Assembly (NCBI GenBank): GCA_963822445.1
Contig: CAWGHO010000002.1
Span: forward strand, 672,001-736,000
Direction: 5' to 3'
Length of the DNA stretch: 64,000 nucleotides
DNA from: an uncultured Acidobacteriota bacterium
GTDB lineage: Bacteria > Acidobacteriota > Thermoanaerobaculia > Gp7-AA8
Both the position numbers and the translations under genes were made by a program. The notes under the pieces were generated by a model. That model had not been told where the DNA came from and did no database searches. It saw only the letters and a program-made list of their open reading frames with translations. Of the stretch, positions 1 to 64,000 are shown piece by piece. Numbering within the stretch: the first letter of the stretch is position 1; each line of letters opens with the position of its first letter.

Positions 1-955
1 CCTCTCGGACTTTGACGCCCTTCGCGGTCAGTTGCGCGCGGAAATAAGCCGTGTTCTCGCGGAGCCGGTCGACGAAGCTGCTGTCTTTCTCGACGAGATC
101 GAGCGCGGCGATGGATCCCATGACCACCGCGGGCGGCAGCGTGTTGGAGAACAGGTACGGCCGCGATTTCTGGCGGAGGTAGTCGACGAGGGTTTTCGGG
201 CCGGTGGTGAAGCCGCCGTGCGATCCGCCCAGGGCCTTGCCGAGGGTGGAGGTGTATGCGTCGATTTTGCCGAATACGCCAAGCTCCTCCGCCGTCCCGC
301 GGCCGGTGTGTCCGAGAACGCCCGTGCCGTGGGATTCGTCGACGACGAGAAACGCGCCGTACTCGCGGCTGATCTCGATCATCTCGGGTAGCGGCGCGAG
401 CGAGCCTTCCATCGAGAAGACGCCGTCGGTCATGACGACTTTGTTCCGCGATTCTTTCGTGGCCTCGAGCGCGCGTCGTAGGTCGCCCATGTCCCGATTC
501 CTGAAGCGCTCCTTCTTTGCCTTGGCCAGGCGCACGCCATCGATGATCGAGGCGTGATTGAGCTCGTCGGAGATGATCGCGTCCTGCTCCTGGGCGATGG
601 TCTGGAACAGCCCCTCATTCGCATTCCAGCACGAGCCGTAAAGGATGGTGTCCTCGGTCCCGAAGAACGCGGCGATCCGCTCCTCGAGCTGGCGGTGAAT
701 GGTCTGCGTGCCGCAGATGAAGCGCACCGACGCGAGGCCGTAGCCGTAATCACGCTCGGCCTTTTCCGCGGCATGAACGATGGCCGGGTGATTGGCGAGG
801 CCGAGGTAGTTGTTCGAGGTGAGCATGATCACCTCGCCGAGCCCCTCCACCTCGACGACGGCGCCCTGCGGCCCTTTCAGCGCGAGCTCGCGCTTCATGG
901 TGCCGGCGGCGGTCATCTGATCGAGTTCGGAGGAGAGAGTAGACAGAAGGCTCAT
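1..955 (-). CDS. kbl: Glycine C-acetyltransferase / 8-amino-7-oxononanoate synthase family PLP enzyme (runs off the window edge)
   Basis: Manual translation from ATG at 955: MSLLSTLSSELDQMTAAGTMKRE...VIMLTSNNYLGLANHP...YGYGLASVRFICGT...SDELNHASIIDG...ITDGVFSMEG. Not in the ORF track because it is open at the edge. Confidence 0.85.
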   Translation of the reverse strand, partial: MSLLSTLSSELDQMTAAGTMKRELALKGPQGAVVEVEGLGEVIMLTSNNYLGLANHPAIVHAAEKAERDYGYGLASVRFICGTQTIHRQLEERIAAFFGTEDTILYGSCWNANEGLFQTIAQEQDAIISDELNHASIIDGVRLAKAKKERFRNRDMGDLRRALEATKESRNKVVMTDGVFSMEGSLAPLPEMIEISREYGAFLVVDESHGTGVLGHTGRGTAEELGVFGKIDAYTSTLGKALGGSHGGFTTGPKTLVDYLRQKSRPYLFSNTLPPAVVMGSIAALDLVEKDSSFVDRLRENTAYFRAQLTAKGVKVRE

Positions 956-1026
956 AGGCGCAAAGGCTCAAAGGCGCAAAGTGGAGTGACTCTTTGAGCC
1001 TTTGAGCCCTTGAGCCGTTGCGCCTT
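947..1026. repeat. Inverted tandem 8-mer array (AAGGCTCA-like x4 / TGAGCCTT-like x4)
   Basis: Units read directly: AAGGCTCA TAGGCGCA AAGGCTCA AAGGCGCA ... TGAGCCTT TGAGCCCT TGAGCCGT TGCGCCTT. Confidence 0.85.
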
Positions 1027-1652
1027 CATTCGTTGTCGTACTTCAACTCCCGCCTGAAACACATCTGCGCGTCCATGTCGAAGACCACGCAGGAGTCGAT
1101 GGGGCGGGAGTAGACGTGCATGGAGAGGGCGCGCTCGTTCCAGTCGGCGAGGTTGCGGATGCGGTGGATGGTCTGGGTTTTGTCGACTGTATTGAGCGGG
1201 CCGCCGGGGATGGCCATTTCGTTGCCGAGGTGCTGCATCTCGATCTTCGTGGCGCCGGCCAGACAGTCCATGCCCACGACCTGCTGGTTCTCGGGGCGGT
1301 TGCAGTCGATCTTCTTGTAGTTCTCGACCAGCAGCTTGCCCTCGATCATGGTCATCCAGCCGAGCTGCCCGTTGTGAGTGTGCAGCGGCGTCACGGCGCC
1401 GATCGGCCAGCAGATCAGCATCACCTCGATCATGTCGTTGCGAAAGATCTTGTTGCGGGTGTGCCGGTCCGGCTGCCAGTCCTGGTACCGCAGCAGATCC
1501 TCGGCCTTGATCTCGTAGGCGACCAGATAGTCGTAGATCTTCTGCTTGGTGATGATGCCTTCGGAAAGGCGCCGGATCCCGTCGACGAACTGCTCGGCCG
1601 GGACCGCCGCCGGCGAGTAAATCGGCGCGGGGACGACTGTCATATTTTGCAT
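1026..1652 (-). CDS. Cysteine dioxygenase family (cupin) protein
   Basis: HTRN, TPLHTH (HxH), IHRI and SMHVYS motifs typical of the CDO family. Confidence 0.8.
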   Translation of the reverse strand: MQNMTVVPAPIYSPAAVPAEQFVDGIRRLSEGIITKQKIYDYLVAYEIKAEDLLRYQDWQPDRHTRNKIFRNDMIEVMLICWPIGAVTPLHTHNGQLGWMTMIEGKLLVENYKKIDCNRPENQQVVGMDCLAGATKIEMQHLGNEMAIPGGPLNTVDKTQTIHRIRNLADWNERALSMHVYSRPIDSCVVFDMDAQMCFRRELKYDNE

Positions 1653-1704
1653 CTCGCTTTTCCCCTCCCGAAGATGCCGAGAATATAGAGCAAATCCTGA
1701 TCCG

Positions 1705-1795
1705 GTTGCGGGGTTACGAGGTTTCGGGGTTACGAGGTCCCGCCTCCCAGCCCGGCGACCCCGAAACCTCGTAACCCCGTAACCCCGTAACCCCG
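1705..1795. repeat. Inverted tandem 8-mer array (GGTTACGA/GGTTTCGG vs CGTAACCC)
   Basis: gttgcggggttacgaggtttcggggttacgagg ... ccccgaaacctcgtaaccccgtaaccccgtaacccc. Confidence 0.85.
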
Positions 1796-1819
1796 TTCTC
1801 GTGCTACCCTCCGCCCGCT

Positions 1820-3109
1820 TTGGCAGCCGCGGTGAAAAACGTAGCGGTCATCGGCGCGCAGTGGGGCGACGAAGGCAAGGGGAAGATCGTCGATCTTCTC
1901 TGCGAGGATTTCGACGTCGTGGCCCGTTATCAGGGCGGGCACAACGCCGGTCATACCGTCAAATTCGAGGACAAGCACTTCGCCCTCAGGCTGATGCCGT
2001 CCGGCATCGTCCATCCCGGCAAGCTCTGCCTTCTCGGCAACGGCATGGTCATCGATCCCGAGGCCCTGCTCGAGGAGATGACCAACCTCCGGGCGGCCGG
2101 AGTCACGATCGAGGAGAACCTCCTCATCAGCGACTCCGCCCACTGCATCCTCCCGTACCACAAGGCCCTCGACCTCGCTCGCGAGGAGTCCGCCGGCGTG
2201 GCCAAGATCGGCACGACCGGACGGGGAATCGGCCCGGCCTACGAATCGAAAGTCGGCCGCTACGGCATCCGCATCGCCGACCTCCTCGATCCCGAGGTGC
2301 TGCGGCAGAAGATCGAGTTCACCTGCGCCGAGCGCAACGCCGTTCTCGGCAGCGTCTACGGCAAGGAAACGTTCGACGCCAAGAAGCTCTACGACGATTA
2401 CCTGCGCTACGGCGAGATCCTCGAGTCGCGTATCACCAACGGCACGGTCTGGATCAACGAGCAGATCCGCGCGGGCAGGACGATCATGTTCGAAGGCGCG
2501 CAGGGAACGATGCTCGACATCGACCATGGCACCTACCCGTTCGTGACCTCCTCGAACACCGTCGTCGGCGGCGTCTGCACCGGCCTCGGCGTCGCCCCGA
2601 AGCACATCCACAAAGTCATCGGCGTGGCCAAGGCCTACACGACGCGGGTGGGCGGCGGCGCGTTCCCGACCGAGCTCGAGAACCAGCACGGCGAGCATCT
2701 CCGCAAGCGCGGCAACGAGTTCGGCACGGTCACAGGCCGTCCGCGGCGCACGGGCTGGCTTGATCTCGCCGTCCTGCGCACCGCCGCAACGCTCAACGGA
2801 CTCGATGAGATCGCGCTGACCAAGCTGGACGTGCTCGACGAGTTCGACGAGATCCCGATCTGCACCGCGTACAAGGTCCGCGGCAAGACCTGGAACACCT
2901 TCCCCGCGTTCGCTGTGGCGCACGACGACTACCAGCCGGAGTACCGCACGTTCAAAGGATGGAAGTCTTCGACTGCGGGAGTGACGTCGTTCGACGATCT
3001 GCCGCAGGAAGCGAAGGATTACGTTCGCTTCATCGAAGATGAGACGGAGACGCGGGCGGCAATCGTCTCGACGGGGCCGCGGCGCGAAGAAACGATTCTG
3101 CGAGGCTAA
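1820..3109 (+). CDS. purA: Adenylosuccinate synthetase
   Basis: GAQWGDEGKGK, GGHNAGHT, IGTTGRGIGPAY, EGAQG and EFGTVTGRPRR motifs. Confidence 0.98.
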   Translation: MAAAVKNVAVIGAQWGDEGKGKIVDLLCEDFDVVARYQGGHNAGHTVKFEDKHFALRLMPSGIVHPGKLCLLGNGMVIDPEALLEEMTNLRAAGVTIEENLLISDSAHCILPYHKALDLAREESAGVAKIGTTGRGIGPAYESKVGRYGIRIADLLDPEVLRQKIEFTCAERNAVLGSVYGKETFDAKKLYDDYLRYGEILESRITNGTVWINEQIRAGRTIMFEGAQGTMLDIDHGTYPFVTSSNTVVGGVCTGLGVAPKHIHKVIGVAKAYTTRVGGGAFPTELENQHGEHLRKRGNEFGTVTGRPRRTGWLDLAVLRTAATLNGLDEIALTKLDVLDEFDEIPICTAYKVRGKTWNTFPAFAVAHDDYQPEYRTFKGWKSSTAGVTSFDDLPQEAKDYVRFIEDETETRAAIVSTGPRREETILRG

Positions 3110-3240
3110 AGGGAACGACCGGGGCGCCTCCGGCGGGCGGCCACGGGCCGCGGCGTTAGTGTTGGCGTGAACGCGGTTCGCGCAACCGACGCGATTTTGC
3201 CAGAAGGCACAACCAACGCAGCGGCCCGTGGCCGCCCGCC
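3109..3240. repeat. REP-like palindrome whose right arm is split by IS110 (arm continues at 4782-4803)
   Basis: Left arm AAGGGAACGACCGGGGCGCCTCCGGCGGGCGGCCACGGGCCGCGGCGTT (3109-3157) is the near reverse complement of AACGCAGCGGCCCGTGGCCGCCCGCC (3215-3240) joined to GGAGGCCCCTCGTCGTTCCCTT (4782-4803). Confidence 0.85.
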
Positions 3241-3249
3241 TATAGCTTG

Positions 3250-3495
3250 TCCGGCCGTCTCTCCGCTTCTCCCTCAGCCCTCAGAGAAGTACCCGTTGGG
3301 TGGCAATCGGGAGAATCGGGTTCAGGCGGCGCGATACTGAGAAGAAGGGTTCGTCCCGCTACGAATTCCGCCCGTGTTCGGATCGACGAATCCCTCCGGA
3401 CTTTCGAGCGGGACGAAGTGCTTTGGCCCGAAACGCATTCTCAGATGCTGTCGGAGCACGACTCGACTATAGGCCTTGCGCGCGGCCAAAGCCAA
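3250..3495 (+). ncRNA. Putative IS110 bridge RNA (target-binding and donor-binding loops); ends approximate
   Basis: Stem 3350-3360/3407-3417 encloses CCGCCCG and CCTCCGG, which match the target. Stem 3420-3428/3484-3492 encloses CTCAGATG and CTATAGG, which match the circle junction. Confidence 0.8.
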
Positions 3496-3512
3496 CCCGA
3501 AGGGAGGGTGTG

Positions 3513-4757
3513 ATGAGCGAGTTCGAGTTTGGGGCGTTGGTGGGACTGGATTGGGGTGACACATCGCACGAGGTGGCTCTTTGGGACGAGCAGCAGCAGA
3601 CGTGCACGAACGAGCGCATCGAGCACACGCCTGCGGCTCTGCGCGCATGGATCGAAGCGCTGCAGGCGCGCTTCGGCGGGGCACCGATCGCCGTGGCCAT
3701 CGAGCAGTCCCGCGGCGCGGTCTTCGACGCGCTCAGCGGCTATCCGTTCGTCACGTTGTATCCGATCAACCCACGCAGTGCAGCCCGGTATCGTGAGGCG
3801 TTTCATCCGAGCCTTTCGAAAGACGATCCGACCGACGCGGCGTCCTTGCTCGACCTGCTCCGTAAGCACCGCAACGAGCTGCGCCCGTTCATCGCCGACG
3901 ACGCTTCTACGCGGCTGCTGCGGCTTCTGACCGAGGATCGGCGGGAGCTCGTCGATCAGAGGACGCAACACGTCCAACGCATGACCGATCGGCTCAAGAC
4001 GTACTACCCGCAGGCGCTCCGGTGGGCCGGCGCGTTGATTACGGCCCAGGCCTGTGACTTCCTCGAACGCTGGCCGACGCTCGAGGCCATCCAAAGGGCT
4101 CGGCCGTCCGCGATACGGAGGTTCTATGCGGGTCATCATCACGCGGCCGCGTGGATCGACCAGAGGCTCGCCGAGATCCGTTCAGAGGTCGCGTTCCACG
4201 ACGACCAGGTCACCACTGACGCTGCCGTGCTGCTGATCGGAAGCGAGGTTGCGCAGATCCGGGCCCTCAACACGAGCATCGCCACGTACGACCAGAAGAT
4301 CTCGGCGGCGTTCGCCGCCCACCAGGACGCGTCGATCTTCGCGAGCTTCCCTGGCGCCGGCCAACAGCTCGCGCCGCGGCTCGCCGCCGCCTTCGGGACC
4401 GATCGCAAGCGCTTCGGCAGCGCCGTCAACGTCGCCACCCGAAGCGGCATCGCCCCGGTTCTCCGCCGGAGCGGCAAAACGGCGGTCGTGCACATGCGCT
4501 GGGCCTGTCCGAAGTTCCTGCGTCAGACGTTCCATGAGTACGCCCGCGTGTCGATCGGTCAGTCCGAATGGGCTCGAGCCTTCTACAAGCAGCAACGCGC
4601 GCGCGGACACAGCCACCACGAGGCTATCCGCACGCTCGCTTACCGCTGGATCCGCGTCCTTTACGCCTGCTGGAACAATCGCACCGTCTACGACGAAGCT
4701 CTCTATCTGCGGCAGCTCGCCACCCGAGGCTCAACCCTCGCCACAGCTGCTCCCTGA
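3513..4757 (+). CDS. IS110 family transposase / bridge recombinase (RuvC-like DEDD domain plus Tnp domain)
   Basis: VGLDWG, VAIEQ and KDDPTDA (DEDD residues); FPGAG and SGIAPVLRRSGK (catalytic Ser region); GGAGG RBS before ATG 3513. Confidence 0.95.
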   Translation: MSEFEFGALVGLDWGDTSHEVALWDEQQQTCTNERIEHTPAALRAWIEALQARFGGAPIAVAIEQSRGAVFDALSGYPFVTLYPINPRSAARYREAFHPSLSKDDPTDAASLLDLLRKHRNELRPFIADDASTRLLRLLTEDRRELVDQRTQHVQRMTDRLKTYYPQALRWAGALITAQACDFLERWPTLEAIQRARPSAIRRFYAGHHHAAAWIDQRLAEIRSEVAFHDDQVTTDAAVLLIGSEVAQIRALNTSIATYDQKISAAFAAHQDASIFASFPGAGQQLAPRLAAAFGTDRKRFGSAVNVATRSGIAPVLRRSGKTAVVHMRWACPKFLRQTFHEYARVSIGQSEWARAFYKQQRARGHSHHEAIRTLAYRWIRVLYACWNNRTVYDEALYLRQLATRGSTLATAAP

Positions 4758-4758
4758 C

Positions 4759-4764
4759 TTGACA
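4759..4764 (+). promoter_or_regulatory. Outward-facing -35 box (TTGACA) in the IS110 right end
   Basis: TTGACA followed by exactly 17 nt to the end of the element; pairs with TATAGC (3241-3246) after circularisation. Confidence 0.7.
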
Positions 4765-4820
4765 GGAAGGCTCAGATGTCCGGAGGCCCCTCGTCGTTCC
4801 CTTATGCGTCCCGCGAGAAT

Positions 4821-5795
4821 CTACTGCCGCGCGCCGTCCGGCTCGGCAGCGATGCGCAGGTGCGCGACGGTCTCACGCAGCTCGCGCTCGAGCTGATCGT
4901 TGGTGATGCCCTCGCCGAGCTCGATGACGCGCTCGGAAGACCAGCGGCCGTCCTCGTAGATCACGAAGCGGAACGTGCTCTCGGGCGTGTAGAGGATCAC
5001 CCGGCCTTCGCTGATGAGCGCGCGTACCGGTGCGCCGGTGCTCGAAGCGATTTTGGCGTTAGGCAGGCGTTCGCCGCTGCGTCCGACCGGCTTCCAGATG
5101 CGTGCGTTGGGAACGGGCTTCGGCGTGATGCGCACGCGCGTCACAGCCGTCGACGCGTGCGCGCCGAACAGGACGTCGACGCCGTCGCCGCTGCGCGTCA
5201 TGGCCAGCGGGGGGTGCAGGACTTCGAGCATCGGCTCGCGGGACAGCGCCTGAGCGGAGTTCACCGCGGCGAGCGTGTTCAGATCGGAGATGTTCGTCGA
5301 AGCGAGCTGTCCCCGCTCGAACGCAACGAGCGCGTATTCGGCAACCGGGTCGCCGGTCATGCTCCACCAGACGGCGTGCACGAGAATCGAGTCCTCGCCT
5401 TCGACGGAACGGCTCATCACAGCCTGCAGGCCGACTCGTTTCGCGAGGCTCACCGGCGCCACTTCCAGCGGCTCGGACCAGTTCCCGCCCGGATCGAGGC
5501 GCGCCATCAGGATCTGCTCGCCGCTTTCCGAGGTCCTGGTCCAGAGCACGAACAGCGCGGAGGACTTCGCGTCCCACATCAGGGTTGCCTGCGATTCGAA
5601 GGCCTTGTCGCCGGTCGTCGGGACGAGCAGGCGCGTCTTGGTCCGTCCGACGCGCCGCACGATGTTGAGGCGGCCGGTCGCGTTGTCGGCCGTGTAGACG
5701 GCACCGTCCGTACCGAGGACGGGCGCCGTCTCCTCACCGGCCGCGGCGAGCGCGGTCAGGAGGACCAGGGCGAGGATTGCGATGTAGCGCGTCAT
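4821..5795 (-). CDS. Hypothetical secreted protein
   Basis: Signal-peptide-like N-terminus MTRYIAILALVLLTALAAAG; 5 bp downstream of the TPR gene. Confidence 0.7.
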   Translation of the reverse strand: MTRYIAILALVLLTALAAAGEETAPVLGTDGAVYTADNATGRLNIVRRVGRTKTRLLVPTTGDKAFESQATLMWDAKSSALFVLWTRTSESGEQILMARLDPGGNWSEPLEVAPVSLAKRVGLQAVMSRSVEGEDSILVHAVWWSMTGDPVAEYALVAFERGQLASTNISDLNTLAAVNSAQALSREPMLEVLHPPLAMTRSGDGVDVLFGAHASTAVTRVRITPKPVPNARIWKPVGRSGERLPNAKIASSTGAPVRALISEGRVILYTPESTFRFVIYEDGRWSSERVIELGEGITNDQLERELRETVAHLRIAAEPDGARQ

Positions 5796-5800
5796 CTTGG

Positions 5801-6718
5801 TCAGCTCTTCCAGTTGATGACGGCGCAGAGGTCGACGCCGACGAGAAGCTCTTTGACGTGGCGGAAGTCGGGATAGAAGCTGGCCACGACGTCGAAACAG
5901 CGATCGGCTTCCGCGTACCGGTCGGTGCGGACGCAGGTTTCGCCGAGGAGGTAGTTGCCGTTGCGGACTTGCCTGGGAATCTGCGCGAGACGAAGCCCTT
6001 CGCGCGCGCAGGCCTCGGCGCGCTCGTACGTCCCGAGCTCGAGATGCGCATACGCGAGATCGAGATACGCCTCGGACCGCGCGTAGTCCTCGTCGAGGAG
6101 CTCCGCGGTGCGGTCCAGGAGATCGATGCCTTCCTGATAGTCGCCGCTCAGCACTTTGGCCCCGCCGAGGTTCGCGAGCACGGCGATGCGCAGCGCGGCA
6201 GCGCGCGTGTCGTCCTCGCCGAGCGTGGCCAATGCGGCGAGCGCCTCATCGAATGCTTCGATGGACTTGGCGAACTGCGAATCCGCGACCAGGGTGATGC
6301 CGTGGTGATTGAGCACGCTGGCGCGGGCCATCGGCTCGCCGAGCTCCGCCGCGGCGGTGCGAGCGATCTCGCCGTAGAAGATGGCGCGCTTGCGATCCTC
6401 CGCCTCGGTGAAGCGGCGGATGAGCACTGCCGCGGCCATGTAGACCAGCCGCGTGGAGCGGCGGCGGATGACGATTCCCGGCAACTGCCCGATCTCGACG
6501 CCATCGCGCTGCGCGGCGATCAACGCCTCGGCTTTGCGGATGGTGACCAGCTCCCGGACATCCTCGGACTCGACCACCGTGAACGCGCGGTCGTAAAGGG
6601 CAATCGCCGCGTCGACGTCGCCACGCCACATCTCCTGTAAGCCGTTCTCACAGAGTTGCAGCGCTTCCTGGTCGTTCTCGATCATCAATAGGTCCACCGG
6701 GGCGGGAGTTGCGTGCAT
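5801..6718 (-). CDS. Tetratricopeptide repeat protein
   Basis: Helical TPR-like repeats (AIALYDRAF, VLNHHGITL, AYLDLAYAHLELG, YLLGETC); start may instead be ATG 6685. Confidence 0.75.
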   Translation of the reverse strand: MHATPAPVDLLMIENDQEALQLCENGLQEMWRGDVDAAIALYDRAFTVVESEDVRELVTIRKAEALIAAQRDGVEIGQLPGIVIRRRSTRLVYMAAAVLIRRFTEAEDRKRAIFYGEIARTAAAELGEPMARASVLNHHGITLVADSQFAKSIEAFDEALAALATLGEDDTRAAALRIAVLANLGGAKVLSGDYQEGIDLLDRTAELLDEDYARSEAYLDLAYAHLELGTYERAEACAREGLRLAQIPRQVRNGNYLLGETCVRTDRYAEADRCFDVVASFYPDFRHVKELLVGVDLCAVINWKS

Positions 6719-6719
6719 T

Positions 6720-8582
6720 CTAGCTGGATTTATTCAGAATTGAGTCAATTGTTCCCTGCGAAACGGGGTGGTAGGTCGGGCGCGCTTTCGCGTAGACCCG
6801 GCGGGCGAACGCGAGGTCCTCGGGGTTCGTCGCCAGCTTCTCGTAAATCGGCCTCAGAAACTTGCGCCGTCCCTGGATGGTCAGGAAGCGCTCGATGGCC
6901 GGCCAGGCCTCTTTGTAGCGGGTATCGATCGACTTTTCGAGCCACGCGGAAAGGACTTCGTTGTTGCCGCTGTCGCTGAAGTGGAAGCGGCTGTCGAGCT
7001 CGGCCATGCGCTCCGGCGCGATCTTCGGCAGGGACTGGATGAAGTGCTGTTTCTCGTGCGACGACCAGCCGGTCATGTTCACGGCCGCGGCCGGTCCGCC
7101 ATCGGCGAACGCCTTGGCCTGTGCCTCGACCTTCGTGAATGCTTCCGAACTGGGCGCCGGCGCGTTCGCGGGGATGCCCGGGCCGTGAATCCATTCGTCG
7201 ATGTTTACCTTCTGCACGACGTCGGGAAGCTTCGCGCGGATGTGCTCGACGAACTTCGTCGTAGTCATCGGCTTGAACGCGTTCTCGTCGAAGTACGCGC
7301 GGAGGAATTGATCCCACTTTTCGCGTCCGGCGGTCTGCTCGAGCAATCGCAGGAAGAGCGCGCCTTTTTCGTAGACCGTGCTCGGGGCGTCGTCGGGATC
7401 GCGTCCGGTGAGATCGACGTAGAGGTGCTGATCTTTTTCCGGCAGCGGGGCGAGCAGCTCCTTCAACTCAGTGACGCCGAGGAGCCAGAGCATCTCGTCG
7501 TATTCACGGCCGTAGATCTTTTCGATGATGCGATGCTCGAAGTAAGTGGTGAAGCCTTCGTTGAGCCAGAAGTCGTTCCAGGTCGCGTTCGTGACGAGAT
7601 TGCCGGACCACGAATGCGCGAGCTCATGGGCGATGAGCGAGACCAGCGACTTGTCGCCGGCGATGACGGTCGGCGTGAGGAACGTCAGCCGCGGATTTTC
7701 CATCCCGCCGTACGGGAAGCTCGGCGGAAGAACGAGCAGGTCGTACCTTCCCCATCGATACGGACCGTAAAGCTCCTCGGCCGCGGCGATCATCTTCGGC
7801 GTGTCGCTGAACTCCGCGGCGGCCTTTTCGATCAGCGGCGGCTCCGCATACACACCGCTCCGCGTATCGAACGGACGAAACTCGAGATCGCCCACCGCAA
7901 CCGCTAGCAGGTACGCGGGCACGGGCTGCGGCATCCGGAAGTGATAGACGCCTTCCGCGTTCTTCGCCTGCGGGTTTTCCGCGCTCATGACCGCGAGAAG
8001 CTCCTTCGGCACGCGGAGCGTCGCCTCGTACGTGAAGCGCGAGCCCGGCGAGTCCTGACAGGGCACCCAGCTCCTCGCGAGAATGGCCTGGGACTGGGAG
8101 AGCAGGAAGGGATGCTTCTTGCCCGCGGTCATGGCCGGCTCGAGCCACTGCAGCGCGCGCGCGGTCGGACTCGATGCGTATTCGATGGTGACGCCGGTCG
8201 TCTCGGAATGAAGCGGGATCTCCAGCGCCCGGCCCTTGATCGCATCCTCGGGACCGAGCTTGAAGTCGGTCGTGGCGTTGCCCGGCTGCAAGGTCACTTT
8301 GCGGATGTCGAGACCGGCCGTGTCGAGAATCAGCGCGGTCGCATCGGGTTGCTTCTTCACGCGAAGCGTTGCCGTCCCGGTGAGCTGCTTCTTCGCGAAA
8401 TCGACGGTGAGATCGAGAGCGATGTGCTCCACGCGGGCTTGATCGGGCCGCGCGTATGAGTGCGGATCGAGGGAGGTCGCCGCGGCCGCGGCGGGCTTCG
8501 GCGCCGCGGTTTCAGTCTGCGGCTGTTCGGCGCGGCAGGCGGCGAGGATGAGGAGCGTGATGCAGAGGGTCAGTCGCTTCAT
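6720..8582 (-). CDS. M1 family aminopeptidase (leukotriene A4 hydrolase-like), probable lipoprotein
   Basis: GGMEN, HELAHSW...WLNEG and YEKG motifs; lipobox-like LAAC. Confidence 0.93.
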   Translation of the reverse strand: MKRLTLCITLLILAACRAEQPQTETAAPKPAAAAATSLDPHSYARPDQARVEHIALDLTVDFAKKQLTGTATLRVKKQPDATALILDTAGLDIRKVTLQPGNATTDFKLGPEDAIKGRALEIPLHSETTGVTIEYASSPTARALQWLEPAMTAGKKHPFLLSQSQAILARSWVPCQDSPGSRFTYEATLRVPKELLAVMSAENPQAKNAEGVYHFRMPQPVPAYLLAVAVGDLEFRPFDTRSGVYAEPPLIEKAAAEFSDTPKMIAAAEELYGPYRWGRYDLLVLPPSFPYGGMENPRLTFLTPTVIAGDKSLVSLIAHELAHSWSGNLVTNATWNDFWLNEGFTTYFEHRIIEKIYGREYDEMLWLLGVTELKELLAPLPEKDQHLYVDLTGRDPDDAPSTVYEKGALFLRLLEQTAGREKWDQFLRAYFDENAFKPMTTTKFVEHIRAKLPDVVQKVNIDEWIHGPGIPANAPAPSSEAFTKVEAQAKAFADGGPAAAVNMTGWSSHEKQHFIQSLPKIAPERMAELDSRFHFSDSGNNEVLSAWLEKSIDTRYKEAWPAIERFLTIQGRRKFLRPIYEKLATNPEDLAFARRVYAKARPTYHPVSQGTIDSILNKSS

Positions 8583-8629
8583 GAGGGTCGCGAATTTACC
8601 GCATAGAATCCTGACCGCAGGCAAAACCC

Positions 8630-11032
8630 ATGTCACTTCCGTCCGGCACACGGCTGGGGCCGTACGAGATCCTCACGCCGATCGGCTCCGGCGGAATGGG
8701 TGACGTCTACCGCGCCCGCGACACGCGCCTCGATCGCGACGTCGCTGTCAAAGTCCTGCCCGAGCGTTTCGTGCGCGACGCCGAAGCCCGGGCGCGGTTC
8801 GAGCGGGAGGCCAAGGCCGTCGCCGCGCTCAGCCATCCGAACATCCTCGCCATTCACGACTACGGCTCCACCGACGACGCCGCGTACAGCGTCACCGAGC
8901 TCCTCGAAGGGCAGACTCTCCGCCAGCGCCTGCACGAGGGACCGCTGCCGTGGCGCAAGACGGTGGAGATCGCCGCGGCGCTCGCGGACGGACTCGCCGT
9001 CGCGCACGCGAAGGGCATCATTCATCGCGATCTCAAGCCGGAGAACATCTTCCTCACCGACGACGGCCGCCTGAAGATCCTCGACTTCGGCATCGCCCAG
9101 CTCAAGCGGATCGAGCCCTCCAGCCCCGACATCGACGTCTCCACGATTCCCACCGCGCCGCTGAAAACCGATCCCGGCGCGGTCATGGGAACGGCGGGGT
9201 ACATGGCGCCGGAGCAGCTGCGCGGCGAAGAGGTCGACGCCACGACCGACATCTTCGCCCTCGGCTCGGTCCTCTACGAGATGGCCACGGGAAAGCCCGC
9301 GTTCATCCGCGCCACGGTCATCGATTCGCTCTCGGCGATCCTCACCGATACGCCGGACGTCTTCACCGTCTCCGAGCGGATGATCCCCTTCGAGCTGGCC
9401 CGCGTGATCCAGCGCTGTCTCGAGAAAAATCGCGCGGAGCGGTTTCAATCCGCGCGCGATCTCTCGTTCGCACTGCGCGCGATCGGAACGTCGACCAGCC
9501 TGAGCTTCGAGTTGCCGCAACGCGAGCGGAGACGGCGGATGGTGATGTGGGCCATCGGCATCGCCGCCGCGGCCATCCTCACCATCGCTTCATTCGTCGT
9601 GCTCCGCGACGATTTCGGCGTGCAGTCGCCGATCCGGCGAACCGAGGCGCGGCCGATCCGGGCGATCGCCATCCTCCCGTTCGTGAACGCCACCGGCGAT
9701 CGCGAGGCCGAGTATCTGTCCGACGGCGTGACCGAGACGCTGATCAACACACTCGCCCAGGTGCCGGGCGTCAGGGTCATGTCCCGGACTTCAGTCTTTC
9801 ATTACAAAGGCGCTCCCGCCGATCCGAAGCGCGTCGGCCGCGAGCTTCGCGTCAACCTGGTGGTCGTCGGGCGGATCGAGGAAGTCGGCGGCCGGCTGGT
9901 GGTGAGCGCAGAGCTGATCGACGCGAACGACGCCTCGCTGATCTGGGGCAATCGCTACGAGATCGCCCGCGCCGACCTGTTCCCGGTCCAGCAATCCATC
10001 GCCTCGGAGATCGCACGCACGCTGCGCCTGCAGCTCGGCGGCCGCGAGCAGCAACTGCTTTCCAAGCGACACACGAGCGATCCCCGCGCGTTCGAGCTGT
10101 ACCTGAAAGGCCGCTTCCAGTGGAACAAGCGCAACGCCGAGGGGCTGTACAGGGCGATCGAGTTCTTCAATCAGGCGATCGAGATCGATCCGCAGTACGC
10201 GCTCGCGTATGCCGGACTGGCCGACGTCTACAACCTGCTGGACATCTGGGCCGGCCTACCGACGAAGGAAACCTTCCCGCGCGCGAAGGCCGCCGCGGAA
10301 AAGGCGTTGTCGATCGACGATGAACTGGCCGAGGCGCACACGTCGCTCGCGTACGCGATCCAGACTTACGAGTGGGATTGGAACGCCGCGGAGAAAGAGT
10401 ACAAACGCGCGCTCGAGCTCAACCCCAACTACGCGACCGCGCATCAGTGGTACGCGGAGTTCCTCACCGCTGTCGGCCGCTTCGATGAGGCCGAACGGGA
10501 AGGACGGAAGGCGTTGTCGCTCGATCCGATGTCGCCGATCATCAACGCCGTCGTGGCCTGGAATCGCACCATGGCCCGCCGCTACGACACGGCGATCGAG
10601 CAGGGCATCCGCGCGACGCAGCTCTTCCCCGACTTCATGGCCGCCCACGCATACCTCGGCCTCGCCTATCTCGAATCGGGCAAACCGCAGGACGCGCTCG
10701 TTTCGCTTCGGCGCGCGCGCGACCTTCTGGACATCGTCGTGATCGAGACCTGGCTCGCGCGTGCGGAGCTGGCCTCAGGCAATCGCGCAGCGGCGGAGAA
10801 GATCGCTCGCGATCTCGAGTCGCGCGGATCGCGCGAATATCTCCCGCCGTACTACATGGCCGTGCTGTACGCGCATCTCGGCGATCGCGATCGAGCGTTC
10901 GCGGAGATGAATCGCGCCGTGGCCGAGAGAACGGGCGCGATGGTGTGGGTCGGCGTCGACCCGGCGCTCGATCCGCTGCGCGGTGATCCGCGGTTTCGCG
11001 CCACTAGCGTTGATACGCGTACGAAACCTTGA
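8630..11032 (+). CDS. Ser/Thr protein kinase with TM segment, TolB-like domain and TPR repeats
   Basis: GSGGMGDVY, VAVK, HRDLKPEN, DFG and YMAPEQ; IAILPF...DGVTE; TPR C-terminus. Confidence 0.95.
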   Translation: MSLPSGTRLGPYEILTPIGSGGMGDVYRARDTRLDRDVAVKVLPERFVRDAEARARFEREAKAVAALSHPNILAIHDYGSTDDAAYSVTELLEGQTLRQRLHEGPLPWRKTVEIAAALADGLAVAHAKGIIHRDLKPENIFLTDDGRLKILDFGIAQLKRIEPSSPDIDVSTIPTAPLKTDPGAVMGTAGYMAPEQLRGEEVDATTDIFALGSVLYEMATGKPAFIRATVIDSLSAILTDTPDVFTVSERMIPFELARVIQRCLEKNRAERFQSARDLSFALRAIGTSTSLSFELPQRERRRRMVMWAIGIAAAAILTIASFVVLRDDFGVQSPIRRTEARPIRAIAILPFVNATGDREAEYLSDGVTETLINTLAQVPGVRVMSRTSVFHYKGAPADPKRVGRELRVNLVVVGRIEEVGGRLVVSAELIDANDASLIWGNRYEIARADLFPVQQSIASEIARTLRLQLGGREQQLLSKRHTSDPRAFELYLKGRFQWNKRNAEGLYRAIEFFNQAIEIDPQYALAYAGLADVYNLLDIWAGLPTKETFPRAKAAAEKALSIDDELAEAHTSLAYAIQTYEWDWNAAEKEYKRALELNPNYATAHQWYAEFLTAVGRFDEAEREGRKALSLDPMSPIINAVVAWNRTMARRYDTAIEQGIRATQLFPDFMAAHAYLGLAYLESGKPQDALVSLRRARDLLDIVVIETWLARAELASGNRAAAEKIARDLESRGSREYLPPYYMAVLYAHLGDRDRAFAEMNRAVAERTGAMVWVGVDPALDPLRGDPRFRATSVDTRTKP

Positions 11033-13229
11033 AGAACATCGACCGTCCCGTCGGCTCGAGATCATTCCCCGACGCCAGCGCTCGGTTGTCGCCGTAGCCG
11101 ACGAAGAGCACTGTCTGCCAGTTCAACTTGTAGCTATACAGGACGCTGCCGGAGAATGACCCGCCCTTGCCCGATCCGCTTTCGTTGGTGATGTAGGAGC
11201 CGATGACGCGCAGCAGCGATTTCGCCGAAAAGCTGTACTGCACGCGCAGCCGCTCGATCAGCGCGGTGTAAAGGCGGCTTCCGTCGATGTCGAGCGTTTC
11301 GCGGCTCGCGTCGATGCGCAGATCGAGACGATCGTGCGGACGGACCGTCGTGCCGAGAGAGATCGAATTGACGTCGCCGACCTGGCGGCTGCCGAAATCG
11401 ATCGACTCGCCGAAACGCCCCGAGAGCGTGACGCGCGGAATGCGCCGGAAGGGATCGAACTGCAGGAAATACTCGACGTACGACTGCTCGAACATCTCAC
11501 CGTCGAACAGCACCCTTTCCCTGGGATTCACGCCGAAGAAGAAGTTGGTGTTCTTCACGCCGACGCCTTCGACGCCGGCCGTTACGCTCTCGAACAGCGT
11601 GTTGTTGTCGCTGTCCACCTGCCGGACGACCGACACGCTCGGCCGCCAGAAACGGATCATTCCCTCGGGGTAGTAACGAAGTCCGCCGCCCGCCTGGACG
11701 TCGCGGTAGCCGGACTGGGTGACGAATCCGAGGTCGGCGCGGAACTCATCGCCGACGTCGCGGCCGCGGACGAACCAGTCGTAGCCGCGCTTCTGGTGCG
11801 ACCAGGCCAGACTCAGCGCATGGGACGTCTCGCTGTCGCCGGTGAATGTGCGATGCAGGTCGGGACGATTCGGATTCTGGGTATCGCTCAGCAGAAACTG
11901 CGCGGTCAATGTGTCGCTGTTGTTCGGGCGCCACTGGAAGTCGGGTCCGATCACGCGGTTATGACCGCCGTCGCTGATCTCGCGCGACGTGAGCACGGCG
12001 CCGACGAATCCCTTGCCGAGATCGTGGCGCACGCGGCCGATGGTCGAGTACGACTTGAAGTCGGCCACCGCGAATTCGTTCGCCTGCGCGCCGGGCAGGA
12101 TGATGCCGCCGCCGCCCTCATCTTCCGCGATGAGGAGCGTGTATGCCGTCGAACCGAACTGGCCCGTGCTGCGCAAGCCCGCGCGCGGATCGGCGATGTT
12201 GCGCGTGTAGGCGACGTTGAGCGGCGTGTCGAAGAGATCGAGCCCTTCGAGGAAGAACGGGCGTTTCTCGTCATAAAAAACGGCGAATCGTCGATTGACG
12301 GTGATCTGGGGAACATCCGCCTCGATCTGTGAGAAGTCGGGATTGAGCGTGAGATCGAGGGCGCTGTTCGCGCTCGGGTTCCACTTCACGTCCAGACCGG
12401 CGTCGCTCTCGAGGTCACCGGTTTGGAGAGACGCGCCGAGAGGATCGTTCGGGCGCAGCGCCGCGCTTTGCTGCGCGGTCACGTACGGCGCGACCACGAG
12501 ATTGCTGGAGTCGGGCAGACCGGTGATCCCCGTCAACGGATGCATGTTGCAGATCAGGCAATTGCCGCCGCGAGGAATCGGCGCGCTGTGGAAGCCGTAG
12601 CGGAACTCGCGCGGGAAATTGCGCCAGACCAGGATGTTCCACGTCTGCGGATCGGTCTTGTCGTAACGCAGGGAGGAGAACGGAATGCGGAACTCGCCGC
12701 TCCAGCCCTTGTCGTCGATCTTCGCCGCGGTGTCGTAATAGAAGTCGGGCGAGAAGTCCTCGTTGAAATTCGCGTCGTTGAAAATGCCGTCGGCCTGAAT
12801 GCCGCGCGGGTTGAGGCGAAGCTCGATCGCCGAACGCTTGTCGTTCCGAGTGTCGAGGAAGACCGCGAAGTTGTCGTCGGTGCCGATGACGCCGTCCCGA
12901 TCGACAAACGGAGCGCGGATGTTCCGCGGCTGCGGATCGTCCGCACGAACGCCGATGTAGAAGTAGCGGTCGTCGTAAGTGACATACGCGACCGTGCGCA
13001 CTTTCGGCTCGGTGTTGTCGCCGGGCGAGGTCTCGTAAAACCGGTCGATGACCGTCGCCTCCTGCCAGCCCGGGTCGGAGAGATCGCCGTCGAGCGTGAT
13101 CGGCGCGGAGGTCTTCTTCAACATCTGCGGTGCGGGAGGCGGAGGCGCCTGCGGTGCCGCGGGCTGCTGCGCGAAAGCGAACGTGGCGCACAACAACGAC
13201 ACCGGCACGACGAGACGGCGAAAACGCAT
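11004..13229 (-). CDS. CBM9-like / DUF5916 outer-membrane protein
   Basis: Signal peptide, ITLDGDLSDPGW, LTLNPDFSQIEAD and EKRPFFLEG; beta-barrel-like C-terminus FFKVSYAY. Confidence 0.8.
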   Translation of the reverse strand: MRFRRLVVPVSLLCATFAFAQQPAAPQAPPPPAPQMLKKTSAPITLDGDLSDPGWQEATVIDRFYETSPGDNTEPKVRTVAYVTYDDRYFYIGVRADDPQPRNIRAPFVDRDGVIGTDDNFAVFLDTRNDKRSAIELRLNPRGIQADGIFNDANFNEDFSPDFYYDTAAKIDDKGWSGEFRIPFSSLRYDKTDPQTWNILVWRNFPREFRYGFHSAPIPRGGNCLICNMHPLTGITGLPDSSNLVVAPYVTAQQSAALRPNDPLGASLQTGDLESDAGLDVKWNPSANSALDLTLNPDFSQIEADVPQITVNRRFAVFYDEKRPFFLEGLDLFDTPLNVAYTRNIADPRAGLRSTGQFGSTAYTLLIAEDEGGGGIILPGAQANEFAVADFKSYSTIGRVRHDLGKGFVGAVLTSREISDGGHNRVIGPDFQWRPNNSDTLTAQFLLSDTQNPNRPDLHRTFTGDSETSHALSLAWSHQKRGYDWFVRGRDVGDEFRADLGFVTQSGYRDVQAGGGLRYYPEGMIRFWRPSVSVVRQVDSDNNTLFESVTAGVEGVGVKNTNFFFGVNPRERVLFDGEMFEQSYVEYFLQFDPFRRIPRVTLSGRFGESIDFGSRQVGDVNSISLGTTVRPHDRLDLRIDASRETLDIDGSRLYTALIERLRVQYSFSAKSLLRVIGSYITNESGSGKGGSFSGSVLYSYKLNWQTVLFVGYGDNRALASGNDLEPTGRSMFFKVSYAYQR

Positions 13230-13309
13230 GCAGATCCTCCGTTTTGTACGAAGCACTACGTAGCGGCAGCGGCCCGGGTTGCAGGAGTGACGATCGGAAA
13301 CGGCCGCGG

Positions 13310-14245
13310 TTAGCTAACCACGGTCCGGAAATACTCAATCGTCCGCGTCAGCCCTTCCTCCAGCGGCACCTTCGGCTCCCAGCCCAGCAGGGCGCGGGCC
13401 TTGGTGATGTCCGGGCGGCGGATCTTGGGATCGTCCTCGGGCAGGGGCAGGAACTCGATCGGCGCGTTGCTGCCGGTCAGCCGTTTGATCTCTTGCGCGA
13501 ACTGCAGGACGGTCATCTCCGAGGGGTTGCCGATGTTCGTCGGATCGGAGTCTTCGGACATCAGCAGGCGGTAGATGCCTTCGACGAGATCGGAGACGTA
13601 GCAGAACGAGCGGGTCTGCGAGCCGTCGCCGAACACGGTCAGCGGCTCGTTGCGCAGCGCCTGCGAGATGAACGCCGGCACGACGCGGCCGTCGTTGACG
13701 CGCATCCGCTCGCCGTACGTGTTGAAGATGCGCACGATTCGCGTCTCGATCCCGTGAAAGCGGTGATAGGCCATGGTCATGGCCTCGGCGAAACGCTTGG
13801 CTTCGTCGTACACGCCGCGCGGGCCAACGGGGTTCACGTTGCCCCAGTAGTCCTCTCTCTGCGGGTGAATGAGCGGATCGCCGTAAACCTCGGACGTCGA
13901 CGCGATGAGGTATCGCGCTTTCTTGTCCTTCGCCACACCGAGGGTCTTGTGCGTGCCGAGCGAGCCGACCTTCAGCGTCTGGATCGGCTTTTCGAGATAG
14001 TCGATCGGGCTGGCCGGCGACGCGAAGTGCAGGACGTAATCGAGCGGACCGTCGATGTGGATGTAGGTCGTGACGTCCTGTTTGATGAACGTGAAGCCGT
14101 CCCGGCCGAAGAGATGCTTGATGTTGTCCGGCGAGCCGGTGATGAAGTTGTCCATGCAGACCACTTCATGTCCGCGCGAGAGGAACAGCTCGCAGAGGTG
14201 CGATCCGAGGAAGCCGGCCCCGCCGGTGATCAGCGCGCGGCCCAT
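13310..14245 (-). CDS. UDP-glucuronic acid decarboxylase family SDR
   Basis: [32 protein letters not shown] and RIFNTYG. Confidence 0.93.
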
Positions 14246-15570
14246 CAGTTCTCTTTCGTCCTGACATCGTCGGCGCGGCCGACCGACGTGTAGGAGAAGC
14301 CGAGCGCGCGCATGCGATTGACGTCGTACACGTTCCGCAGGTCGACGAGAACCGGCGCGTTGAGAGCTTTCTTCACGCGATCGAAGTCGAGCGCGCGGAA
14401 GACGTTCCACTCCGTGGCCAGGACCAGCGCGTCGGAACCCTCCGCGGTGGCATAGGCGTCGTGGCAGTACTCGATGTCCTCGAAAAACTGCTTCGCGTTC
14501 TCCATGGCCTGCGGATCGTATGCTCGGATCCGCGCGCCGCGGGCCTGAAGTCCCTGGATGATCGGAATCGCCGGCGAGTCACGCATGTCGTCGGTCTCGG
14601 GCTTGAAGGCCAGGCCGAGAACGCCGATGGTCTTGCCTTTCACGCCGCCGTCGACAGCCTGGACGATCTTGTCGATCATGCGCATCTTCACGGCGTCGTT
14701 CACGCGCAGAACGGCTTCCATGATCTGAAACTCGTAGCCGTGGCGACGGGAGATCTCGGCCATGGCCGAGGTGTCTTTCGGGAAGCAGGAGCCGCCAAAG
14801 CCGGGGCCGGCCTGCAGGAACTTCGGACCGATGCGCGTGTCGAGGCCCATGCCGATGGCGACGTCGTGGACGTCCGCGCCGACCTTCTCGCAGACCACGG
14901 CGATCTCGTTGATGAAGGTGATCTTCGTCGCCAGAAACCCATTCGCGGCGTACTTGATGAGCTCCGACGACTCGACGTTGGTGACCACGAACGGGATCTC
15001 CAGCGAGTGGAGCGGCGCGTAGATCTCCTTCATCAGATCGGCCGACTCGGTATCGGAAGCGCCGATGACCACGCGGTCGGGCTTCATGAAGTCCTCGATG
15101 GCCGAGCCTTCGCGGAGGAACTCCGGATTGGAGACGATCGAAGCCTTATGACCGGTGTCGTGCGAGGCGATGATGCCTTCGATCATCCGGCCCGTGCCGA
15201 TGGGCACCGTCGACTTGGTGATGATCAGTTTCGGGCCGTTCATGTGCTCGGCGATGGAGTGGGCGACCTGCTCGACGAAGCGCAGATCGGCGGAGCCGTC
15301 CGCCTTGGGCGGCGTGCCGACGGCGATGAAGATCGCCCTCGCGCCGCTGATGGCTTCATTCAGGTCGGTGGTGAAGCGGAGACGCCCTTCCTTGACGTTT
15401 TTGCTGACCAGGTGATCGAGGCCCGGCTCGTAGATCGGAATCTGCCCATTCTGCAGGGCGTCGATTTTCTTGACATCGACGTCGACGCAAACCACGTCGT
15501 TGCCGAAGTCGGCCAGCCCGGCGCCGGTCACGAGGCCGACATATCCGGTGCCGATGACAGCGATATCCAC
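14245..15570 (-). CDS. ugd: UDP-glucose 6-dehydrogenase
   Basis: [25 protein letters not shown] and FKPETDDMR. Confidence 0.95.
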
Positions 15571-15615
15571 TTAGAGATCCTCCGGGCGCAAAACGCGGCG
15601 CGCATCGTACCTTGA

Positions 15616-15702
15616 GACAGCGGGCAGCGGGCAGTGGACAGCGGGCAGGAGAACCGTGGCGGGAGGCGGTCCTGCCCACTGCCCACTGCCCACTGCCTAC
15701 TG
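15616..15702. repeat. Inverted tandem 7-mer array (GGCAGCG/GGCAGTG vs CACTGCC)
   Basis: gacagcgggcagcgggcagtggacagcgggcagg ... cctgcccactgcccactgcccactgcctactg; overlaps the mlaD stop codon. Confidence 0.85.
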
Positions 15703-16998
15703 ATTCGGTGGCGGCGGCTCCGTCGTCGTCGTGTCCGTTTTCGGCGGGGGCGGAGTCGCGACGGTTTCCGTGATGGTGATGGAGACCGGCTCCTGGGCCC
15801 GCGGCATGGTCTCGGCCGGAGGCAACGGCGTGATGGCCGGCGCCTTCTGGGACTCGTCGTACCGCTTCTCGATTCCGGCCTGCTGCCGGTTGCGGATCAG
15901 CCAGCGCAGGAGCTTCGATTCGTTGATGCCGATCAGGATGTCGTTGACCGATTCGTAGAGCGACGGGTCGGAGATCAGCTTGCCCGCCGTCCCTTCGCCG
16001 TTGTTGATCTTGGCAACGGCTTCGTTGAGCTGCTTCGAAAGAAGGGCGAATTCGGCGAGGGCCTGATCGCCGTAAGCCTTGTCGTTCAGCAGCCGCGGCA
16101 ACAATCCCTGCCCGGTCTGCACGGAATCCATGAACGACGACAGGTTCGTCGACGTGACCCGCAGGTTCTCCACGATCTCGTAAACGCGGCGCTTGCCCTC
16201 GGGATCGTTCAGCAGCGCGGGGAGCATGCCGTCGTTCGTCTCGAAACCGCGCTGCACGCTGGCGGCGACGGTCTGCATCGACTGCGCGGCGCTGCCGATC
16301 GAGGCCGTGAGCTGCTCGCCGTACTTGTCGTCGTAAATCAGCTTGCCGACCACACCCTTGCCGCTCTCGATGTGCGCGAGGGCAGCGTTGGTCTTGTTGA
16401 GCGTGGTCAGGAACGTGTCCGTGAGGCGCTGCTTCGTTTCCGGCGCGGTGGTGATCTCGCCGAGGAGACCTTCGCCACGGTCGACGCGCTGGAGGATGTT
16501 CTTCAGCGAATACGAAATCTGCACGAGGTTGTCGACGAGGTCCTCACCCGAGGAGATGATCGATTCGACGTCGGTCTGCCGTTGCGAGGGAATCACGGAG
16601 CCGGGATCGAGCTCGGGAAACCGGAGCGTTCCCGGACTCACGTCGAGATACGCGTCGCCGGTGAGCAGGCCGAGCTTCTTCATGCGCACGCGCGAGTCGC
16701 CGCGCACGCGCTCGGAAAACTTGCGATCGATCATGACCACGATCTCGACGCTCTTCTGCTTCGGGTCGACGGGCAGCTTGATCTCGCGGATCACGCCGAT
16801 GGTCACGCCCGACATCTTCACCGGGTTCCCCTCGGCCAGACCGGTCACGTTCTCCAGCCGCACGTCGTACTCGTTCTTGCGGGCGAAGATCTTCTGTTCC
16901 GATCCGATGAAGAACAAGAACACCATCAGGAGGAACAGCGCGATGGTCACGAACAGACCGACGCGGGTATTTTTGTGTGTCGATGTCTTGGTGGGCAT
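15697..16998 (-). CDS. mlaD: MlaD/MCE family protein
   Basis: N-terminal TM, GLAEGNPVKMSGVTIG (MCE domain), helical repeats. Confidence 0.85.
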   Translation of the reverse strand: MPTKTSTHKNTRVGLFVTIALFLLMVFLFFIGSEQKIFARKNEYDVRLENVTGLAEGNPVKMSGVTIGVIREIKLPVDPKQKSVEIVVMIDRKFSERVRGDSRVRMKKLGLLTGDAYLDVSPGTLRFPELDPGSVIPSQRQTDVESIISSGEDLVDNLVQISYSLKNILQRVDRGEGLLGEITTAPETKQRLTDTFLTTLNKTNAALAHIESGKGVVGKLIYDDKYGEQLTASIGSAAQSMQTVAASVQRGFETNDGMLPALLNDPEGKRRVYEIVENLRVTSTNLSSFMDSVQTGQGLLPRLLNDKAYGDQALAEFALLSKQLNEAVAKINNGEGTAGKLISDPSLYESVNDILIGINESKLLRWLIRNRQQAGIEKRYDESQKAPAITPLPPAETMPRAQEPVSITITETVATPPPPKTDTTTTEPPPPNQ

Positions 16999-16999
16999 A

Positions 17000-17833
17000 T
17001 CAGGATTTCTTCGACGGCTGAGCCGCCACAACCGCGCTGGCTTTCAAAAATTCGCGCAGCTTCGGATGATCGGAGTCCCGGGCGTCGTCCATGGTACCGA
17101 TCCATTCGAACACGCCCTGGTTGAGAAAGGCGACACGGTCGCCGACGGAAAACGCGGAGTGGATGTCGTGGGTGACCACGACCGAGGTGACGTTGAGCTT
17201 GGCCTGGAGATCGACGATCAGCTCGTTGATGGTCTGCGCGGTAATCGGATCGAGGCCGGTCGTCGGCTCGTCGTAGAGGATCACTTTCGGGTCGAGCACG
17301 ATCGAGCGCGCCAGACCGACGCGCTTGCGCATGCCGCCCGAGAGGTCGACCGGCATCAGATGCTCGGTGTGCGGCAGGTTCACCAGCTCCAGCTTTTCGC
17401 GCACGGCTCGGGCGATCTCTTCATCGCTCATTTCCGTGTGCTCGCGCAGGGGAAAAGCGATGTTCTCGAAGACGTTCATCGAATCGAAGAGCGCGGCGCT
17501 CTGGAACAGCATCCCGAACTTCTTCCGGACCCGGTACAGCTCTTCTTCCGGAAGATCGGTGATGTCCTCTTCCTCGACGATCACCCGGCCGCGATCCGGC
17601 GCCTCGAGGCCGAGCATGTGCCGGAGCGTGACCGACTTGCCCGTGCCCGACCCGCCCATGATGACCACCACTTCGCCGCGATACACCTTGACGCTCGCCC
17701 CGCGCAGAACCTGCTTGGCGCCGTAGGCCTTGTGCACGTCGACGAACTCGACGAACGGATCGCGCGGCTGGCGGCGCCGGTCGGTCGTGCCCCGCTCCAG
17801 CGCACGGCGGTCGGTGATTGTTACGTCGGTCAT
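17000..17833 (-). CDS. mlaF: MlaF-type ABC transporter ATP-binding protein
   Basis: GGSGTGKS, FQSAALFDS, LSGGMRKR and DEPTTGLDP. Confidence 0.9.
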   Translation of the reverse strand: MTDVTITDRRALERGTTDRRRQPRDPFVEFVDVHKAYGAKQVLRGASVKVYRGEVVVIMGGSGTGKSVTLRHMLGLEAPDRGRVIVEEEDITDLPEEELYRVRKKFGMLFQSAALFDSMNVFENIAFPLREHTEMSDEEIARAVREKLELVNLPHTEHLMPVDLSGGMRKRVGLARSIVLDPKVILYDEPTTGLDPITAQTINELIVDLQAKLNVTSVVVTHDIHSAFSVGDRVAFLNQGVFEWIGTMDDARDSDHPKLREFLKASAVVAAQPSKKS

Positions 17834-18642
17834 CAGAAGAGGAGAAGGAAGAGCTTAGTGAGAAAGAAGTCCATGATCAAAACGGTGATCGCGCCGGTCA
17901 CGACGGTCATCGTGGTCGCGCGGCCCACGCCGTCCGCGCCGCCGGATGTCCGCAATCCGTTGTAGCAGGCGATCAGAGCGATCGAGAAGCCGAAGAAGAA
18001 GGTCTTGAAGATCCCCGAGGCCAGGTCGTTGTACTTCACGCTCTCGATGACGCTGCGCAGGTAGTAGTTCGCGCTGAGATTGAGGTTCGCGACGGCGATG
18101 AGCATGCCGCCGAGGATGCCCAGGGCCATGGAGATGATGGTCAACAGCGGAAACATGATCGTCGTGGCCAGCACCCGCGGCACGACGAGCTTGCGCACGG
18201 GATTCGTCGCAAGCGCGCGGAGCGCGTCGATCTGCTCGGTCACTTTCATCGTGCCGATCTCCGCGGTCATGCCCGCGCCGACGCGTCCGCCGACCATCAG
18301 CGACATGAGAACCGGCGCGAGCTCGCGAACGAGCGAAAGAGACACGATCGTGCCGACGAACATCTTTCCGCCGAAGTCCGACAGCGCGTATGCCGTCTGA
18401 AGCGCGAGCACCATCCCGATGAATGCCGAGGTGATGATGACGATCGACAGCGAGCGGACGCCGATCTGATCGAACTGGGCCATGAGCAGCGGCCGCTCGA
18501 TCGGCCCGCGACGCGCCTGCTGAACGGTCTGCACCGCAAGGTCGGCCAGCTCGCCGATCTGATTCATCGAGACCTCGAACTTCGCCCGAAGCCGGGTGAT
18601 CAGGCTCTCCTGCGGCGGCTGTTCGATGACGGATGCGGTCAT
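17833..18642 (-). CDS. mlaE: MlaE-type ABC transporter permease
   Basis: RELAPVL, AEIGTMKVTEQIDAL and GGADGVGRATT. Confidence 0.9.
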   Translation of the reverse strand: MTASVIEQPPQESLITRLRAKFEVSMNQIGELADLAVQTVQQARRGPIERPLLMAQFDQIGVRSLSIVIITSAFIGMVLALQTAYALSDFGGKMFVGTIVSLSLVRELAPVLMSLMVGGRVGAGMTAEIGTMKVTEQIDALRALATNPVRKLVVPRVLATTIMFPLLTIISMALGILGGMLIAVANLNLSANYYLRSVIESVKYNDLASGIFKTFFFGFSIALIACYNGLRTSGGADGVGRATTMTVVTGAITVLIMDFFLTKLFLLLF

Positions 18643-18692
18643 GACGATTTGCTCATTGGCGGATGCGAAGTGTAACGGGCCCCTGCTGTTTT

Positions 18693-21143
18693 CTAGTCGT
18701 CGCCGAAAATCCGGCGCAAAAGCTTCTTGATCGAGTTTTCCCGCTCCCGCGCCCGCCTCCGCTCCAGCTCCGCCCGCCGCTGCGCCTCGGCCGGATCGAC
18801 AATCGGCTGATCGATACCGGACTCGAGCATTGGAGACTCGTTCCAGAACGGGCTCGGCTCGCCGCTGCCGGCGTGCAGAGGACATACGGACCGGGGCTCC
18901 GTTCCGTCGACATAAATCTCGGTGCGTGTATCCGGACAGTACGGCGTGGCGAGATAGCCGGACTGCGGATCGATCTCGCGCTGGGTCACGTCGTCGGGGC
19001 GCCGCCAGTCGACGTCGGGGACGAGGCCGTCGATCCTGTTCATGTGCCGCGTCCAGATCGGAAGACAGGCGTCGCCGCCGGCCAGACGCACGCTCTTGCC
19101 GTCGTCGAAGCCGACCCAGACCAGCGTGAGGATTCGCGGCGAGTAGCCGATCAGCCAGGCGTCGCGATAGTTGTTGGTCGTGCCGGTCTTGCCCGCGAAC
19201 TCGTCTTCGAAGCCGAGCGATCGCGCGCGGCCGGCCGTGCCGTAGGTGAAGACGTCTTTGAGGACGTCGTTCATCACGTAGCAGACCGAGGCTGGTGCGA
19301 CGCGCTTCATCTTCACGTCCCGGCTTTCCATCACCGTTCCGTCGCGCTTGACGACGGCCAGCGTCGATACCGGTTCGGCTTTCACGCCCATGTTCGCGAA
19401 GACGGAGTAGGCGTAGGCGATCTCGAGCGGGGTCACTTCGAAGGAGCCGAGAGAGATGGATGGATACGGCTGGAGGCGGCTCTCGACGCCGATGTTCGTC
19501 GCGGTCTTGATGATGTTCGGAACGCCCGCGTCCATCGCCGCGCGAACCGCGGGGATGTTGTACGAGTGCGCCAGTGCCTCGCGCAGGGTCACCCGTCCGT
19601 GGAAGCGGTTGTCGTAATTCTGCGGCTCCCACATCGTGCTGCCCGACTTGATGCTGAGCGGCGAGTCGTCGAGGACCGTCGAAGCCGTGAGTGCAGCATC
19701 ACCGCGCGCGGGATCCATCGCCGTCACGTAAACGAACGGCTTGAACAGCGATCCCGGCTGGCGTCGCGCCTGAATGGCGCGATTGAACTGGGTCTTGCCG
19801 TAGTTGCGGCCGCCGACCAGCGCTTTGACGTACCCGGTACCCGGCTCGATCGTCAGTACGACGCCTTCGAGCGGCGACGCGGAGGTCTTGATGTACTTGT
19901 AACGGCGGGTCAGGTTGGCGATGCCGTTGTCCAGAGCCTCTTCCGCCGATCGCTGCATGATCGTGTCGAGCGTCGTGAAGATGCGCAGGCCCTCGGTCTT
20001 GAGCTGCGTCTCGGGATACGTCTCGCGCAACTGCTTGAGCACGAGGTCGACGAAGAACGGCGCGCTACGCGAGGTTTTGGGGAAGCGCGTCACGGTCAGC
20101 GGCGACGCGATCGCTTCCCCGTACTCGCGCTCGCTGATCTTGCCGGTCTCCTGCATCAGCCGCAGGGCCATGTCCCGGCGCTTCTTTGCGCGGCCGGGAT
20201 TGCGCAGCGGCGAGTTCACGTTCGGGGAGCTGATCATCTGTGCGAGCGTCGCCGACTCAGGCAACGTCAGGTAGGTGACCTTCTTGCCGAAGTAAACCTG
20301 GGAGGCCTGCTGCACGCCGAGGATCTGCACGGAGCCGTTCTGGCCGAGGTAGATCTCGTTGAGGTAGGCCTCGAGGATCTCGTCCTTCGAGTAGCGGATC
20401 TCCAGCAGCACCGCCATCACCGCCTCGATCGCCTTGCGCCTGTACTTGCGATCGGGGCTGAGAAAGAGGTTCTTCACGAGCTGCTGGGTCAGGGTCGAGC
20501 CGCCGACTGTCGTCTCGTTGCGGATGTTCCACCAGATCGCGCGGATGATGCCGCGCGGCGACACGCCGGCATGCGAATAAAACCCGCGATCCTCGGTGGT
20601 GATGATCGCGTCGATGAGCGTCTTCGGGACCGCATCGAGTGCGACGGGAACACGATCCTCCATGTTGTTGTCGTAGATCGAGGTGATCAGCTCGGGCTCG
20701 ATCCGCGCGCCGCGCAAGGTGATGCCGTCGGTGAGGCGCTTGATCGAGCGGACCGTTGCGCCGTTCATCTCGACCATCACCGGCATGGCGTGAAACTCCA
20801 TGTCCGGGTATTCGAAGTTGTTGAGGAAGATCTCCAGATCGTCGCCGACGTAGCGGTACTCGCCGGGATTCTCGACGCGCCTCTTCACCTCGCGATAGCC
20901 GACGTGGTTCAGCTTCGGTTCGAGGACCGCTCGCGCGTACGCGATGCCGGGGACCAGCGGAGTGGAATCGGAGTAAACGCGGCTGGGCAGGTCCCACCGC
21001 GCGGCCGACTCGAATTTTTTGGTGATGACGACGTAGGTGTAGCCGACGAACCCGATGAAGGCCACGAAGACCAGCATCACCAGGAAGGCGATGCCGGCCG
21101 AGTGACGCCAGAAGAAATCCTTGATTCTCGAGCGCTTGGCCAT
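18693..21143 (-). CDS. Class A penicillin-binding protein (PBP1B-like)
   Basis: EDRGFYSH, GGSTLTQQLVKN, SLFK (SxxK), SYN and KTGT; UB2H-like region. Confidence 0.92.
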   Translation of the reverse strand: MAKRSRIKDFFWRHSAGIAFLVMLVFVAFIGFVGYTYVVITKKFESAARWDLPSRVYSDSTPLVPGIAYARAVLEPKLNHVGYREVKRRVENPGEYRYVGDDLEIFLNNFEYPDMEFHAMPVMVEMNGATVRSIKRLTDGITLRGARIEPELITSIYDNNMEDRVPVALDAVPKTLIDAIITTEDRGFYSHAGVSPRGIIRAIWWNIRNETTVGGSTLTQQLVKNLFLSPDRKYRRKAIEAVMAVLLEIRYSKDEILEAYLNEIYLGQNGSVQILGVQQASQVYFGKKVTYLTLPESATLAQMISSPNVNSPLRNPGRAKKRRDMALRLMQETGKISEREYGEAIASPLTVTRFPKTSRSAPFFVDLVLKQLRETYPETQLKTEGLRIFTTLDTIMQRSAEEALDNGIANLTRRYKYIKTSASPLEGVVLTIEPGTGYVKALVGGRNYGKTQFNRAIQARRQPGSLFKPFVYVTAMDPARGDAALTASTVLDDSPLSIKSGSTMWEPQNYDNRFHGRVTLREALAHSYNIPAVRAAMDAGVPNIIKTATNIGVESRLQPYPSISLGSFEVTPLEIAYAYSVFANMGVKAEPVSTLAVVKRDGTVMESRDVKMKRVAPASVCYVMNDVLKDVFTYGTAGRARSLGFEDEFAGKTGTTNNYRDAWLIGYSPRILTLVWVGFDDGKSVRLAGGDACLPIWTRHMNRIDGLVPDVDWRRPDDVTQREIDPQSGYLATPYCPDTRTEIYVDGTEPRSVCPLHAGSGEPSPFWNESPMLESGIDQPIVDPAEAQRRAELERRRARERENSIKKLLRRIFGDD

Positions 21144-21185
21144 CAGGTCGTCAGGTTGAACACGGCGGCGATGGCCGTCATTGCA

Positions 21186-23342
<2,157 letters not shown>

Positions 23343-23352
23343 AGCGTTCAAG

Positions 23353-23437
23353 TGATGAGGGATGAGTGATGAGGGATGAGTAGAGGCGGCGATGAGCAAA
23401 TGCTCTTACTCATCCCTCATCCCTCATCCCTCATTAC
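23353..23437. repeat. Inverted tandem 7-mer array (GATGAGG vs CCTCATC)
   Basis: gtgatgagggatgagtgatgagggatgagta ... tactcatccctcatccctcatccctcattac. Confidence 0.85.
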
Positions 23438-23440
23438 TTT

Positions 23441-24937
<1,497 letters not shown>

Positions 24938-24954
24938 TGGGTGTTCCTTCGATT

Positions 24955-25536
24955 TCACAGCCGGCTGAAGATCTCGCGCCGGATCTGGTCGATTCCCTTC
25001 TTCGTGACCGACGACGCCGCGATGAGTTGCGAGTCGTCGACTTGAAGCTCTTTGGAGATTTCCCGCCGCGCCGCGGCGAGTTGATTGTTGGAAAGCTTGT
25101 CGCTCTTGGTCAGGACGACCCGCTCTTCGAAGCTCATCGAGCGGGCCCACTCGTGCATCTGCAGATCGTGCTCGCCGGGCTGCGTGCGCCGCACGTCGAG
25201 GAGTAGAAAGATCACTTTCAGCATGTCCGCGCTCTGGAGATAACCGCGCACCAGATCGCCCCAGGTCGAGGCCATGCTCTTCGGTACTTTTGCGTAGCCG
25301 TAACCGGGTAGATCGACGATGTAAAACTTTTCGTTCACCAGATAGAACTGAACCGCCTGCGTTTTGCCGGGAGTCTGGCTGACGCGGGCAATGCCCTTCC
25401 GATTGAGGACGGCGTTGATCAGGCTGGATTTGCCGACGTTGGAACGGCCGACCATGGCGAACTGCGGTCGCCCGTCACGCGGAAAATCGTCAGCCTGGTA
25501 CGCCGCCCGATGGAACGCAACTGACCGAATGTCCAA
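24955..25536 (-). CDS. engB: Ribosome biogenesis GTPase EngB/YihA
   Basis: [26 protein letters not shown] and TKSDK. Confidence 0.95.
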
Positions 25537-25650
25537 AATGTGTGTGTGCTGTAACTACGGATATCCGGAGGACCGGATACTGGATTGGCTCTTTGCGGGA
25601 AGTGCAGTGCTTCGGGGTGCTACCGGCAGCTTGTGTGGTGAACGCGGGAG

Positions 25651-25679
25651 ATTGTGAGGATATTCAGGAGCGGTGTCAA
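25651..25679 (-). promoter_or_regulatory. Sigma70-type promoter for engB-rho
   Basis: Minus strand TTGACA-17 nt-CACAAT. Confidence 0.6.
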
Positions 25680-25684
25680 TGAGC

Positions 25685-25717
25685 GGGGACCGGCGCGCTG
25701 GCGAGCTGCCGGTCCCC
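25685..25717 (-). terminator. Hairpin downstream of lon
   Basis: GGGGACCGGC...GCCGGTCCCC inverted repeat; no clear U-tract. Confidence 0.45.
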
Positions 25718-25724
25718 GGATTAC

Positions 25725-28130
25725 CTAGTGCGTAACGGGGGTGTCCGGCGAAATGACTTTCTCGGGCTCCGGGAGTTTTTCCTTCGCAGCCAATGGAACA
25801 ATCGTGCCATCGAGCGCGAGCGTGGTGACCTCGTCCATCGACTCCACGAGGTTGAATTCCATCTTGTCCCGGACGTCCTGCGGGATGTCATCGAGGTCGC
25901 GCTCGTTCTCCGCGGGGAGGATCACCCGGTTGATGCCGGCGCGCGCCGCGGCGAGCACTTTGTCCTTCACGCCGCCGACCGGCAGGACCTTGCCGCGCAA
26001 CGTGATCTCGCCGGTCATGGCGATGTCGCGATGGACGGGGATTTTCGTGACCGCCGAAAGCAGCGCGGTTGCCATGGTGATGCCCGCGCTCGGTCCATCC
26101 TTCGGAATCGCTCCCTCGGGCACATGGATGTGAATGTCCATCGACGCGTGGAAATCGGGATCGAGCCCGAACAACTCCGCGCGGGACCGCACGTACGACA
26201 GCGCGGCGCGAGCTGATTCCTGCATGACATCACCGAGCTTGCCGGTGAGCGTCAGATTGCCTTTGCCGCGCGAGAGCGCGACTTCAGTCGTCAGAATCTC
26301 GCCGCCGACTTCCGTCCAGGCCAGCCCCGTGGCCAGGCCGACTTCAGCGCTGTCATGGATCTGGTGCGAGCGGTACTTCGCTTTGCCGAGGAGCTCGCGG
26401 ACTTTGGGGCGGTCGATGGTGGTCGTGAAATCGGGACCCTGCTTGACCACCTGACGGGCGATCTTGCGCAGCACCGAGCCGACCTCGCGCTCGAGACCGC
26501 GCACACCAGCCTCGCGCGTGTAGCTGTCGATCAGCTCTTCGAGCGCGTTGTCCTCGAACTTGATCTTCGCGTCCTCGAGGCCCTGCTCCGACTTCTGCTT
26601 CGAGACCAGGAACTGCCGGGCGATGGCCAGCTTCTCGAGATGCGTGTAGCCGGAGAGCTGGATGATCTCCATGCGGTCCTTGAGAGGCGCAGGAATGGTG
26701 TGGGTGACGTTGGCGGTGGCGATGAACATGACCTTGGAGAGGTCGTACTCGACGTCGAGGTAATGATCGACGAAGGAGTTGTTCTGCTCGGGATCGAGCA
26801 CTTCCAGCAGCGCTGCCGAAGGATCGCCGCGGAAGTCCATCGACATCTTGTCGACTTCATCGAGAAGGAAGACCGGATTGACAGTGCCGGCCTTCTTCAT
26901 CCGCTGGATGATCTGTCCCGGGAACGCGCCGATGTACGTGCGGCGATGACCGCGGATCTCGGCTTCATCCCGAACGCCGCCCAGTGAAAGGCGGACGAAC
27001 TTGCGGCCGGTGGCGCGGGCGATCGACTTCGCGAGCGAGGTCTTGCCGACGCCGGGAGGTCCGACGAAGCAGAGGATCGTGCCCTTGGGCTGCTTCACGA
27101 GCTGGCGCACGGCCAGGAACTCGATGATGCGGTCTTTGATCTTCTCGAGGCCGAAGTGGTCCTCGTTGAGGATCTGCTCGGCCAGCTCGATGTCCTTGAT
27201 CTCCTTGGATGCTTTCTTCCAGGGCACGGATACGAGCCACTCGATGTAGTTCCGCGAGACGGTCGCCTCGGCGGAAACACCGGGCATGGCCTCGAGACGC
27301 TTGAGCTCCTGCAGAGCCTTTTCCTTCGTCTCCTTGGGCATGCCCGCTTCTTCGATTTTCTGGCGGAGCTCTTCGATCTCGTCCGAGCGGTCGTCCTTGC
27401 GTCCGAGCTCGTGATGGATCGCCTTGATCTTCTCGTTGAGGTAGTACTCCTTCTGGGCGCGCTCCATCTGCTTCTTGACCTTGGAGTTGATGCGCTTGTC
27501 GATGTTGATCTTTTCGATCTCGATCTCGATGAAGTCCTGCAGCTTCTGCAGGCGCTCGTAAGGCGAAGGGGTCTCGAGAAGCTGCTGCTTCTCGGTGGTG
27601 GTGATGAGCAGGTGCGAGGCGAGTGTGTCCGCGAACTTGTCGGGATCGTCGAGCTTGAGCGTCGACATCACGCCTTCGAAGGCGAGGTGATGGGACATCT
27701 TCGCGTACTGCTCGAAGATCTCCATCAGCTTCTGCATGTACTGCGAGACCTCGGGGGTCAGCGGGTACTTGGTGTCGATCTCGCGGACGGCGACGGTGGC
27801 GTAGCCGTTGGTGTCCTCGACGGAAACGATCTCGCCGCGGGTGAGCCCCTCGACCATCACTTTGACGTTCTGGTTGGGGAGCTTGAGGTTCTGAACGACG
27901 GTCGCGATCACGCCGACGTGGTAGATCTCGGTCATCGACGGATCGTCGACTTTGGGGTCTTTCTGAGTGGCCAGAAAGATCTTCTTCTCGGTGGTGGCCA
28001 GCGTCGCTTCGAGGGCCAGAATCGAGGCCCTTCGCCCGACGACGAACGGCGCCATCATCGAGGGAAACACGACCATGTCGCGAAGAGGGACGAGTGGGAG
28101 TTGGAGGATACGCGTCTCTGGAGTGGACAT
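25725..28130 (-). CDS. lon: ATP-dependent protease La
   Basis: [19 protein letters not shown] and PKDGPSAG. Confidence 0.98.
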
Positions 28131-28176
28131 TACGGTCTGTTATACGCCGATTCCCCTCGAAAAACTTCCCGGGTGC

Positions 28177-29739
28177 TCACTGCACGACTTCGAATTGCCC
28201 CCGCCCGAAACCGGTGACGTCCTTGCCCACAACGCGCACGAGAGCCTTCGCGGAATAGCGGCCCGGTCCGAGACGGAAGTCGCGGCGGATCGTGTACGGA
28301 TTCGCTGTCAGGAAGTCCCGGCCTTTCTCGTGGTCGACGCGAACGCGGACCTGCGTCCAGGCGACCACGGCATTTGCCTGGTCGAAGACGTAGAGGAAGG
28401 CGTCCATCGTCGTAGCGCCATCGTTGCCGAGCGCGAGAACCTCGACGCCGGGGACCTGGGCGATCAGGGTCGTGTCGACACCGCTCGTTTCCGTCCGCAC
28501 GCCGACGGTCATTCCGTTCTGGGGGATGTCGTTCAGGATCGCGTCGGCCAGCAGCAGGCCGTCCGAGGCCTTCTCGCGCGGCGCGTTGGTCGAGTAGCCG
28601 AGACGATGGCGGACATGAGTGCCCAGCGGCTTGTTGCGAAGGCGGACATCGATCGTGTTCCAGCGCCTGTCGCTCCGCGGCGGACTAAAACCGAGGACGT
28701 AGGTGAGCTTCTGCAGCTCGCGAAGAGAATCGAAGGTTGTCGTGACCGTTCCGCCGGTCGGCACGGCCAGACCACGAAGAAACTCCGTTCCATCGGAGGC
28801 GGACCGCCCCCATGACGCGCGCAGTCCGCCGATATCGACCGCGTCGAGAACGACACCCGCCCTGCGGAACTTCGCGTGCGTCGAACTGATGGTGAACGCG
28901 AACTCCTCGGTCGGTCCTCCTTCGCGAAGGAGCACGACATGCTTCGCGCCTTCCAGTGGAGCGAGGCGATCGGCAAGATCGCCGAGAATCCTCAGCCAAT
29001 TTTCCGTCTCCCCCAGACGCAGCGCGCCATAGACCTTCGCTTCGTCCTTCCGGGCGTCCTGCAACACGCTGTACGACGCCATGTTCGACGCGACCCACAG
29101 TGAATCCTCGTCTTCAACAGAAGGTTCGGCCTCGCGGGCGTCGTCCGAGTCGGCGCGCTGGCGACCTGGATCCGGAAGCATCGGGCCGGCCCAGGCCATG
29201 CGCTCCCGGTCGAGTGTGGCGAGGTTCAGTGCGTCGCCGGACTGGCTCGCGCGAAGCGTGGCAACGGCGCGTTTCACGGCGATGCGGTCGGATGTGAAGG
29301 GGACGACGAACTCGATCCGGTTGTATCGCGCGACGGCGACGCCGAAGGTATCCCCGGCCGGCGCCGAATCGATGAAGGCCTGGGCCTTTTCCTTCGCGTT
29401 CTGGATCGCAAACGCCGTCGAGTTCATCGGATCGAAGAGCAGAAGCGAGAGCTTCCGGCGGCGGAGATCGCGTGGCGCCTCGGCCGGCGCCGGCGTGGCC
29501 GCCGCCACGGTCGTCTCGTCGATGACGTCGAAGTAGTCGATCGGGTGGGGTTTCCCGTTGACGAACAGCTCGAAGTCGTCCTTGGTCAGCCCTTCGACGG
29601 GCGCGCCGGTGACCCGGGTGACGTAGACCGGCACCTCGACGGCGCTGATGGTGATGCTCTCGGAGAGATTCTGGGCGTGGATCGATGAAGCAACTGCGAG
29701 GAGGAAGCAGAGGATCGAACGCGATTTCATGTCAGGCAA
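28177..29739 (-). CDS. Secreted VWFA-related (Acidobacteria-type) domain protein
   Basis: Signal peptide, VEVPVYVT...PVEGLTKDDFELF, LAPLEGAKHVVL, TGG and YVLGF. Confidence 0.75.
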   Translation of the reverse strand: MPDMKSRSILCFLLAVASSIHAQNLSESITISAVEVPVYVTRVTGAPVEGLTKDDFELFVNGKPHPIDYFDVIDETTVAAATPAPAEAPRDLRRRKLSLLLFDPMNSTAFAIQNAKEKAQAFIDSAPAGDTFGVAVARYNRIEFVVPFTSDRIAVKRAVATLRASQSGDALNLATLDRERMAWAGPMLPDPGRQRADSDDAREAEPSVEDEDSLWVASNMASYSVLQDARKDEAKVYGALRLGETENWLRILGDLADRLAPLEGAKHVVLLREGGPTEEFAFTISSTHAKFRRAGVVLDAVDIGGLRASWGRSASDGTEFLRGLAVPTGGTVTTTFDSLRELQKLTYVLGFSPPRSDRRWNTIDVRLRNKPLGTHVRHRLGYSTNAPREKASDGLLLADAILNDIPQNGMTVGVRTETSGVDTTLIAQVPGVEVLALGNDGATTMDAFLYVFDQANAVVAWTQVRVRVDHEKGRDFLTANPYTIRRDFRLGPGRYSAKALVRVVGKDVTGFGRGQFEVVQ

Positions 29740-29872
29740 CCTCGAGTTGAGATGGACGCCCCAACTGCGGCCGATGTGCCACTCACGTCCAGAGAGAAGT
29801 CCGGACTGATGGCAACGCGAACGCTACCTCGAGGTTACAGATGCGTCCTCGATCCATGACGCGCCTGAAACG

Positions 29873-29896
29873 CGAAACGCCGCCCGAAGGCGGCGT
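29873..29896 (-). terminator. Probable intrinsic terminator after clpX
   Basis: ACGCCGCC-loop-GGCGGCGT hairpin followed by a short T run on the minus strand. Confidence 0.55.
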
Positions 29897-29919
29897 CGAG
29901 TGACTTCGCGTGAGTTGGA

Positions 29920-31170
<1,251 letters not shown>

Positions 31171-31254
31171 TCCGATTGGGTCCTTGCTCGTGAGGTCGCT
31201 CAAGATTGCTCCTGAGCGTCTTCCAAGTCAACTCGGCTCTGGTGGGCGGTATTT

Positions 31255-31357
31255 CAGTAGGCAGTAGGCAGCGGGCGGTAGGCAGTGGGCCACCACCCAA
31301 CCACGGATGTTTCGGGGGCGTGTGGCGGCCCCCTGCCTACTGCCCACTGCCCACTGC
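31255..31357. repeat. Inverted tandem 7-mer array (GGCAGTA/G vs C/TACTGCC)
   Basis: cagtaggcagtaggcagcgggcggtaggcagtgggc ... ctgcctactgcccactgcccactgc; same family as 15616. Confidence 0.8.
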
Positions 31358-31375
31358 GAGGCGCGACGCGCCGTA

Positions 31376-31963
31376 CTAATCACGTTTCGCGATCACCTGA
31401 TCGACGAGACCGTACTCCAGCGCCTCCGGCGCCTGCAGGATGTAGTCGCGGTCGGTATCCCGGTCGATCTTCTCGATCGGCTGCCCGGTGTGGTCGGCCA
31501 GGATCTGATTCAGCCGCGCCTTCATCCGCATGATGTCCTTGGCGTGGATCTCGATCTCGGTGGCCTGCCCGCCCAGCCCGTGCATCAGCGGCTGGTGAAT
31601 GAGGACCCGCGAGTTCGGAAGGCAGTAGCGCTTCCCCTTCGTTCCCGCGGCCAGCAGCACTGCCGCCATCGAGGCCGCCTGACCGATGCACATCGTGGCG
31701 ATGTTCGGTTTCACGTACTGCATGGTGTCGTAGATCGCCAGACCGGCCGTGATCGAGCCGCCCGGCGAGTTGATGTAGAGGAAGATGTCCTTTTCAGGAT
31801 TTTCCGCCTCGAGGAAGAGCATCTGGGCGATGACCAGGTTCGAGACGTTGTCGTCGATCGGCTGGCCGAGAAAAATGACGTTGTCTTTGAGCAGCCGCGA
31901 GTAGATGTCGTAGGCGCGCTCGCCTCGCGACGTCTGCTCCACGACCATGGGGATGAGCACCAT
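31376..31963 (-). CDS. clpP: ATP-dependent Clp protease proteolytic subunit
   Basis: [21 protein letters not shown] and IHQP. Confidence 0.98.
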
Positions 31964-31995
31964 TAAAGTCTCCTTCCGGCGAATACTAACAGCGG

Positions 31996-33267
31996 CTACT
32001 TGCCCTTCGATTCGCGCAGCACGAGCTCCAGCGCCCGATCCTGGGAAAGCGACTGCCTGAGGGACTCGTATCCGCCCTCGTGCTTGAGGTGGTGCTTGAC
32101 CTCGGCGAAGTCGCGGCCCTGCTCGTTCGCGGCGCGGCGGATCTCGGCGTCCACTTCCACGTCGCTCACGCTCAGGTTTTCTTTCCTGGCAATGGCCTCG
32201 AGGATCAGCGAACGCTTCACCCGCTTGACCGCCTCGGGACGGAAGTCCTCGCCGAGCTTCCGCCAGTCGATCTCCGCCGTCTCCAGGTTCACGCCCTGCG
32301 AGACGAGGTAGCGGGCGTAGTTGTTCAGCGACTTCCCGAGCTCGTCCTCGACCAGCGTCTCCGGCACGTCGAACGTGTGTTTCGCCAGGAGCTGCTCGCC
32401 GACCTGATTGCGTTTGAACCGCACCGCTTCGGCCTCGCGATGCTTGCGGATGTCCGCCGAGATCACCTCGCGCATCTGCTCCGCGGTATCCCATCCGCCG
32501 ACGCTCTTCGCAAAGTCGTCGGTCACTTCCGGCAGCTCGCGCGTCGCCAGCGCCTTCAGCGTGACGTCGAAGTGCACGTTCTTGCCGCGCCACTCTTCGT
32601 TCTCAGTGTCCTCGCCAAACGCGCGATCGAACGAGATCGTCTCTTCCGGCTGTTTGCCCTGCAGCTTCTCGTGCAGTTCGGGCAGCGGACTCTCTTCGCC
32701 GAGGGTGACCTCGCCGGAGCGGGTCGAGGGCTCGCCGCCTTCGGCCGTGGAAGTCAGGTCGATCGTGGCCACGTCGCCGTCCTGGGCGCCGCGGTCGGTG
32801 ACCGGGCGGAGATGGCTCATCGAGCCGCGCAGACGCTCGATCATCGCGTCGACGTCGGTGTCGGTGATCTCGATCTTCGGCTCTTCGATCTCGAGGCCGC
32901 GGTACTCGCCGAGCTCGATCTGCGGCTTGACCTCGAACTTCGCCTTGAACTTCATCGGCGCGCCTTCGATCAGGGCGTCGATGTGCTCGAGGTGCGGTTC
33001 GCCGACGGGCTCGAGGCCCTTCTCTTTCATGATGTCGCGGAAGGTCTGGCCGAGGAGACGGCTGACGACTTCCTCCTCGATTTCCTTGGCGAAGCGGGTG
33101 CGGACCACGCTCGCGGGGACCTTGCCGGGACGGAAGCCGGGCACTTTCGCGGCTTTGCTGAACTCACCGGTGACGCGGCGCGATTCGCTGGTGATCAGAT
33201 CCGCGGGGATCTCGACCTCCACCGATTTGGAGACAGGAGAGTGATCTTCGAAGTTGAGGACAGTCAT
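31996..33267 (-). CDS. tig: Trigger factor
   Basis: [10 protein letters not shown] ribosome-binding motif; tig-clpP-clpX order. Confidence 0.95.
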
Positions 33268-33300
33268 GGCTGGTGGGTACCTCTCGGATGGATGCAGGCC

Positions 33301-33386
33301 TGGTGCGAAAGGTGGGACTCGAACCCACACGGCTTTGGGCCACTGGCTCCTAAGACCAGCGCGTCTGCCAGTTCCGCCACTTTCGC
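33301..33386 (-). tRNA. tRNA-Leu (TAG)
   Basis: GCGAAAGTGGCGGAACTGGCAGACGCGCTGGTCTTAGGAGCCAG...GGTTCGAGTCCCACCTTTCGCACCA; long variable arm. Confidence 0.95.
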
Positions 33387-33416
33387 TTCTGACAACTTAC
33401 CCGGGCGCTGCAGGTG

Positions 33417-33492
33417 TGGTGCCCCCACTAGGACTCGAACCTAGAACCAACAGATTAAGAGTCTGCTGCTCTACCAATTGAGCTATGGAGGC
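33417..33492 (-). tRNA. tRNA-Lys (CTT)
   Basis: GCCTCCATAGCTCAATTGGTAGAGCAGCAGACTCTTAATCTGTTGGTTCTAGGTTCGAGTCCTAGTGGGGGCACCA. Confidence 0.95.
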
Positions 33493-33536
33493 CTGGCGTA
33501 CCGGCTCGGGGAACCCGCTACAACAAGCGGACGCGG

Positions 33537-33565
33537 AAACTATTTCGGTTCCAACGACTTGTCAA
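33537..33565 (-). promoter_or_regulatory. Sigma70 promoter for tRNA-Lys/tRNA-Leu/tig
   Basis: TTGACA-17 nt-TAGTTT followed by a GC-rich discriminator (CCGCGTCCGC). Confidence 0.65.
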
Positions 33566-34107
33566 GCAAGCATTTCCTCGGTGCGGCGGAGGTAGTGCCA
33601 GCCCGAGAAAAGCGTGGCCACCAGCGACAGACGGAAGAGGATCTCCGTGACTCCCAGAAGCCCCGGCGCGAACGCGTTCACGGCGATGACGGCGGCCAGA
33701 GTCACCGCCTGCAGCACGGTGGAGGCCTTGCCGGCGATCGACGGCGGAAACTTCTTGATCTGGATCCGCGTGTAGAGCAGGTACGCGAACAAGGCGATCA
33801 AAAAGTCGCGGATGAACACCGCGAAGGTCAGCCAACCGGGAATCCGCGCCACGGGCGTCGAATCGGCGAAGGTGTAGTAGACGAAGCCGCAGACCATCAG
33901 CGTCTTGTCCGCCGCCGGATCGAGCAACGCGCCCAGCCGCGATTTGAGATTCATCTTCCGCGCGATCATCCCGTCGAGGATGTCCGTCACCGCCGCGGTC
34001 ACGAAAATCACGAACGCCGCGGCATACATCCCCTTCACCGAGGCGTAGAGGAAGCAGGGCACGAGCAGAAAACGGCCGATGGTGAGGATGTTGGGAAGGG
34101 TGAACAA
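33562..34107 (-). CDS. CDP-alcohol phosphatidyltransferase (PgsA-like)
   Basis: LPNILTIGR and TDILDGMIAR...GALLDPAADK signature. Confidence 0.92.
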   Translation of the reverse strand: MFTLPNILTIGRFLLVPCFLYASVKGMYAAAFVIFVTAAVTDILDGMIARKMNLKSRLGALLDPAADKTLMVCGFVYYTFADSTPVARIPGWLTFAVFIRDFLIALFAYLLYTRIQIKKFPPSIAGKASTVLQAVTLAAVIAVNAFAPGLLGVTEILFRLSLVATLFSGWHYLRRTEEMLA

Positions 34108-34112
34108 ACGCG

Positions 34113-34793
34113 TCAGACTTCAGCGCGGAACTGATCGAGCGCCGTCTTCCTGAGATAGATCGTCTTCCCCTCGGACAGCAACAGGTTCTGCCGCATCAGG
34201 TCGTGAATCAGCCGCGAAACGGTCTCGCGGGACGTGCCGATCATGTTCGCGATCGACTGGTGTGTCGGACGGGTCACGGCGACGTATCCGTTGTCGAGCA
34301 TCTTTCCGTTCTCTTTGGCCAGGTCGAGGAAGAAGCGGGCCAGACGGCCGTATACGTCCATCGTCGCCAGCGATTCGATCCGGTTCGAAGCTTGTCGCAG
34401 CCGCTGCGAAATCTCGGCGAGCACTTTCTTGGTGATGTCGAAGTTCTCCGCGAGGATCTGCAGAAAATCGCTGCGCCAGATCGTGACCAGCTCCAGGGGC
34501 TCAGTCGCCACCACCGTCGCCGAACGAGGCTCGTCGTCGAGCAGCGCCATCTCGCCGAAGAAATCGCCGGGTCCGAGGAGGGAGAGGATGATCTCCTTCC
34601 CCTCGGGCGAGATCATGGTGATCTTCACCTGCCCCTCGCGGATCAGGCAGAAAACATCGCCGCTCTCGTCCGCGTGAAAAACGACGTCGTCCTTCGCGTA
34701 GCGGCGCGTTTTCGCGACGGCGGCAATGGCCGAGAGCTCGCGCTCATCGAGATCCGCGAAGAGAGGAAACTTTCTGAAGAAGGCCGCCTGCAT
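34113..34793 (-). CDS. Crp/Fnr family transcriptional regulator
   Basis: FFGEMALL...PRSA cNMP-binding motif; IGTSRETVSR HTH. Confidence 0.93.
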   Translation of the reverse strand: MQAAFFRKFPLFADLDERELSAIAAVAKTRRYAKDDVVFHADESGDVFCLIREGQVKITMISPEGKEIILSLLGPGDFFGEMALLDDEPRSATVVATEPLELVTIWRSDFLQILAENFDITKKVLAEISQRLRQASNRIESLATMDVYGRLARFFLDLAKENGKMLDNGYVAVTRPTHQSIANMIGTSRETVSRLIHDLMRQNLLLSEGKTIYLRKTALDQFRAEV

Positions 34794-34815
34794 GCGTTTC
34801 GCGCGATTGTAACCC

Positions 34816-34868
34816 GTAGAACAGACACTCCTGTCTGTTCTCGTCGCAGACAGGAGTGTCTGCTCTAC
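34816..34868. repeat. GTAG-type REP doublet
   Basis: GTAGAACAGACACTCCTGTCTG / CAGACAGGAGTGTCTGCTCTAC inverted pair; each arm has an internal hairpin. Confidence 0.8.
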
Positions 34869-34889
34869 GCGGTAGACTTCACCGTCACC

Positions 34890-36160
34890 GTGCCCATCAA
34901 GCGGATCATCCCTGTCTCGTCGGGGAAAGGCGGCGTGGGCAAAACCACGTTCGCGATCAACTTCGCGCTGGCCCTTTCCCGGCACGGTCGCACGGTCCTC
35001 GTCGACCTCGACACCGGCACCTCGGCCATCCGCAACGCCATCGACGTCCCGATCGGCAAGGACCTCTACCACTTCTTCCGCAAAGGCGAGTCGCTCAACG
35101 AATGCGTGACTCACCTCGACGACCGCATGGATCCCCAGCACCGCTGGCGCGACTTCGGATTCGTGGCAGGGCCGCTGCACCTCATCGACGAGATCACGAA
35201 CTTCGGCCCGGCTCACAAGGCCCGGCTGATCGAGGCCATCAACTCGCTCGACGCCGATTACGTGATTCTCGACATGCGCGCCGGCCTCGACGCGAACGTG
35301 ATCGACTTCCTGCCCTTCTCCAACTCCGGAATCCTGATCTTCACGCCCCATCTGCCGAGCGCGACCCTCGCCGCGTCGGACATCGTGAAGGCCATCCTCT
35401 TCCGCAAGCTCCGCCTGATCTTCAGCAAGGACTCGCCGTTCTTCGAGACGATCACCGACTCGACGTACGGCTTCAAGCTGATCAACAGCCTCATCGACCA
35501 GGTCGAGGACGTATACGACTCCTCGGTGCAGAGCCTCGACGCCTTCGCCCTCGACCTCGCCGAAAACCTCGGCGACCACCCCATCACCCGGACCGTGCAG
35601 ACGACCATCGACGAGTTCCGCGTGCACTACGTGCTCAATCTCTTCAACGGCGTCGATGACTCGTTCAACACGGCGGTGAAGCCGTTCCTCGACAACCTGA
35701 CCCGCAACGTCTCAGCCCGCTGCGGCGTGACGAACCTCGGCTGGATTACCAGAAGCGACACAGTTCATCGCGCGAACTGCAACCGCATTCCTGCTTTACT
35801 GCTGAACGAGGCCACGGCAAAGAAACGACCGCCGCGCGCGGAGCTCGACATCCGCTCCCTGGTCGGCCTCGATTCACCGAAGAAAATGGCAACCGCGGCG
35901 ACGACTCCGGCTCGCGCCGAGGCAGCTCTCGACGACCATCTGACCCGCCAGCTCGACACGCTGCGGTCGATGTTCGAGCAGAAGAAAGACGACGATCACT
36001 ACGCGAACTTCGACTACGTTACGCAGCGCGCTTTGTTCACCATGAAGAACCGCCGGGCCAGCGAGCTTGGCGACGTCCGCATCTACACACCGCAGGAAAT
36101 GCTCGCTTCGCTTTTCGCGAAGTCGAACGTGCCGACCACCATCGATTGGAGCGAATTGGA

Positions 36161-36164
<4 letters not shown>
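34890..36164 (+). CDS. MinD/FlhG-like P-loop ATPase with long C-terminal extension
   Basis: SSGKGGVGKTT deviant Walker A, VDLD and ILDMRAG. Confidence 0.8.
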
Positions 36165-37715
<1,551 letters not shown>

Positions 37716-37730
<15 letters not shown>

Positions 37731-38390
37731 CCGAGTGCGGATCACGGTCCCCGCGATCCGCAACGTGTCTTTCAGTGGTTTGTAGTGGCTCGTGGCGATC
37801 CCGTTCACGAATCCTAATTCGATCGGGATCGTCACGATGCCCATCCCGCGCCGGCCGGCGCGGACGATGACTTCGCTCTCCATGTCGAAGCCGTCGGTCC
37901 GCAGTTTCACGCTGCGCAGGAGCTGCGCGGAGTAGAGCCGGAAGCCGCTCTGCGAATCGGTGATGCGCGCGCCGGACGCGATGCTGATGCACAACGCCGA
38001 AAAGCGGTTGGCCATGCGGCGGCGCGGGAGCATCTGCTCGAACAGGTGCGCGCGGCCGCCGATGATCAGGTCCGCTCGCGTCTCCCGGTGCGCTTCGATG
38101 AACGCCGGAATCTCGGACGCGAGATGCTGTCCATCGGCGTCGAGCGTGATCACTGCGTCGAATCCCCGCTCCAGCGCCCAGGCGAATCCCGTTTTGAGTG
38201 CCGCGCCTTTTCCGCGATTCACCTCGTGGCGGATGACGGTCGCGCCGACGGCTTGCGCGACTTCGCCGGTCGCGTCAGATGACCCGTCGTCGATGACCAG
38301 CACCGGCTCGACGTGCCGCCGCGACTCCACGACCACCGCGGCGATGGTCCGCTGCGCATTGAGCGCGGGGATGATCGCCGCAATCTTCAC
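37716..38390 (-). CDS. Glycosyltransferase family 2
   Basis: IIPALN, DDGSSD, NRGKG, DADGQH and DSQSGFR. Confidence 0.92.
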
Positions 38391-39481
38391 TCATCCTCCC
38401 GCGAGATCACGGCGCAGACGATACCGCCGCCCGCGCAGATGGAGTTGACGAGGATGTGCTGCAACTCCGGCGATTCTTCGAAGGCCAGCAACGCCGCGAT
38501 GAGCTGCAACGCTCCACCGGCCGCGTACTCGCCGAAGATCTGCTTGGTGGTCACCACGTGCGGCGGCCGGTCGCCGAACATCGCCTCCAGCGCACGCGCC
38601 TCGAGCTCGTCGCCCCGCTTCGATCCATTCGCCGAGGCGTAAATCGCATCGACGTGATCGATCCCCGCGTCGTCCATGGCCGCCTTCATCGCAGCGACGA
38701 CGGCGTTGTGATCGGTGCCCCAGTCGGAGATCGGCGCGGTCGTGTCGCGGCCGATTCCGAATCCCGAAAGCCAGCCGTAGGGCTTGCGCGTTCCCGCGCC
38801 CGCGACGAGCACCGCGCCGCCTTCGCCGAGGACGATGCCTTTGCGATCGGGATGGAAGGGGCGCGCTTCATCGGCCAGCGCACCGAGACGATCGAGGACG
38901 CTGAAGAGCATCTCGTTCGCTTCTTCCACGCCGCCGATCAGCGCAGCGCGCGTCGATCCTTTCGCAATCTGCGAGGACGCGTACATTGCCGCGGCGAGGG
39001 CCGACGATTCGCGCTGGGTGATGGTGACGTTGAAGCCGCGCAGGTTCCACTCGATGGCGATGTGGCTGCCGGGCGCGTTCGCCACCGATTCCGCGAAAAG
39101 ACCCGGCGGAGCGAGCGCCGCCCCTTTCTCCACGTATTCGCGCATGTAGTCGACGGAGGTCTGCACCGGCCCGAACGCCGTGCCGATGGCCACACCGGTG
39201 TCGGATTCAAGAGCACCGCCGCAATCCTCGATGGCCAGCTTCGCCGCCGCGACGCCGAACCGCGAGAGCCCGTTCATCCGCCGCATCTTCATCGGCGCGA
39301 TGAAGTCCTTCGCCTTGAAATCGCGGACGAGCGCGGCCCGATGCGCTTTCAGGCCGGCGGTGTCGAACTGGTCGATGTCCGCAACGGCGCTTTTGCCGGA
39401 TGCGAGGAGCGCGCGAAAGGCATCAACGCCGACCGCGCCGGGCGCGACGACACCAATCCCAGTGATGGGGATACGGGACAC
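38387..39481 (-). CDS. Ketosynthase-like chain-length factor (no catalytic Cys)
   Basis: KS fold motifs; TQRESSA where the active-site Cys would lie. Confidence 0.8.
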   Translation of the reverse strand: MSRIPITGIGVVAPGAVGVDAFRALLASGKSAVADIDQFDTAGLKAHRAALVRDFKAKDFIAPMKMRRMNGLSRFGVAAAKLAIEDCGGALESDTGVAIGTAFGPVQTSVDYMREYVEKGAALAPPGLFAESVANAPGSHIAIEWNLRGFNVTITQRESSALAAAMYASSQIAKGSTRAALIGGVEEANEMLFSVLDRLGALADEARPFHPDRKGIVLGEGGAVLVAGAGTRKPYGWLSGFGIGRDTTAPISDWGTDHNAVVAAMKAAMDDAGIDHVDAIYASANGSKRGDELEARALEAMFGDRPPHVVTTKQIFGEYAAGGALQLIAALLAFEESPELQHILVNSICAGGGIVCAVISREDE

Positions 39482-39507
39482 GGCCGCGGGTTATAGCACG
39501 CACGTTC

Positions 39508-39626
39508 GAGGGGAGCGGGCGTCCCGCCCGCGCTCGCCGGGCGTTTTCGCCCGGCGATCCTCAGCGCGTTTGTGAACGTCCGGGCAAGTTGCCCGGACGA
39601 TGCGGGCGGGACGCCCACTCCCCCTC
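39508..39626. repeat. Composite REP-like palindrome
   Basis: GGGAGCGGGCGTCCCGCCCGC ... GCGGGCGGGACGCCCACTCCC with internal CCGGGC...GCCCGG hairpins. Confidence 0.75.
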
Positions 39627-39628
39627 CG

Positions 39629-40819
39629 TCACACCTTCCGAAAAAGCAGCGACACGTTGCTCCCGCCGAACCCGAACGTGTTCGACAGCACGTTGGCCAT
39701 GGCCATCGGCCGCGGCGTGTGCGCGATGTAGTCGAGGCCGCACTCCGGCGCGTTTTCGCGCAGGCGCAGCGTCGGCGGCGCGATCTGGTTCTGCAACGCG
39801 AGCACAGTCACCACCGCCTCGATCGCGCCGCTCGCACCCAGGGTGTGGCCGAAGTAGGACTTGCTCGACGACACAGGCACGGCCGTTCCGACCGCCGAGA
39901 CGATCGCGCACGTTTCCGCCGCGTCGTTGAGCTGCGTCCCCGTGCCGTGCGCGTTCACGTAATCGATGGTGTCCTCGCGCCCTTCGGCCATCGCGCCGCG
40001 CATCGCCGCTTCGGCACCGCGTCCATCCTCGATCGGAGCCGTCGGATGATGCGCATCGCACGACGCGCCGTATCCGCAGAGCTCCGCGAGAATCGCCGCG
40101 CCGCGCGCAACCGCGTCGTCCCATCGCTCCAGCACCAGGAAACCGGCGCCTTCGCCGAGGGTGATGCCTTTGCGCGTCGCGCCGAACGGTGAGCACGGTT
40201 CGGGATCGACAGCCTGCAACACGTTGAAGCCGGAGTAGGTCAGCCGGCAAAGCGCGTCGCTGCCGCCGGCGACGGCCACGTCGGCGTGACGCGAGCGGAG
40301 GTAGTCCGCGGCCATGCCGATCGCCGCGCCGGCGGACGCACACGCGGTCGCGTTCGACACGACGCCGCCACCGAGCTCGAAGACTTTCGCGACGGCGTCT
40401 GAAGGTCCGGACGTTGGCTGCTGCAGCACCCGTGATGCGGGCGCGCGACGCCGACCGCTGACGAGACGACGAAAGTAGTAATCCTCACCTTCGAGCAGAC
40501 CGCCGGTCGACGTGCCGGTGGAGACGATTGTTCGCGCCCGTGGCATCGGCGAATTCGCACTCGCCTGTTCGATGGCCTCGCGCGCCGCGACTACCGCGAG
40601 TAGATCCGTCCGCGACAGCCGTTTCACCCGCGGAAGCTCATCCGCCACCTCCGCCGCCATATCCGTCGGAAACGTCTCACCGGCAAATCGCGTGAGCTTG
40701 GCGATGCCCGCGCGCGACTCGACGATCGACTTCCACACCTCGTCTTTGTTGCGCCCGATCGAGCAGATCAGCCCCATGCCGGTGACGGCGATCCGGGTGT
40801 TGAGATCAGGCTTGCGCAC
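39629..40819 (-). CDS. Beta-ketoacyl-ACP synthase (FabF / type II KS)
   Basis: TACAS (Cys), NAHGTGT, KSYFGHTLGA and FGFGGSN. Confidence 0.93.
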   Translation of the reverse strand: MRKPDLNTRIAVTGMGLICSIGRNKDEVWKSIVESRAGIAKLTRFAGETFPTDMAAEVADELPRVKRLSRTDLLAVVAAREAIEQASANSPMPRARTIVSTGTSTGGLLEGEDYYFRRLVSGRRRAPASRVLQQPTSGPSDAVAKVFELGGGVVSNATACASAGAAIGMAADYLRSRHADVAVAGGSDALCRLTYSGFNVLQAVDPEPCSPFGATRKGITLGEGAGFLVLERWDDAVARGAAILAELCGYGASCDAHHPTAPIEDGRGAEAAMRGAMAEGREDTIDYVNAHGTGTQLNDAAETCAIVSAVGTAVPVSSSKSYFGHTLGASGAIEAVVTVLALQNQIAPPTLRLRENAPECGLDYIAHTPRPMAMANVLSNTFGFGGSNVSLLFRKV

Positions 40820-41171
40820 GGGCCAGATAGAACCTTCCCCGAACGGCTTCTACTCCATTCACACGTCCGGTTCCGCTGAATCGAAACGTGCCGCCGAAAT
40901 CGGCTTCCAGGGTCACGGTGATCTCGACCGCGTCGCCCGGCTCGATCGCGCGGAGCACTTCACAGCCGTCGATGCCGGTGAAGAATCCCTGACCTTCGAA
41001 AACGAGACCGCCGGCGAATTGAGCCATGGCTTCGACGACCATCACTTCCGCGTTCAAGGCGTCGTTCGCGGTGCAGAGGTACACCCCTTCGATCGTGCGC
41101 TCGCCGATGCGGCGTGCGGCACTCGCGGCGCGAAACGGGATCTGATGGGGAAGGCGCGCGAGCCAGTTCAA
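40806..41171 (-). CDS. Hotdog-fold acyl-ACP dehydratase (FabZ-like)
   Basis: LPHQIPF, VEAMAQ and PGD motifs. Confidence 0.8.
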   Translation of the reverse strand: MNWLARLPHQIPFRAASAARRIGERTIEGVYLCTANDALNAEVMVVEAMAQFAGGLVFEGQGFFTGIDGCEVLRAIEPGDAVEITVTLEADFGGTFRFSGTGRVNGVEAVRGRFYLARAQA

Positions 41172-41428
41172 GTGGCCGTCGCCAGCTTCGACTCGACGAA
41201 CTCCGCGAGCGTCGCAATCGAGCGGAACGAGTCCCGTGCGGAGCTCTCGTTCTTCACCTTGATCCCGAACTCGCTCTCCAGCATCACCACGATCTCCAGC
41301 GCGTCGATGGAGTCGAGGCCGAGGCCGCCGGCGAAGAGAGGATCGTCATCACCGATGTCGTCGGGGGTCATGTCTTCGAACTTCAACCGCTCGATGAGCA
41401 GCTCTTTCAGTTTTCGTTTGAGGTCCAT
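41168..41428 (-). CDS. Acyl carrier protein
   Basis: GLGLDSIDALE phosphopantetheine site, of the type seen in aryl-polyene cluster ACPs. Confidence 0.93.
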   Translation of the reverse strand: MDLKRKLKELLIERLKFEDMTPDDIGDDDPLFAGGLGLDSIDALEIVVMLESEFGIKVKNESSARDSFRSIATLAEFVESKLATAT

Positions 41429-41437
41429 GGACAGGGG

Positions 41438-42727
41438 TCAGAGTTTAGCAGCGGAGGGCAGCGTGTCCCACGCGATTCGCGGCGCGATCAACCCGCGCCA
41501 CTTCTGCAGTTTCACCAGCGCGAAGAACACGGCGAGCTTCAGGCGGTTGTTGCGGGTCTGGAAGATGTCGCCGGCGAGCACGCCCACGATCGCGTTCAGC
41601 AGGCCAAACCGTTCCGAGGGCTGCATGAACACCTCGAGGAATTCGCGGCGGTAAAACTGCTCGATGAACTTCAAATACGTGTCGAGGCCCTGGCTCATGT
41701 CCCGCTCGTACTTTTTCAGCGCGTCCATCGAGCCGGTGCGGAGCTTGTCGGCAATCGCCGACGCGGCGATGTCCGCGGACTTCATGGCCATGAACACGCC
41801 CGTCGAAAAGATCGGATCGATGAAGCCGGCCGCGTCGCCGATCAGCGCGAAGTTCGTGCCTACCATCTTCTTCATCCGGAACGAAAAATCCTTCCGGGCG
41901 TAGATCTCCGTGATCCGCTCGGCGTTCTTCATCCGCTCGGCGACCCACGTCGATTCGGCGATGGTCCGGTTCAACAGTTCTTCCGGCTCGAGGCCGCAGC
42001 GGAGGTAGTGCTCCCTGTCGACCACCAGCCCGACGCTCATCACTTCGGCATTGACCGGAATCAGCCAGAACCACGCATTGCGCAACACGACGATGACCGT
42101 GTTTCCCGCGTTGCGGCCGGGCGCGCGCGGCACGTTCCGATAATGCGCGAAGAATGCGATCTTCTTCAGCGACTCGATGTCGGATTTGGCGCCGACGCGA
42201 TTGCCGACGACCGCGCCGTGACCGCTGGCGTCGATGACGAAGCGAGCTTCCAGCCGTGTGGAGTAGGCCTCCGGCCTGCCTTCAGCCGCCGAGGCAGGCC
42301 GGAGGCCCACACCACACCGGTCAGGATCCGACAGGTCCACGTCGACGACAGCCGTCTCTTCACACACATCGACGCCCTGCTTCGCGGCGTTCTTCAGAAG
42401 CAGATGATCGAACTCCGCGCGCTTCACCTGATACGAACGGCGATATGGATCAGACAGCCGCTTGTCGAAACGGAAGCTGTAGCCGACCGCGCCGTCGCCG
42501 GTGACAAAGTACGCGCCGTACTTCGGGAAAAAGTCGCCTGCCATCAGCTGATCGGTGACGCCGAGGCGGTCGAAGAGGTCGTTGTTGTACGGGAGGAGCG
42601 ATTCGCCGATCTGGAAGCGCGGAAACCGCTCGCGCTCGAGCAGCGTGACCGACAGCCCCTGCTGGGCGAGAAGGGTCGCCGCGGTGCTTCCCGCGGGGCC
42701 TCCGCCGATGACAATCACGTCGCGCAT
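41438..42727 (-). CDS. Flavin-dependent halogenase-family oxidoreductase
   Basis: GGGPAG, FPRFQIGESL, PKYGA, WFWLIP and GDAAGFIDPIFSTGV. Confidence 0.85.
   Translation of the reverse strand: MRDVIVIGGGPAGSTAATLLAQQGLSVTLLERERFPRFQIGESLLPYNNDLFDRLGVTDQLMAGDFFPKYGAYFVTGDGAVGYSFRFDKRLSDPYRRSYQVKRAEFDHLLLKNAAKQGVDVCEETAVVDVDLSDPDRCGVGLRPASAAEGRPEAYSTRLEARFVIDASGHGAVVGNRVGAKSDIESLKKIAFFAHYRNVPRAPGRNAGNTVIVVLRNAWFWLIPVNAEVMSVGLVVDREHYLRCGLEPEELLNRTIAESTWVAERMKNAERITEIYARKDFSFRMKKMVGTNFALIGDAAGFIDPIFSTGVFMAMKSADIAASAIADKLRTGSMDALKKYERDMSQGLDTYLKFIEQFYRREFLEVFMQPSERFGLLNAIVGVLAGDIFQTRNNRLKLAVFFALVKLQKWRGLIAPRIAWDTLPSAAKL
42256..42317. repeat. REP-like palindrome inside the halogenase-family CDS
   Basis: GTGTGGAGTAGGCCTCCGGCCTGCCT / AGGCAGGCCGGAGGCCCACACCACAC (26 bp arms, 2 mismatches). 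Confidence 0.8.
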
Positions 42728-42754
42728 GCAGTGTTATTCTGCCTCTCCGGTCCC

Positions 42755-44095
42755 ATGTTTCAACGATTTCTCTCTCTCATCGAGCGCGATCCCCACGCCC
42801 TGGCGCTGCTCGACGCGGCGTCGGGCACACGAACCACCCGCGCCCAGCTCCTTGCGAACGCCAACGAGCTCGCCCGGAAGCTGACCGATGCCGGAATCGC
42901 TGAAACCGACGCGGTTGCGATTCAACTCCCGAACTCGACGGATTTCGTGGCCGCGTTCCTCGCCGCGTTGAAGCTCGGCCTGGTCGTCATCCCCATCGAT
43001 CGCGACGCGACCGAGACTGAAGTGGCCACGATTCTCGGGCACTTCGCGGTCCGGGGATTCATCTACCGCGGCGGTATTTCCGTGCGATCGATCGAGGGCC
43101 GCCCGAACGTTCCCTCGAACGCGCGGCTGATCAAGCTCACCTCGGGATCGAGCGGACGACCGAAAGGCATCGTCACCAGCGAGGCAAATCTCATCGCCGA
43201 CTGCACGAACATCTGCGCCTCGATGGGCATCACCGCAGCCGACATCAACCTCGGCGCAATCCCCTTTTCCCACTCGTACGGCTTCTCGAATCTGGTCACG
43301 CCGCTCATTCTCCAGGGCACGCCCATCGTCGTTTCGAACGATTACCTGCCCCAGGCGCTCATCGAGCACGCCAATCGGTACGGCTGCACGGTCGCGCCGC
43401 TGATTCCGATGGTCTTCGATCACCTCGCCACGGCGGCATCGGGCGCGTTCGACACGGTTCGCACGTTCATCTCCGCGGGCGCGCCTCTGCCCCCATCGAC
43501 CTCGCGCAGATTCCGCGAGCGATTCGGAATCGACATCCACTCGTTCTACGGCTGCAGCGAGTGCGGCGGGATCACCTACGACCGCAAAGGCGCCGCGGTG
43601 GAACGCGGAACGGTCGGCGCACCGCTCAACGGCGTGGAACTGCTGATGGATGCACCACGCGTCGCGATTCGTAGTGCGTCGGTTGCGCTTGGGTATCTGC
43701 TCGACGCAAACACGTTCGAGCCGTTCACCGACTTCGTCACGGACGATCTCATCGAGCTGCGCGACGGCGAGGTCGCGCTGACCGGTCGCGCCAGCGATTT
43801 GATCAACACCGCGGGCAAGAAAGTGAACCCGCGCGAGGTCGAAACGATCCTTCTGCAGATCGACGGCGTGCGCGAGGCGAAGGTTTACGGCGAGCCCGCC
43901 GGCGCGCGGGGCGAAGTCGTTGCCGCGGCGATCGTCGCGACGCCGAATGTCACCCGCGAGGTGGTTCGCGAGTACTGCCGCACGCGACTCTCGCTGCACA
44001 AAGTGCCGCGCATCGTGAAGCTGATCGAGGAGATGCCGGTCGACGAGCGGGGCAAGATCAAGCGGGCGGCGCTGTCTGGACTTCCCGAGCGCTAG
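42755..44095 (+). CDS. AMP-binding acyl-CoA/acyl-ACP ligase
   Basis: LTSGSSGRPKG, FYGCSE, GRASDLIN.AGKKV.P.EVE and GKI. Confidence 0.9.
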   Translation: MFQRFLSLIERDPHALALLDAASGTRTTRAQLLANANELARKLTDAGIAETDAVAIQLPNSTDFVAAFLAALKLGLVVIPIDRDATETEVATILGHFAVRGFIYRGGISVRSIEGRPNVPSNARLIKLTSGSSGRPKGIVTSEANLIADCTNICASMGITAADINLGAIPFSHSYGFSNLVTPLILQGTPIVVSNDYLPQALIEHANRYGCTVAPLIPMVFDHLATAASGAFDTVRTFISAGAPLPPSTSRRFRERFGIDIHSFYGCSECGGITYDRKGAAVERGTVGAPLNGVELLMDAPRVAIRSASVALGYLLDANTFEPFTDFVTDDLIELRDGEVALTGRASDLINTAGKKVNPREVETILLQIDGVREAKVYGEPAGARGEVVAAAIVATPNVTREVVREYCRTRLSLHKVPRIVKLIEEMPVDERGKIKRAALSGLPER

Positions 44096-45584
44096 CAGCC
44101 GCTTTCTTGCGCGACCGCAGCAGGTGTCCAACTTCCGCGCGAATCCACAACTTGAATCCGCGCATCACCATCCGCATCGGCGCGAAGTCGAGATTGAAGT
44201 ACGCCTTGATGCGCCGGCCATCGTTGTACTTCCCGGCCTCCCCCGCCGTCCGCCGCCCCTCGGCGATGGTTTTGAAGCGGCGGTTGTACGCCTTCATCAC
44301 GTTGTAGCTGATGAACGCCGCTTTCGGCCCGAGGACGGGCATCCAGTAGAACTTCTTCATGAACTTGTACGCGGGGATGACCACGAACAGGTAGTACTGC
44401 GCGGTGTCGATGAGGAACGCCGCGCTGAGCAGGTCCGCCTCGCCCATGTAGTAGTACTTGTCCTTGTACGCGGCGCGGAAGAAGCGCCAGTACGAGCGCA
44501 CGAACGTCGCGTTATGCTCGGCGATGCGTGGGGTGATGTCGGTGCCCATCGCGTCGTCTTTGATGATGCTCGCCGTCGCTTCGGCGGTGAACGACGCGTG
44601 ATCGAGACCGGGCGAGTAATACGGATCGAGAAACGCGGCGGCGTCGCCGAGCAGTGCCCATCCGCGCCCCATGTATTGTTTCGTCGCGTAGGCGAGCGTC
44701 GAATAGAAGCGGAGATCATCGAGCCGCGGCTCTGCGTTCTGCAGAATCTCAGCAAGTGACGGAATCGCCTTCAGGAACGCGATGAAATCCTCGGCGCGAT
44801 TCTTCGACTGATGCAGGCCGACCAGCCGCTTGTCGAAGACGACGCCGATGCTCGTTTCGCCGTTGCCAAGAGGGATCACCCAGATCCAGAAGCCGTAGCC
44901 GGTGTAGTGATTCGTACCGAGCCGCCGCGACCCGACGTTGTCGGACGTGAAACTCCCGCGCGCCGCGAGCTCGTCGATGTGGCGGACATTTTTCCAGCGG
45001 CACCAGATCGCCGCCGTCGGATGCTCGTCGTTGCGCTCGATGAGATTCAGGCGGCGGCCGAGGAAATTCACGCGGCCTGTCGCGTCGAGCAGCCAGCAGC
45101 AGGAGAGCTCGCGCGTTTCGTCGCCCACCTCGATCGTCAGTCGATGATCGAAATCGCCGATGACCACGTCGCGCGCTTTCGCGGGACGCACGAGCTCGGC
45201 GCCTTCCGCGACCGCGGTCGCCAGCAGATGTTCATCGAGCGCGTCACGCCGTAACTGAAACGACGGCACCGGACTGCGAATGAAGCCGCCCGCTTCGGTC
45301 GCGTTCGCATGACCGGTCACCTTCTCGTTGGTGAACCAGTAGCGCAGCCCTTCCTTCGGCAACTGCTCGCGCTCGAGATGCTCCCACATGGCCAGGCGGC
45401 GGGTCAGGAACATCGCCGACATCTCCGTCGTGGCCTCGCCGACCTTCTCGTCGAAGGCCTCCGCTTTCTCCACGATGAGCACGCGCAGTTCGGGCGATTC
45501 GCGCCGCAAAAGGATGGCCGTGGAGGCGCCGCTGAAGGCTCCGCCAAGGACGATTACGTCGTACCGGTCTTGCAGTGTCGCCAT
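44058..45584 (-). CDS. Second flavin-dependent halogenase-family protein
   Basis: GGAFSG, KVGEAT, LPKEGL, WIWVIP and GDAAAFLDPYYSPG. Confidence 0.8.
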   Translation of the reverse strand: MATLQDRYDVIVLGGAFSGASTAILLRRESPELRVLIVEKAEAFDEKVGEATTEMSAMFLTRRLAMWEHLEREQLPKEGLRYWFTNEKVTGHANATEAGGFIRSPVPSFQLRRDALDEHLLATAVAEGAELVRPAKARDVVIGDFDHRLTIEVGDETRELSCCWLLDATGRVNFLGRRLNLIERNDEHPTAAIWCRWKNVRHIDELAARGSFTSDNVGSRRLGTNHYTGYGFWIWVIPLGNGETSIGVVFDKRLVGLHQSKNRAEDFIAFLKAIPSLAEILQNAEPRLDDLRFYSTLAYATKQYMGRGWALLGDAAAFLDPYYSPGLDHASFTAEATASIIKDDAMGTDITPRIAEHNATFVRSYWRFFRAAYKDKYYYMGEADLLSAAFLIDTAQYYLFVVIPAYKFMKKFYWMPVLGPKAAFISYNVMKAYNRRFKTIAEGRRTAGEAGKYNDGRRIKAYFNLDFAPMRMVMRGFKLWIRAEVGHLLRSRKKAAASAREVQTAPPA

Positions 45585-45603
45585 GCTAGGATTCGCGCCC
45601 CAC

Positions 45604-46284
45604 ATGGAATGGCTTAAAGATGCGTTTCATTTCCTGACCGACGTTCGCGGGCTCGTGCAATGGGGAGGGTACATCGCCCTCGCCATCATCGTCTTCACCG
45701 AAACAGGCCTGATGATCGGCTTTTTTCTGCCCGGTGATTCGCTGCTGGTCACCGCCGGTCTGTTCGCCGCAAAAGGCGATCTCAACATTGTTTTTCTCAA
45801 CGTGCTCTTGATGTTCTGCGCGATCACCGGCGACGCAACCGGCTACTACATCGGCAAGAAGCTAGGCCCGGCTCTGTTCCGCAAGGAAGACTCGCTGCTG
45901 TTCAAGAAGAAGCACCTCATCGCCACGCACGAGTTCTATGAACGGCATGGCGGCAAGACCATCATCATCGCCCGCTTCGTGCCGATCATCCGCACGTTCG
46001 CGCCGGTCGTGGCCGGCATGGCCAACATGTCCTACAAGCGCTTTGCGCTGTTCAACGTCGTCGGCGGAATCGGCTGGGTGTTCTCGATGACGATGATCGG
46101 CTACTCGCTGATCAAGATCTTCCCGGACGCCGAGAAGCACATTCACACGATCATCATCGTGGTGATCGTGCTGTCGATCCTGCCGGGCGTCATCGAAGTG
46201 CTGCGCGCAAAGATGAGGAAGCCTTCAGATCCGCCACCGCCTTCTCCGCCTGCCACAGATGGCGGCGTTGATGGGCCACGATGA
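45604..46284 (+). CDS. DedA family membrane protein
   Basis: FTETGL...FLPGDSLL and ARFVPIIRTFAP. Confidence 0.93.
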   Translation: MEWLKDAFHFLTDVRGLVQWGGYIALAIIVFTETGLMIGFFLPGDSLLVTAGLFAAKGDLNIVFLNVLLMFCAITGDATGYYIGKKLGPALFRKEDSLLFKKKHLIATHEFYERHGGKTIIIARFVPIIRTFAPVVAGMANMSYKRFALFNVVGGIGWVFSMTMIGYSLIKIFPDAEKHIHTIIIVVIVLSILPGVIEVLRAKMRKPSDPPPPSPPATDGGVDGPR

Positions 46285-46765
46285 TCAGAAACGCGGAGTA
46301 GAGGTTGTAGCGGACGCGCTTGTCGAAGGGCGAGACGATCTTGAGCTTGCCGAGATCGAGTCCGCGGGCCTGATGCAGCAGATCGACCAGCTTCGACTGC
46401 AGCGATGAGAACTCGCCGAACGCTTCGGCCTTCGCCCGCACCGATTTCGGGACGAACGGCGCCGACGTCGCCACGCGCTTCCGGATCGGCGGCTCGAGAA
46501 ACCACCGCAGCACGCGGCCGAGGACGTCCATCGAGGGCTTCTTCGTCGAGCTGAGGCCGCGCTTGCGACCCTCGTCGATGCTCTTTTCGATGACGGGCAG
46601 GAACATCTCCGTGGAAACGCTGAGGTGAGCGAGGCACTCCGCCGCGGACCAGCTGGCGTGATGGGGACGGACGGTGAAGAGGCGAGGCTCGGTCGACTTC
46701 ACGAGCTCCCAGGCCCGCTTCGTTGCGTCGTCGATCTCGGCTTCCACTTCCTCCAGCACGATCAC
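46190..46765 (-). CDS. DinB family protein
   Basis: WSAAECLAHL ... AHQRRHLWQ. Confidence 0.8.
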   Translation of the reverse strand: MIVLEEVEAEIDDATKRAWELVKSTEPRLFTVRPHHASWSAAECLAHLSVSTEMFLPVIEKSIDEGRKRGLSSTKKPSMDVLGRVLRWFLEPPIRKRVATSAPFVPKSVRAKAEAFGEFSSLQSKLVDLLHQARGLDLGKLKIVSPFDKRVRYNLYSAFLIIVAHQRRHLWQAEKAVADLKASSSLRAALR

Positions 46766-47088
46766 TCCTCACGCAGCAACGAAATGAGCACAGGAAGATC
46801 CTCGGTGACCGTGGTCCAAACGATGACCGGTTTGATCTCACGGTATCCGTGAAACAGGCGGTGCCGCATTCCGATGATTCCGGGCCAATCCAGCGGAAGC
46901 ATCCTGCGCGTTTCATCGCCCAGCAATCGCGCGGCTTCCCCGATCACTCCAACTCGATAGACCACGGCGTCCTGTGTTTTCTGATCGGCTTTGAACGTCT
47001 CGAGGTTCATGCCCGTTACGTATGAAACCGCCAGGCGCGCAGACAGGAGCATGTCTCGCAGATAACCGCGATCGTCGTCAGAGCTCAA
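46762..47088 (-). CDS. HEPN (DUF86 / HepT-like) RNase toxin
   Basis: YLRDML, IGEAA and MRHRLFHGY (RX4H); TTG start overlapping the MNT gene end. Confidence 0.85.
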   Translation of the reverse strand: MSSDDDRGYLRDMLLSARLAVSYVTGMNLETFKADQKTQDAVVYRVGVIGEAARLLGDETRRMLPLDWPGIIGMRHRLFHGYREIKPVIVWTTVTEDLPVLISLLREE

Positions 47089-47392
47089 GAGCCACCGCCG
47101 ACGACAGGATGCGCTCGCGCCGATACTCGTTGTTGCTCTGTTCGATCCCTTCGCGCTCCGCGAGATCGACCTCACGGCCAAAAATCTCCCTCAGTTCGTC
47201 TTCCATGTGCGAGATGTCGTAGAGGCTCACGCGGGCGTTTTCGTCGAAACGAACGAGCACGTCCACGTCGCTGTCCGGCCGAAATTCGTCCGGTCGGACA
47301 GCACTCCCGAAAAGCGAAAACTCCGTCACCTTCCACTTTCTGCAGAAGTCGCGGAGTCTGTCCTTGTCGATCTCGATCGCGATGGTCGGCAT
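47078..47392 (-). CDS. Minimal nucleotidyltransferase (MntA-like antitoxin)
   Basis: FGSAVRPDEFRPDSDVDVLV and GREVDL. Confidence 0.9.
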   Translation of the reverse strand: MPTIAIEIDKDRLRDFCRKWKVTEFSLFGSAVRPDEFRPDSDVDVLVRFDENARVSLYDISHMEDELREIFGREVDLAEREGIEQSNNEYRRERILSSAVALEL

Positions 47393-47463
47393 CGCCGTTA
47401 GTCTACGGCTCATCCTCTAGAAAGTCGCTGACCGCCGCTACGACCGAGGCAGATCTCGCGAGA

Positions 47464-47723
47464 TCAACTTTCGATAAATATCGCGGGTAACGCGGCTTTC
47501 GCTTCACCACTCACCTGATTCGCCGCTTCGCCTATCAACGTCAGCCAGTGAAGCACGGCGAGTCCAGCGCCTGCGAGCCGGCTGTGATCACCGAAGACGT
47601 TCGCGTTTATCGAAACGTCTCCGGCCTGGTTACACTCCCGAAAAGCGAAAACTCCGTCACCTTCCACTTCCTGCAGAAGTCGCGGAGCCGGTCCTTGTCG
47701 AGATCGATCGCGATGGTCGCCAT
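47464..47723 (-). pseudogene. Decayed second MNT-HEPN module
   Basis: 38-aa truncated MNT (MATIAIDLDKDRLRDFCRKWKVTEFSLFGSVTRPETFR*, 47607-47723) and a HEPN fragment LAVLHWLTLIGEAANQVS. 47633-47738 repeats 47302-47407. Confidence 0.75.
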
Positions 47724-47741
47724 CGCCGTTAGTCTACGCGG

Positions 47742-48563
47742 TTACTCCTTTTTCAGGAGCGCTTCGCCGAGCTCGCGCGAGCGTCGCGTGGCGGCTTCGA
47801 CCGCATTCATCAGTGTCGTCCGCACTCCACCGTTCTCGAGCGTGTGCAGGCCGGTGATGGCCGTGCCGCCCGGCGAGGTGACCATGTCCTTCAGCCGTCC
47901 CGGATGCTCGTTGGTTTCGAGGAGCAGTTTCGCCGATCCGAACACCGTTTGCGCGGCCAGCAGTTGTGCGGTCCGCCGCGACAGACCGACTTTGACACCG
48001 GCGTCGCTCAGCGCTTCGAGGATGAGGAATACGTACGCCGGGCCCGATCCGGACAGCCCCGTAACCGCGTCGAGCGCCGATTCCTCGAGCACGACCGTCA
48101 ATCCAATCGCGTCGAAAATCTTCTTCGCCTCGGCCAGATCGCTTTCGCTGGCGTGGTCGCCGCCGGCGATCGCCGTGGCCGCCGCATCGACGAGCGCCGG
48201 CGTGTTCGGCATCGCCCGGACGACCCGAGTGCCCGCGGCCAGCCTGGCCTGAATCGCCGACACGGGAACGCCGGCGGCGATCGAGATCACCAGGGCGTCG
48301 GGCTTGATGATCTCCGCAACCTCCTCGAGCACGCGGCTGAGGATCTGCGGCTTGACCGACAGGACGACGATCTCCGCGGCCGCTGGCTTCGCGTTGTCGG
48401 TCGTCGCGTCGATGCCGTACTTCTCCCGCAGCTCGGCAACGCGCTCGTCACGCGGACCCGACGCGGAGATGTGCTCCGCCGCGAAATCCCTTCCGCGGAG
48501 GAGCCCCCGAATCATGGCCTCGGCCATGTTGCCGGCGCCGATGAACCCGATGGTGCGGGCCAT
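47742..48563 (-). CDS. proC: Pyrroline-5-carboxylate reductase
   Basis: GAGNMA, VKPQ, RAMPNTP, SGSGPAY and VTSPGGTA. Confidence 0.96.
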   Translation of the reverse strand: MARTIGFIGAGNMAEAMIRGLLRGRDFAAEHISASGPRDERVAELREKYGIDATTDNAKPAAAEIVVLSVKPQILSRVLEEVAEIIKPDALVISIAAGVPVSAIQARLAAGTRVVRAMPNTPALVDAAATAIAGGDHASESDLAEAKKIFDAIGLTVVLEESALDAVTGLSGSGPAYVFLILEALSDAGVKVGLSRRTAQLLAAQTVFGSAKLLLETNEHPGRLKDMVTSPGGTAITGLHTLENGGVRTTLMNAVEAATRRSRELGEALLKKE

Positions 48564-48568
48564 CAGCC

Positions 48569-51301
<2,733 letters not shown>

Positions 51302-51373
51302 GGCTTTCTCAATTCAGAAGAGTGGGTGACGCGCAGCAACAGGCGCGCCGTGCCGGAAGGAGAGGCGTGCTGC

Positions 51374-51631
51374 TCAGCAGCCGAGGCCGGGAGCGCGGGC
51401 GGCGGTGGAGCCGCGAAGCGGGCTGACCGGACGGCGAAAGCCCTGGCGATCCGAGCGGACGCGCGCGGCGCGGACGCGGGTGGGAGTGCGGACGGCGGCT
51501 CTCTCTTCGACGCGCGCCGCGGCACGGGACCCTCGGGCCACGGCGATCAGCGCGGCACCGGTCCGCGGAACCCGGTCGGCCGTTGCCGCCGCCATTCCGA
51601 AAGCCAATGCGATGAAGGAGAGGAGCGTCAT
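51374..51631 (-). CDS. Putative secretion-monitor arrest peptide (uORF ending in RAPG) upstream of secA
   Basis: Hydrophobic N-terminus MTLLSFIALAFGMAAATA, Arg-rich middle, C-terminal ...GSTAARAPGLGC*; stop 72 nt before the secA start. Confidence 0.6.
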   Translation of the reverse strand: MTLLSFIALAFGMAAATADRVPRTGAALIAVARGSRAAARVEERAAVRTPTRVRAARVRSDRQGFRRPVSPLRGSTAARAPGLGC

Positions 51632-51663
51632 GTTGAAAGGTTCGTCAGGGTATCAAATCGGCC

Positions 51664-52494
51664 CTAGGGCCGCAGCATTTCCAGCCGGTCGTAGGCCATC
51701 CACGTCTGGTGCCCGAGGAAGATGACCAGGGAGAAGTAGAGGACGGCGATGCCCGCGCGCTGGGCGGCTGTGACTTCGTAAAAGTGCTTGTCGGTCTTCT
51801 CGCGGACGATCGAGGCGTACACCTGAAACGCGGCGAGCAGAGCGATGACGATGATCAGCGGGTTGGGCTGATCGATGATTTTGTAGACGACCGCGCCGCC
51901 GCCGATGACCCACATCCACTTCGTGACCGCGGCGGAAATCCGCCCGCCGTCGAGCATGCCGATCGGGAGCAGATTGAAGAGATTCAGCGCGAATCCGAGG
52001 AGGGCGATGAAGAGGTACGTCGGGTCGAGCGACCACTTGTAGAACTGCAGCACGACCAGCGAGGCGATCGTGCCCGCGAACGGCCCGGCCAGACCGATCA
52101 GCGCATCGTCGTAAGCGGTGCGGGGCTGATCCTTCAGCGTGACCGCGCCGCCGATGAAGGGGATGAAGATCATGAATCCGACGCGGAGTCCTTTCGCGCG
52201 AATGACGACGGCATGACCGATCTCGTGGATGAGTGTGATCACGACGAAGCCGATGACGATCGCCAGCGGTTCCTGCGTGGCGTACGCGGCGATGGTGACG
52301 ACGAATGAGCCACCGGCGATCGCGTACTGCATCGCCCCGAAGCCTTCGAACGGGTTCACGAAGAGAATGCGGATCTTCTCGACCAGAACGATCACCAGCG
52401 TCTTCGCCTTGAGGGCGAAAACGGTGAGGAGCAGGATCAGGCCGGAAAGGAGCTTCGGAAACGTTCGCCGCCGCGGCGAAGATGTTGAAGACAT
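51664..52494 (-). CDS. M50 family site-2 metalloprotease
   Basis: HEIGH, AGP and NLFNLLPIGMLDGG. Confidence 0.9.
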   Translation of the reverse strand: MSSTSSPRRRTFPKLLSGLILLLTVFALKAKTLVIVLVEKIRILFVNPFEGFGAMQYAIAGGSFVVTIAAYATQEPLAIVIGFVVITLIHEIGHAVVIRAKGLRVGFMIFIPFIGGAVTLKDQPRTAYDDALIGLAGPFAGTIASLVVLQFYKWSLDPTYLFIALLGFALNLFNLLPIGMLDGGRISAAVTKWMWVIGGGAVVYKIIDQPNPLIIVIALLAAFQVYASIVREKTDKHFYEVTAAQRAGIAVLYFSLVIFLGHQTWMAYDRLEMLRP

Positions 52495-52557
52495 GGACTT
52501 TGTCGCGCATTACAACGTGGTTAAGGATGAGTAATTTCCGAGCTAGGATGCGCGGCA

Positions 52558-54146
52558 GTGTCCGAAGTCGACTCACTTCGCGCGCAGCTTCGCGAGCGCG
52601 GCTACCTGACGCATGGAATCGAGCGGTGGTTCGCGCTCGATCCCTGGAGCTCGCGGGCGTTCTGGGTGGAGCTGCTGGCGGTCGCGCTCAAGGCGGCCAC
52701 GCTGATCGCCGCGTTCGCTGCGCTGCCCATGACCACGGTCATGCTCTTCCGCAACTTCCCGCTCAATGCGTATGAGACGCTGGCTCTTTACCTGACCTAC
52801 GCCGCGGCCTGGCTGCTCGTCGCGTTCCTCTTCGTCATCCTGGCGGCGCTGATTCTGAAGCTGCGACCAGCCTTGCCAATCGACACCCCCTAGCACTCCT
52901 CGGAGTCTCGCTGGTCGCCGCGGCGATGCTGGTCCTCCCGATCGGCATCTGGTGGTATCGCTTTGATACCAAAGCGGTTACGGCGGAGCTGATCGTCGGC
53001 GTCGCACTCTGCGTAGTGTTCTTCCTCATGGCCACGATCATCGTTTCCGCGGCGCTGCTGTCGTTCTCGATTTACGAGCTCCAGCGGATTCCCGCCATTC
53101 ACGCCAAGCGGCGCGGCGGACCGATGACTGTAGCCGCGGCGGCGCTGATCGCGCTGCTGTTCGTGCCCGCGTATGCGCAACGGGAGCGAGCCGCGATCGA
53201 GCCCATGGTGGTGACGACGCCGACGACGACGCGCCTGGCTTTGATCGCCGTCGACGGCCTGACCTACGACGTCTTCCGCTCCCGCCCCGACCTCTTCCGC
53301 CTCCTGCCGGTGGTCGCACCGGTTCATCCGATCGCCGCGGCATCGACGACCGAGCGCTGGGCGTCGTTCGGCACGGGCGTTCGGACCGAGGCTCATGGCG
53401 TTCGGGCGATCGAAGGCGTGCGCTTCCGAGGCGGCCGGCACATCCTGCAGCGCATCTCCCGCGGCGATCTCGTGCTGATGAACACGCCGCTGGCGCGACG
53501 CGAGCCGTTGCCGCCGACCGTCCGCCGCCGCGATTACGTCTGGGAAATCGTCGCGGAGCGCGGCGTTCCCAGCGTCGCCGTGAATTGGTGGACGACGGCC
53601 GACGCGAGTGAGGGCGGATTGCTGTCGGTTGCGCCGGAGTCGATCTTCGCCGCGTCGAAAGGCGACGCGCTGAAAGTCGACGAGGCCGCGCGTCAACGAT
53701 TCCTCGCCTCACTCGACGGGCGGCGGCTGGCGACTGTCTATCTCCCCGCGCTCGACATCGTCCTGAATCGCCTCGAGCTCGATCAGACCGCGCGCCTCAC
53801 CGCGTCGTTGCGCGCCCTCGAGGCAATCACCGCGCTGGTCAACGACGTTCGCGCCCGCGGCTACGAGGTGATCATCGCGGGGATGCCCGGCGACGGCCAG
53901 AGCGGCACGGCCGTGATCGCATCGTCGATCGCGTTGAAAAAACCCATCCAGGCCTGGGACATCGCTCCCACCATCCTCGACCTCCTCGGCTTCCCCCTCT
54001 CGAACGAAATGCCCGGCCACGCGCTGTCCACGACGTCGCGTGAGCCGCGCATCGCCACGTACGGGCCGCGGACGAGCGCCGGGGCGGCGCAGGCTGTGAA
54101 TGAGGAGTACTACGAAAACTTGAGATCGCTGGGGTACATACGATGA
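52558..54146 (+). pseudogene. Membrane-anchored alkaline-phosphatase-superfamily-like protein, frameshifted at about 52886-52890 (or sequencing error)
   Basis: TM-rich N-terminus stops at CCCCC-TAG and continues in the -1 frame as LALLGVS...; IAVDGL, DIAPTILDLLG and LRSLGYI. Confidence 0.65.
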
Positions 54147-54244
54147 AGGCTCAGAGGCTCAAAGGCTCAGAGGCTCAAAGGCTCACAGGCGCAAAGGCGG
54201 ATAGCATCGCTTTGAGCCTCTGCGCCTTTGAGCCTTTGAGCCTT
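54146..54244. repeat. Inverted tandem 8-mer array (AGGCTCAG/A vs TTGAGCCT)
   Basis: aggctcagaggctcaaaggctcagaggctcaaaggctcacaggcgcaaag ... ctttgagcctctgcgcctttgagcctttgagcctt; same family as 947. Confidence 0.85.
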
Positions 54245-54260
54245 CCCGCAGGAGAACCGA

Positions 54261-56252
54261 ATGAGAAAACTCGCACTGATCACGGCGCTCGTCCTGGCGA
54301 CGACCGCGCTCGCCCAGAAACCGATCACCTTCGAAGACCTGGCCGCCGTCCGCCGCATCGGCGCGCCGAAGCTTTCGCCGGACGGGAAGTGGATCGCGTA
54401 CGACGTGAGCACGATCGATCTGCCCGGCAACATCCGCAAGAGCGCCCTCCATCTGATGCGCGCCGACGGCAGCAGCCCGAAGCAGATCACCGACGGCGTG
54501 AAGCAGGACGAAGGGCCGGAGTGGTCGCCAGACGGCAAGACCATCGCCTATGTCTCCAATCGCGACGGCAAGGGCAAGCAGGTCTGGCTGTACGACGTCG
54601 CCGGCGGGAAATCGACGAAGCTGACGAACATCTCCGGCGGCGCGGGCAACGTGCGGTGGATTCCCGACGGCTCCGGACTCGTCTTCGTCTCCGATGTTTA
54701 CCCCGACTGCGGCGTCGATCCGAAATGCGACGAGGAGAAAGGCGCGGCCGCCGAGAAGGCACCGACGAAGGCGCGCGTCATCGACTCGCTCTTCTATCGC
54801 CACTGGGATTCATGGCGAGAGGCAACGCGCGCACACATCATTCGCGTGTCGCGCGACGGCAAGAACCTGCGCGATCTGACGCCGGGGACGTTCGACGGCG
54901 GCGATTTCGACATCTCGCCGGACTCGAAAGAGCTGATCTTCACGCGCAACATCGAAAGGGACGCTGCGCGCTCGACGAACTCCGATCTCTTCACGGTTTC
55001 GCTCGCGAACGGCGAACCGAAAGCGATCACGACACGCACCGGCGCTGATGCAGCGCCTGCCTATTCGCCCGACGGGCGCTGGATTGCCTATCGGTCGCAG
55101 TCGCGGGCAACGTACGAGTCCGATCTGTGGGAGCTGTGGCTCTACGAGCGCGCAACGGGGGAGTCGAAGCGCATCGCCACCGATTTTGCGAACTGGATCG
55201 ACGACATCGCCTGGTCCGCTGACAGCAAGTCGATGTTCATTACCGCGCCGCTCGAAGGGAAGGGTGCGATCTACGAGATGACGCTCGACGGGCGCTCCAC
55301 ACTCATCGACAAGTCGGGCTCAGCCGCGGCGATTCAGGTCGCGCCGGACGCGAGCACGATCTATTACCAGCTCTCGACACTGCGCCGTCCCACGGACATC
55401 TACGCGTGGAAGCGCGGCAGGTCGCCGGTCCGCCTCACGAAGGAAAACGACGCCCTTCTTGCGCGCCTCAACCTCGGCACGACCGAGGACCTGTGGTGGA
55501 CGGGCGCGGAAGGCGCGCGCGTGCAGGGGCATCTCATCAAGCCGCCGAACTTCGATCCGTCGAAAAAATATCCGGCGATCGTGCTGATTCACGGGGGACC
55601 GCAGGGCGCGTGGGGCGACTCCTGGTCGTATCGCTGGAATCCGCAGATGTTCGCCGCGCGCGGTTACGTCGTGCTGATGCCGAATCCGCGCGGCTCGACC
55701 GGTTTCGGGCAGAAGTTCGTCGAGGAGATCAGCGGTGACTGGTCGGGGAAGGTCTACATCGACATCATGAACGGCGTCGACGCTTTCGCCGCGCTGCCGT
55801 ATGTCGACGCGAATCGCATGGGTGCCGCCGGCGGCTCCTACGGCGGCTACATGGTCAACTGGATCCTCGGCCACACAAACCGTTTCAAAGCGCTCGTCTC
55901 GCACGCCGGCCTGTTCAATCTCGAATCGTTCTACGGCGTGACCGAAGAGCTGTGGTTTCCGGAGTGGGAGTTCGGCGGTGCGCCGTGGGACAACCCGGAG
56001 ATGTACGAGCGCTGGTCACCGCATCGCCACGTGAAGAACTTCGCGACGCCGACGCTGGTCGTGCACGGCGAGCTCGATTTCCGCGTGCCCATCGGTGAAG
56101 GACTCATGCTCTTCACCGCGCTGCAGCGGCGAGGCATTCCGTCGAAGTTGTTGTATTTCCCCGATGAAGGGCACTGGGTGCTGAAGGCGCAGAACTCGAA
56201 GCTATGGCACGAGACGGTGCTGGGGTGGTTCGACGAGTATTTGAAGAAGTAG
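54261..56252 (+). CDS. S9 family peptidase (PD40 propeller plus alpha/beta hydrolase)
   Basis: WSPDGK repeats, HGGPQ, GGSYGG, HGELDFRV and DEGH. Confidence 0.95.
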   Translation: MRKLALITALVLATTALAQKPITFEDLAAVRRIGAPKLSPDGKWIAYDVSTIDLPGNIRKSALHLMRADGSSPKQITDGVKQDEGPEWSPDGKTIAYVSNRDGKGKQVWLYDVAGGKSTKLTNISGGAGNVRWIPDGSGLVFVSDVYPDCGVDPKCDEEKGAAAEKAPTKARVIDSLFYRHWDSWREATRAHIIRVSRDGKNLRDLTPGTFDGGDFDISPDSKELIFTRNIERDAARSTNSDLFTVSLANGEPKAITTRTGADAAPAYSPDGRWIAYRSQSRATYESDLWELWLYERATGESKRIATDFANWIDDIAWSADSKSMFITAPLEGKGAIYEMTLDGRSTLIDKSGSAAAIQVAPDASTIYYQLSTLRRPTDIYAWKRGRSPVRLTKENDALLARLNLGTTEDLWWTGAEGARVQGHLIKPPNFDPSKKYPAIVLIHGGPQGAWGDSWSYRWNPQMFAARGYVVLMPNPRGSTGFGQKFVEEISGDWSGKVYIDIMNGVDAFAALPYVDANRMGAAGGSYGGYMVNWILGHTNRFKALVSHAGLFNLESFYGVTEELWFPEWEFGGAPWDNPEMYERWSPHRHVKNFATPTLVVHGELDFRVPIGEGLMLFTALQRRGIPSKLLYFPDEGHWVLKAQNSKLWHETVLGWFDEYLKK

Positions 56253-56353
56253 GGGGCGTGGCCGTCTTCGGCCGCAACCGCCGGGCGTCTTCGCCCGGCG
56301 GACAGCGCGGGGCGAGATGCCCCGCGCGAGGCGGGCGAGACGCCCGCTCCCCG
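56252..56353. repeat. Composite REP-like palindrome between convergent genes
   Basis: Successive hairpins including GCCGGGCGTCTTCGCCCGGC and GCGGGCGAGACGCCCGCTCCCC; related to 39508-39626. Confidence 0.7.
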
Positions 56354-56358
56354 CCTAC

Positions 56359-56643
56359 TTAAGGCCGCGTGACCGTGCTCGGCGCCGCGGTTGTGCTGCC
56401 GATTCCCGTGCCGCCTTCTCCCGGTCCGAGGGCCGGGCGGGCCACGGTCGAGGTGATGCCGACCGCTTCCGCGTATTTCAGGTACGTGTCGATCGAGGCG
56501 ATGACGACGCGAGCTTCAACCGTGATCAGGTCGATGCCGACGAGGGAGATTCTGACCCACGCGTCGACCACGATGCCCTTGTCGAGAATCCGGTCGAGTA
56601 CATCGATGAGACTCGTGCCGCCTGGTGCGCGTTCAACTGCCAT
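56359..56643 (-). CDS. gvpA: Gas vesicle structural protein GvpA
   Basis: [52 protein letters not shown]. Confidence 0.95.
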
Positions 56644-56646
56644 CGG

Positions 56647-56991
56647 TTACCTACCTTTCCTCTCTCCCGGTTTCCCCGCGGGAAGCGCAGAAGCGTTGAG
56701 TTGTCGTTCCAGATCGGCGATGCGGTTACGCAGCTCGTCGTATTCGGCGGCCTGCACGGCGCGGGGATCGGCCGAGTAGAAACGGTCCGAGCGCCACCAG
56801 TTGATGCCGATCGCCTCCGCCTTGTCGATCGAGCAGATGACCAGACGCAGCTGGATGGTGAGCAGCTCCACGTTCGCGAGCGACACCTTCACGTCGCCGG
56901 CGACCACGAGCCCCTTGTCCAGAATCTTGTCGAGGATGTCGACGAGCCCTTGCGGCTGTCTCTGGAGCGGTCCTCGATCCTCGAATGCCAA
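56647..56991 (-). CDS. gvpJ: GvpJ-like gas vesicle protein
   Basis: LVDILDKILDKGLVVAGDVKVSLANVELLTIQLRLVICSIDKA..IGINWW. Confidence 0.85.
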   Translation of the reverse strand: MAFEDRGPLQRQPQGLVDILDKILDKGLVVAGDVKVSLANVELLTIQLRLVICSIDKAEAIGINWWRSDRFYSADPRAVQAAEYDELRNRIADLERQLNASALPAGKPGERKGR

Positions 56992-57062
56992 TCTCGCCTC
57001 CGGTCAGTGGTGGATTGCTGTGTAAACGATTGCCGAGCGGGAGTCAATCAGATGTTCCCGCC

Positions 57063-57386
57063 TCACTCCCACATCTTCACCGGACCCAGCTTCATGTTCA
57101 GGTCTTCATCACTGAGTCCGAACGCGCGCTTGAGCTCGGCCATCTTCTCCTCGAGCTTCATCAGCGCATTTCCGAGCCGCTCGATCTCCTCGTCGGTAAG
57201 GTTGCCGGCATCCATGCGGCGAAGGGCCTGCTTTTCGAGAAGGCGCCGTACCAGCTCGATGATCGACAGAACGAGTTTCGCCAGACCGTTCTCGACAGAA
57301 TCCGAATCCGCGGCGATGCGCTCCGGCACCATCGAGTCGGTGAAGGAGAGCGCGTTGCGCAGCTCCGTCTCTTCATTCGTGATCAT
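57063..57386 (-). CDS. gvpK: Gas vesicle protein GvpK
   Basis: GLAKLVLSIIELVRRLLEKQALRRM...EIERLG..LM...DLNMKLGP. Confidence 0.92.
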   Translation of the reverse strand: MITNEETELRNALSFTDSMVPERIAADSDSVENGLAKLVLSIIELVRRLLEKQALRRMDAGNLTDEEIERLGNALMKLEEKMAELKRAFGLSDEDLNMKLGPVKMWE

Positions 57387-58008
57387 TCGCGAAGACCTCC
57401 AATGGCCACGGTCCCGAAAGCAGAAAGGGCACGCGCATCTCGCGCAGCTTCTCGCCGGCCTCGAGAACCGCGTCCACGTTGGCGCGGGCGATCAACATCG
57501 CCAGCTCCAGCGATTTCTCATCGCGATGAATCCAGCGATGCGACACCGACAGCGGCACGAGCGCGTGCTCCGCGGCTTCGCGAAACGACGGATCGACGGT
57601 CACCGCCTGCATCGCCGCGTGCAGCGCGCGCAGGTACTCAGCGCCGCTCGTGAAATCGCGGCGATCGGGTCGCGGCTGCGATGACGACGCGGCGACCTTC
57701 AGGGTCATCTCCACGTTCTCCCGATTCGCGGTGAGCAGTGTTTTCCAGCGACTGAGATGCGCCGCGACCTTCGACTCTGCCTCCGCCGCGCCGCCGACCG
57801 AGAAGCCGTAGCGGATGGCCACGAACGTGGCCACGTCCAGCAGTTTTCCGCGCACTTCCGCGACGCGCAGAAGCAATTCGCGATCGCCGACGGGCTGATC
57901 GTCCGCCACTTCGACAGCGCTCAGAAAGAGATCGGCGACCGGGAGGGCCACGGCGACCGGCTCGATGTCGTCGCGCAGGAGATGCGCGCCGATGATCACC
58001 GACTTCAT
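57373..58008 (-). CDS. GvpL/GvpF family protein (divergent)
   Basis: IRYG, SGAEYL and SGPWP motifs. Confidence 0.75.
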   Translation of the reverse strand: MKSVIIGAHLLRDDIEPVAVALPVADLFLSAVEVADDQPVGDRELLLRVAEVRGKLLDVATFVAIRYGFSVGGAAEAESKVAAHLSRWKTLLTANRENVEMTLKVAASSSQPRPDRRDFTSGAEYLRALHAAMQAVTVDPSFREAAEHALVPLSVSHRWIHRDEKSLELAMLIARANVDAVLEAGEKLREMRVPFLLSGPWPLEVFANDHE

Positions 58009-58181
58009 CGCTTTGTAGTCCGGATGATGGCGTCGACGTTGGCCAGGACGACGTTCAGTCCGAGGTAGAGGAGATCGACGTCGCCGATGGAGATGACTGC
58101 TTCGCCGGCGATGATCACCCCGCGGTCGAGCAGGTGATCGAGCGTTTCCAGCACCGGCAATTCCTGCAGTTCGTCAGGCAT
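58005..58181 (-). CDS. Small GvpA-family protein (GvpS/GvpM-like), below the ORF-track cutoff
   Basis: Manual translation MPDELQELPVLETLDHLLDRGVIIAGEAVISIGDVDLLYLGLNVVLANVDAIIRTTKR*. Confidence 0.85.
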   Translation of the reverse strand: MPDELQELPVLETLDHLLDRGVIIAGEAVISIGDVDLLYLGLNVVLANVDAIIRTTKR

Positions 58182-58935
58182 GGGCGAATGTGTATGGCGG
58201 CCACGGACCAGTCAGGGCAAGAGTGACGCCTTCGGCTTCGTAGCGGTTGATGAGGTCCGAGTGCAATTCCTGCAGCATCGCCTCTTCATCCCGGTTGATA
58301 AGCACGTTGATCTGCGGGAACGCACCTTCGCGTCGCTCGCGCGACTCCGAGACGGTCTCGCAGCGCAGCTTGTCGAGGACGGTCTTCTCGATCTCGGCGA
58401 CGACGTTCTGCTCGGCGACGTGCGACGCGCGCTTCTTTTCGTCGTCGAGTTTCTTTTTCAGCAGAAAGGCTTTGCCTGCGGACGCCGATTCGATCTGCTG
58501 TTCGAGGTCGCGCAGGGAGTCGACCCGTTTGCTGAGCGACTGACTCCAGCGCTGCGGCTCGAACTCCACTTTCAACGTCCACTCCTGTTTGCCATCGAGC
58601 CGGTCGAGGACGGTCCGCAAGGTTTCCGCGGTTTCGGTGAGGTAGGCGCGCAGGGCCTCGTCGCTGCTGAACAGCGTGAACGCGCGAAGCGGAATGACCG
58701 CCGTGGCCTTCATCAGATTCGCGACCACGTCCTGATGGCGATAGCCGATCGCGCCAAGCCACTCCAGATCGCCGGCGCGGCGATCGATCACTTCCTGCGA
58801 GAACTCCGCGTCCTTCACCGGTGTGTAGACCGCGGCCAGACCCTCGATCGTGGCCGCGCCGAAGTGCCGGCTCTGATCGACGGCTTCGCAGTCAGGAGTG
58901 ACCGGCTGGCGGGTGATCGCGTAGACGTAAATCAA
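58174..58935 (-). CDS. GvpL/GvpF family protein
   Basis: YVYAI, HQDVV, VIPLR, GKQEWTLK and TGPWPPYTF. Confidence 0.88.
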   Translation of the reverse strand: MIYVYAITRQPVTPDCEAVDQSRHFGAATIEGLAAVYTPVKDAEFSQEVIDRRAGDLEWLGAIGYRHQDVVANLMKATAVIPLRAFTLFSSDEALRAYLTETAETLRTVLDRLDGKQEWTLKVEFEPQRWSQSLSKRVDSLRDLEQQIESASAGKAFLLKKKLDDEKKRASHVAEQNVVAEIEKTVLDKLRCETVSESRERREGAFPQINVLINRDEEAMLQELHSDLINRYEAEGVTLALTGPWPPYTFAHA

Positions 58936-59063
58936 GTGAGGTTCTGCAGTTTATCCCGCGCGCAGACGCGGGATCTCCGGCGCACCAGCGTGGAATTACC
59001 GGCCATCGCTGCCGGTGCCACCGAAGATGCCGCGTCTGCGCGCGGCATGAACTATCCGTGAGG

Positions 59064-60845
59064 TCAATATAGCGGAACCAGCGCCGCGAGCTCGTCGAGG
59101 CGCGTGACCGGCGCGTCGCGGCGCTCGATGAGCGTGGTGACGTCGAGCGAATCGAGCGCGGCCAGCTCGTGGGTGCGCATCGATCGATCGCAGGGGCAAT
59201 CGTTCTCGGGCGTCAGGTAGTTGGCGATGACGCCGCCGATGGAGATACCGCGCTCGCGCAGGTTCGCCAGCAGGCGCTCCGTTTCGGCGACGACGATGCG
59301 CTCGGGACGCGTGACCACGAAAACGGCCGTGTCTTTCGATCGCAGTGCTTCGTCGACCGACTTCAGCGCGCGCGATGCATTCACCAGCTCCTCGCCGAGG
59401 GAGCCGGCGGGGATGAGGTCGCGATACTTGAGGAGGAGGCGCATGAACTCGCGCACCCACTCGCCGGCCGCGCGGGGGAGATCGAGCAGCCGCAGGAAAT
59501 GACCGGTCGGCGCGGTGTCGACGACGATCGCCGCCTGCGTTTCGTCGGCGAGGAGCTTCGACAGGCGCGTGATCGCGAACAGCTCATCCGCCCCGGGCGG
59601 CGCGATCTCCAGCAACTTCTTCATCGCCTCGGAATCGTGAGAGAGGGACATCCCGCGCGGCGTCAGTGCGTCGATGGCGTCTTCGATTTTCGTTCCGACG
59701 CTTTCGCGGAACCGGCGCCACTTCTCGCGGGTGTCGACGATTTCCACGGTGAGATTCGCCGGCGGTTGCTCGTTGGCGAAAACGTCGCGGAGGGAGTGCG
59801 CGGGATCGACGGAGATGACAGTGAACTGCTTGCCGGGATCTTTGCGCGCGAGCTGCAACGCGATCGAGGCGGCGCAGGTGGTCTTGCCCACTCCGCCCTT
59901 GCCGGCGAGGAAGGTCAGGCGTTGGAGTGCGGCGGCTCTGCCGCCGCTTTGGACCCGCGCGGAGCGCGCCTCCGGCGCATGGGAAAGCGGCGGCAGAGCC
60001 GCCGCACTCCATTCGGGCGGGACGCACCAACGCGGAACATCCACAACACGCGCAAACCGTTTCCTCGCCTCCGCATCACGCGTCGCGCGAACGCGGCAGC
60101 GATCGCAATCGACATCGAGGATCGCGCGATTCAGGATCACGAACGGCACATTGATCGCGGCATGGATCTCAATCTCCGCGGCGAGCCTGATGGTCTGCTC
60201 GACCACCCACGGCTCGGACAACATCACCGGCACGAACGCCGCCCGCGCGGGATCGGTGAGCAGTTCGCGCCGCCGTTGCGCCCGTGAATCGAAATCATCG
60301 ATGAAGGCATCCAGCGCGTCGCGAACATCGCGCCGGGTGAACTGCCGGACCATGGCCCGATGCTTTTCCTGCATCGCATCCAGGGCCAGGGCGAGCTGGC
60401 GGAAATGATCCGACGACGACAGCATCCGCAAGGTGTGTCCGGTCGGCGCGGTATCGACGACGATCAGCGCGCCAGGGTTCTCTTCGATCAACTCGCCGAT
60501 GTGCATCCAGGCCATCAGCTCGTCGACGCCGGGCAGGGAGAGCTCGAACAGACGGCGCAACTCTTCGCGATCGAGATACGTGCCGCGGTCGCCGATCTCG
60601 AGGAAGGACTCGAGGTGCGTACCGAGGAAGCGCGCATAAAGCTTGTCGGCGTCGAGGGATTCGATGCGCAACGGCAGATTGAGATCGGAGAGATTCGAAG
60701 CTGGGTCGGTGGTGAAGAGGATGACCTCGCGCGTCTTCGCGTAGTGCAGCGCGGCCGCGGCGGAGATGGTGGTCTTTCCGACGCCGCCTTTCCCGCCGAA
60801 CAGTACGACGCGCCTCGACGCGAGCTCGTCGAGCTCGCGGATCAT
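59064..60845 (-). CDS. Tandem-domain ArsA/GET3 family ATPase
   Basis: Two GKGGVGKTT, TDPA/VDPAHSL, two DTAPTGH; CDRC and CPCD. Confidence 0.88.
   Translation of the reverse strand: MIRELDELASRRVVLFGGKGGVGKTTISAAAALHYAKTREVILFTTDPASNLSDLNLPLRIESLDADKLYARFLGTHLESFLEIGDRGTYLDREELRRLFELSLPGVDELMAWMHIGELIEENPGALIVVDTAPTGHTLRMLSSSDHFRQLALALDAMQEKHRAMVRQFTRRDVRDALDAFIDDFDSRAQRRRELLTDPARAAFVPVMLSEPWVVEQTIRLAAEIEIHAAINVPFVILNRAILDVDCDRCRVRATRDAEARKRFARVVDVPRWCVPPEWSAAALPPLSHAPEARSARVQSGGRAAALQRLTFLAGKGGVGKTTCAASIALQLARKDPGKQFTVISVDPAHSLRDVFANEQPPANLTVEIVDTREKWRRFRESVGTKIEDAIDALTPRGMSLSHDSEAMKKLLEIAPPGADELFAITRLSKLLADETQAAIVVDTAPTGHFLRLLDLPRAAGEWVREFMRLLLKYRDLIPAGSLGEELVNASRALKSVDEALRSKDTAVFVVTRPERIVVAETERLLANLRERGISIGGVIANYLTPENDCPCDRSMRTHELAALDSLDVTTLIERRDAPVTRLDELAALVPLY
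59923..60011. repeat. Perfect 28-bp inverted repeat inside the ArsA-like CDS linker
   Basis: TGGAGTGCGGCGGCTCTGCCGCCGCTTT (59923-59950) / AAAGCGGCGGCAGAGCCGCCGCACTCCA (59984-60011). Confidence 0.9.
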
Positions 60846-61165
60846 CGGTCCCCGTAGCCGGTGTAAATCCCGATGCCGCCGTCTTCCTCGTCCCGCTCGG
60901 CCGCGTACTGCCGCGCGAGCTCTTCTTTCCGCGCGCGGATGTCCCGAAGGGCCTGAAACACGACCGCCTCTTCCTGCCCGTACTCTTCCTCGGTGATCTC
61001 CCCGACCTCGAGCCGCATCTGCAGCTCGATCAGCCGCTCCTTCCACGGCTGATCGTTCATCAACTCCTCGTCAGCCATCTTCTGAATGGTGCGCATCACC
61101 CACTTGAACCCGGCCACCGGGCCGGTCAGGGGGAGGAGGATGAGATCGTCGAGGAGGAAGGCCAT
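60842..61165 (-). CDS. gvpG: Gas vesicle protein GvpG
   Basis: FLLDDLILLP...GFKWV...LIELQMRLEVGEITEEEY. Confidence 0.85.
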   Translation of the reverse strand: MAFLLDDLILLPLTGPVAGFKWVMRTIQKMADEELMNDQPWKERLIELQMRLEVGEITEEEYGQEEAVVFQALRDIRARKEELARQYAAERDEEDGGIGIYTGYGDR

Positions 61166-61242
61166 GGTTTCGGGGTTTCACGGTTACGAGGTTTCGGGGG
61201 GAAGGGTTACCTCGTAACCCCGAAACCTCGTAACCCCGCAAC
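61166..61242. repeat. Inverted tandem 8-mer array (same family as 1705)
   Basis: ggtttcggggtttcacggttacgaggtttcgggg ... cctcgtaaccccgaaacctcgtaaccccgcaac. Confidence 0.85.
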
Positions 61243-62036
61243 TACCTCTCTGCCCGCTCCAGCTTCAAGCGAATGTTGACGAAGTTATACGGCGGCCACG
61301 GCCCCGTGTAGAGAAACGACAGTTTGTTCTCGTATTTCTTGGCGATCTCGGAGATCTGATCGTCGAAGGCCTTGGTCTTGTCGCGCTCGACGAGGAAGGC
61401 GGCGTTCATGATCATCTTGTCGCCGATCGGCTTGTTCGAGCGGGAGGCGATGGCGGCGTCGCGCAGGGCTTCGTAGATCTCGGTCACGTACGCATCGGCC
61501 TTGGCCTGCAGCGCCGATTCGACGACGCGGCCGAGCTGCATGCGCGAAAAGTACGTCGAGGTCGAGGTGTTCGACTGGATCTCGTCCTTGAGCCGGCGGA
61601 TCTCCTCGTTCTCCCCTTCGATCTCCTTGATGACCTGGTCCTTGTCCCAGTTCACCTTCAGGCCGAACTCGATCTTCCCCTCCATCTTCTGGAGCACGTC
61701 GCTGAGCGCTTCGTACGTGCCTTTGAGGAACTCCTTGATGTCGTTCTCGGTGCGGAAGACCGTGCCGAAGCTCATGGGAAGGACGGTGAAGTCCTTCATG
61801 ACCAGCTCGTTGACGTGCTCGTGGGCGAGGGCGTTCTCGCGGGTGGGGTCGAAGACGATCAGGGGGCAGTTCGAGACCACTGCAGCGAACTCGCGATAGT
61901 GGACGGAGTAGACGCGATCGCCGCGGCCACCGATGCCTACGGTGCCGAAATCGCGGGGGATGTCGGTCTTGATGATGCAGTAAACGTACTTGCCTTGTTC
62001 AGTTTCGGGTTGCGATCCCTGAAGCTGCTCGTTCAT
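61242..62036 (-). CDS. gvpF: Gas vesicle protein GvpF
   Basis: YVYCII, LAHEHV, VLPMSFG, EFGLKV, NAAFLV and TGPWPPYNFV. Confidence 0.9.
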   Translation of the reverse strand: MNEQLQGSQPETEQGKYVYCIIKTDIPRDFGTVGIGGRGDRVYSVHYREFAAVVSNCPLIVFDPTRENALAHEHVNELVMKDFTVLPMSFGTVFRTENDIKEFLKGTYEALSDVLQKMEGKIEFGLKVNWDKDQVIKEIEGENEEIRRLKDEIQSNTSTSTYFSRMQLGRVVESALQAKADAYVTEIYEALRDAAIASRSNKPIGDKMIMNAAFLVERDKTKAFDDQISEIAKKYENKLSFLYTGPWPPYNFVNIRLKLERAER

Positions 62037-62050
62037 GCCCTGACCTCGTC

Positions 62051-63145
62051 GTGAATCGAGCGAAGAATACAATAACCGCTGGTTTGCAAGCTCCAGACCC
62101 TCAACAGGTTGCGCCGGCCATCGAGCGCTGGTTCCGCAAAAATCAGCGGCCCCTCCCCTGGCGCGAAGCGTACGACCCATGGCACGTCTGGGTCTCCGAA
62201 GTGATGCTGCAGCAGACCCGCATGGAAGTGGTGCTGCCCTACTTCGCGCGGTTCATCGAGCGCTTTCCCACCGTCGCATCCGCCGCAAACGCCAGCGAAC
62301 AGGATGTCCTGGCGGCCTGGTCGGGTCTCGGCTACTACCGCCGGGCGAGGATGCTCCGCGACGGCGCCATCGACGTGATGGCCCGGTTCGGCGGACGGGT
62401 GCCGTCGACCGTCGAAGAGCTGCTGACCATCCCCGGCATCGGCCGCTACACCGCCGGCGCGATCGCCTCCGTTGCCTGGAACGAACACGCGCCGATCGTC
62501 GACGGCAACGTCGCCCGCATCGTGTCCCGCCTCTTCGCCATCGACGAACCGGTCGGGTCACCCGCGCTCATGCGCGCATCGTGGATTCGCGAAGAACAAC
62601 TGGTCGCGGCGTGCAAAACGCCGCGCGATTTCAACCAGGGCCTGATGGAGTGCGGCGCGCTGATCTGCACGCCGCGCAATCCGCGCTGCGAGTTCTGCCC
62701 CGTTCGCATTCACTGTCTGGCCTTCGCCACGGGTCGCGTCGATGAGCTGCCTCGCGCCAAAGAAAAGAAGCCGACGCGCGAGCTGCGCATCCCGCTCTAC
62801 ATCGTCCTCGACCTCCGCGGCCGCGTGCTCATGCGCCGTGAATCCGGCCCGCTGATGAAATCGATGTATCACCTCCCCCACGGCAACACCGCCCTCCTCG
62901 GCGGCAAGGTCTTCGACGCGCGCCGCGGCGACCTGCTCGGATCGTTCCGGCACACCGTCACCGACCGGCGGATCACCTTCGATGTGTATGCCGCCGATCT
63001 CACAGGCCGCGTGCGCGAATCGAACGACGACTGGTCCACCGATTGTTCATGGATCGACCCCGCGGCCATGCACTCTTTCCCCCATCCCTCCTATGTTCAG
63101 AAGGCGCTGAAGATCGCTAAACTGCAGCCATGCGCGGGCGTGTAG
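62051..63145 (+). CDS. mutY: A/G-specific adenine glycosylase
   Basis: VSEVMLQQT, WSGLGYY, PGIGRYTA, VDGNV and the C-X6-C-X2-C-X5-C Fe-S motif; exact start uncertain. Confidence 0.93.
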   Translation: MNRAKNTITAGLQAPDPQQVAPAIERWFRKNQRPLPWREAYDPWHVWVSEVMLQQTRMEVVLPYFARFIERFPTVASAANASEQDVLAAWSGLGYYRRARMLRDGAIDVMARFGGRVPSTVEELLTIPGIGRYTAGAIASVAWNEHAPIVDGNVARIVSRLFAIDEPVGSPALMRASWIREEQLVAACKTPRDFNQGLMECGALICTPRNPRCEFCPVRIHCLAFATGRVDELPRAKEKKPTRELRIPLYIVLDLRGRVLMRRESGPLMKSMYHLPHGNTALLGGKVFDARRGDLLGSFRHTVTDRRITFDVYAADLTGRVRESNDDWSTDCSWIDPAAMHSFPHPSYVQKALKIAKLQPCAGV

Positions 63146-64000
63146 CGGCGGTACTCCTTCTCCTTTCCATCGTCTCCCTCGACTCCTCCGGTCAGTGTGA
63201 GTACACCCCTCAGTTCAGCGGCCAGTTCCGCTCCACGGTGTACGACGTGGCCGTCGACGGCACCTACCTCTGGACGGCCACCGGCTACGGCGTGCAACTG
63301 CTGCAGGTCACGGCCGGCGTGCCGGAGGTGGTCGACGCCGTTGCACTGATGGGCGCAACACGCGGCATCGCCGTCGCGGCTGGACAGAACATCGCCTACG
63401 CCGGAAGCGGCTCGCGCGTTTTCGTGCTGCGGCGGAACGGCAACCAGATCGAGATCGTCCGCTTCGTCGACGCGCCGGACGTCGTCAACGACCTCGTCGT
63501 GAGCGGCGCGCTGTACGTGGCGACGCGAAACGGAATCGCGCACTACCACGTCATCGATCCGGCGAATCCGATTCGCAGCAACGCGCTGCTGAGCACCTCG
63601 CGGGCGAACGTGCTCGATCTCCACGTCGCCGGCAAAACGCTGTATGCGGCTGATGGCGACCGCACCGTGGAGTTCTTCGACATCTCCGTCGCCTCGCTGC
63701 CGCAGCGCACCGGCGCGCTGGAAACCTCGCTGCGCGCCGGCGCGGTTCACTCCGGGCCCGACGGCACGATCTACGTCTCCGACGACTTCGGCCAGAACAC
63801 GGAGATCTTCGGCGGACCGACGAGCTTCGGCGTGGCCCCGTACGGCTCGACGTCGCTGGCCATGACCGAATCGAATGCAGTGTTCCTGGCCGGATCCGAT
63901 CGGACGCTTCGCGCGGTCGACCTCAGCGCCTTCACGAAGAGTATCGAGCTGTTCGAACAACAGCTCGCGCCGACGGGCGGTTCCGAGAACGGGATCTACG
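63130..64000 (+). CDS. Secreted beta-propeller / LVIVD-like repeat protein (runs off the window edge)
   Basis: Manual translation MRGRVAAVLLLLSIVSLDSSGQCEY...VYDVAVDGTYLWTATGYGVQLL...VLDLHVAGKTLYAADGD; open to the window end. Confidence 0.65.
   Translation, partial: MRGRVAAVLLLLSIVSLDSSGQCEYTPQFSGQFRSTVYDVAVDGTYLWTATGYGVQLLQVTAGVPEVVDAVALMGATRGIAVAAGQNIAYAGSGSRVFVLRRNGNQIEIVRFVDAPDVVNDLVVSGALYVATRNGIAHYHVIDPANPIRSNALLSTSRANVLDLHVAGKTLYAADGDRTVEFFDISVASLPQRTGALETSLRAGAVHSGPDGTIYVSDDFGQNTEIFGGPTSFGVAPYGSTSLAMTESNAVFLAGSDRTLRAVDLSAFTKSIELFEQQLAPTGGSENGIY

Follow-up and report, generated by a model that had tools for sequence, protein, structure and literature searches.

An IS110-group insertion sequence with a predicted bridge RNA, a CC core and a REP-like hairpin target in an uncultured Acidobacteriota bacterium

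The locus described here prompts us to ask whether the non-coding left end of an IS110-type element encodes a bridge RNA whose target and donor guides can be decoded from the DNA, and whether its left guides stop short of the core dinucleotide by design. The window, by which we mean the whole stretch of 64,000 nucleotides that was analysed, contains this element at 3241-4779, 130 bp downstream of purA. In this work, 3241-4779 was found to be, almost certainly, a complete and recently active IS110-group insertion sequence with a bridge RNA in its left end, a CC core and a REP-like hairpin repeat as target. Insertion by conservative recombination at the CC core is part of the same explanation. 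The system class was already published in 2024, and the known mechanism is unchanged by the element, which is a well-decodable addition of modest novelty to the IS110 bridge-RNA class, with its CC core and REP-hairpin target.

Ends, genomic copies and recombinase

Both the element's ends and its CC core were fixed independently of the guides by 10 left and 12 right junctions in the same genome. This genome (6.0 Mb, three contigs) contains nine full-length copies with 96-100% identity, and additionally one internally inverted copy and two right-end fragments. All the full-length copies are inserted in one REP-like hairpin repeat, and four copies are ~100% identical and lie at separate loci with dissimilar outer flanks. 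Every left junction reads ...CCCG CC / TATAG (10/10) and every right junction reads ...GATGT / CC GGAGG (12/12), all of the latter being precise core junctions. The core is exactly 2 nt long, because the bases beyond CC are unlike at the left and right junctions. The element is multi-copy and near-identical, and thus was active recently. The uninterrupted 14-mer target is present elsewhere in the genome, including the minus strand of the window at 3127-3140. The non-coding left end (3241-3512) comprises about 272 nt and the right end past the stop codon (4758-4779) 22 nt, so the RNA was placed in the left end.

The recombinase has matches above the cut-off to PF01548 (DEDD_Tnp_IS110, N-terminal RuvC-like; 1.6e-28) and PF02371 (Transposase_20, C-terminal; 1.3e-11). 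Furthermore, its score of 143.2 bits against the NCBIfam model NF033542, "IS110 family RNA-guided transposase", lies narrowly over the cut-off of 140. The predicted catalytic residues are D13, E64, D105, D108 and S320-G321. Among 25 aligned homologs, D13, E64, D105, D108 and G321 are invariant, and S320 is conserved in 24, the exception being a frameshifted copy. By phmmer, the recombinase was aligned to ISCro4 with an E value of 1.8e-5 and to IS621 with an E value of 3e-4, the C-terminal domain alone being alignable; the alignment puts S320-G321 onto the catalytic Ser-Gly of IS621. Its relationship to the solved IS621 and ISCro4 proteins is thus distant, and therefore mechanistic detail is transferred by analogy. 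An original prediction, made from the letters of this locus, had proposed a non-coding left end of roughly 270 bp, a CC core and an intact recombinase. The first two agree with the measured left end and with the CC found at both kinds of junction, and the third is borne out by an intact open reading frame with both Pfam domains and the DEDD and Ser-Gly residues.

The predicted bridge RNA and its guides

Several lines of evidence support a predicted bridge RNA of IS110 type in the left end, whose target and donor guides appear to be readable from the sequence (Table 1). The minimum free energy fold of 3241-3513 consists of two stem-closed loops with an inner hairpin in each. The fold energy of the left end is weak (z = -1.69, reached by 11 of 200 shuffles) and is by itself poor evidence. 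A comparison of 10 aligned genomic copies revealed 13 variable sites in the 5' stem-loop (3254-3343) and none in 3344-3481, beyond which just 3482 and 3496 vary. The invariance of the loops between copies, while the 5' stem-loop varies, reflects selection on the loops. Among the relatives, one (L028) has a ~100-nt insertion within the 5' stem-loop. No relevant family was matched in an Rfam scan of 2900-5100 at E values up to 1, which returned two chance-level matches, to a plant miRNA model in the REP palindrome and to a Burkholderia sRNA inside the open reading frame. Among the public sequencing runs, no RNA run carried the element sequence; the sampled words were present at a fraction of 0.28 in the best DNA run and of at most 0.10 in the others. 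Contigs of four soil or rhizosphere runs gave fragmentary cover with no joints, and showed no circle junction and no empty site, which is uninformative on expression or excision.

Table 1. Coordinates of the features in and around the element (window positions; RNA features are predicted)
Feature	Position	Strand	Basis or relation
Inverted partner of the REP-like target repeat	3120-3151	-	
Unoccupied perfect 14-bp target site (LT7 + CC + RT5) in the partner repeat	3127-3140	-	Reverse complement equality
Left flank, GC-rich DNA hairpin of the REP-like repeat	3213-3238	+	Same flank at 10/10 left junctions
Left target (LT) CCGCCCG	3232-3238	+	Overlapped by the hairpin 3' arm
Left core dinucleotide CC	3239-3240	+	CC borders both ends of every copy
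First left-end bases TATAGC, right donor (RD) and -10 box of the predicted circle-junction promoter	3241-3246	+	
5' stem-loop of the predicted bridge RNA, weakly constrained	3246-3344	+	Fold; variable among copies
Target-binding loop (TBL)	3349-3418	+	Motifs, fold, covariation
TBL outer stem, 11 bp	3350-3360 / 3407-3417	+	
TBL helix CGAA / UUCG	3362-3365 / 3403-3406	+	
LTG CCGCCCG	3368-3374	+	Same as the 7 nt left of CC at 3239-3240
TBL core-facing bases	U3375, G3376	+	
TBL inner hairpin	3377-3390	+	
RTG CCTCCGG	3393-3399	+	Reverse complement of 4780-4786 (CC + GGAGG)
TBL handshake guide	A3400-C3401	+	Complementary to GT, last two right-end bases
Donor-binding loop (DBL)	3420-3492	+	Motifs, fold, covariation
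DBL outer stem, 9 bp	3420-3428 / 3484-3492	+	
DBL helix CGCA / UGCG	3434-3437 / 3477-3480	+	
LDG CTCAGATG	3440-3447	+	Same as right end 4771-4778
DBL bases facing LD position 7 and the first core base	C3448, U3449	+	C3448 opposite LD position 7 (mismatch); U3449 opposite the first core base
DBL inner hairpin	3450-3462	+	
RDG CTATAGG	3467-3473	+	Reverse complement of 3239-3245 (CC + TATAG)
DBL handshake guide	C3474-C3475	+	One of two positions pairs with target G
Ribosome-binding site GGGAGGG of the recombinase ORF	3503-3509	+	
IS110-family recombinase, 414 aa	3513-4757	+	PF01548, PF02371 and NF033542 profile matches
-35 box TTGACA of the predicted circle-junction promoter	4759-4764	+	In the 22-nt right end
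Left donor (LD) CTCAGATGT	4771-4779	+	First 8 nt same as LDG; last 2 nt (GT) complementary to the TBL handshake guide
Right core copy CC and right target (RT) GGAGG	4780-4786	+	Complementary to RTG; 12/12 right junctions

The guides would specify a target of 14 bp (7 + 2 + 5). Because A3400 and C3401 are complementary to the right-end GT, the reverse complement of 3393-3401 is the 9-nt right junction 4778-4786. Before insertion, the target has CG at these handshake positions, where the donor has GT, and matches extending into the last two right-end bases recur among the relatives. The chance occurrence of the guide motifs was estimated with 50,000 dinucleotide-preserving shuffles of 3246-3512. 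Of these shuffles, 3,477 contained the LTG 7-mer and 3,598 the RTG 7-mer, i.e., ~7% each, and therefore the matches of these GC-rich target 7-mers are individually unremarkable. The LDG 8-mer and the RDG 7-mer were present in 128 and 122 shuffles, respectively (~0.25%). Two of the four motifs occurred together in 228 of the 50,000 shuffles, and three or four in none. Chance does not account for the set of four guides with its correct order and strands.

Relatives of the element were collected from a scan of one genome per species, which gave 72 loci. The closest elements, in Thermoanaerobaculia assemblies, have 83-89% identity, those in Vicinamibacterales ~52%, and those in Planctomycetota, Blastocatellia, Gammaproteobacteria and others 38-49%. 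Both flanks, a recognisable left-end start and a right end were available for 29 of the 72 loci; the rest were dropped as extra copies from the same genome, elements cut by contig ends, or fragments. After removal of near-duplicates (L015, L025, L028, L044, L056 and L070), 23 elements remained. The upstream regions of the relatives align on a common scaffold. In the TBL, it consists of stem, ACGAAU, variable segment, hairpin, variable segment, CUUUCGA and stem, and in the DBL of stem, ACGCAU or ACGAAU, CUCAG.., hairpin, CUAUA.., UGCG or UUCG, and stem. The consensus structure of 28 sequences has 28 pairs, 22 of them with compensatory changes, and 92.8% of its cells are paired, compared with 34.5-45.8% when the partners were slid. 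Its covariation score was 0.631, compared with 0.12-0.14 for slid and 0.196 for shuffled partners.

Among the 23 elements, the mean longest exact match between the LTG side and the left flank was 6.70 nt for cognate and 3.37 nt for non-cognate combinations. For the reverse complement of the RTG side and the right junction, the corresponding values were 7.43 and 3.85 nt. Neither cognate mean was reached in any of 20,000 permutations, and four wrong-strand or wrong-side controls gave no signal (3.35-4.00 vs 3.15-3.49). Covariation in step with the host flanks can also be seen in single pairs. The elements L026 and L029, whose DNA is ~90% identical, have a single C/U difference in LTG and correspondingly different flanks, and the LTG differences between L016 and the window element are in step with two variants of the target repeat. 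The permutation test covered the target loop; covariation between LDG and the right end was read from examples, the donor ends varying little. A poor match to the left flank was found in L036, L039, L055, L043 and L070, and a poor right match in L048 and L064. These are mostly single insertions and may represent off-target or half-matched sites. In L033, no consistent decoding was obtained (core TT or AT). In a gammaproteobacterial group (L043, L044, L046, L056, L070 and others), the boundary seems to lie one base off and the core to be TT; since this core could not be fixed, the group was kept solely in the boundary-free longest-match test. The upstream flank itself is repeated in this group.

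The main reading of the original prediction, an IS110 bridge RNA with decodable guides beside an intact recombinase with a CC core, was supported by every test that was run, and the four guide matches obey the strand logic of IS621 exactly. All ten coordinates given in the original prediction are correct, among them the CC at both junctions. Both outer stems of the two predicted loops were recovered by the fold where they had been placed, and all four guide motifs were located at the proposed positions with the proposed matches to flanks and ends, including the identity between LDG and the right end. Covariation between guides and flanks in homologs, which had been named as a check, is present in the 23 elements, with 0 of 20,000 permutations reaching the cognate means.

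Alternatively, the left end could be merely a promoter or 5' UTR with a protein-binding region, and the matches could be sub-terminal repeats or chance similarities in GC-rich DNA, with no RNA guide. The frequency of the two target 7-mers in shuffles, the weak fold z-score and the public runs, among which no RNA run carries the element sequence, are in line with such an explanation. On the other hand, the covariation with the host flanks is both strand-specific and side-specific, and the host flanks are outside the element and therefore cannot be the element's own repeats. Moreover, the helices around the variable segments show compensatory changes, and the four guide matches together were seen in 0 of 50,000 shuffles. 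A left end with no guide RNA is thus disfavoured as extremely improbable.

Left guides and the CC core

In the two IS621 papers, the guides of IS621 are described as covering positions 1-9 (LTG), 1-8 (LDG) and 8-11 (RTG) (PMC11208160, PMC11208158). The LDG of IS621 leaves out the second core base, and this second core T is described there as almost invariant and read by the protein (PMC11208158). Pairing to both strands of the CT core is reported to be strongly preferred (PMC11208160), and non-cognate handshake pairing to drive strand exchange (Hiraizumi et al. 2024, PMC11208158). In the element studied here, RTG and RDG both include the CC core. LTG is followed by U3375 and G3376, which form no Watson-Crick pairs with CC, although the first core position could be bound by a G.U wobble. 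After LDG come C3448, U3449 and the inner hairpin; there is likewise no Watson-Crick pairing with the core, and LD position 7 is also unpaired. Unlike what is stated for IS621, the core is therefore not part of all four guide pairings here, because LTG has U and G and LDG has U at the core positions. Core pairing by all four guides is a description of IS621 and not a defining property of the family, since the LDG of IS621 itself omits the second core base and LTG fails to pair with both core bases in 8 of 16 relatives.

In the register set by the relatives, the core-facing positions exist (U3375/G3376 and U3449), and the loop is not shortened. The LTG bases at these positions are C,C in L016, which is the closest relative with a differing sequence there, C,A in L015, and U,G in L017, as in the window element. 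Core pairing was counted in the 16 relatives whose core is defined and whose LTG match is 5 nt or longer. LTG pairs with both core bases in eight of them, with the first alone in three, by wobble in two (including the window element) and with neither in three. The Vicinamibacterales relatives share the donor (right end CTCAGATGT, CC core and a left end that begins with TATAG), and their LDG is 10 nt long and reaches the first core base, while their LTG includes both core bases. According to the original prediction, the left guides appear to end before the core is reached, and this may be a variant architecture. The first part is true in terms of Watson-Crick pairing, and the second was not upheld, as relatives do pair with the core. 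The scattered pairing among relatives and the unchanged register therefore point to drift in a still-active lineage and not to a new architecture. As judged from these alignments, the mismatch between the left guides and the core is best described as lineage-specific drift.

It would be possible to consider the left guides as a distinct design that deliberately excludes the core, with CC read through the 3' guides, the protein, or both. In favour of it, the TBL has U,G and the DBL has U, and not C,C, opposite the core, LD position 7 is likewise unpaired, the relative L017 has UG too, and the element is nevertheless multi-copy and near-identical, i.e., recently active. In addition, the second core base is C, at the position where IS621 has a near-invariant, protein-read T (PMC11208158). 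Against such a design, the positions are in the same register as in the relatives, so the loop geometry is unchanged, and L016 and L015 carry CC and CA at the core-facing positions. Furthermore, the core pairing among the 16 relatives (8/3/2/3) is scattered and not a clade-wide design, and a 10-nt LDG extends to the core in relatives whose donor ends are identical. We consider a deliberate exclusion of the core improbable. If the bridge RNA is real, its copy or lineage may instead be crippled and poorly active, the copies having spread otherwise, e.g., by duplication of the repeat. The strong preference of IS621 for core pairing on both strands (PMC11208160) would speak for this, as would the lost pairing of the left guides with the core, the single LT mismatch to the common target, and the finding that one copy is internally inverted and two are fragments. 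However, four ~100% identical copies are present at separate loci with dissimilar outer flanks, the open reading frame is unbroken and retains every catalytic residue, and the right junctions (12 of 12) are precise core junctions, which makes a crippled lineage very improbable. Drift in an active lineage remains the preferred reading. A related conjecture, which we find unlikely, is that a clade including Thermoanaerobaculia and Vicinamibacterales elements, with 414-aa recombinases remote from IS621, accepts a CC core without Watson-Crick core pairing of the left guides, the core being checked solely via the 3' guides, the handshake and perhaps a hairpin of the target DNA. It would mean that IS621 is alone in its rule that a CT core is paired on both strands, and that the clade is a scaffold with other core and guide constraints. 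A phrase search of the open literature returned no report in which a CC core is named together with an IS110 bridge RNA, which is too narrow a result to make CC cores unreported, and the published orthologue tables (Durrant 2024, Perry 2025) may already contain the clade.

Circle junction, known systems and target repeat

In the order of the circle, the TTGACA of the right end is followed by 15 nt of right end, CC and TATAGC, which gives a perfect -35 box and a 17-nt spacer. In the integrated context, there is at most one of six matches at the -35 position, and no plus-strand promoter-like site was found in 3050-4900. In 20 of 29 homologous elements, at least five of six -35 bases match, with a spacing of 16-18 nt over the junction. 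The start TATAG was found in 26 of 34 homologs scanned, and TATGG in three more. These data suggest a predicted sigma-70 promoter formed solely on the excised circle.

By analogy with IS621, from which the bridge RNA itself, its ends, its binding by protein and the chemistry are carried over, we hypothesize the following course. Excision would join the right end of the element to its left end, and the joined ends would create the sigma-70 promoter (TTGACA, 17 nt, TATAGC). The junction promoter would then transcribe a bridge RNA of ~240 nt, consisting of the 5' stem-loop, the TBL and the DBL. The DBL would read the circle junction, the right end with CUCAGAUG and the core and left-end start with CUAUAGG. 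The 414-aa DEDD/Ser recombinase would, as a tetramer, cut after the core and exchange strands, and after top-strand exchange the TBL handshake guide AC would pair with the final two bases of the right end. Three features are absent from the original prediction, namely the handshake guides, the circle-junction promoter and the hairpin-forming REP target.

Compared with IS621, an IS110-group element of E. coli, the element has the same left-end arrangement of a bridge RNA with a 5' stem-loop followed by TBL and DBL, each with an inner hairpin. In both, the 5' guides equal the top-strand left halves and the 3' guides are complementary to the core and the right halves, the 14-bp target is divided into 7 + 2 + 5, and 2-nt handshake guides come after RTG and RDG. 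The DEDD and Ser-Gly catalytic residues and a REP-type target are also common to both, as is a promoter rebuilt across the circle junction, which here is a matter of sequence only. Unlike in IS621, the core is CC instead of CT, and the LTG core positions are U,G, which would allow a wobble at one of them and leaves a mismatch at the other. With a length of 8 nt, the LDG starts 2 nt further out, leaving LD position 7 and the core unpaired, and the RTG has 7 nt, whereas that of IS621 has 4. The recombinase of 414 aa has a longer middle region than the 326-aa protein of IS621, and the 5' stem-loop here is about 95 nt long. ISCro4 / IS622 (PDB 9t56; 10.1101/2025.05.14.653916) is the best PDB sequence match (E 1.8e-5) and has the same scheme of TBL, DBL and handshake guides (10.1101/2025.05.14.653916). 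Its core, however, is CT, and it is closely related to IS621 and distant from the recombinase studied here.

The RNA of IS1111-group elements is known as seekRNA. The recombinase family and the RNA-guided logic are common to this group and the present element (Durrant 2024, PMC11208160), but the RNA of the IS1111 group is located in the right end, with longer sub-terminal inverted repeats (PMC11208160). In the report on ISPpu10 of Pseudomonas putida, the element inserts in REP copies in which the 5' extension of the repeat forms a stem-loop that overlaps LT, and many of its targets form convergent pairs <200 bp apart (10.64898/2026.03.19.712850). The hairpin-embedded, convergently paired REP target described here is a parallel to that report, and the hairpin may have a role in recognition here. 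The core of ISPpu10 is CT and not CC (10.64898/2026.03.19.712850).

In an annotation, 3241-4779 should be recorded as a bridge-RNA-encoding element of the IS110 family, and the repeat around it as a REP-like target. The element offers a clean natural example of bridge-RNA logic outside Enterobacteria, in which target, donor and handshake guides and the junction promoter are all legible from sequence alone. Moreover, the CC core and the tolerated loss of pairing between left guides and core in an evidently active lineage provide data on how general the rules of IS621 are.

The genome contains 53 unoccupied target sites with at most one LT mismatch and 12 occupied ones; 10 left junctions are occupied. 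In 52 of 63 target sites (the six commonest folds), a hairpin of 6-8 bp with a 3-nt loop is present, and its 3' arm runs into LT. Furthermore, 54 of 63 target copies are arranged in opposite-strand pairs <250 bp apart. The LTG is one mismatch off the commoner form of the target, as 32 empty sites carry CGGCCCG and 8 carry CCGCCCG. By this count, ~50 target sites are still unoccupied in the host genome.

Possible conservation of the predicted bridge RNA region

The predicted bridge RNA at the left end of the IS110-family element was compared with contigs from two unrelated public soil and rhizosphere runs (X3 and X4), which supply few contigs at low depth. The part holding the RNA loops (3342-3588 of the window) diverges from these contigs by about 2% (4-5 differences in 203-247 nt), and the ORF part (3553-4543) by about 9% (24 differences in 257 nt and 39 in 445 nt). 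The comparison gives only a hint that the target-binding loop (TBL) and the donor-binding loop (DBL) are the most conserved part of the element. In one relative (L028:1230-1340), roughly 100 extra nt are inserted within the region of the predicted 5' stem-loop, while its TBL and DBL are uninterrupted. This insertion agrees with a 5' stem-loop that is dispensable or loosely constrained.

In the interval 3050-4900, the sole promoter-like site is antisense (TTGGCT and TATAGT, separated by 18 nt), and shuffled sequences gave a mean of 0.1 such sites. Its -10 hexamer overlaps the complement of RDG, the DBL guide at 3467-3473. An antisense RNA could be transcribed from this site across the DBL, or the site could simply result from the TATAG motif, which is nearly palindromic.

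Relatives with unusual junctions

In L036, a relative from a MAG contig (positions 1208-1501, together with its right end), the guide for the right target flank (RTG) matches the right flank over 7 nt, and the guide for the left flank (LTG) has no real match to the left flank (4 nt). Judged from these junction sequences, L036 looks like a half-matched insertion. Half-match recombination of this kind is discussed in a 2026 preprint. Relatives from Colwellia, Psychrosphaera and Algibacillus (L043, L044, L046, L056, L070, L071-L081) seem to have a TT core, with the boundary of the left end displaced by one base and 2 nt more at the right end. Furthermore, the stretch of about 100 nt that precedes the left end is also conserved among the copies of this group, and therefore the element may be nested within a different repeat, or the left end itself may extend further.

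Surroundings of the insertion site

The target lies in a family of REP-like, GC-rich hairpin repeats with about 63 target-carrying copies genome-wide, most of which are paired convergently, with the two partners within less than 250 bp of each other. The pair in the window may double as the purA terminator.

Features around the insertion site (window coordinates)
Feature	Position	Strand	Remark
purA	1820-3109		
REP-like repeat pair	3120-3240		just 3' of purA
Antisense promoter-like site	3495-3466	minus	
324-aa ORF	4821-5795	minus	directly downstream of insertion site; hydrophobic N-terminal stretch; no Pfam match

Rearranged copies in the host genome

The loci L012, L014 and L010 (G000:C3:469301-470841) make up a single element copy in which an internal segment of 161 bp is flipped in place. 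The inverted segment corresponds to element positions 415-575, within the recombinase gene (window equivalent 3655-3815). Both breakpoints show overlaps of 3 nt and lie at short inverted TCGAA/TTCGA motifs, with no CC-core site there. Moreover, two right-end fragments of the element (L011 and L013; element positions 847-1541 and 1161-1541) adjoin on opposite strands at G000:C1:940357-941431, and these abutting fragments are a pair of copies that has undergone rearrangement or recombination.
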